DNA of 35,512 bases from Candidatus Thorarchaeota archaeon (GTDB taxonomy: Archaea > Asgardarchaeota > Thorarchaeia > Thorarchaeales > Thorarchaeaceae). Each line of letters begins with the position of its first letter. Position 1 is the stretch's first letter. Both the position numbers and the translations under genes were made by a program. The DNA is taken from the NCBI GenBank assembly GCA_016839445.1, contig JAEOUG010000140.1, positions 1 to 35,512 of the forward strand, read 5' to 3'. This document shows positions 1-35,512 of this stretch, in pieces. The notes beneath the pieces were generated by a model that was not told where the DNA came from, made no database searches, and worked only from the letters and a program-made list of their open reading frames with translations.

Positions 1-28
1 CCACAACCCTGGCTGGTGGTTTGACTAG

Positions 29-2755
29 ATGCCTAAGAGTGATGATAAACACGTATACGTATTCGGCGACAGGAAGGCCGAAGGAAACGCTACAATGAAG
101 AACAAGCTGGGAGGTAAGGGCGCCTCCTTGGCCGGAGCTACCTTACTCGGACTCCCTGTTCCTCCAGGCTTCACAATCTCGACAGATGTGTGCAATCTGT
201 ATCTGCAGTCCGGCGGATTGAGTGAAGAAATCAAGAAGGAAGCAAAGGAAGCTTTGGCTTTCGTTGAGAAAGCCATGGGGAAGGGATTCGGCGACCCGAA
301 GAACCCACTCCTTGTCTCAACACGTTCAGGCGCAAGAAAAAGCATGCCAGGTATGATGGAAACTGTGTTGAATGTGGGCCTCACCACCAAGACCATTCCC
401 GGTCTGACTGAGGTGACCCAGAATGAACGCTTCGTGTACGACTCCTACAGGCGCCTCATAACCATGTTCAGCGATGTAGTCATGGAGAAGGGAGAGGGCC
501 TGCAGGTTGAGGAGGGCCACGGCATACGTGCACAGCTCGAGAGAATCCTTGAGAGGAAGAAGGAAGAGGTGGGCTGCGCGACCGATACCTGTCTCAAGGT
601 TGAGGACCTCAAAGATCTCTGCAAGAAGTACAAGGAGCAAATCAAGAAAACCCTTGGACGGGAGTTCCCTGACGATCCGTATGAGCAGCTGTGGGCAGCC
701 ATAGGGGCGGTCTTCAAGAGCTGGGGTGGAGCACGTGCCGTTGCGTACCGGAGAATCGAAGGCATTCCCGATGAATGGGGCACTGCCTGCACCGTACAGG
801 CTATGGTTTTCGGTAATATGGGCGACAATTCAGCGACAGGTGTGGCATTCACGAGGAACCCAGCATCAGGAGAGAACAAGTTCTACGGCGAATGCCTCTT
901 CAACGCCCAGGGAGAGGATGTCGTAGCAGGCATAAGGACTCCCAATCCAATGAATGAGGACAGCAAGAATGACCAGAACAAGGACCTTCCCACGCTCGAG
1001 GAGAAGATGCCTGTTCTCTACAATCAGCTAGTCGACATTCGTGATATCCTTGAGAAGGACTCGAATGATATGCTCGATCTAGAGTTCACCATCGAGCAAG
1101 GCAAGCTCTTCCTTGTCCAGCATCGAGTAGGAAAGCGTACGGCTACTGCGGCTCTGAACATCGCAATGGACCTGCTCCACGACAAATGGATCGATGAGCC
1201 GACTGCGATTCTGAGAGTGGCTCCAGAGCAGCTTGGGCAACTCCTGTACCCAATCATCGACCCCGAGGCAGAGAAGGAGGCAACTCCGATTGCCCGAGGG
1301 CTCCCTGCAGGACCTGGAGGCGCGATTGGGCGGATTGTCTTCACTTCGGAGGACGCGGTCACATGGTCAAAGAGAGGTGAGAACATCGTTCTCATCCGTG
1401 AGGAAACAAGTCCCGAAGACATTGAGGGCATGCGAGCGGCCAATGCTGTTCTTACTGCACGAGGTGGCATGACCTCACACGCGGCACTGGTTACGAGAGG
1501 ATGGGGCAAGTGCTGCATCGTAGGGGCCTCAGGTCTCGACATTGACACATTCAGCAAGAAGGTCACCATTCAGGGGAAGACCTACAACGAAGGAGACGTC
1601 TTCACACTCAACGGGACTCAGGGTCTGGTCTACGAGGGTGAACTCAACATGATTGAGGCCACCGAGAATCCCAGACTGAAGGAGTTCATGGGACTCATTG
1701 ACAAGTACAGACGACTCGGGGTCAGGGCCAATGCAGACACGCCAGACGATGCTATGGTCGCCCTCGAGTTTGGTGCAGAAGGTATCGGTCTCTTCAGGAC
1801 TGAACACATGTTCTACGGAGAGGGTTCGGATGAACCTCTGTTCCTTCTTAGGAAGATGATCATGAGTAAGACACGCGCTGAGAGAGCCCGAGCTCTGAAG
1901 GAACTGGCACCCTATGTGAAGGAAGACATCAAGGCCACATTGCAGGTCATGAATGGCTTGCCTGTCACAATCCGCCTCTTGGACCCGCCCCTTCATGAGT
2001 TCGTTCCTCAGAGCCGCATAGGCCAGGAACGTCTTGCTCACGCGCTGGGCGTCGACCTTGAAGAAGTCAGGAAGCGAGGAGAACAGCTACACGAAAACAA
2101 CCCAATGATGGGCCATCGCGGAGTCCGGCTGGGAATCACCTATCCTGAGATCTACGAGATGCAGGTGAGGGCGATACTGGAAGCTGGCGGCGAACTCATA
2201 AAGGAGGGCAAGAAGGTCCACCTTGAGATCATGATTCCCGTCACCATTGGCTCAGCGGAACTCAAGACACTGGAGCTTATTGTTGAGAGGGTCTATCAAG
2301 AGGTGAAGCAGGAGATGGGATTTGACATTCCGTACTTGTACGGCACGATGATAGAGATTCCCCGAGCCTGCATGCGCGCTGGTGACATGGCTCAGAGCGC
2401 TCAGTTCTTCAGCTTTGGCACAAATGATCTGTCCCAGATGGGCTTCGGCTTCAGCAGGGATGATATTGACAGCTTCCTCCCGGAGTATCTTGACAGGCAC
2501 ATCCTCAGGAACGATCCCTTCGTGAGCATTGACAAGAGAGGTGTTGGCCAGCTCATTGAGATTGCCATTGAGCGAGGCCGCAAGACCAGACCGGACATCA
2601 AACTCGGCGTCTGCGGCGAGCACGGTGGCGACCCAAGGAGCGTGGAGTTCTTCCACGAGATTGGACTCGACTACGTGTCCTGCTCTCCCTACAGACTCCC
2701 ACTGGCAAGGCTAGCGGCCGCACAGGCAGCTATCAAGGAGAGCCAGGCCAAATAG
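29..2755 (+). CDS. ppdK: Pyruvate, phosphate dikinase
   Basis: 908 aa; LGGKGA, PVPPGFTIST, NAQGEDVVAGIRTP, phospho-His motif GGMTSHAAL, GIGLFRTEHMF, FSFGTNDL, GVCGEHGG. Confidence 0.98.
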   Translation: MPKSDDKHVYVFGDRKAEGNATMKNKLGGKGASLAGATLLGLPVPPGFTISTDVCNLYLQSGGLSEEIKKEAKEALAFVEKAMGKGFGDPKNPLLVSTRSGARKSMPGMMETVLNVGLTTKTIPGLTEVTQNERFVYDSYRRLITMFSDVVMEKGEGLQVEEGHGIRAQLERILERKKEEVGCATDTCLKVEDLKDLCKKYKEQIKKTLGREFPDDPYEQLWAAIGAVFKSWGGARAVAYRRIEGIPDEWGTACTVQAMVFGNMGDNSATGVAFTRNPASGENKFYGECLFNAQGEDVVAGIRTPNPMNEDSKNDQNKDLPTLEEKMPVLYNQLVDIRDILEKDSNDMLDLEFTIEQGKLFLVQHRVGKRTATAALNIAMDLLHDKWIDEPTAILRVAPEQLGQLLYPIIDPEAEKEATPIARGLPAGPGGAIGRIVFTSEDAVTWSKRGENIVLIREETSPEDIEGMRAANAVLTARGGMTSHAALVTRGWGKCCIVGASGLDIDTFSKKVTIQGKTYNEGDVFTLNGTQGLVYEGELNMIEATENPRLKEFMGLIDKYRRLGVRANADTPDDAMVALEFGAEGIGLFRTEHMFYGEGSDEPLFLLRKMIMSKTRAERARALKELAPYVKEDIKATLQVMNGLPVTIRLLDPPLHEFVPQSRIGQERLAHALGVDLEEVRKRGEQLHENNPMMGHRGVRLGITYPEIYEMQVRAILEAGGELIKEGKKVHLEIMIPVTIGSAELKTLELIVERVYQEVKQEMGFDIPYLYGTMIEIPRACMRAGDMAQSAQFFSFGTNDLSQMGFGFSRDDIDSFLPEYLDRHILRNDPFVSIDKRGVGQLIEIAIERGRKTRPDIKLGVCGEHGGDPRSVEFFHEIGLDYVSCSPYRLPLARLAAAQAAIKESQAK

Positions 2756-2795
2756 ATACAGAGAGAGTCCTCACGCCATCACCAGGCACTCAATG

Positions 2796-3269
2796 CTAGG
2801 CGAGTTCAAGCTGTGATTGTCGTTTCGCATTCAGGTAGTTGAGAGTCCTAGAAGCCACAACGAAAACGAGACCTACCACCGGGATGATTGGCGGAGCGTA
2901 CACTGAAAGAAACGTCCGTGGCTGAATGAAGAAGTACTGAAGGAACACCATCCAGGCTCCAATGGTATAACTGCTAACCGCGAGACTCGCGACCAAGTCA
3001 ATCCGCCAATTGGCAAGTGATGGAGAGAGGATCAGCAGAGCGATGATTCCAGTCAGAAGCCAGAAGGGCGTAGCATTAGTGACAATCCTGATACGCCAGA
3101 AGTAATCATAGTCTGCTGCCAGAAAATACGTGAAGTAACGAGTCCAGCCAGGGGGAGGAGGATAATACGGAGACTCGCCATAGTCGAATCTGACTACGGG
3201 CAGGGCCAATGCAATCGCTAGAAAGGCCAGAAGGGGAATCAATCTCCACATTATGGATTCCATCTTCAA
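2796..3269 (-). CDS. Hypothetical membrane protein (~4 TM)
   Basis: 157 aa with several hydrophobic segments; fills the gap between convergent genes; start uncertain (several nearby Met). Confidence 0.6.
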   Translation of the reverse strand: MKMESIMWRLIPLLAFLAIALALPVVRFDYGESPYYPPPPGWTRYFTYFLAADYDYFWRIRIVTNATPFWLLTGIIALLILSPSLANWRIDLVASLAVSSYTIGAWMVFLQYFFIQPRTFLSVYAPPIIPVVGLVFVVASRTLNYLNAKRQSQLELA

Positions 3270-3442
3270 ATCCCTACCACCTACAAAACCACACTATGTG
3301 CCCGCTAATGTGTCTTCTTGTGCCAATGAGAACACCTGCGATGGCAGCAGCAGAGATACACGACAAGCAGTTGACGACCTCGACTAGCTCGGCGCTTTTT
3401 CTCTATTGGGCGCCCACTTAGAAAAGAGGAGGTCCTTATTCT

Positions 3443-3922
3443 CTAGGGTGCAGACCATTCTACTGGACCTTCATCGAAGCGCTTCTTCAGTCTTCCAAGA
3501 ACGACGTCCCAGGCCCTAACGAAGTACTCAAACGCCTTCTGCCACTGCTCCCCTTCCTCCCAGCCAAGATGCGCGATGGTGACTTCTGTAGTGTTCGCCC
3601 CCTTGGGCTCAAAACAGACAACCACCCAAGTCCTCTCTCCCCGGACCTCCGGCAAGGAGGGGGGATTGTTCCACTCGAACGACAGCATCCTTTCAGGCAG
3701 GAAGCTTAGCACCCTCATGCCATCGCTTCCCTTCTGCCCTTCTGGAGCATCAGGAAGGAAGAAGATCTCATACGGTCCGCCAATCTTGAGTTCGACATTG
3801 GAGTCAGGGGCAAAGAACGTCCTGACTCCCTCGTTGGTGGTCCAGCACGTCCAGACCTCACTAAGTGGACCCTGAACACGAACTTTCTTCACGATGGAGA
3901 GGTAATCCTTCAATTTCCTCAT
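3443..3922 (-). CDS. SRPBCC/AHSA1 (START-like) domain protein
   Basis: VWTCWTTNEG, VELKIGGPYEI, PERMLSFEW, TEVTIAHLGW and C-terminal WDVVLGRLK helix are typical of the AHSA1 family. Confidence 0.88.
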   Translation of the reverse strand: MRKLKDYLSIVKKVRVQGPLSEVWTCWTTNEGVRTFFAPDSNVELKIGGPYEIFFLPDAPEGQKGSDGMRVLSFLPERMLSFEWNNPPSLPEVRGERTWVVVCFEPKGANTTEVTIAHLGWEEGEQWQKAFEYFVRAWDVVLGRLKKRFDEGPVEWSAP

Positions 3923-4000
3923 CGAGACCGTTTGCTGACGCCCTCATATAGTTCTGTCTGCGCATGCCTTTCCTCCACCAGCACTCCAACCGCAATGGCT

Positions 4001-5146
4001 CTACCTCTTGGATGTCACAACAGCAGCGGCCACAAGGACAACTGCAATAGCGGCCAAGCCTAGCACAAGAAGAAGTGGCAACGGTTCTTCTGATGCACCA
4101 TTGGTGTGGCTCGTGTGGTCAACTGCAGTCTGATTGAACCATGTATCCGATTGGTACTCGTAGGTCCAGGTGTCTCCAATGGTGTCGAAATTGGACCCAA
4201 GACCTCCAAAGAGAACGCTCACGTTGAGCACGGAGTCATATGCCATTGCAGCCACAATACGTGAAGGAGGTGCGATGAGAGGAAACCTCCTAGACCACGA
4301 ATCCTCCTGCGCATCATATGCCCAGGTTCCATGCACAAGATGGTCATCTATCTGCCCTCCAAACATGATGCATTTGCCGTTCCTGACATCGTAGGTGATT
4401 GATGGCCACTTCAGGGGATCAGGACCGCTTGCGGGTTCTCTCTGAGTCCATGTCGACGCAGATGCGTTGAAGACCCAAGTGTCATCTTGATGCCCTTCAG
4501 ATCCCGTATTACCGCCCGTCAACACTATCAAGCCCACTGAAGAATCATAAGCCATCACGTGTCCGTATCTCGCCCTTGGAGCAGTCTCGGGATTGAGCTG
4601 CTGCCACTGCTGCACCGCGCAGTCGAAAATCCAGGTCTCATTGCACTCCACCCCATCTTCGTTGAATCCACCAAACAAGACAACTACGTTCTCTGTGGGA
4701 TCATAGGCAAGATTGTGGTAGTAGCGCGGACCTGGGTTCTGATCTGGATATAGGTGTGACCACTGTTGGCTGGCACAGGAGAATGCCCAAGTGTCAACCT
4801 GATGACCACTGCCACCGTACAAGATGATCTTTTGACTCAAGGAGCAGAACGCCATTGCGTGAGCAGCTCGATGAGATGGATGAGAGAAGGTGTCCAATTG
4901 ACTCCACTCATTCAGGGCCACAGAGTAGGTCCAAGTGTCATCTAGGGAGTGAAGACCTCCAGTATAGCTGAACCCGCCAAACATTACTGACACGTTGTTG
5001 ACTGCATCGAAGACCATGTCATGGCCCCCTCGCGCTTCAGGCGCCACATCACCAGTCTGAGCGTAGATGACAGGCGTGCTCGATGCATTCAGTGCAATTG
5101 GGGATAGCAGAAGCACGATTCCGATTACTAACTTGGCATTAGCCAC
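4001..5146 (-). CDS. Secreted, C-terminally anchored Kelch-repeat beta-propeller protein
   Basis: Six repeats of R..H.M.YD....VLFGG.....DTW.Y......W; N-terminal hydrophobic signal; C-terminal TM ending KR. Start placed at GTG 5146 after a GGTG SD-like site; the ORF is open to 5233. Confidence 0.88.
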   Translation of the reverse strand: MANAKLVIGIVLLLSPIALNASSTPVIYAQTGDVAPEARGGHDMVFDAVNNVSVMFGGFSYTGGLHSLDDTWTYSVALNEWSQLDTFSHPSHRAAHAMAFCSLSQKIILYGGSGHQVDTWAFSCASQQWSHLYPDQNPGPRYYHNLAYDPTENVVVLFGGFNEDGVECNETWIFDCAVQQWQQLNPETAPRARYGHVMAYDSSVGLIVLTGGNTGSEGHQDDTWVFNASASTWTQREPASGPDPLKWPSITYDVRNGKCIMFGGQIDDHLVHGTWAYDAQEDSWSRRFPLIAPPSRIVAAMAYDSVLNVSVLFGGLGSNFDTIGDTWTYEYQSDTWFNQTAVDHTSHTNGASEEPLPLLLVLGLAAIAVVLVAAAVVTSKR

Positions 5147-5322
5147 TTGCACCGCCCACGTGTCTAGCATTTCAAAGAGACGACTCCAGAATCCATACCA
5201 GCTTTCAGAATATAGGCATGTACTCCAAAGCAATTTCCTGAATCAGTAGCCATTCTGTCTTCCGAGAGCGCCTTCAGAAGCCAAATGCTCACGAAGCGGT
5301 GCCAGCCTTGGAGCTGAGGTCA

Positions 5323-5332
5323 AGACTTAAAA
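5323..5332 (+). promoter_or_regulatory. Putative archaeal TATA box (AGACTTAAAA) for tdh
   Basis: AT-rich box about 50 nt upstream of ATG 5380; the same AGACTTAWA core occurs at 10772-10781(-) and 33657-33666(+). Confidence 0.5.
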
Positions 5333-5379
5333 CCGGGTTCATTCGGGCTCAAGCACTAGAACCTGAGTCAGTGATTGCC

Positions 5380-6321
5380 ATGAAACGCATACTCGTGACA
5401 GGAAGCTATGGCCAGATAGGCACCGAGCTTGTTGGAGCGCTTCGCGAGAAGTACGGTGGAGACAACGTTATCGCGACAGGTAGAAAGAAGCCTCCGCAGG
5501 TTCTCACCGAAGAAGGACCATACTACCATCTTGACATCCTCGACAACACCGAGATACATTCCCTGCTTGTGAACCATGACATCAACATCGTGATTCACAA
5601 TGCTTCCGTCCTGAGCGCGGTCGGCGAGAAGAACCCTCAGGTTGCCTACAAGACGAATGTGGAAGGCGCGTACAACATCCTCGAGGCGGTGAGGTCGCTT
5701 GGCCTTGACCAGGTCATGATCCCCAGCAGTATCGCGGCATTCGGCCCAAGTACGCCCAAGGACAATACTCCTAATGATGTCATCATGCGTCCGACAACGA
5801 TGTACGGAGTGACGAAGGTCTTCATTGAGCTGCTGGGTGAATACTATACCAAGAGATTCGGAACTGACTTCAGGTCGCTCAGATACCCCGGCATTATTAG
5901 CTCAGAGGCCCTCCCCGGTGGTGGAACCACGGACTACGCAGTTGAGATCTTCTATGAAGCCCTCAAGCACAAGAAGTACACGTGTTTCCTCGCAGAGGAT
6001 GCAGAGCTCCCCATGATGTACATGCCAGACTGCATAAAATCCACAATCGACCTGATTGAGGCTGACGCGAACGCTCTGGTTCACCGGAGCTTCAATGTTA
6101 CTGCCATGAGCTTCACGCCGGCAGAGATTGCCGAGGAGATCAAGAAGCACATCCCTGAGTTCGAGATCACCTATGAGCCCGACTTCAGACAGAAGATTGC
6201 GGAGTCTTGGCCAAGGTCCATTGATGACTCTGCGGCTCGTGATGAATGGGGCTGGAACCCTGACTACGATCTTTCCGCCATGGTGAAGGACATGCTTGAG
6301 AAGCTCTCGAAGAGAGTCTAG
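5380..6321 (+). CDS. tdh: L-threonine 3-dehydrogenase (extended SDR / epimerase-like type)
   Basis: MKRILVTGSYGQIG, LSAVGEKNP, PSSIAAFG, RPTTMYGVTK, PGGGTTDYAVEIF, LPMMYMPD, RQKIAESWP are characteristic of SDR-type TDH; start moved to ATG 5380. Confidence 0.88.
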   Translation: MKRILVTGSYGQIGTELVGALREKYGGDNVIATGRKKPPQVLTEEGPYYHLDILDNTEIHSLLVNHDINIVIHNASVLSAVGEKNPQVAYKTNVEGAYNILEAVRSLGLDQVMIPSSIAAFGPSTPKDNTPNDVIMRPTTMYGVTKVFIELLGEYYTKRFGTDFRSLRYPGIISSEALPGGGTTDYAVEIFYEALKHKKYTCFLAEDAELPMMYMPDCIKSTIDLIEADANALVHRSFNVTAMSFTPAEIAEEIKKHIPEFEITYEPDFRQKIAESWPRSIDDSAARDEWGWNPDYDLSAMVKDMLEKLSKRV

Positions 6322-6397
6322 AATGATTCTCCCCTTGGCGGGACCAACACGGTTATAACAAAGGTCCAAGAGGCGCCTCCAACTGGATGGTGCTTCA

Positions 6398-8149
6398 TTG
6401 GATCGCAGACCGTACTACTATGCCCTCTTCATCATTACTATCATGATGCTGTCTTCATTCTACCTGTCATGGTCTGTGGATCGAGGACTGGGCGAGATAG
6501 CAGTCGAGAGATACAGGATTGAGGACACTACAGGAAGACCTGTTGACTTCCTAGTCTATCAGCCACGAACAGCGAATCACATTGAACCCATGCCGATTGC
6601 TCTGACGCTACATGGGCTGGCCGGATCCAAGGAAGGTATGTACGCGTTCAATATCGAGCTGGCAAGAAGGAACTTCACAGTTGTCTCTGTAGACCTTGCA
6701 GGACACGGTGATAACCCGCTTCCCTTCATCGTAGATGACTTCTCTGTAATGGCACAGGACTCTTACGCGGCACTGCGCCATGTCCAGGAAAACTGGGCGA
6801 ATGTTGACAACGAGACCTACGGTGTACTCTCACATTCTCTGGGCTTCAGAGTGGCTATCGAACTCAAGGACTATCCGGTAGCGCCTCGTGCGTATGCAGC
6901 GGTCGGGGACGTAGGCCAGATGGACCTAGGGGCGTACGTTGATTTTCCAGGAAATCTGCTGATTGCAGTTGGTCAGTTCGATGAGATGATCACGACCGAT
7001 GATGCACTCAATGCAATTCGAGTGGCCACAGGAAATGCATCAGCAGAAGCAGGTGTCACATACGGGTCGCTGAGCAATCAGACTGCTTACAGGCTTGCAT
7101 TCGGCCCTACTGACCATGTCTTCGAAGCGATAGACCAGACAATTGTGGGAGAGTCAGTGGGATGGCTCATTGAGGGAGTCCAAGGAGAGGGCCAGACAGC
7201 ACACTCGCTTGACCCGATGAGCCAGATATTCTTCAACAAAACCATAGGAATGGCGGGCGGCGTTCTCTTCATGCTCGTTTCAGCAGTCCCGCTGCTCTTC
7301 ATTGTCTACAGCTTCGTACCCAAGCGCCTCAAACCTGAAGAGCATCCTGTTGAAACCAAACCCTTCGGGTTGAAGAGGACCTTCATCTACGGCTCTATCC
7401 TAGGAGCGGTAGCTGTCACCATCTATACAGCGACATCTGCAATAGGATTTCATCTTGAGAACATCGGTCTCTACTGGCCGAACTCGATGTTCACCACTGG
7501 GCTCGATTTGTTCTACATCCTGACTGCACTTGCCATGACCACTGTCATGTACGCAATGCTTGGCAAGGACGGCTTGAAGAAAGCATTCGCTTCAGTGGGT
7601 GTAAGAGGATCCCTCAAGGAGATGTCTCTTGACATGCTCAAAGGGTTCTTTGTTGCAGCAGTGTGCATCGCTTGGCTGCTTATCTGGACTGCAATCTGTG
7701 GGCTTCCCGAGCTGATGCAGCCTTGGATTGCCTTGGCACTCGTGAAGTGGCCAGTCTGGGAGAGGGGCATTAACACGGTCATTGTGGCCCTGATTTCAGT
7801 TCCCTACTTGGTCGTCGATGCTGCAATGCTTAGAGGGCTCCTGATGAGCAGCAGAGAATGGAGCGGCGGACGCAGTGGCACAAAGAACATGATTCTTGCC
7901 TTCGCCAGCAAGATGGCGGTTACAGGTCTCCTTGCGGTAGTTGTGGTCTTCGGGACAACGGCCCTTGGGTTCATTGCAGGAAAAATGGTTCTCCTCGGAT
8001 TGCTTCTGCTTCTTGTCCTGATAGTCTCAATCCTGACGACCGCGATAACCCTGCTCTCGGCATCGCAGTTCAAGAACACTTGGGCGGCAGTTTTCATCGG
8101 AGCCTTCATGCTCGCAATTGTTGTAGTATCAAGCATGCCAATCATGTGA
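6398..8149 (+). CDS. Membrane-bound alpha/beta hydrolase (N-terminal TM, hydrolase domain, ~8 C-terminal TM)
   Basis: LHGLAGSKE, VDLAGHG, nucleophile elbow SHSLG, candidate Asp (GQFDE) and His (TDHVFE); hydrophobic C-terminal half; TTG start. Confidence 0.78.
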   Translation: MDRRPYYYALFIITIMMLSSFYLSWSVDRGLGEIAVERYRIEDTTGRPVDFLVYQPRTANHIEPMPIALTLHGLAGSKEGMYAFNIELARRNFTVVSVDLAGHGDNPLPFIVDDFSVMAQDSYAALRHVQENWANVDNETYGVLSHSLGFRVAIELKDYPVAPRAYAAVGDVGQMDLGAYVDFPGNLLIAVGQFDEMITTDDALNAIRVATGNASAEAGVTYGSLSNQTAYRLAFGPTDHVFEAIDQTIVGESVGWLIEGVQGEGQTAHSLDPMSQIFFNKTIGMAGGVLFMLVSAVPLLFIVYSFVPKRLKPEEHPVETKPFGLKRTFIYGSILGAVAVTIYTATSAIGFHLENIGLYWPNSMFTTGLDLFYILTALAMTTVMYAMLGKDGLKKAFASVGVRGSLKEMSLDMLKGFFVAAVCIAWLLIWTAICGLPELMQPWIALALVKWPVWERGINTVIVALISVPYLVVDAAMLRGLLMSSREWSGGRSGTKNMILAFASKMAVTGLLAVVVVFGTTALGFIAGKMVLLGLLLLLVLIVSILTTAITLLSASQFKNTWAAVFIGAFMLAIVVVSSMPIM

Positions 8150-8181
8150 GGCTCAAGTCAACCGAACTCATTGGCGCATGC

Positions 8182-8712
8182 CTATACCTCGTACAAGAAG
8201 AGGGAGGACTCCTCGTCTGTCTTCACCGGTGTCCATCCCTGAAGGAGAAAGCGGTAGGAAACCACGCGAGTCCCAGGTCTCAGATCGCGTGACAGCTTAT
8301 CACGGATCTTCTTGTTCACTTCGTGACCCTGATAGATAGTCACCACTGTGGCGCTTCCGACATCCGCACGGAAGAAGTTCTCACGGATTACTCGAACCGA
8401 GTGTTGTAGGTGCCGCCGCCTAATCTTCACCCACGACCACAGTGCACGGAAGGGGTCGACCTCCAAACCAACACACTTGGCGCCGAACTCCTCAGCTGCC
8501 ATTATGATAATCCTTCCGTCGCCAGAGCCCAAGTCGAAAACGACATCATCGCTCCTGACTTCTGCAAGCTCAAGCATCCTTCGGACATTCTTTCGTGGAG
8601 TGGGCACCCAAGGTGCCCCGACTGCTGCAGACCAAGCAATCCACACAACAAGGAGGATTACTAGAATCTCTAGAGTCAGGACGAATCCGTAAAACAGCAG
8701 GATGTTTGCCAT
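8182..8712 (-). CDS. Class I SAM-dependent methyltransferase, FAM173/aKMT-like, with N-terminal TM
   Basis: GAPWVPTP, DLGSGDGRI, GLEVDP, LRPGTRVVSYRF; hydrophobic N-terminus. Confidence 0.85.
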   Translation of the reverse strand: MANILLFYGFVLTLEILVILLVVWIAWSAAVGAPWVPTPRKNVRRMLELAEVRSDDVVFDLGSGDGRIIIMAAEEFGAKCVGLEVDPFRALWSWVKIRRRHLQHSVRVIRENFFRADVGSATVVTIYQGHEVNKKIRDKLSRDLRPGTRVVSYRFLLQGWTPVKTDEESSLFLYEV

Positions 8713-8738
8713 GTCTCTGGACTCCAGGTCACTCTTGA

Positions 8739-9962
8739 CTAGTCCTCGAAGACTCTGAATTCCATTCCTCGGTCTTTGAGCATCTTCAGCATCCGGTTGA
8801 GTGCCTGCCCATCAGGGACCTCAAGAATCATCTCCAACTCAGCGCGATTGGGAGCGATGTCAGGGTCAAAACGATCTTGGTTGATTTCGATGATACTCAC
8901 ACCAGACTCTGCAACCACCGATAGTACACGATTCATGCTTCCCACACGGTCGATGATTGAGCCCTTTACTCGCACCGATCTCCCCATCCTGAAGAGTTCC
9001 TTCTCTACAACGCGAGACATGAAGGACATGTCTATGTTTCCGCCAGAGAGCACGGCCACGGCCTTCTTTCCACGAACGTCTATCTTACCGTGCTGAAACG
9101 CAGCTAGAGCCACACAACCTGCGGGCTCAACAACAAGCTTCGCACGTTCCAGAAGCATGAACAGCGTCCGTGTGACCTCAAGCTCCTCCACGGTCCGCAC
9201 ATCAGAGAGAAGGTTCTTGGCGATTCCGTATGTAAGTCTACCTGGCTTCTTGACGGCTATGCCATCACACACGGTGTCAAGCTGGTCCACCTTCGTGATG
9301 CGGCCTTTCTCAAGTGAAACCTTCATCGACGCGGCACTCGCGGCCTCGACGCCGTAGATTTCGACATCGGGCTTCTGCTCCTTCACAGCAACAGCGATTC
9401 CGGAGACCAGCCCTCCTCCCCCGACAGGAACAGCAATCACTTCGACTTCTGGAAGCTCGTCCAAGATTTCGAGGCCTATTGTGCCCTGTCCGGCAATGAC
9501 ATCCTCGTCATTGAACGGATGCAGAAACGTGGCTCCTGTCTTCTCTGCAGTCTCCCTAGCATGAAGAAGAGCGTCATCGAAAGCACTTCCATGAAGGACA
9601 ACCTGCGCGCCGTATCCCTGTGTGGCTTGTATCTTAGCTACCGGGGAGAAGACTGGCATGACTATGGTGGACTTGATACCTAGCCGTGCGGCAGCGTAGG
9701 CTACACCTTGGGCATGATTGCCTGCGGAAGCTGCTATCACCCCCGCCTCCTTCTCCCTGTCAGTGAGCTGCGACATCGCATAAGCTGCTCCCCTCACCTT
9801 GAAAGATCCCGTCTTCTGGAGCGACTCGAGCTTAAGGTATACATCGCCTCCGGAGAGCCTGCTGAAGGTAGACGAGTGATCGAGTCTCGTGACGTGCTTT
9901 ATCCCTCTTAGGACCTCGCGAGCGTCGAGAATCTTGGAGAAGAGGTGCTTGTATTTGCCCAT
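8739..9962 (-). CDS. ilvA: Threonine ammonia-lyase (deaminase) with C-terminal ACT domain
   Basis: PLP Lys motif LKLESLQKTGSFKVRGA, ASAGNHAQG, PVGGGGL, LSGGNID; single ACT-like tail (about 400-aa TdcB/IlvA type). Confidence 0.94.
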   Translation of the reverse strand: MGKYKHLFSKILDAREVLRGIKHVTRLDHSSTFSRLSGGDVYLKLESLQKTGSFKVRGAAYAMSQLTDREKEAGVIAASAGNHAQGVAYAAARLGIKSTIVMPVFSPVAKIQATQGYGAQVVLHGSAFDDALLHARETAEKTGATFLHPFNDEDVIAGQGTIGLEILDELPEVEVIAVPVGGGGLVSGIAVAVKEQKPDVEIYGVEAASAASMKVSLEKGRITKVDQLDTVCDGIAVKKPGRLTYGIAKNLLSDVRTVEELEVTRTLFMLLERAKLVVEPAGCVALAAFQHGKIDVRGKKAVAVLSGGNIDMSFMSRVVEKELFRMGRSVRVKGSIIDRVGSMNRVLSVVAESGVSIIEINQDRFDPDIAPNRAELEMILEVPDGQALNRMLKMLKDRGMEFRVFED

Positions 9963-10036
9963 CGTGAACCACGATTCAGACGTGTTCCTAGACTCCCATT
10001 AATCGTTACGGTTCTCCAGAGACAGCAGGCAGATAA

Positions 10037-10738
10037 TCACTTGTCTCCGTAGTACTCTCCCATGATACTGAGGACCATGTCACGTGGCACAATCTCCCGA
10101 GAGATGGTCTGGAGTGTCTCAGGCTTCATCCTGCCGTCCTTCACCAGCTGCAATCCCGCCTCCACAATGGCCTCCGATATGTCGCTGAAGTCCGCCTTTC
10201 CTTCCATGTTTGGCATCATCCAGGCAACAGGTCGAACGACAGCCCCAACATACTCACGGTTCATATTCCTGCTTAGTGCCTTGACGTGAGTGATAAGCGG
10301 GTCGAAGTTGTCAATCTCTGTGAAGCCACTGACCGATACCAGTGCCACCTTGCCTGCCTTGACACCCTCTCTCAAAGGATGTCTGCAGTGGTCATCCCGC
10401 AGCACGAACCTGCCATGGAGGAGAGGGATAAAGCGGTCAAGAAGCGTCTTCATAGAACCCGTCATTCCGTCTACATAGACAGGAGTGCCTAGAATCAACA
10501 GATCGGCATCAGCAAGCAGCCCCATCACACCAGCCATGTCATCGTCCTGAATGCACTTGCCTGGTGTGTTAGTCCAGCAGTTGAAGCACCCTCGGCAGTC
10601 ACCGATGTTGAGGTCCCTTGTATAGATGGTTCTGACCTCGGCTCCGCCCTTCTCCATACCCTTCACGAGATGGCCTAATGCGGCGCCTGTGTGGCCGCGG
10701 TCCTTCCTCGGGCTCCCATTGATCACTAGCACCTTCAT
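10037..10738 (-). CDS. Flavodoxin-family iron-sulfur flavoprotein (NADPH-dependent FMN reductase / Isf-like)
   Basis: MKVLVINGSPRK, CRGCFNCW....GKC Fe-S motif, DDM, GTPVY; start moved to ATG 10738. Confidence 0.9.
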   Translation of the reverse strand: MKVLVINGSPRKDRGHTGAALGHLVKGMEKGGAEVRTIYTRDLNIGDCRGCFNCWTNTPGKCIQDDDMAGVMGLLADADLLILGTPVYVDGMTGSMKTLLDRFIPLLHGRFVLRDDHCRHPLREGVKAGKVALVSVSGFTEIDNFDPLITHVKALSRNMNREYVGAVVRPVAWMMPNMEGKADFSDISEAIVEAGLQLVKDGRMKPETLQTISREIVPRDMVLSIMGEYYGDK

Positions 10739-10771
10739 ACGAATAACCCAGAGGGCCAAAGCGTCGCAACG

Positions 10772-10781
10772 ATATAAGTCT
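10772..10781 (-). promoter_or_regulatory. Putative TATA box (AGACTTATAT) for the flavoprotein gene
   Basis: First T of the box is 39 nt upstream of ATG 10738; matches other promoter cores in the window. Confidence 0.5.
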
Positions 10782-10818
10782 GCACCACTGCAATGAGGTT
10801 CGATGGCGGGAGCAGTCG

Positions 10819-11961
10819 TTACAGGATCCGTTTCTCTATCCTTATACCGCGAGCCTGAAGCTCCTCGATGAATGGCCCGGGTGGAACTGAACGCTCAGGA
10901 GGCAGAACCCCTCGTTCCTTTATCCTCCCATCTGCCATCATCATGGCTGTGACTGATGCTGGAAAGGCAGTGGTCCGCATCATTGAGGTCAGGCCGGTCT
11001 CATCATCGAAGTAGTCTATGACCTGGTACTCTACGTTACGTGATTCAGTCCCCTTCCATCCTTCCACATTGACACGAACCAATGTAACGTCCTTACCTGA
11101 CTCAGGCAGATTCTTCTCCAGCAAGGTCTCGAGGACTCTACGAGGACTGACGTCCTTTCCATCAATCTTCACAGCCTCACTGGCCATGAATCCAAGTTTC
11201 ATAAGACACCACATCTTGTGTCCATGGCCTGGATAACGGATAGTCTTGTAGTCTAAGTCCTTTATCTTACCTCGATATGTGAGTGGGAGTGTGGATGTGC
11301 CACCACTGGTGTTGAAGGCCTCAAGCTTGCCAAAGGGGGCAGGAAACACAATCTCCTCGAATCCTACGAGAGGCTCCTCGAACTTGATCTTCCCGTCTCG
11401 CAGCACCATGCAAGGTTCTACGTACTCATTGATGAGACCCTCAACAGAGAAGATGAGGGCATAATTGAGTGGGGGTCGAGGCTCTTGCTGAAGTCCGCCG
11501 ACTCTAATCTTAACACTCTCCACCCTGTCAAGATAGTCAATGCCCTGACGGGCTATGACATTCACCATTCCGGGTGCAAGTCCTGAATCAGGCACGACTG
11601 TTACGCCTGCATCCTTTGCCTGAGCATTCAGCTCAAGCTGTGACTCCACAATCTTGTAGTTGCCTCCCAGATCACAGAAATGTGTGCCTGTGTCAATAGC
11701 CACCTGAGTGTGGAGAAGGTTCACCTTGTAGCTGATGGCGCTGATTACAGAGTCCACCTCGGAGAAGACCTTCTTGAGTTGGCTCTTGTCCGTGCCATCA
11801 ACAGTCCTCGGCTCCGCCTTATCACCCATCTCCTTCGCCAGAGATTCCGCGCACTTCGTGTCGATGTCCGCAACAATCACTCTCTCGACAGCATCATTGT
11901 GCACAAGGTCATAGGCAGCACCTCGGCCCATCATACCTGAACCTAGAACTAGTATCTTCAG
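10819..11961 (-). CDS. Saccharopine dehydrogenase / lysine 6-dehydrogenase family protein
   Basis: In-frame extension gives LKILVLGSGMMG (Rossmann), then DLGGN, GLAPG, FSVEGLINEY, EAFNTSGG, YKTIRYPGH, MMRTTAFP; probable CTG start at 11961. Confidence 0.9.
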   Translation of the reverse strand: MKILVLGSGMMGRGAAYDLVHNDAVERVIVADIDTKCAESLAKEMGDKAEPRTVDGTDKSQLKKVFSEVDSVISAISYKVNLLHTQVAIDTGTHFCDLGGNYKIVESQLELNAQAKDAGVTVVPDSGLAPGMVNVIARQGIDYLDRVESVKIRVGGLQQEPRPPLNYALIFSVEGLINEYVEPCMVLRDGKIKFEEPLVGFEEIVFPAPFGKLEAFNTSGGTSTLPLTYRGKIKDLDYKTIRYPGHGHKMWCLMKLGFMASEAVKIDGKDVSPRRVLETLLEKNLPESGKDVTLVRVNVEGWKGTESRNVEYQVIDYFDDETGLTSMMRTTAFPASVTAMMMADGRIKERGVLPPERSVPPGPFIEELQARGIRIEKRIL

Positions 11962-12336
11962 CTCTAATCTCCTCCTTCGGTGACAAAGTAAATGATGGCA
12001 ACGCCCGTAAAAACAGTTCCGACTAACGCGTCATCAGCACCAGAATGCATCTGGAGTGCCTGAACTCCGAAGAAACCCTTGCCTAGTCGTTTCTTAGAAA
12101 CGCCAGTCCAATCCATTTCCCTACGGACCCAAAGGCGGGGAGATAGAGAATCGAGAGCGGAATAAGGCGAAGGAAGCCCAATTCTGGATCGCCATACGGA
12201 TAATCGGGACTGAGTAGTTCGACTAGAGGAATTGCCTCGGGCAAACACATGAAACCTGCGGACTATCCCGAAGTCGTGCAGAGCCGCTTCGCCCAGCACA
12301 AAACCAGCCGACAAGAGATCAATCATGTGATACTCA

Positions 12337-13650
12337 CTATGGCTCAAGTCTTCTTTTCGCTATTGAGACACCGCTTAGAACAATGACTACGACGGCGACC
12401 ATATCGACTCCATAAAGGACATAGGTCATCGGTCCCGCCCCGCCGCTCTGAGTCACAGTAGTTGTGGCGCTCTCAGTCATCGTTTGAGTTGATGTGTCGC
12501 CGATGTCTATCATACGCGAGCGCCCGATTGCGGAGTCCCCCGGCCAGTAAGTGGACTCGTTTATCTCAACCTCAGGCCAATAAACATCCGGTGCCAGTTC
12601 CCAGCTAGTCGTGAAATCCAGACTGAAAGCCTCAACCATTACGAAGTACTCACCGGTCTCATACCCCCAGGAGTCCCAGAGCAGCCAGCATTGAGTAAGG
12701 TTGGAGGCCAAGGTCTCGCGAAACGTTGAGGAGGCTCTCTGCAGGGTCACTGCGTAGTAATTGACATCGGCGGAGTTGGGATCAGTGCTGGACCAAGAGA
12801 TGTTGTATACGCTGTTTCCCATCCCGTTGACCTGCACAGAGACCTGCGGAGCGAAGAAGTTGCAGATGGTGACGTTCTCCACAGTCAGCTCATACGTGCC
12901 TTCTGTGCATTCTCCAGCAATCCTAAGGTCTGTAGTCTGGTTCGCCCCGAGAAAGGAGTACGTGTCCCAGGACACGGATGAGCCGGGGTTAGACACTTGC
13001 CATCCGACTCGAGTGTCCACGGTGAGCGTGAAGTTGCCTGGCTGATGGTCGTAGCAGCTACACGCTACAAGCATAGTATCATTCCGCGATGTCCACATGA
13101 AGGACCCGACCTCAGGGTGATTCTCACTTGCCATGTCGAAGCCCAGTAGATTGTTTGCATACGTCCGCTCCCATGTGCCAACCGTGGCATCCCAAGCAAA
13201 GAAGTCAGAGTCATTGTTGGTGAAGTCTCCGACCACTCGAACCAAGTCACCCCGCTTGATGCCCTTCACCACAACCCAGGCGTACTGATCTGGGTCTATG
13301 GGAGGTATCTCAATCTGAATCGCATCTGGAATAACGAGCTCTTGAGTTGTCTCGAACAAGAAACCACTGGTGAACTCCACCAGGGTTTCGTAGGGTTCCA
13401 GCTCTCCAATACCGGTTATGATTGATGCCGTCACGACAACATGATCGCCAACGATAGTATCGTTTGGGCCGAAGTCTTGTGGATTTGAGTCCCAGTTGGA
13501 CGTGTAAGTCAACGCAAGAGACGCGGCCAGTGTGTGTCCAGCATCTTTGGGGCGGCTGGTCGAATCGCTGGAATCATCAATCCATGCAGTTGGCACAGTG
13601 GAGAGAAGAAGAGCCAGTACGATTAGCAGGGACCTTCTACTGACCACCAC
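12337..13650 (-). CDS. Secreted surface glycoprotein-like protein with C-terminal membrane anchor
   Basis: Signal peptide, beta-rich body, nine N-x-S/T sequons, Thr-rich linker, C-terminal TM followed by KRR; GTG start. Confidence 0.8.
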   Translation of the reverse strand: MVVSRRSLLIVLALLLSTVPTAWIDDSSDSTSRPKDAGHTLAASLALTYTSNWDSNPQDFGPNDTIVGDHVVVTASIITGIGELEPYETLVEFTSGFLFETTQELVIPDAIQIEIPPIDPDQYAWVVVKGIKRGDLVRVVGDFTNNDSDFFAWDATVGTWERTYANNLLGFDMASENHPEVGSFMWTSRNDTMLVACSCYDHQPGNFTLTVDTRVGWQVSNPGSSVSWDTYSFLGANQTTDLRIAGECTEGTYELTVENVTICNFFAPQVSVQVNGMGNSVYNISWSSTDPNSADVNYYAVTLQRASSTFRETLASNLTQCWLLWDSWGYETGEYFVMVEAFSLDFTTSWELAPDVYWPEVEINESTYWPGDSAIGRSRMIDIGDTSTQTMTESATTTVTQSGGAGPMTYVLYGVDMVAVVVIVLSGVSIAKRRLEP

Positions 13651-13719
13651 GAACCCTCGTATGAGTGTGGCGAGAATTCAGATAGTTCTATCTCTTGAAC
13701 GAGAACAGGTTCCTCCTCT

Positions 13720-15606
13720 TCAGACCACTCTCGAGAAGATGGGTTGCTTCGACACAAGATTCGGTAGCAGCAACATCTGTCGTGGAGCAAACGAGGTCTT
13801 CTCCCCAATCTCGGCGATAACCTCTTGGAGAGTCATCTTGACCTGGTCCTTTTCCTCGCGACGGCGTACCGAGAGCACCTCGCCTGCGATCTCCTTCTCT
13901 CCAACAACGCAGATGTAGGGAACCCAGAGCTTCTCTGCAGACCGGACCTTCTTGCCCACTGTGAGGTCTCGATCGTCAATCTCATATCGAATCCCAGCGG
14001 CATGAAACTCCTCTCCGAGCTTCAGGCAGTACTCGACAGCATCCTCGTCAACGGGAGCCATTCGGACCTGTACTGGCGTCATCCACAGCGGAAGGTGCGG
14101 GACCTTCCCCTTCTTCATGTCCTTGTGCGCCTGCTCAAGTACGCCATAGAGGATTCGCTCGATTGACCCTGAAGGGGAAGTATGAAGAATCAGTGGGTAC
14201 TGCAGATTCCCATCCGCATCAACGTACTGAATGTTGAACCGCTCTCCGTTCTCAACGTCAATCTGGATTGTAGCAAGGCATGCCGCCTTCTTCTGCTCAT
14301 CTACTACGTTCCACTCGCCTTTGAAGATGAAGTAGGCGTAGCGCTCCTCGAAGAGCTCTAGCATAACCGGTTTCCCGACGCGTTCAATGACCTTGTTGAC
14401 GAAGTCCCGATGCTCCTCGAAGAACGACCTGAGAATCCTGAAAGAAACCTCATAGTCAATCTCAAGTTCACCCTGAAGCTTGTCGACGAACTCGAGTTGC
14501 CTGAGTACCGCCGCTTTTGCCATCTCGACGTCTGCCACAATCTCGTGGATGTCCGGCATTGTGAAGGCCCGAGGCCTCCTCATGCCTGCTAGTTCTCCGC
14601 TCTGCTCTCGTCGGTACGACGAGGCAATCTCAAAGAGCTTGAGCGGAAGTTGCTTGTAAGAGACCTGAGCCTGCGAGATCAGCAGAAACTGGCCGAAGCA
14701 GGCCGCGAATCTGGCGAAGTAGTCCCGGTCTCCAGACCTGATGATGTACTGGCGCGATGGGAACCTCTGCATGTAGGACTTGAGGGCAGGATGTTCGTAG
14801 TCGTAGATCAAAGGAGTCTGAATGACATGAGCACCATAATCAACCATCTCCTTTGTCACCCGCTCCTCGATGGCTCTCTTCAGAGTATAGCCTCGAGGAG
14901 GCCATCGGAAGTTGCCTGCATCTGAACCCGGTTCATAGTCTACGAGTTCAAGGTTCTTCATGATCTCGATGTGTGGAGGTGGTTCTTGGGCAGTGCGATC
15001 CTTGGCGGTCTCGTAGGCGACGTAGAGCTTGAGTTCTTTGTACTTCGAGTAGTTGAACTTCTCAATGTCTGTGAGGTTCCCGCCAGGCTCCATGATGTAG
15101 AAATGGGAGGTTGCCTTCTCCTCAGCCGCTATCGCTGTGAGGTCCTCCCCGGCGGTGACATCCGCACCCTTCGCGAGCTCCTTTGTGACATCGAGAACCT
15201 TCGACCTCTCGGCCAACGGGTGCCCCTTGCAGTGAATCTCGAAGGCTTTGTAATATCCGAAGGGTACGCGCACTACATTGTAGCCGCTGTCTGAGAGCGC
15301 CTTAGCTACACCCTTCAGAAGTTTCAGTCCAGTGGATGGTCCAGACGGCGTTTCAGTCAGGTGTACCCAGGGATAGACAACGATGTTCTTCTCCTTGACC
15401 TCTTCTGCGGCGGAGGCAATCATGGCAGTTGTCTGTTCGATGGAGGCCTGAACGTTTGCTTCGTCCGTCTTCTCGGACGCAATGAAGTTCACAAGACAAG
15501 AATCATCGGTGTGGTAGATCTTCTCATCGATTTCTTCGGCGTTCTTCATTGCCTTCCTCTTTACCTCATAGGAGAAGCCGTCGCTGTGAATCTGAAGCAT
15601 CCTCAT
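13720..15606 (-). CDS. thrS: Threonine--tRNA ligase, archaeal type
   Basis: Archaeal editing domain (MRMLQIHSD, YPWVHL, PFGYYKAFEIHCKGHPLAE); RFAACFG, motif 2 YRREQSGE, FTMPDIH, ILHTSPSGSIER; anticodon-binding domain. Confidence 0.97.
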   Translation of the reverse strand: MRMLQIHSDGFSYEVKRKAMKNAEEIDEKIYHTDDSCLVNFIASEKTDEANVQASIEQTTAMIASAAEEVKEKNIVVYPWVHLTETPSGPSTGLKLLKGVAKALSDSGYNVVRVPFGYYKAFEIHCKGHPLAERSKVLDVTKELAKGADVTAGEDLTAIAAEEKATSHFYIMEPGGNLTDIEKFNYSKYKELKLYVAYETAKDRTAQEPPPHIEIMKNLELVDYEPGSDAGNFRWPPRGYTLKRAIEERVTKEMVDYGAHVIQTPLIYDYEHPALKSYMQRFPSRQYIIRSGDRDYFARFAACFGQFLLISQAQVSYKQLPLKLFEIASSYRREQSGELAGMRRPRAFTMPDIHEIVADVEMAKAAVLRQLEFVDKLQGELEIDYEVSFRILRSFFEEHRDFVNKVIERVGKPVMLELFEERYAYFIFKGEWNVVDEQKKAACLATIQIDVENGERFNIQYVDADGNLQYPLILHTSPSGSIERILYGVLEQAHKDMKKGKVPHLPLWMTPVQVRMAPVDEDAVEYCLKLGEEFHAAGIRYEIDDRDLTVGKKVRSAEKLWVPYICVVGEKEIAGEVLSVRRREEKDQVKMTLQEVIAEIGEKTSFAPRQMLLLPNLVSKQPIFSRVV

Positions 15607-15741
15607 GTGATAGGACCTCGCTAGACTCGGACAGCCCCCTTTTCACACTTAAGCCTGATGAAACTGGCCCTCAGATAGCTGCCGGAGCACCACCCTTATC
15701 AGTACTCCAAATGTGGTTGAGACTTCTGAAGTACTTGCGGA

Positions 15742-16365
15742 GTGCAAGCTAAATTGGACATATTCAGGATAGTAGAAGAGAGCTACGACAAGATGGGAGA
15801 GGACTATCACACCTCCCGTAATAATGAGAAGTTCAATCGCCAGCTGGAGGAGTTCGCTAGGCTACTCCCAAAATCCGGAGATGTTCTTGATGCCGGCTGT
15901 GGAGTGGGCCATCCCGCTTCTCGATTCCTTGCAGAGAAGGGGTTCGATGTCACAGGCGTCGACATATCTGGCAAGATGATAGAACGGGCAAGAGAGAACG
16001 TGCCAATGGCCAGCTTCTTTCAGAAGAACATCGCTGAGCTTGACCTTCCTGACGAGTCATTTGACGGGGTAATCTGCGTCTACACGTTGTGGCACATTCC
16101 CAGAGACTTGCACTCCGACATCTTTCTCAACTTCCATAGAATGCTAAGAGAAGAGGGCATCCTGGTCCTGAACACCGGTATCCACGAATCTGAAGGTATG
16201 AGCCGCTTCTTTGGTGAGCCCATGTTATGGAGCACTAGTGATCCGAAGGCCACAATGGCGTCTGTTAGGGATGTTGGGTTCGAGGTTCTTTTCGAGGGTG
16301 TAATATCACTCGGTGGGGAGAAGCAGTACTGGGTATTTGCGCAGAAGACGGCAAAGCGAACCTGA
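15742..16365 (+). CDS. Class I SAM-dependent methyltransferase
   Basis: VLDAGCGVG, GVDISGKMI, ESFDGVIC, YTLWHIPR. Confidence 0.9.
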   Translation: MQAKLDIFRIVEESYDKMGEDYHTSRNNEKFNRQLEEFARLLPKSGDVLDAGCGVGHPASRFLAEKGFDVTGVDISGKMIERARENVPMASFFQKNIAELDLPDESFDGVICVYTLWHIPRDLHSDIFLNFHRMLREEGILVLNTGIHESEGMSRFFGEPMLWSTSDPKATMASVRDVGFEVLFEGVISLGGEKQYWVFAQKTAKRT

Positions 16366-16422
16366 TCTAACCGAGAGAGCCCTGCACTTGTCGGCAGCCG
16401 TAGGATGGAATTCACTGAGGGA

Positions 16423-16755
16423 TTACCAAACCATAGGAGTGTACCCATTCCTGATTAGAGTAGAGATTTCCTCACCTACATATCGCACCTCAATTCCCAT
16501 CCCCTCGATATCTTCTGACTGATTGTCGCGATCCGAAATGAACTTGCACGCAAGAGCCTTACCGAACTGAGCTAGTTCGGAAGCCGACTCAGAAACCTTA
16601 GAGTTATTCACTAGAAGTCCTTGGGACGGGCCAAAGAACACAACCCGCACCTCTGGCATCCAGTTGTATTTGATGGCGTTCTTGGCATACATTAGCCCAG
16701 TAAGGACCTTGTCTTCATCCCCTGATGCGATGATTATCAACAGATTGTCCGTCAT
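16423..16755 (-). CDS. DsrE/DsrF-like family protein
   Basis: LLIIIASGD, GLMYAKN, VRVVFFGPS, LACKF, VG..IS.LI..GY; start moved to ATG 16755 behind AGGTGA SD. Confidence 0.8.
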   Translation of the reverse strand: MTDNLLIIIASGDEDKVLTGLMYAKNAIKYNWMPEVRVVFFGPSQGLLVNNSKVSESASELAQFGKALACKFISDRDNQSEDIEGMGIEVRYVGEEISTLIRNGYTPMVW

Positions 16756-16810
16756 CAAACTCACCTTCTTGCACTGCGACGGGACTTGCCTATAAGGCGC
16801 ACGCATAGAG

Positions 16811-16831
16811 GGAGAGGCGTCAAGCCTCTCC
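16811..16831. terminator. GC-rich hairpin downstream of the GNAT gene
   Basis: GGAGAGGC-GTCAA-GCCTCTCC perfect 8-bp stem, 13 nt past the stop at 16845; no U-tract, so it may be a stability or processing element. Confidence 0.45.
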
Positions 16832-16844
16832 TCCTAGGCCCATT

Positions 16845-19800
16845 CTATAGCTGGTCCATAACGCTCTGTAGATCCTTCACCTGTTCCATACTCTCAGGGT
16901 CCACTAGAAGCGCTGACTTCATGGTCTTCTCTTCACCAGGCATTAGCATGACATTGACATCAAGCGCAGCCAAGAATATGAGGGGACCTATCGTGGCGCC
17001 AACCATGCCCGTGTCTTTGTCTGGAGATACCATCGCTAATCCTTTTGTGCGTCCAGAAGACTCTCGTGGCTTCACGTAGATGTAGTTCGTCGAAGGTGTC
17101 ATTCCGTTAAACGCAGGAGCCGGACTGACAGTTCTCTCCACTCCAGACCACTCTGACTGCAGCACCAGTCCAGAGGGATCACCATCGATTGCTGGGTCAA
17201 CATACAGCATTGGGAAGAATCTCAAAGGGGCGGAAGTCACATTCTTCATTCTCCACTTGATCAAGACAAGTGGTGAACCTGGTGAGGTTAGGTACTTCAG
17301 AGAGAACTCCACTCCCCGAGTAGTCTTCTGGAGTGCACCTTGCCAAGAAACCTCGACGCCTTTCCAGAAACCATCCTCGACAGCTCGGGCACTCATCTCC
17401 TCTTGGTTGGTCTTCGCCTTGGTGAGGGTCTCGCTCATCTCCTCATCAAACACGATAGGCTGAACACCTCCGTAGTAGTTGTCTAAGAAGGCCCCCGGAC
17501 GAGGAACCGCGTTAGGAAACGAGCTGATCATGAACTCAACACCCTTCTTGTTCTTCAGTGAAGTCAGGCAACCACCGTAATCAGAGGACACAGTGAACTC
17601 AATCTCACCATTCTCCACGTGATGAGTGTCCTTGCCCTCAGACTGCTCCTGGCGCACGCGGACTGCTTCAGACCTTCTCCCAAGGCACACAACGTCTAGT
17701 GAGGAGGTGAAGTCAACACCAGATGAAGCATGCACGGAACCTCGATAGACGCCAAATGAGTCAGCCACCTCTTCGGACGGATTCAGTTCAAACTCCATGG
17801 TCGCGCTCCCCTCAACATGGATTCCCGCTCGGACTGGTGTCGAGAGATACCATTCTTTCGGAGCATCAATCTCAATCTCCGCCTCAATGGGAACAGGTAT
17901 CATGTTCTTCAGGGATACTCTTACCGTTCCCTTCTCTGAGTGTGGGAGTAGTAGGGCAGCCGCGTGAATGTCAAGAACAGAGTGAACAGGGGGAGATTCC
18001 GACAGCTCGTGTTCGTAGACACCTTTGGTCCTCGCCATCCACTTCCTTCTCACTTCTCTCCAGCCAGAAGTGCCAAAGACAGTTGTGACGCCTATGACCA
18101 TCCTCATTTCGCCGGGTGGGAGGCTCGTCATCTTTGATGAGAGCATACCGATAAGCCCTCCGCCCACCTGAACCTCATCTACCTCATCCCTATTCCACCA
18201 ATTGCCGACTGTGCCAGTTTCTGTGGATGTGGTAATCCAATCCTCCTTGAAGGTGTCCGGCGAGTTGGGTAGTGACGGATAGGACAATCTAGATACGCCG
18301 ATCGGCTCGCCGACCACTCCACTCTGAAGGGACACGTATGCTTGACCTGGATTGAATGTGATTCCCATCTGCCTACCCACAATACGAACCTGGAGTGTCT
18401 GGTTCTCCTTTCCCGTGTTCTTGACCCACACCTCCCTTCGCACGATTCCCGTACCGTGTTCGAAGATGGCCCTATCCTCAATCCAGAGCGGCCTTTCTGG
18501 ATGCTGGGCATTCAGGCTGACGACTGTTTCCGAGGAGGTAGATGATATCTGCACATCCCGTTCGGCAAACCGAAACGGGCTCAGACCAAACGGAGGACCT
18601 ATCTCAGTCCTGTAAATCTGATCTATGATGTCCGGTGAGTTTGGGCTCCTTAGCTGCAGAATACCGCCCTCTCGACGGCAATAGGCAACGTAATCGCTGC
18701 CTGCAACAACAATCCTCTTGGCCCTGTCATCTTCTCCAACGGCAACACCATTCTCGCCAAGGCAGAACACTGGTATTCTCGTCCGCCGAGTGACAATGGG
18801 TCCAGAGTCTCTACCATCCAGCTCAAGCCAGAGCCAAATATCATGGGACCCCTCACCTAGCCTGGAATCAGCTTCGACCTCGATTATGGTGCCAGCAGGT
18901 CCCTCTTGTGGGATCTTCACAACATCGTCTGCGATCTGTACGTTCAATCCGTTCGGAGTCTCGAAATGGATGCGCCCCTCTGCAGCATGTGCTAAGTTGC
19001 TGAACAGAGTCAAGGGGACTGAGCACTTGCCGCCTGCAGACAGCCTGCAGTGTCCTTGGCGAGTATAGATGTCAGCCGCTTCTGCAAGCTTGAGTCCGGT
19101 CACTAGCTCAAACCTGGCCCCTCCTGTTTCTATAGATGCTTTGATGGACGGTGCTTTGATTCCCTCTCTGTGGAGCTCCGACTCAGGGCCGAAGACAAAG
19201 GATGCGCTCCATTGTGATGTTTTGCCCGAAGGGACTGTGAGCTTCGTCTTGCTACCTTCAGTGAAGGTGATACCTCTTGGTCCAGAGAGCTCGATGCTGA
19301 GATGCATTTCATCGGTGCTCCCATTTAGTATCTCGAGTGTGACATCTTCCTGAACTCCGCATACTACGTTCTGAGAACTCGGCAGAATCCTTACGGAGGA
19401 CAGGGAGCCCTCTCTCTCTTCCTGAACGCCGCAGATCCCTCTTGCATATCTGTCAACGACGACATTGAGGCGGTCATCTCCTTCCCGGAAGTGGTAGTTG
19501 TATACCGCCATCCCTCGGTCCTCCATGTTGTCAGGTGCTTGAGTGATGTCACGAACCTGAAGTCGATACCAGTCATCTTTGCCTGTCATGTGCTCCTCGA
19601 AGAACCTCCTGCAAAGAGGATGCTTGAGTATGCCAGGTATGTAGCCTTCCATGGTTAGACCCTCACCTCCAGGGTTCCACATCAGGCCTATCTTCTTGTA
19701 GAGAGGAACGGCTCGCATGTTCCCCGCCCACGTGTTTAGGTCCACTCGAGCGAAACCGGCTTCAGTCACTCGCCTCACAGACTCAAGAAGCAGTTTCTTC

Positions 19801-20105
19801 CCGACCTTCTGATTCAGTGAGTCCGGAGAGACTCCAAGGGTACCGATATAGGCAGCTTCCTTGTCCCTCCAGTGCTCATGCAAGGTGCAGGAGCCTACAG
19901 GTTTCCCGGAGGCTTCATCAATTGCGACAAGTATCGCTAATGCATTCATCCGCCCGAATTGCTTCTTCACGCGATCTGCGTCAAATGGGACACCTCTGGT
20001 ATAGCCACCAGGCCATAGAGGGTCCCAGGTATTGTACATGGCCGCCAACGGAGCAGCCAGGGCTTCTTTGTACTCTGCTATCGTGATCTTCATCTCGGCT
20101 GTCAA
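16845..20105 (-). CDS. Large multidomain GNAT-family N-acetyltransferase
   Basis: N-terminal GNAT (YIGTLGVSPD...KVGKKLL, LNTWAGNMRAVPLYKKIG) followed by about 900 aa of beta-rich sequence; TTG start. Confidence 0.85.
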   Translation of the reverse strand: MTAEMKITIAEYKEALAAPLAAMYNTWDPLWPGGYTRGVPFDADRVKKQFGRMNALAILVAIDEASGKPVGSCTLHEHWRDKEAAYIGTLGVSPDSLNQKVGKKLLLESVRRVTEAGFARVDLNTWAGNMRAVPLYKKIGLMWNPGGEGLTMEGYIPGILKHPLCRRFFEEHMTGKDDWYRLQVRDITQAPDNMEDRGMAVYNYHFREGDDRLNVVVDRYARGICGVQEEREGSLSSVRILPSSQNVVCGVQEDVTLEILNGSTDEMHLSIELSGPRGITFTEGSKTKLTVPSGKTSQWSASFVFGPESELHREGIKAPSIKASIETGGARFELVTGLKLAEAADIYTRQGHCRLSAGGKCSVPLTLFSNLAHAAEGRIHFETPNGLNVQIADDVVKIPQEGPAGTIIEVEADSRLGEGSHDIWLWLELDGRDSGPIVTRRTRIPVFCLGENGVAVGEDDRAKRIVVAGSDYVAYCRREGGILQLRSPNSPDIIDQIYRTEIGPPFGLSPFRFAERDVQISSTSSETVVSLNAQHPERPLWIEDRAIFEHGTGIVRREVWVKNTGKENQTLQVRIVGRQMGITFNPGQAYVSLQSGVVGEPIGVSRLSYPSLPNSPDTFKEDWITTSTETGTVGNWWNRDEVDEVQVGGGLIGMLSSKMTSLPPGEMRMVIGVTTVFGTSGWREVRRKWMARTKGVYEHELSESPPVHSVLDIHAAALLLPHSEKGTVRVSLKNMIPVPIEAEIEIDAPKEWYLSTPVRAGIHVEGSATMEFELNPSEEVADSFGVYRGSVHASSGVDFTSSLDVVCLGRRSEAVRVRQEQSEGKDTHHVENGEIEFTVSSDYGGCLTSLKNKKGVEFMISSFPNAVPRPGAFLDNYYGGVQPIVFDEEMSETLTKAKTNQEEMSARAVEDGFWKGVEVSWQGALQKTTRGVEFSLKYLTSPGSPLVLIKWRMKNVTSAPLRFFPMLYVDPAIDGDPSGLVLQSEWSGVERTVSPAPAFNGMTPSTNYIYVKPRESSGRTKGLAMVSPDKDTGMVGATIGPLIFLAALDVNVMLMPGEEKTMKSALLVDPESMEQVKDLQSVMDQL

Positions 20106-20316
20106 TGTGGTTTCCTCGAAGCGGGTTGAGGCACAGGCTTATGACGCCAAATCAATCTGCCCATGCGAGCATGTCTCTTTGGACTGGTCACAACGTTTGT
20201 AGTTTATGAGCACAAGTGACCACAGTTCGGATCACACAAAGGCGTCATCTATGGCCTGTTGAAACCAGCAATCTTGTTAAGCGAGTCATCGTTTCTCTTC
20301 TCAAAGGAGTAGTGAC

Positions 20317-22533
20317 ATGAGCGCGTACAAGCGAGTCACGGGCCGCAGACTTGCAGCAGGCATCTCTCTCGCACTCCTAGCTGCAGTAGGCTGGTTCCTG
20401 TTCCTCAAGGACTCGTGGGCTGATTCGAGCATCTATGTTTCCTCCTATAGCCTCTCCTCTTATCTAGCGATGATGTGCGCCGCATACATTCTGGTTGAGT
20501 ATAGGATCCGAGAAGAAACCGAACAGACCGTCTTCCATGCTGCGCTCTTCTTTGTTTCCATAGTCTCGATGATTAAGGCCAGCAGAATAATACTCCAGCA
20601 GGGCCCGCTACACGCGCTGTCACTCGAAATGCTCAGCATGCTGGCAGATCTGTGCATCTTTGGTGTGATACTCCTAATCAGCGTTGTAAGAAGAAAGCAA
20701 GGAGGCCCGAATCAGAGAGGATTTGAAGTCGTCGCCCTTGTGCTCGCAGGCCTCTTTGTGCAGCTGGTAGCCTTTGTCGCCTTCAACTATGTCCCACCGA
20801 GTGCGCATCCAATCCTTGGTGCAGTGATGGGTATATTCGCCGCAACGACTGTTACGACCTCAGGTTTTCTTTGGCTTCGAATCGGCGCTACTCAGAGAAT
20901 GTTTGACACAACTACGCTAATTGTGGGCTTCCTCACCTACGGTGTGTCTTGGATTCCGCTCGTCTACTCTCTATACCAGCCCTCGATATTGTGGACACTT
21001 GCCTTCTCCTTGAGAGGCATCGGATTGGTCTTCCTGGTTGTGAGCACAGCTCTGCCCTTCTTCCAGAGATCAGGTTCCCCACGATCGGCAGCTTACCTTG
21101 GAATACTGGGGCTGCAGGCGGTAGCCATTCTTCCGCTCTTCATCACAGAAACCGTTTCAGGATTCTTCCCAGAGGGCGCATCACTCGGAAGCGGCGTGCA
21201 TGTGATTGTCCACTTAGGGGCCGCGATATTGGCAATCTTCATTGCTGTCCTCACAAGTGTGTACAACTCTCAGAGGTTCGAGATAAGGCGTTATCCACTG
21301 ATTGTGGCGTTTCTTGTGTGGGCATCCCTCGATATCTATCAGATTGTCATCACGCTTGTGCCGAGCCTGGGACTCAGCACAGCCTCACTAGCACCGTATG
21401 CATCCGCGATTCTCCTTACTGGGCTGCTGCTCCCGCTCTCCATGCGGTGGACTTCTTCGGAGCCTCCTAAGTGGATCATCGACAACAGAAGGATTCTCAT
21501 TGTCATGACCATCTTCTGCTTCTTCTTTGGCGTGTGGATTGGTGAGGCGTATTCCATCTGGTTTCTCACTCTACCCTCATTTCCTTATGCCAGAATCTTC
21601 ATCCTAGCGACTCTGGTGTTCATCGTGTTCGCTTTTGTATACAGCCTCTCAGCACAGCTCAGAGTGAGCAAAGGTCGACCTAGCGTAGACCTGCTTTCGA
21701 TTGGCTTCCTCTTACCTTGGATTGTGCCAACACTAATACGTGCTAGCTATGGAGAGATGTCCATAGGTTGGGGGCTCGCAGACCTTCTTCTGCTCATGAC
21801 TTTGCTCGTTGGCCCTGTTGTGCTTGGAGCAATATACCTGGAGGAGATGCAACGTGCAGAGGAGCAAAAGAAGCGCGCACAGCTATATGCGGACCTTCTT
21901 GTTCACGACATAACCAACTACCACCAAGCTCTGGAGATTGGTTTCGGTCTGATCAGTCTCGATGATACAGATCCTAGCATTCAGAAACGGGCAGTGGAAG
22001 CCTCCTACGCAGAGCTAGAGAGGGCAGACCGGCTAATCAAGGACGTCAGGAGACTAAGCATGGCCGAGGAATTCACGCCCGCGGCATTGCATGAGATTGA
22101 CCTGACTGTGATACTAGATGCAGCCTTCAGCATTGCTTGCCGTAGACTGGACACTCACGGAGTAGCCCTTGAGAAGCTCAACCCGCATGGCGAATTCCAC
22201 GCACTCGGCAGCAATCTTCTCATAGATGCGGTTGCCAGTGTTTTGGAGGACATCATCATTCACAAAGCGAACCAAGAGCCCATCACGGCGGACATCAGAG
22301 ATTCGGACAGTCAGGGGAAGGGCTTCTGGGAACTGACTCTGAGTGCTTGTCTGAGAGACTCAAGTCCCTTCAAGGCAGGAAGACCAGAAGACATGACCGC
22401 CAACCAAGGGTTAGGACCTTCGGTAGCCAGTAGCATCGTTGAAGCACTAGGCGGCACACTCCGCATCAGTCAACCGAACGAGAGTGACGACATTCATAGA
22501 ACGTCAGTGACATTCACGCTCAGAAAGGCTTGA
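20317..22533 (+). CDS. Multi-TM sensor histidine-kinase-like protein with degenerate HATPase domain
   Basis: About 14-16 hydrophobic helices, coiled coil, H-box LLVHDITNYHQ, G2-like GLGPSVASSIVEALGG; N-box and G1 box not recognisable. Confidence 0.8.
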   Translation: MSAYKRVTGRRLAAGISLALLAAVGWFLFLKDSWADSSIYVSSYSLSSYLAMMCAAYILVEYRIREETEQTVFHAALFFVSIVSMIKASRIILQQGPLHALSLEMLSMLADLCIFGVILLISVVRRKQGGPNQRGFEVVALVLAGLFVQLVAFVAFNYVPPSAHPILGAVMGIFAATTVTTSGFLWLRIGATQRMFDTTTLIVGFLTYGVSWIPLVYSLYQPSILWTLAFSLRGIGLVFLVVSTALPFFQRSGSPRSAAYLGILGLQAVAILPLFITETVSGFFPEGASLGSGVHVIVHLGAAILAIFIAVLTSVYNSQRFEIRRYPLIVAFLVWASLDIYQIVITLVPSLGLSTASLAPYASAILLTGLLLPLSMRWTSSEPPKWIIDNRRILIVMTIFCFFFGVWIGEAYSIWFLTLPSFPYARIFILATLVFIVFAFVYSLSAQLRVSKGRPSVDLLSIGFLLPWIVPTLIRASYGEMSIGWGLADLLLLMTLLVGPVVLGAIYLEEMQRAEEQKKRAQLYADLLVHDITNYHQALEIGFGLISLDDTDPSIQKRAVEASYAELERADRLIKDVRRLSMAEEFTPAALHEIDLTVILDAAFSIACRRLDTHGVALEKLNPHGEFHALGSNLLIDAVASVLEDIIIHKANQEPITADIRDSDSQGKGFWELTLSACLRDSSPFKAGRPEDMTANQGLGPSVASSIVEALGGTLRISQPNESDDIHRTSVTFTLRKA

Positions 22534-22578
22534 AGCAGCGGAACAGTTATCCATCTTGAGCAGTGATGTCTCTGAACC

Positions 22579-24966
22579 ATGGATACCGAGATCCACCATT
22601 CAGCCTGTTCTTTGAATTGCCCTGATCTTTGTGCATACGTTGTTGAAGTCGTGGACGGAAAAATCGCAAGGCTGAGAGGAGACAGTAGACACCCATACAC
22701 ACTCGGAAGGTGCTGCCCTAAGGGCTATGCGCATGTGGAGAGGATGTACCATGAGGACCGACTCCTATTTCCACTGAGGAAGCAGCCCGATGGCTCATTC
22801 GCCCAGACAAGCTGGGAGAGAGCTCTGGACGAGGTCTCTTCTCGGATATCTGATGCAATTGCTGAGCATGGTCCAGCTAGTGTGGGAATCTACTCAGGTT
22901 CGGGCAACGACGGGATGGCTCCAAGATATGCGTCAAGGTTCGCGAATGTCATCGGTAGCCCCATGATTCCAGGAATCGCAGAGATCTGCTTCGAAGGTGC
23001 ATACGAGGGTGCTAGATTCAATGTAGGACCCTTTCCACCGCATGAACTCAGCGACTGGCTGAACTCCAAGTGTATAGTCGTATGGGGAACGAACAAGGTA
23101 GAATCAGGTATCCATACCAAACGCATTATCCAAGAAGCCAGAGACCTGGGCGCTCTTCTTGTTGTCATCGATCCTCGGAAGACACCCCACGCCAGAGAAG
23201 CAGACATATACACAACGATAAGGCCGGGAACGGATGGTGCGCTGGCACTGGGAATCGCCAACGAGATAATCCAGCGAGACCTTGTCGACCATGACTTCGT
23301 GCGGAAACACGTCTTCGGATTCGAGCAGTACGTTCAGCATGTTTCAGCCTATGGCAAGGAGAGAGTATCAGGAATCACTTGGGTTCCGAAGCATAAGATT
23401 ACTGACATAGCTATTGCATTTTCAACTCACGGACCCTCACTCATCACAACGGCTCCTGCAGGTATGAATCACTACACAAATGGCACCTGGGCGGCCAGGG
23501 CGGTCCATAGCCTGCTGGCCATATGCGGCTATATTGGGAAGCCAGGCGGCGGCTTCCAGTACCTTTCCTCAGACAACAGCCCGTTCGCAGACATCACATT
23601 GAAACACTTGCTGCCGGAAAGCTCCCAGCCAGTGGTTCCATCCGCCACGTTTCTCCCTGAGTACATAATCAATCACCAGGAGTGCCCACTTGATGTTCTC
23701 ATCATCCAGGCGGCAAACCCGATCACACAATGGCCGAACACAACGAAGACCAGAGAAGCTCTCACCCGCATTCCGTTCAAGGTCTGCATTGACCTAGAGA
23801 TGACAGATACAGCTCGGGCGTGCGACCTCGTACTCCCTGCAACTTTCATCTTCGAGCATCATAATCTTGTACACAGCGAGATACACAGGATTGTGCAGTA
23901 TGCACCAAAGATTGTGGAACCAAGAGGAGAAGCAATGACTGAGCTTGATATATGGAAGGGGATAGCAGAACGGCTTGGGCTAGCCGAGTACTTCAGAGCC
24001 AACGAGACCGATATGATAAGAGAGGCGCTGAAAAGCGACCACTGTAGCCACATCTCACTTGAGGACCTGACAGAAAGACCACAGGGAATCAGAACGAGCA
24101 GTCCAACAGTCCCCTTCTCCGACCACGCATTCAATACTCCGTCTGGCAAGATCGAGCTGTACTCTCACACACTGGAGAAGATGGGTTACGACCCGTTGCC
24201 GCATCACGAAGAACCTGCAGAGAGCCCTGTTTCAACCCCTGATGTCTATCGGGAGTATCCTCTGATCATGATTACAGGCAGGCTCCGAAACAGGCTCCAC
24301 TCTCAGTATGGCACCGTTTCTGTCGGAGGCGCGGTGAAGAGCTTCTCGCATTGCACATCCTGCAGGAAGTGTGTAGAGGAGTGCCCTGACGAAGCAATCT
24401 CAATGGCCCAACCCACTCCTCGGGAGATCGAGTCAGGCTGGGATGACCAAGGTGGCAGCAGGGCTCGTATGAGGATGACTCTTGGTAGTCTGGTCAACCA
24501 CCTTGCGGTTAGCGTCGACGACAAGGTAATCTCTGTGCCCAAGGGCCTCAACTCCTTCTTGGTCCCTCGATGGGACACAACGAAATGCATTGGTTGTCGC
24601 GAGTGTGAGCTCGATGTCTGCCCCTACTCGGTTGTGACCAAAACTCTGCAAATGGGGACCAGGAAGAGCGGTTCTTCAGAGCGGTCATTCCTTAGAATGC
24701 ATCCACAGTCTGCTCAGAGTCTGTCACTCCAAGATGGAGACATGGTACGCGTTGAGTCCCAGTGGGGCATCGTGGATCCTATGCGGCTCGAGGTAACTCA
24801 TGACATCGACCCAAGAGTTGTCTGGGCATCAGATGGATGGTGGGATCAGAACGGCAATGTAAATCTCCTTACAGCCGACAAACACACCGCTTTCGGGAGC
24901 ACACCAGGCTTCAACTCCGTGCTGGTAAGAGTAACGAAGTCGAACCGCGAGTCGGACCTAGACTAG
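22579..24966 (+). CDS. Molybdopterin (Mo/W-bisPGD, DMSO reductase superfamily) oxidoreductase with inserted 2x[4Fe-4S] ferredoxin
   Basis: CSLNCPDLC...CPKG, DRLLFPL, WGTN, VIDPRKT, IRPGTDGALA, TDTARACDLVLPA, TPSGKIELYS, ITGR...LHSQ, MHP..A..L.LQDGD.V.VES; extra CxxCxxCxxxCP and CxxCxxCxxxxCP. Confidence 0.93.
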   Translation: MDTEIHHSACSLNCPDLCAYVVEVVDGKIARLRGDSRHPYTLGRCCPKGYAHVERMYHEDRLLFPLRKQPDGSFAQTSWERALDEVSSRISDAIAEHGPASVGIYSGSGNDGMAPRYASRFANVIGSPMIPGIAEICFEGAYEGARFNVGPFPPHELSDWLNSKCIVVWGTNKVESGIHTKRIIQEARDLGALLVVIDPRKTPHAREADIYTTIRPGTDGALALGIANEIIQRDLVDHDFVRKHVFGFEQYVQHVSAYGKERVSGITWVPKHKITDIAIAFSTHGPSLITTAPAGMNHYTNGTWAARAVHSLLAICGYIGKPGGGFQYLSSDNSPFADITLKHLLPESSQPVVPSATFLPEYIINHQECPLDVLIIQAANPITQWPNTTKTREALTRIPFKVCIDLEMTDTARACDLVLPATFIFEHHNLVHSEIHRIVQYAPKIVEPRGEAMTELDIWKGIAERLGLAEYFRANETDMIREALKSDHCSHISLEDLTERPQGIRTSSPTVPFSDHAFNTPSGKIELYSHTLEKMGYDPLPHHEEPAESPVSTPDVYREYPLIMITGRLRNRLHSQYGTVSVGGAVKSFSHCTSCRKCVEECPDEAISMAQPTPREIESGWDDQGGSRARMRMTLGSLVNHLAVSVDDKVISVPKGLNSFLVPRWDTTKCIGCRECELDVCPYSVVTKTLQMGTRKSGSSERSFLRMHPQSAQSLSLQDGDMVRVESQWGIVDPMRLEVTHDIDPRVVWASDGWWDQNGNVNLLTADKHTAFGSTPGFNSVLVRVTKSNRESDLD

Positions 24967-25496
24967 TCATAGTACTCAACAGCGCTGCCGAACGTTGACT
25001 CTTCATCTTCCCCCACACCGTCTCCATAACGTGATTGAGGGTCATCCGTTGTGAGTGTGGCGATGCCATCAAACGAGGAGAGAGGATAGGTAGTGATGTC
25101 GTTTCCTTGTTCATCCTCGACTATCCAGGAGTCATCCGGACTCAGGCTTGTGAAGCTCCAATCCGATAGACACGCTTCTCTGAATGTATCAAGACCGGTT
25201 CCGTGGACAAGGACTTCGCGCCCACCTGGGCCGTCTCTAATTGCTCTAGAGAATGTATCAGTATCGTACACTCTATACTCACCTAGTTCAGTAGGCCCTG
25301 CAGACTTGGGCTTGAGTGCCTCTGTATATGCAGAGAAGAACATGTAGACCATCAAGCACAAGACCAATACAAGCACAAAGAGCAACGCGAAGGCAGATCC
25401 ATGTGGGAAGGCAGCAGGAGCAGTGAGATGGAATCCAAGGGCGGCACCAAGAACAACGACCACTGCAACAAGAGCAAGAAGCTGACCACGACGCAT
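24963..25496 (-). CDS. Hypothetical protein, 2 N-terminal TM plus acidic soluble domain
   Basis: Two hydrophobic helices then an Asp/Glu-rich domain; overlaps the oxidoreductase stop by 4 bp (shared CTAG); ORF open to 25505. Confidence 0.7.
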   Translation of the reverse strand: MRRGQLLALVAVVVVLGAALGFHLTAPAAFPHGSAFALLFVLVLVLCLMVYMFFSAYTEALKPKSAGPTELGEYRVYDTDTFSRAIRDGPGGREVLVHGTGLDTFREACLSDWSFTSLSPDDSWIVEDEQGNDITTYPLSSFDGIATLTTDDPQSRYGDGVGEDEESTFGSAVEYYD

Positions 25497-25541
25497 CAGA
25501 ATCAAGAATGCTTCTGTCTGAGGGGATTTAACAGTTAGCCG

Positions 25542-26834
25542 CTACACAAGAAACGCCAGTATGATAGAGTAGGCTGTTCCCATCAGCAAGTGGATGAAGC
25601 CTAGGGGGAAAGCGACCTTTGTGAAATCGCGAAAGCTGATGGGGCGTCCCTCATCCGCCGCAAGACTCACTGCAATCATGTTAGGAGCATCACCAAAGGG
25701 GATGATATAGCCGCCAATGTTGGCGCCGATGATGAGCGTCAGCGGCACGGTTGAGTTGACTGAGGCAAGGCCTGTCGCCACAGGGGCAAGTAGTGCAGCC
25801 ACAGGGATGTTGTCAATTACAGAGAGGAACAGGCCCGGAATCCATATCATGAAGCCGATAGCAGCGAATACGTTGCCACCGATGAGCATGTTAACGCCAC
25901 CTACGATATAGGCCACAACTCCCGCTCTGTCGAGGGCCGCCACAAGACCAAACAACCCGACCAAGAAGAAGACCGTGTCCCACGAGAGAGTCCGGAGCAG
26001 ATCCTTCGCCCTTTCGTGTGAGAACACAAGCATCGCGGAAGCGACCATCATAGCAATGAGACTGGCCTCCACACGCAGTGCCCCAATTGTGAAGCCAAGT
26101 ATCAAGATGGTCATCGCCACGGCTGAAAGGTAGAAGTCATGCCTAGACTTGATCATGATGCTAGGGCGTATCAAGTATAGTACATTCCAATCGGACTTGT
26201 CATCAAGCTCCAGCTGTTCGCCATAGAACCTAAGCAGGAGAACCATTGACACTATGAACATCATCAAGGAAAGAGGGAGCAGGGCCACGAACATGAACGC
26301 AACGTCAATCCCAGTAAGAACAGCGATGACAAGGTTGGGAACTGATCCTACGAATGACGGAATCGAGGCTACATTGGCAATAATCACCTCAGAGATGAGA
26401 AGAGGTCTGAAGTCGAAGTCCAAAGCGCGACAGACCTCGACAGTGAAGGGTCCCATCACCATCATTGTGGGCAGAGGATCAAGGAACAGGGACATTACGA
26501 AGACGAATCCCATGAAAGCCCAGAAGATCCTACGCGGATTCCCTCTGGTCCGCCTGATGAGAACTAGCGAGATGTACTGGAACATCCCGGATGATGCTGC
26601 AATCGCAACGACAATCATCATGGCCATGACAAACAGAATCGTATCCCACTCAAACATCAGTACGAAGTCTTTGAACTCGAAGCCATAGGCCAGATACAGG
26701 ATGCCGCCGGCAATCGCCATAGCGAACAATACTGTGGCAGTCTCATTGATCCGCTCGGATATGATAAGAACTAGTGTGACTGCGAGTATTGCGACTATAA
26801 CTACGCCGACTAGGTCCATCTTGACGTCGGTCAA
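25542..26834 (-). CDS. ArsB/NhaD (IT superfamily; SLC13/P-protein-like) permease
   Basis: About 12 TM; EWDTILF..AMMI.V......SGMF, FLD..PT, WDTVFFLVGLF, IDNIP, GANIGG; TTG start with GGAGTGA SD. Confidence 0.88.
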   Translation of the reverse strand: MTDVKMDLVGVVIVAILAVTLVLIISERINETATVLFAMAIAGGILYLAYGFEFKDFVLMFEWDTILFVMAMMIVVAIAASSGMFQYISLVLIRRTRGNPRRIFWAFMGFVFVMSLFLDPLPTMMVMGPFTVEVCRALDFDFRPLLISEVIIANVASIPSFVGSVPNLVIAVLTGIDVAFMFVALLPLSLMMFIVSMVLLLRFYGEQLELDDKSDWNVLYLIRPSIMIKSRHDFYLSAVAMTILILGFTIGALRVEASLIAMMVASAMLVFSHERAKDLLRTLSWDTVFFLVGLFGLVAALDRAGVVAYIVGGVNMLIGGNVFAAIGFMIWIPGLFLSVIDNIPVAALLAPVATGLASVNSTVPLTLIIGANIGGYIIPFGDAPNMIAVSLAADEGRPISFRDFTKVAFPLGFIHLLMGTAYSIILAFLV

Positions 26835-26869
26835 TCACTCCCTAGATTTAAACCAAGCGTGTATTCCGC

Positions 26870-27562
26870 CTATTTCGAGAAGACTAGAACGTATCTCAGG
26901 GGGTTTCCACGCATCGACTGATGCTTCAGGCCTGCAGCTTCTGCCCACTTCTTCACGGTTCGAGGAAGCGGCCAATCTGGATCTATAACCAGCTCAGCGT
27001 CCCCGTAAAGGCCTCCTGTCTTGAGAATTCTCCCGATCTCTGCGAGCGCCTTCACGCGATCTGGTATCTCCGGAAGGACTGTGACACTGAAGGCTCTGTC
27101 GCAGGTCTCACTCTCAAGAGGAATCCGTCCTTCTGCATCAGCGAGAATTGGCATGATGTTCTCTACGCTCTGCCCTTTCATCCTGGTGCGCAACTGGTCA
27201 AGCATCTTCTCTTGGATATCTACTGCGTAGACAATTCCATCAGGAGCAACGGCCTTCGCTACGTCAAGAGTGAAGGTCCCAGGGCCACAACCAATCTCAA
27301 GAACAGCCATCCCTGATTCTAGACCTAGCGCTTCGATTATCATAGATGGAGGCTGCAATCTCTTTCTTGGTCTGGAATCGAGACCACGGCCTATGAACGC
27401 GGGAGCTGGGAAGTGAAAGAATCTCCGAACCAGCTTGAGCAACACGAAGACGTACAGCAGCATGAGTAGCAATATGATCAAGGGAACCTCAATCCAGATT
27501 GAAAGTCCCGGGATGATGGGCGAGAGCATGACAACCGGCAACCTTATCATTACGTGTAGCAT
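26870..27562 (-). CDS. UbiE-like class I SAM methyltransferase with N-terminal TM
   Basis: VLEIGCGPG, VYAVDIQEKML, VTVLPEIPD, RILKTGG; start uncertain (27562 or a later Met). Confidence 0.88.
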   Translation of the reverse strand: MLHVMIRLPVVMLSPIIPGLSIWIEVPLIILLLMLLYVFVLLKLVRRFFHFPAPAFIGRGLDSRPRKRLQPPSMIIEALGLESGMAVLEIGCGPGTFTLDVAKAVAPDGIVYAVDIQEKMLDQLRTRMKGQSVENIMPILADAEGRIPLESETCDRAFSVTVLPEIPDRVKALAEIGRILKTGGLYGDAELVIDPDWPLPRTVKKWAEAAGLKHQSMRGNPLRYVLVFSK

Positions 27563-27563
27563 A

Positions 27564-27581
27564 TGAACGAACGTTCGTTCA
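27564..27581. promoter_or_regulatory. Perfect 18-bp palindrome TGAACGAACGTTCGTTCA, putative TetR operator
   Basis: Exactly self-complementary; lies between the divergent methyltransferase and TetR genes, just downstream of a minus-strand TTATAT box near 27600-27605. Confidence 0.78.
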
Positions 27582-27604
27582 CCTGTACGAAACAGACAGA
27601 TATA

Positions 27605-28225
27605 ATGGTTGCGACTGAGTTGTCAGTGGGAAGAGGCGACGTCAGCACAGGCACTAGAAACAAGATTGTTGAGGCTGCATACGGTCTATTCGTTGACAGA
27701 GGGTACCACGGAACCTCTATGAGAGACATAGCCAGCGCAGCAGGACTGTCATCAGTAGCGGGAATCTACAATCACTTCGTGAGTAAGGAGAGAATCTTCG
27801 CAAGAACCCTGGAAGCATATCATCCGCTAGTTCGTGTCATGGAATCGGTTAGCAAGGCCAGAGGAAGAACCCAGCAGGGCCTCATGAGAAGTATGGCGAA
27901 CAACATGATTGAATCGCTGAGAGATGATCCTGGAATGCTCAATCTAATGCTCATTGAGTTCGTAGAACACGGAGGGACACACATTGACGATCTTCAGAGT
28001 GTCTTCGTTCCTCAGCTCATGCAGGTCTATCAGCGAGTGAAGTCCAAAAAGGGTCGACTCAGGCGGATGAATGCAGAAACTATGACTCAGTCACTTCTAG
28101 GCTTCGTGTTCTCTCGAGTGCTCTTTGAGTGGGTGTTTGGCTCTAGCGAGAGCACTAATCCGAAGGTCCTGAGGAAACACCTCCAGCTGTATCTGAACGG
28201 TGTCATGAAGCCGAAGACACCCTAG
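27605..28225 (+). CDS. TetR/AcrR-family transcriptional regulator
   Basis: TRNKIVEAAYGLFVDRGYHGTSMRDIASAAG....GIYNHFVSKERIF; start ATG 27605 or GTG 27626 rather than 27563, which overlaps the operator. Confidence 0.92.
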   Translation: MVATELSVGRGDVSTGTRNKIVEAAYGLFVDRGYHGTSMRDIASAAGLSSVAGIYNHFVSKERIFARTLEAYHPLVRVMESVSKARGRTQQGLMRSMANNMIESLRDDPGMLNLMLIEFVEHGGTHIDDLQSVFVPQLMQVYQRVKSKKGRLRRMNAETMTQSLLGFVFSRVLFEWVFGSSESTNPKVLRKHLQLYLNGVMKPKTP

Positions 28226-28273
28226 ATTGTCCATCAGAGTGAAACCTATATCCTCTGATTCCTCTCCAGACCT

Positions 28274-28681
28274 ATGTCTACCATGTCCTCCGGCAAACGG
28301 ACTGCATTGATGTTCGGTGGCATTCTTGTCATAATCGTCTTCTTCTTCGGCGGGTTTCTGAGCTTCATCTGGATGGATGATTGGAATGTTGGCTCCATCC
28401 TGTTCAGAATGATGGTGCTACCTTTCGTAGGTTTCATTATTGGGGCTGCCATGATCATCTACGCATCCGGCGGACTCCAACAGAGGACAGGCATAGGTCT
28501 CTTTGGCATGGTGAGGCCAACCGAGCCGTCAAGGGACAGGAGCTTCGTCCACGATCTGCCAGAGAAGTGCCCGAACTGCAAGGCACAGATAGGAAGCGAA
28601 ACCGTGGATTGGGTTGGACCTCTTACCGCCCGATGCCCTTACTGCGGGTCTTCCATAAGGACTGAGAAAAGAGAGCTGTAG
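28274..28681 (+). CDS. 2-TM membrane protein with C-terminal zinc ribbon
   Basis: Two TM helices then CPNC...CPYC. Confidence 0.8.
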   Translation: MSTMSSGKRTALMFGGILVIIVFFFGGFLSFIWMDDWNVGSILFRMMVLPFVGFIIGAAMIIYASGGLQQRTGIGLFGMVRPTEPSRDRSFVHDLPEKCPNCKAQIGSETVDWVGPLTARCPYCGSSIRTEKREL

Positions 28682-28750
28682 AGCCTCTCCTTGGCGCTAT
28701 CCGCAAGCTATATGTCAGGTTCTGAAGTCGAACCTGATGAGGTTAAGCCC

Positions 28751-29815
28751 ATGGACCCAAGAGTGGAGGAACACGCGCGAGTTCTTGTTGAATGGAGCGC
28801 TGAGGTCAAGAAAGGAGACCAGGTCGTTATTTCAGCCTCTCCGCGAGCGCACGACCTAGTCAAGGCAATCACAAAGGCAGTGGCAGAAGCCGGCGGCACA
28901 AGTATCACTCTCATGCAGAGTGAGGAAGTCAGCCGCGCATTCTATGATGGCGCTTCAGATGAAACCCTAGAGGTGTTTCCTAGGCACATGAAGGCGCTTG
29001 TAGAGCAGACTGATGTTTTCTTCGGTATTAACGCCCCTGTGAATACCAAGGCTCTTGCGAGAGTGGATCCAAAGAGGATTGTCGCTCGCTCGAAGGCGAC
29101 GAAAGAGATCAGTGACATCATAACCGGGAAGCGCTGGGTGGCGACTGTCCACCCCTGTGAGACCCTAGCCCAGCAAGGCGACATGAGCTTGGATGAATAC
29201 AGAGACTTCGCGTATGGCGCGATGCTCATCGACTGGAAAGAAGCAAGCAAGAACATGAATCTGATGAAGGAGAAGCTCGAGCGCCATAACGACGTTCGCT
29301 TCGTGGGTCCTGAAACAGACCTTTATGCCAAGACCGAGGGCAGGATATGGATTGCTGCTGATGGCAAGTACAACATGCCTGATGGAGAGGTCTTCACGGC
29401 CCCGGTTGAAGACACGGTCGAAGGCTCAATCTACTTCGACGTTCCGTTCATGCAGCAAGGCAAAGTCGTTCAGGGAGTCCGCCTGAAATTCGAGAAGGGA
29501 GAGGTTGTGGACTTCTCGGCAGAGAAGTCAGAAGCAACTCTCAAGGCGATTCTAGAGATCGATGAAGGTGCGAAGAAGCTTGGCGAGATGGCCATTGGCA
29601 CAAACCGTGGCATCAAAGACTACACACTGAACATGCTCTTCGACGAGAAGATAGGCGACACGATTCACTGTGCGCTTGGAATGGCCTATCCCGAATGCAA
29701 CGGCACGAATGAGAGCGCCATTCACGTAGATATGATCAAGACCATGGATGACGGCGAGGTTCTTGCAGGCGATGAAATCATCTACTCGAAGGGCAAGTAC
29801 TTCTATGAGAAGTGA
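28751..29815 (+). CDS. M29-family (thermophilic metallo-) aminopeptidase, copy 1
   Basis: NMPDGEVFTAP, LGEMAIGTN, LFDEKIGDTIHCALG.AY, NESAIHVDMI; start moved to ATG 28751 by alignment with copy 2. Confidence 0.93.
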   Translation: MDPRVEEHARVLVEWSAEVKKGDQVVISASPRAHDLVKAITKAVAEAGGTSITLMQSEEVSRAFYDGASDETLEVFPRHMKALVEQTDVFFGINAPVNTKALARVDPKRIVARSKATKEISDIITGKRWVATVHPCETLAQQGDMSLDEYRDFAYGAMLIDWKEASKNMNLMKEKLERHNDVRFVGPETDLYAKTEGRIWIAADGKYNMPDGEVFTAPVEDTVEGSIYFDVPFMQQGKVVQGVRLKFEKGEVVDFSAEKSEATLKAILEIDEGAKKLGEMAIGTNRGIKDYTLNMLFDEKIGDTIHCALGMAYPECNGTNESAIHVDMIKTMDDGEVLAGDEIIYSKGKYFYEK

Positions 29816-29828
29816 GGTGTGATACGAC

Positions 29829-30890
29829 ATGGATCCTAGAGTAATAGAACACGCCAAGGTAATAGTGGACTGGAGCACAGAAGTCAAGAATGGTGACATG
29901 GTCATCATCAATGCCACTCCAGAATCACACGAGCTTGTGGTGGCACTCTACAAAGAAGTCGCAAGAGCTGGCGGACGTGTAGTCACTCTCATGTACAGCG
30001 AAGAGGCGGCGAGAGCCTTCTACGATGGAGCCTCTGAGAAGACACTCTCGCTTGTGCCAGAACACCTGAAAGCCATTACAGAAGCCTGTGATGTCTACAT
30101 CTCCCTTAGATCACCCGTCAACAATATGGCTCTGGCAAACGTTGACTCGGCCAAGCTTACTCTGGACTCGAGGACACAGCAGGACATACAGGCCACAAGG
30201 CTGAGCAAGAGATGGTGTCTTACGGTGCATCCCTGCCAGACACTGGCGCAGCAGGCGGGAATGAGCCTTGAAGAGTATCGTGAGTTCGTCTATGGTGCGA
30301 CCCTAATCGACTGGAAAGAAGAGAGCAAACAGATGTACCTGATAAAGGAGCATCTGGAGAGGCATAAGGACGTTCGGTTCACTGGCCCTGAAACAGACTT
30401 GTATGCCTCTACGGAAGGCCGAATCTGGATAGCTTCCGACGGCAAACATAACATGCCCTCAGGAGAGGTCTTCACAGCCCCGGTGGAAGACTCAGTTGAG
30501 GGGTCAATCTACTTCGATATTCCATTCCTGCAGCAGGGCAAGGTGATACAGGGAGTCCGATTGACCTTTGAGAAGGGAGAAGTAGTGGACTTCTCGGCCG
30601 AGAAGGAAGAAGCCAAGCTCAAACAGATTATTGATACAGACGAGGGGTCGCGGAGACTAGGTGAGATGGCCATCGGCACCAACAGAGGTATCCAGCAGTA
30701 CACACTGAACATGCTCTTTGATGAGAAGATAGGCGATACGATACACTGTGCTCTTGGGCGTGCCTACAAGGACTGCAACGGCGTCAATGACTCTGCGGTT
30801 CATGTAGACATGATCAAATCCATGAAGCAGGGAGAAGTCATCGCAGGGGATGAGAAGATCTACTCGAAGGGCAAGTTCTTCTACGAGTGA
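29829..30890 (+). CDS. M29-family aminopeptidase, copy 2
   Basis: NMPSGEVFTAP, LGEMAIGTN, LFDEKIGDTIHCALGRAY, NDSAVHVDMI; GAGGTG SD overlapping the stop of copy 1. Confidence 0.93.
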   Translation: MDPRVIEHAKVIVDWSTEVKNGDMVIINATPESHELVVALYKEVARAGGRVVTLMYSEEAARAFYDGASEKTLSLVPEHLKAITEACDVYISLRSPVNNMALANVDSAKLTLDSRTQQDIQATRLSKRWCLTVHPCQTLAQQAGMSLEEYREFVYGATLIDWKEESKQMYLIKEHLERHKDVRFTGPETDLYASTEGRIWIASDGKHNMPSGEVFTAPVEDSVEGSIYFDIPFLQQGKVIQGVRLTFEKGEVVDFSAEKEEAKLKQIIDTDEGSRRLGEMAIGTNRGIQQYTLNMLFDEKIGDTIHCALGRAYKDCNGVNDSAVHVDMIKSMKQGEVIAGDEKIYSKGKFFYE

Positions 30891-30891
30891 C

Positions 30892-31089
30892 TCACGGGTC
30901 GCCTGGAACAGGGGCAGGCTCAGCAGCTCTGCGATTGACGGTGTCCCAGAACTCCAAGACACTCTCACGAACCCTGTTCTTCTTGTCAGGCTTGCCGTTT
31001 ACTCCAAGACAGAAGACGCAGTACTCCTCCGTTCCTTGTGCTTTGGTCTTCTCGTCGAGGATAAGGCCACATATCTTACAGCGCGTCAT
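30892..31089 (-). CDS. Small zinc-ribbon protein (Zn_ribbon_2-like)
   Basis: CKICGLIL......GTEEYCVFC pattern; start ATG 31089 (GTG 31104 possible). Confidence 0.65.
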   Translation of the reverse strand: MTRCKICGLILDEKTKAQGTEEYCVFCLGVNGKPDKKNRVRESVLEFWDTVNRRAAEPAPVPGDP

Positions 31090-31231
31090 CCCAAGATTCG
31101 TCACTCTCTAGACCCCAAATAAGCAGGTGTTTCTCAGCAAGTGCATGGAAATTGTGCCTACACGGCCAGAGATGGCGCAGAACGTGTTAGTATTAAGCAA
31201 TACTCGGCCTCTGTCTGAATGTGGATAGCCC

Positions 31232-32080
31232 ATGAGAGCATCGAGGTCTGACTTGATTCGCCGTATCCTTCTGGTTCTGGACGGCAATCCTTCGTCAATC
31301 TACGACATCCTCTACAGCATGAATGACTTCAGTGACCCGAAAAGAACCAGAATGCCTAAGCTCTTGAAGGCAATGGAAAAGGATGAACTCGTGAAGAGCG
31401 CCCTTCAGCCAGGGCCTCTGGGACCATACAGGAGAATCTACGAGCATGGGCCCAAAGCAGGGGAGTACCTCAGGAGCCAGTTAAGGTGTGGTATTGAGAC
31501 TCTCATGCACTTCTACCTCAAGTACAGATCCGAAGCAAGCAATCCTATCAACGCACTTCCCATTGAGCCCGAGGATTCAGCCTTGAAGGGAAATGTCCTC
31601 TTCGCCTCCTATCCTAATCTGACAGTAGAAGAACTTGAAACCATCCGCGATGCTGTGATGTCCAGAGAGGATCTGGATGTCAGCATTATTGGTCCTGACA
31701 ACATCTTGAGTAGATCAGGAATCGACTATCAGGTAGCAGGGAAGAGCCTAGACAGGATAGACGCCAACGGAAGCTCCTTTGACTGCATTGAACTTCACGG
31801 AGTCCCACCAAGGGCAGAGCTTGCAGTGGCCGTTTCGGAGTTTGAACGTGTTCTTGCCTCAGGGGGAAGACTCCGAATTCTCACCCAGCTGGTGTTCCTT
31901 GAGGAACCGAAGAAGCCCAATCTTGAGCAGTTCATACGCATAACTGCATCCACGCTCTTCCCAGAGGTCGGCATTGTGGAAGGTAAGGATGTGCTGCGCG
32001 TGCTCACAAATGCATTCGGCAACGCGGAGGTGTTTAGAACACGTGATGAGAAGTATGTGTTCATTGCGGAGAAGCAGTAG
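31232..32080 (+). CDS. Winged-HTH protein fused to a degenerate methyltransferase-fold domain
   Basis: PadR-like N-terminus (ILLVL, LKAMEKDELV, GPYRRIYE..PKA); C-terminal SFDCI and EFERVLASGGRLRI match class I MTase late motifs. Confidence 0.72.
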   Translation: MRASRSDLIRRILLVLDGNPSSIYDILYSMNDFSDPKRTRMPKLLKAMEKDELVKSALQPGPLGPYRRIYEHGPKAGEYLRSQLRCGIETLMHFYLKYRSEASNPINALPIEPEDSALKGNVLFASYPNLTVEELETIRDAVMSREDLDVSIIGPDNILSRSGIDYQVAGKSLDRIDANGSSFDCIELHGVPPRAELAVAVSEFERVLASGGRLRILTQLVFLEEPKKPNLEQFIRITASTLFPEVGIVEGKDVLRVLTNAFGNAEVFRTRDEKYVFIAEKQ

Positions 32081-32166
32081 TCACTTGGCCCAACTGAGAG
32101 AAACAGATATCTTTGTATCGCGCAACAGTCAGAGTCTAGGTGCCCTTTGCGTGGGTGTGTGGTCAG

Positions 32167-32598
32167 ATGAGTGACAAGAAGGACCTCCTCGTTGGCTTAG
32201 TCGTAGATGAGAATGTCAGTGCCCTGCAGACCATGCAGGACGAACTGGAGCTCTCAGAGGAAGAAGTCACCGACCTTCTCCGAGAGCTGTTGAAGGAAGG
32301 ACGCATAAACGGGAAGATCTCAGACGATGGGAAGAGGTTCTGGAAGTCCGACGCCAAGGTCTCAAGTGCTCCTGCCATACCTCACGGCGATGACGTGCCA
32401 GCGTTCATGAAGTACGACACGAGACCGGGGATGGGCCTGTCAATCGCCGGCTGCACCATCGATATCATAGCGTTTGTGCTTATGACCTATGCAACAAGCA
32501 CAGTCCACAGCGACGCTGGAGCCATCCTCTTCTTCGTTGGCCTGATTGTGCTGTTGATTGGCCTATACTGGATATCGCTAAGGAAGACACCAGACTAA
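32167..32598 (+). CDS. PCI/DDRGK-like winged-helix domain plus two C-terminal TM helices
   Basis: ELELSEEEVTDLLRELLKEGRINGKISDDGKRF followed by two hydrophobic helices; start ATG 32167. Confidence 0.72.
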   Translation: MSDKKDLLVGLVVDENVSALQTMQDELELSEEEVTDLLRELLKEGRINGKISDDGKRFWKSDAKVSSAPAIPHGDDVPAFMKYDTRPGMGLSIAGCTIDIIAFVLMTYATSTVHSDAGAILFFVGLIVLLIGLYWISLRKTPD

Positions 32599-32666
32599 GC
32601 GTCTTGAACATACAGTACGGCTTAAGTAGTGGTCAACGGCTCGCAGCGTAAGCTGGACTGGTAGCA

Positions 32667-33626
32667 ATGCAGACACTCGGTTTGGAGATCATAGCAATAA
32701 TCGTCTTCGCCATAGGCGTAGGCACTTTGTCCTCAATGATTGGTATCGGAGGAGGAATCCTCAACACTCCGCTTCTCATCATCGTCTTTGGTCTCTCTGC
32801 ACAGCAGGGTCCGGCAACAGCCCTGGTGGCTGCTTTCTTTGTAGCAGTGGCAAGCTCCGCGGCTTACTGGAGGCAGAGCCCCCGGCCAATCATACCGAAA
32901 GTTGGAATCTTGGCTATAGCAACGGCTCCAGGCTCAATTATGGGTGTCATGATGCGTACTTTGATTGCAGATGACATTGTCCTGAGATGGATATTCGGCC
33001 TTTCACTGATGCCAGTCGCGCTGAAGATGCTCTTCGCGAAGCGGAAGGAGAAGGGAGATCTATCATCGGAGCTCTCTGCATTCAATGAGAAGGATATAAC
33101 ACCCAAGAGGTGGGCCATCGCGGCCCTAGGCGGATTCATAGGCGGAATCTCTGCGGGTCTACTGGGCATTGGTGGAGGAGCAGTTGTGGTACCAGTCCTG
33201 TCAATAATAGTTGGATTGCCCATGCATGCCGCTGTAGCTACTTCAATGTTCATAATGACGGTCACAGCTTCATCTGGAACCATCCTGAACTACACCTTGG
33301 GATACATAGATCCATTCTTTGCATTGGCGTTGGGTGTGGGCATGCTAATCGGTGGACAGATGGGCTCTCGTGTCGCATGCAAGGTAAATGCCGTCCAGCT
33401 CAAGCGTATCTTCGGTCTGATTCTTGTATTCCCTCTGGTCAAGATGATGCGGCTTGGTCAGATGTGGCTGAACCCCTCAGGCGACAACCCCCTCGCGGTC
33501 CTCACAGGAGATGTCGTCATTTGGCTGGCCATCGTTGCACCCATCGGCCTTCTGCGACTGTATCAGATCAAGAAGGGAGAGGAACTCAATCCTCGAGCCG
33601 AATCCTTTGAAACACCTCCAGGCTAG
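32667..33626 (+). CDS. Sulfite exporter TauE/SafE family protein
   Basis: Duplicated GIGGG....P motif in both halves, AAVATS, GGQMGSR, LKRIFG. Confidence 0.9.
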   Translation: MQTLGLEIIAIIVFAIGVGTLSSMIGIGGGILNTPLLIIVFGLSAQQGPATALVAAFFVAVASSAAYWRQSPRPIIPKVGILAIATAPGSIMGVMMRTLIADDIVLRWIFGLSLMPVALKMLFAKRKEKGDLSSELSAFNEKDITPKRWAIAALGGFIGGISAGLLGIGGGAVVVPVLSIIVGLPMHAAVATSMFIMTVTASSGTILNYTLGYIDPFFALALGVGMLIGGQMGSRVACKVNAVQLKRIFGLILVFPLVKMMRLGQMWLNPSGDNPLAVLTGDVVIWLAIVAPIGLLRLYQIKKGEELNPRAESFETPPG

Positions 33627-33656
33627 TTGAGTTCTAGACAGTCCACAGAATTCTTC

Positions 33657-33666
33657 AGACTTAATA
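33657..33666 (+). promoter_or_regulatory. Putative TATA box (AGACTTAATA) for the SDR gene
   Basis: First T of the box is 39 nt upstream of ATG 33700, the same spacing as the flavoprotein promoter. Confidence 0.55.
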
Positions 33667-33699
33667 ACCGGTTCCACCCAAACACCACACTTGGTTAGA

Positions 33700-34467
33700 A
33701 TGACAAAACACAATCTCAAAGGCAAGTCGGTAATCATTACTGGTGCCTCTGCAGGTCTAGGAGAGCAGTTTGCTCACGCGTTTTCTGAATCTGGAGCTGA
33801 CGTTGTACTCGCTGCTCGCAGAGAAGATCTGCTCAAGAGAGTTGCAGAGTCTGTTTCAGACAAGTATGGCAACAAAGCCATTCCAGTCAAAGTAGACGTA
33901 AGATCTGAGAAGGACATCATAGGACTAGTGGACAAGACTGTGAAGGAATTCGGGACAGTGGATGTCCTCGTGAACAACGCAGGAATGTACATAGTGAAAC
34001 CTCTTGTTGAGCAGACGCTCGACGATTGGAACGAGGTCATGGATGTCAACCTGACTTCGGCATTCCTGGCCTCCAGAGAGGTGGCGAAGACTATGATTCC
34101 GAATAAGTGCGGCTGCATCATCAACATCTCATCAACCTTCGGCTTGGGTGCAACCGAGTTTACGGAGGTGAGCTACTATGCCTCCAAGGGAGGAATGGTG
34201 GCCCTCACCAAGGCGTTGGCTGTGGAACTTGGCAAGCACAACATCAGAGTCAATGCAATAGCCCCAGGTTTCTTCCCTACCAGCATGTCCGCCGGAGCTT
34301 TTGATGACGAGTACATTCGAGAACGAGTGATCAGACCGCGAACTGCTCTGCCCATGTTTGCAGAGAATGAGTACATCCGGGGTGCAGCTGTCTTCCTTGC
34401 TAGCGACGATGCCAAGTACATCACCGGTCATACTCTGGCCGTTGATGGAGGCTGGCTTGCCTTCTAG
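33700..34467 (+). CDS. Classical short-chain dehydrogenase/reductase (FabG / gluconate 5-dehydrogenase-like)
   Basis: TGASAGLG, LVNNAG, NISS, YYASKGG, RVNAIAPGFF, VDGGW; start ATG 33700. Confidence 0.93.
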   Translation: MTKHNLKGKSVIITGASAGLGEQFAHAFSESGADVVLAARREDLLKRVAESVSDKYGNKAIPVKVDVRSEKDIIGLVDKTVKEFGTVDVLVNNAGMYIVKPLVEQTLDDWNEVMDVNLTSAFLASREVAKTMIPNKCGCIINISSTFGLGATEFTEVSYYASKGGMVALTKALAVELGKHNIRVNAIAPGFFPTSMSAGAFDDEYIRERVIRPRTALPMFAENEYIRGAAVFLASDDAKYITGHTLAVDGGWLAF

Positions 34468-34506
34468 AAGAAAAAACGAGAGGATGGCAGGTCACTCCCT
34501 GCCATC
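34468..34506 (-). terminator. Hairpin plus T-tract terminator between convergent genes
   Basis: GATGGCAGG-TCACTC-CCTGCCATC perfect 9-bp stem (34483-34506), followed on the minus strand by TTTTTTCTT. Confidence 0.7.
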
Positions 34507-34526
34507 ACTATTTCGTGTGGAGAATC

Positions 34527-35510
34527 TCAATCGTGCCAGTCTAGTGCCTCGAAGTCGCGATACTTCTTCCATTGGAATGCGACACCGATTCCTCCTGCGA
34601 CAAGCAGCGACACGAGGAAGACCGCGAAGTTCTGATATGGATCGAAATACTCGGCGAAGAACCAGAACCAAGCAGTTAGGCTCAGAACCCATGCGAATCC
34701 GATTCCGATTCCTCTCCAGCTCTCGGGGCCCTCGCCCCGCTTGCGTGCCCAAGGCAACCACATAGCTAGTAAGAGAGCAAATCCAATAGCCACACTCAAG
34801 AGAACGACAGCAGTGTTTCGTTCACCAGTGAAGCCGCCTGCGAAGAACCACATCCAGATTATGATGAATATCAGCCAGCCGGCAAACACGGTGAGGCTTG
34901 CCTGAGGGCGACGACCCAACTCCACCCCTGCATCAATCGTCATCTTGCTTCGCCAAGGTGAAACGACGATGACAATCATGATGAGGAAGGACAGCAGGAA
35001 TACGGACACGTTCTGGTAGATAGAGAATTCCTCCATCTGGAAGGGAGCCCAGTATATCAGGAACATGAGCCACAGAATGCCACCCATGGCGCTTACCTTA
35101 GAACCTGCCCCTTCTCCAGCAGAAGGAACCCAGAGGAGCACATTGAGCGCACCAACCAGGAGCAGAGAATCCAGCACAACTGCAATGCTCTCAAAGATAC
35201 CCAAGGGTCTCCCTAAGAACGCCACACCAACAGGCCCCGATAGGAACAGGAACCAAAGAATGGCGAAAACAATCCATGCGATTCCTCCAACCGCACTGGC
35301 CTTTGCCCTCCATCCGCCCTCATAAGAGGGAATCCAGATGACCGCATTCATCGCTCCGACAACTAGGAAGCTAACGAATACTATAGCAATATTCGAAAAG
35401 AGGTCGTATAGACTGGCAAAGAAGAACAGCCAGACTATGACAAAGCCCATCCAGCCAATGAAACTTATCATTGAGCTGTACTCTTTGCCGCCCCGTCTTC
35501 TCCGTCGGCC
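34527..35510 (-). CDS. Membrane protein of five tandem two-helix repeats (possibly 5'-truncated by the window edge)
   Basis: Five units of W..F...W..F....F..YQN.AV.L.S.L.......W; the frame stays open upstream of Met 35471 to the end of the window. Confidence 0.8.
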   Translation of the reverse strand, partial: GRRRRRGGKEYSSMISFIGWMGFVIVWLFFFASLYDLFSNIAIVFVSFLVVGAMNAVIWIPSYEGGWRAKASAVGGIAWIVFAILWFLFLSGPVGVAFLGRPLGIFESIAVVLDSLLLVGALNVLLWVPSAGEGAGSKVSAMGGILWLMFLIYWAPFQMEEFSIYQNVSVFLLSFLIMIVIVVSPWRSKMTIDAGVELGRRPQASLTVFAGWLIFIIIWMWFFAGGFTGERNTAVVLLSVAIGFALLLAMWLPWARKRGEGPESWRGIGIGFAWVLSLTAWFWFFAEYFDPYQNFAVFLVSLLVAGGIGVAFQWKKYRDFEALDWHD

Positions 35511-35512
35511 TC

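Follow-up and report, generated by a model that had tools for sequence, protein, structure and literature searches.

The MopB gene at 22579..24966 of the DNA analysed here is proposed, with rather more confidence than doubt, to encode a soluble, cytoplasmic, Cys-ligated Mo/W-bisPGD oxidoreductase from an uncharacterised MopB branch, which carries a ferredoxin in the first loop of domain IV and would in this way have internalised its electron carrier. The DNA comes from Candidatus Thorarchaeota archaeon (GCA_016839445.1, contig JAEOUG010000140.1, forward-strand positions 1 to 35,512); this whole stretch of 35,512 nucleotides is called the window below, and the gene and all its parts lie on its forward (+) strand. 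The gene is a stop-free open reading frame of 795 aa, supported by Pfam domains and an AF2 model. Its ATG at 22579 is the first start downstream of the preceding stop codon and the first FS0 Cys is residue 10, which leaves no room for a Tat or Sec signal; the absence of a Tat signal noted in the initial annotation was thus borne out, and the protein, with FS0 starting at residue 10, is predicted to be cytoplasmic. The public gene call (P0001, 784 aa) starts 11 residues further in and excludes Cys10; given a conservation of this residue of at least 90%, we prefer the 795-aa reading. All Cys codons of the gene are ordinary TGC/TGT, and the G+C content of the insert (0.557 vs 0.528 for the gene) is not unusual. 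The earlier coordinates all agree with the residue numbering (I565-Y577 at 24271-24309, C592-P603 at 24352-24387, C670-P682 at 24586-24624, F704 at 24688 and C137 at 22987).

A profile HMM scan recovered Molybdopterin, Molydop_binding and Fer4 families, all three of which the initial annotation had named. The FS0 [4Fe-4S] domain occupies residues 5-58 (22591..22752; Molybdop_Fe4S4, E 1.1e-10), with its Cys residues C10 (22606), C14 (22618), C18 (22630) and C46 (22714) spaced as C-x3-C-x3-C-x27-C; in 113 full-length clade sequences C46 and K48 are invariant and C10, C14 and C18 at least 90% conserved. Residues 61-465 (22759..23973) form the Molybdopterin region, domains II/III, which matches PF00384 over positions 1-353 of 353 with E 3.5e-43 (148.4 bits vs a cut-off of 24). 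The presumed Mo/W ligand is Cys137 in the motif EICFEG (22987..22989), aligned with the 'MYMC' Cys of acetylene hydratase 2e7z and the 'RICH' Cys of the formate dehydrogenase 7bkb_D, and invariant both in the 113 clade sequences and in all 150 sequences of alignment A4, which includes bacterial relatives; the Cys ligation suggested earlier is therefore upheld at the level of a match to the metal-ligand Cys of acetylene hydratase and of one formate dehydrogenase. Domain IV begins before the insert with a first strand, residues 561-577 (PLIMITGRLRNRLHSQY, 24259..24309; strand E562-567 in the model), which aligns to residues 599-603 of acetylene hydratase and 575-588 of formate dehydrogenase and contains H574, S575 and Q576, invariant across the clade. 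Its remainder, residues 704-789 (24688..24945), was modelled with pLDDT 90-97 and recognized as Molydop_binding (PF01568, E 5.4e-19, 68.7 vs 26.8 bits), the match covering protein residues 697-781 and profile positions 26-109 of 110; that the profile is matched only from position 26 is due to the insert. By its domains, its predicted four-domain fold and its ligand position, the protein is thus taken to be a complete member of the MopB/DMSO-reductase family.

The inserted ferredoxin-like domain with its linkers spans residues 578-703 (24310..24687), a net gain of about 113 aa in the first Molydop_binding loop. Cluster motif 1, C592-x2-C595-x2-C598-x3-C602-P603 (24352..24387), has classical spacing and is covered by Fer4-family matches at 585-615, and motif 2, C670-x2-C673-x2-C676-x4-C681-P682 (24586..24624), by Fer4_2 and Fer4_6 matches at 662-685. 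By ferredoxin convention, one cluster (A) would be held by C592, C595, C598 and C681 and the other (B) by C670, C673, C676 and C602. Fer4_16 (32.0 vs 30 bits), Fer4_7 (29.5 vs 27), Fer4_2 (25.9 vs 24.5), Fer4 (25.2 vs 21.1) and also Fer4_6 exceeded their gathering cut-offs. The last spacer of motif 2 is one residue longer than the classical one and is kept in 120 of 122 clade proteins; this non-classical x4 spacing counts against the explanation favoured here. Both Cys motifs are present in 120 of the 122 clade proteins, the two exceptions being truncated fragments of 657 and 593 aa, and all eight insert Cys are invariant in the 113 full-length homologues, so that the two-motif pattern is far beyond chance. 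The Y577-F704 loop measures 123-139 residues (median 126) in these 113 clade members vs 8-13 residues (median 13) in the 37 nearest relatives without insert. Between the ferredoxin halves lies a variable, mostly helical excursion of about 50 residues (611-661, 24409..24561; helices 614-618 and 630-641). Its mean pairwise column identity of 0.42 is the lowest within the insert, whose ferredoxin halves, at 0.63-0.70, come close to the core (0.73); P612, R632, L635 and P654 of the excursion are nevertheless invariant. The view that domain IV is split by a complete and conserved module of the 2x[4Fe-4S] ferredoxin type is accordingly sustained by Pfam, Cys conservation and the AF2 model, and the conservation of the Cys motifs in homologues, on which the initial annotation had made its reading depend, extends to eight of eight residues.

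Searches for relatives of the insert returned little beyond its own family: among proteins of 67-216 aa the only free-standing relative found was a 211-aa fragment of the same family, and the 60 matches listed by a PDB search with the insert were generic, motif-level ones (to PsaC, polyferredoxins and the like), none of them to a MopB chain. Both insert halves align to PsaC in a weak match (E 9e-4), a BLASTP comparison with the Bradyrhizobium-type ferredoxin gave no significant match to the insert (E 0.057), and an ESM Atlas search with residues 556-795 yielded scores of at most 0.79, which serve as leads only.

That the insert might be an assembly chimera or a sequencing artefact has a negligible probability and is refuted by its recurrence in 120 of 122 homologues and in more than 100 independent assemblies, and by its presence in 23 of 36 other genomes of the same family. 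Moreover, contigs from the runs of two studies bridge insert junctions: a 977-base contig from run X1, which may be the source sample, spans 24107-25083 with zero differences, and a 586-base contig from run X4, a separate study, spans 24031-24616.

The AF2 model built on a 150-sequence alignment reached a mean pLDDT of 92.6 and a pTM of 0.90, with pLDDT 84-88 in the insert. There the elements E580-582, H597-601, E607-610, E662-665, H675-680 and E690-692 follow the order (beta-alpha-beta)2, and the terminal strands 580-582 and 690-692 flank the ferredoxin domain, which suits insertion into a loop. A first AF2 run on 78 sequences, 22 of them insert-bearing, gave only pLDDT 38-65 for the insert, so the predicted placement of the insert depends on a clade that is shallow (62-81% identity). 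The core of the model superimposes on FdhH, Nap and acetylene hydratase with Z 37-40 and rmsd 2.3-2.8 A over 626-661 residues; for FdhH (1fdi) the values are Z 40.2 and rmsd 2.3 A over 640 residues, and further MopB chains gave Z above 33.

When the best 150 representatives of 1.84 billion proteins were compared, the insert was confined to one tight clade with 62-81% identity, and internal motifs occur only there (P0101 and two fragments), the score dropping from 1208 to 435 bits directly below the clade. Of 36 other genomes from the family to which the window belongs, most of them labelled Thorarchaeota, 23 encode a clade member, as opposed to 0 of 24 genomes from 17 other families of the phylum. 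In the tree the clade is monophyletic (100), with a long stem of 0.79 and a sister group (100) of 53 insert-free bacterial sequences, and this topology puts a single gain of the insert on the clade stem. No curated family cut-off was reached, in agreement with the earlier assignment to an uncharacterised clade. Longer fused forms were not found at E <= 1e-20 among proteins of 1393-3975 aa, a weak search, and no description of the same architecture was found in the literature searched, which mostly excludes subscription journals.

The gene neighbourhood was compared in 14 distinct Thorarchaeota loci. None of these showed a ferredoxin-motif ORF at up to about 3 kb from the gene, or an adjoining Fe-S or membrane-anchor gene, in line with the absence of such a gene that the initial annotation had noted for the window. 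The description of the enzyme as stand-alone holds for gene order only, as an external electron donor is still required. Genes for DinB-family, CitMHS, GNAT and peptidase proteins are syntenic neighbours, which mostly lie on other strands and have no redox connection, and neither operon partners nor longer fused forms nor characterised close relatives gave a clue to the substrate. The bacterial sister MopB proteins, the nearest relatives of the clade, are uncharacterised and cytoplasmic, about 650-700 aa long and 29-36% identical (270-435 bits), and share the C-x3-C-x3-C motif, the missing signal peptide and Cys137 with the clade, but their loop of 8-13 residues has no insert and many are encoded with a separate ferredoxin or Fe-S gene adjoining. 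In nine loci of Bradyrhizobium, Rhodopseudomonas and Pseudorhodoferax type a 101-aa ferredoxin gene lies directly 3' of the MopB gene, and at locus L049 the ferredoxin gene is followed by a Pyr_redox_2 flavoprotein gene. Three loci (L005, L014 and L017) have a gene for an Fe-S protein with Fer4_11 after MopB, which in L005 and L014 includes a DmsC-like part, and Fer4_11 subunits are likewise encoded at loci L020, L062 and L056. At the Bacillus sister loci a YchF-type GTPase gene follows; these members may be YyaE-like, a link based on the position of yyaE next to ychF that we take to hold in B. subtilis. Ravcheev and Thiele (2014; PMC4257093) list the specificity of YoaE and YyaE as unknown.

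The inserted ferredoxin probably replaces a separate electron-carrier protein. For the oxidoreductase proposed here we infer the occupancy of clusters and cofactor, the route and direction of electron flow and the type of substrate as follows. An external low-potential donor, which could be a soluble ferredoxin, a flavoprotein or a hydrogenase-type module encoded elsewhere, would reduce the outer cluster of the insert; electrons would then hop between clusters to FS0 and further via the proximal pterin to Mo/W, where a small cytoplasmic substrate would be reduced, although the chain could run backwards. The ferredoxin or Fe-S partner for which the bacterial sisters have a separate neighbouring gene would thereby have become part of the enzyme itself. 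Alternatively, the inserted ferredoxin might serve FS0 of a second protomer in a homodimer, or function mainly in docking and relay towards some other enzyme complex. In HdrA, an inserted ferredoxin domain is reported to work in trans, reaching a second protomer, and the variable 50-residue excursion could be a partner-specific surface; the pLDDT of the insert and the pTM obtained for the AF2 monomer, however, suggest fixed intramolecular packing, and service in trans is considered unlikely.

Occupancy of the pterin site has to be weighed against the gene content of the host. In the window's genome, which is 89.8% complete, neither MoaC, MoeA_N, the MoaA C-terminal domain nor MoaE was found, and MoaC was detected in only 9 of the 23 genus genomes searched (G000 included); cofactor loading can therefore not be taken for granted. 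These observations, together with a weak NCBIfam match to QrcB (123.9 bits vs a cut-off of 440), would fit a cofactor-less MopB-like scaffold of the NuoG or QrcB type in which the three Fe-S clusters alone are functional. Such a scaffold is nevertheless very unlikely: none of the 150 sequences in alignment A4 lacks Cys137, the match to the Molybdopterin profile covers its full length, and W169, G170, T171, N172, D198, P199, R215, P216, G217, D219, H574, S575, Q576 and N762 are either invariant within the clade or conserved to at least 90% in A4, positions which we take to be cofactor-contact motifs of the Molybdopterin region. Where moaC and moeA were found, they occur together on a single contig (for example C241, C301 or C154), and moeA is located about 500 bp from the contig end in genomes G014 and G021, so that their absence elsewhere may be due to assembly or binning loss. 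Furthermore, matches to the pterin-requiring AOR family number 6-14 in each of the 23 genus genomes searched and 12 in the window's genome, where another MopB gene on contig C164 passes the equivalog cut-off of TIGR01591 (743.3 vs 666.25 bits). AOR-family proteins and formate dehydrogenase need the same pterin pathway, which has to be weighed against the missing pterin genes.

As for the wider meaning of these results, MopB enzymes serve as textbook cases of modular redox enzymes; additional Fe-S clusters are known in them from separate subunits or terminal fusions, and an internal ferredoxin splitting domain IV would represent a third wiring mode. Whether an Asgard lineage turned a multi-component, ferredoxin-dependent Mo/W system into one self-wired polypeptide, at an insertion site that would be new for MopB, is in our judgement evenly balanced. 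If so, a chain of three clusters and Mo/W would be contained in a single soluble protein, with the carrier in a surface loop of the cofactor-capping domain, and would be a minimal natural model for the building of electron wires into enzymes through inserted domains. As the sister enzymes keep the carrier as a separate gene, the two groups offer a natural before-and-after pair for such an insertion. Thorarchaeota metabolism is inferred from genomes only, and the gene marks a conserved redox enzyme without assigned substrate in these archaea (23 of 36 other family genomes searched).

Sequence comparison with characterized enzymes identified acetylene hydratase from Pelobacter acetylenicus (2e7z) as the closest solved relative (E 2.4e-60, 207.6 bits), and it was also the top Foldseek match, while aligned identity is only about 28%. 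Like acetylene hydratase, which is monomeric, cytoplasmic and Cys-ligated and has FS0 but no partner subunit, the Thorarchaeota protein is predicted to combine all of these properties. The two differ in the loop of domain IV, where acetylene hydratase lacks the ferredoxin insert and has 24 residues vs 136, and in the FS0 spacing, which is C-x2-C-x3-C in acetylene hydratase and C-x3-C-x3-C here. In addition, the Asp after the second FS0 Cys of acetylene hydratase, presumably the catalytic Asp13, is replaced by Pro15, and P15 and D16 each reach at least 90% conservation across the clade. Given this Pro and the two extra conserved four-Cys motifs, the protein is not assigned to the acetylene hydratases. 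Wells et al. (2023; PMC10100899) count seven 'AH family' homologues in Asgardarchaeota MAGs; this superfamily survey may have included clade proteins under an acetylene-hydratase-like label, which finds no support in the residue tests. This count and the sequence and Foldseek matches to 2e7z would speak for a non-redox hydratase of the acetylene hydratase kind, with extra clusters that are structural or only keep W(IV)/Mo(IV) reduced. Besides the substituted Asp, this is opposed by the structural alignment, in which acetylene hydratase (Z 37.6) does not rank above FdhH and Nap (Z 38-40), and by the sister enzymes, whose association with ferredoxin and flavoprotein reductase genes argues for redox chemistry; as the gain and conservation of eight Cys for a non-redox role would also be less economical, we regard a hydratase as improbable, at roughly one chance in ten.

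The same comparisons did not support a formate dehydrogenase. The alpha subunit model TIGR01591 scored 288.6 bits, below its cut-off of 666.25, and Phe138 and Ser330 occupy the 7bkb_D positions of the His after the ligand and of the 'PLRGQNN' Arg; we take the His following the Sec/Cys ligand and the catalytic Arg in 'PLRGQNN' to be diagnostic of formate dehydrogenases. With the complex iron-sulfur molybdoenzymes (DmsABC, PsrABC, FdnGHI) the Thorarchaeota protein shares the catalytic fold, and in these enzymes FS0 is fed by a [4Fe-4S] chain. Their clusters, however, reside in a four-cluster subunit of their own, a membrane anchor is present and export is usually by Tat, whereas here two predicted clusters lie inside a catalytic chain that has neither anchor nor signal. 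An adjacent four-cluster subunit, an anchor gene and a Tat signal are all missing, and membership in this group was rejected. Enzymes of the FdsA, YjgC/ForC and NuoG type likewise combine extra Fe-S clusters and the MopB core in one polypeptide, but in these the fusion is N- or C-terminal, as in P0241 with motifs at residues 14 and 92 of 983 and in P0182 with motifs at 706 and 783 of 877, while the Thorarchaeota module lies within domain IV and divides it. HdrA resembles the Thorarchaeota protein in having a 2x[4Fe-4S] ferredoxin domain within a loop of its catalytic domain, but its host fold, a thioredoxin-reductase-like flavoprotein, is unrelated.

The ORF at 22579-24966 on the + strand encodes 795 residues, and the coordinates of the initial annotation were all consistent with this residue numbering. 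It had also proposed an HMM scan for Molybdopterin, Molydop_binding and Fer4 families, and all of these were matched by Pfam on the + strand: Molybdop_Fe4S4 at residues 5-58, Molybdopterin at residues 61-465 (entire profile), Molydop_binding at residues 697-781 and several 4Fe-4S families at residues 585-615 and 662-685, above gathering cut-offs. The Molydop_binding match begins at profile position 26 of 110, and the absent start of the profile was found displaced to residues 561-577 (PLIMITGRLRNRLHSQY), which align with the equivalent strand in acetylene hydratase 2e7z and formate dehydrogenase 7bkb_D. The aligned span comprises 136 residues here as compared to 24 in the former and 123 as compared to 12 in the latter; therefore, an insert of about 113 residues interrupts domain IV, in agreement with the inserted Fe-S module proposed earlier. 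An assembly chimera, raised earlier as a possible origin of the insert, was excluded: Logan contigs of two public sequencing runs from two studies, X1 (24107-25083; possibly the source sample) and X4 (24031-24616), bridge insert junctions without differences there.

AlphaFold2 modelled the core well with 78 sequences (22 with insert), the insert reaching a pLDDT of 38-65; with 150 sequences (113 with insert), mean pLDDT was 92.6, pTM 0.90 and insert pLDDT 84-88. The AlphaFold2 model places a strand at residues 580-582, the first Cys motif with a helix (597-601), a strand (607-610), helices (614-618 and 630-641), a strand (662-665), the second motif with a helix (675-680) and a strand (690-692). 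The predicted order of elements is that of the (beta-alpha-beta)2 fold of 2x[4Fe-4S] ferredoxins plus a helical excursion, and the two ends of the insert adjoin each other in the model, as needed for a loop insertion. Both insert halves aligned weakly to PsaC, and a search with the insert alone among proteins of 67-216 aa found no free-standing homologue.

The top 120 database matches showed 62-81% identity throughout and contained Fer4 families; the full-length members had 768-828 aa, while nine shorter ones (593-739 aa) appear to be fragments. The named matches mostly carried the label Thorarchaeota, with single ones labelled Lokiarchaeota, Odinarchaeota or Promethearchaeota. Both Cys motifs were present in 120 of the 122 proteins of the insert-bearing clade, the two exceptions being truncated fragments. 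Lack of conservation of these motifs had been named as a ground against the proposal; on the contrary, none of the eight insert Cys varies across 113 aligned full-length members, and C46, K48 and C137, the presumed Mo/W ligand, are invariant as well. The loop Y577-F704 has 123-139 residues in these members as compared to 8-13 in the 37 nearest insert-less relatives, where it is short as had been expected. Pairwise column identity was 0.63-0.70 for the two ferredoxin halves, near that of the core (0.73), and 0.42 for the more variable 50-residue excursion between them (611-661).

Among the best 150 matches of an exhaustive HMMER search over 1.84 billion cluster representatives, the insert was present in P0101, the single full-length carrier, and in two fragments, and none of the other 147 proteins carried ferredoxin motifs at this position. 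Beyond the insert carriers the score falls from 1208 to 435 bits, the next proteins having about 650-700 aa and 29-39% identity. Two insert-less proteins carry ferredoxin motifs as terminal fusions, C-terminal in P0182 (877 aa, residues 706 and 783) and N-terminal in P0241 (983 aa, residues 14 and 92); together with the internal insert, the subfamily therefore gained Fe-S modules in at least three ways. At E <= 1e-100, the insert enzyme matched in 23 of the 36 other genomes of the family of the window, and 17 further families of the phylum (24 genomes) gave no match. For the match in genome G014 (contig C7, 26162-28543) one internal TAG was reported; here the alignment has probably run past the normal stop codon, since an uninterrupted 796-aa ORF is present (L107). 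A quick maximum-likelihood tree was computed from 89 rows, comprising 78 loci that a pattern-biased scan of genomes had yielded, nine clade proteins, the query and the MopB paralogue of its own genome as outgroup. In this tree, the clade was monophyletic (SH-aLRT 100, stem 0.79), and its sister group (100) comprised 53 bacterial sequences, from Acidobacteriota, Pseudomonadota, Bacillus, Ignavibacteriota, Calditrichota and KSB1, none with the insert. Thus, the insert was gained once, on the stem of the clade, within a survey of MopB branches that reached as far as the best 150 representatives. The architecture is real, conserved and lineage-specific.

No earlier start codon lies between the preceding stop and the ATG at 22579, and the N-terminal [4Fe-4S] domain (FS0) starts at residue 10, hence the enzyme has no signal peptide, in line with the initial annotation, which had noted no Tat signal. 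Likewise, its statement on the lack of an adjacent Fe-S gene held more widely: ferredoxin motifs were absent from all other ORFs within about 3 kb at 14 separate Thorarchaeota loci (15 rows, one contig being represented twice). Nearby, a convergent DinB-family gene recurs in 9/14 loci, a GNAT protein of 1100 aa in 8/14 and a CitMHS transporter in 7/14; a PadR/BtrH_N pair and M29 peptidases are also recurrent. In the window, the GNAT protein (16845-20105, - strand) has 1086 aa with the acetyltransferase domain N-terminal, the other ~950 aa matching only FixG_C (Ig-like), below threshold. Two M29 (thermophilic aminopeptidase) genes lie in tandem at 28691-30890 on the + strand (374 and 353 aa), and the pair or single copies recur close to the MopB gene in further Thorarchaeota loci. 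A 738-aa polytopic membrane protein without Pfam match is encoded on the same strand, 46 bp upstream of the MopB gene (20317-22533, +), an adjacency shared only with L106; since homologues elsewhere have a C-terminal HATPase_c, its probable identity is that of a divergent sensor histidine kinase.

In contrast to the Thorarchaeota loci, the bacterial sister enzymes, which are cytoplasmic and uncharacterised, often have Fe-S genes next to their own. The MopB gene of L005, L014 and L017 is followed by one for an Fe-S protein (453-458 aa) that has Fer4_11 in each case and, in the first two, a DmsC-like part; Fer4_11 subunits of 163-211 aa are present in L020, L062 and L056, and a dicluster ferredoxin of 120 aa in L046. 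In nine Bradyrhizobium/Rhodopseudomonas/Pseudorhodoferax-type loci (L049, L038, L041, L058, L047, L039, L055, L082 and L028), the gene directly after MopB encodes a 101-aa ferredoxin and starts within 3-120 bases of the MopB stop. L049 (5908-9715, Bradyrhizobium sp.) additionally has a Pyr_redox_2 flavoprotein gene directly after the ferredoxin gene and an AraC-type regulator upstream, and the set appears to form a soluble redox system of three components. As these genes adjoin MopB, electrons in the relatives probably pass from NAD(P)H via flavoprotein and ferredoxin to FS0. The case for the Thorarchaeota insert as a putative internalised carrier is built mainly on these separate ferredoxin partners. 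That its clusters would serve as an intramolecular wire is the best-supported reading and somewhat favoured by us, by analogy with the partner genes of the relatives and from the confident model.

With regard to cofactor supply, MoaC, MoeA_N, the MoaA C-terminal domain and MoaE were not found in the genome of the window (G000, 89.8% complete), which has 12 AOR-family (PF02730) matches and two MopB genes. Among the 23 genomes searched in the genus (G000-G022), MoaC was detected in nine, MoeA_N in ten and 6-14 AOR matches in all. The missing pterin genes point either to auxotrophy for the pterin cofactor or to a single small region that was lost repeatedly during assembly or binning. The latter is plausible because moaC and moeA, where present, share a contig (C241, C301 and C154 among them), and about 500 bp separate moeA from a contig end in G014 and G021. 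Occurrence of the insert enzyme does not follow that of MoaC (both in five genomes, enzyme only in eight, MoaC only in four, neither in six). We would argue that the cofactor site is intact, as Cys137 is invariant and the Molybdopterin profile is matched over its whole length.

No NCBIfam model reached its cut-off, the best being Fdh-alpha (288.6 vs 666.25 bits). Formate dehydrogenase was rejected: Phe138 takes the place of the His that follows the ligand in that enzyme, and Ser330 that of its catalytic Arg in PLRGQNN. This activity is covered by a separate gene, since the only other MopB gene of the genome (675 aa; C164, 66395-68098; L002, 439-2466, - strand) passes the Fdh-alpha equivalog cut-off (743.3 vs 666.25 bits). 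Wells et al. (2023; PMC10100899) assigned seven 'AH family' homologues in Asgardarchaeota MAGs by similarity and ascribed them to horizontal transfer, with bacteria as donors; the word 'insertion' is absent from the main text of that paper, and the insert architecture is undescribed as far as our searches reach. Acetylene hydratase is the best solved match by sequence, and was likewise rejected as the identity of the enzyme: Pro15 occupies the position of the Asp adjoining the second FS0 Cys of that hydratase, which structurally ranks no higher than Nap or FdhH, the core superposing on FdhH, Nap, FdnG and acetylene hydratase alike with Z scores of 37-40.
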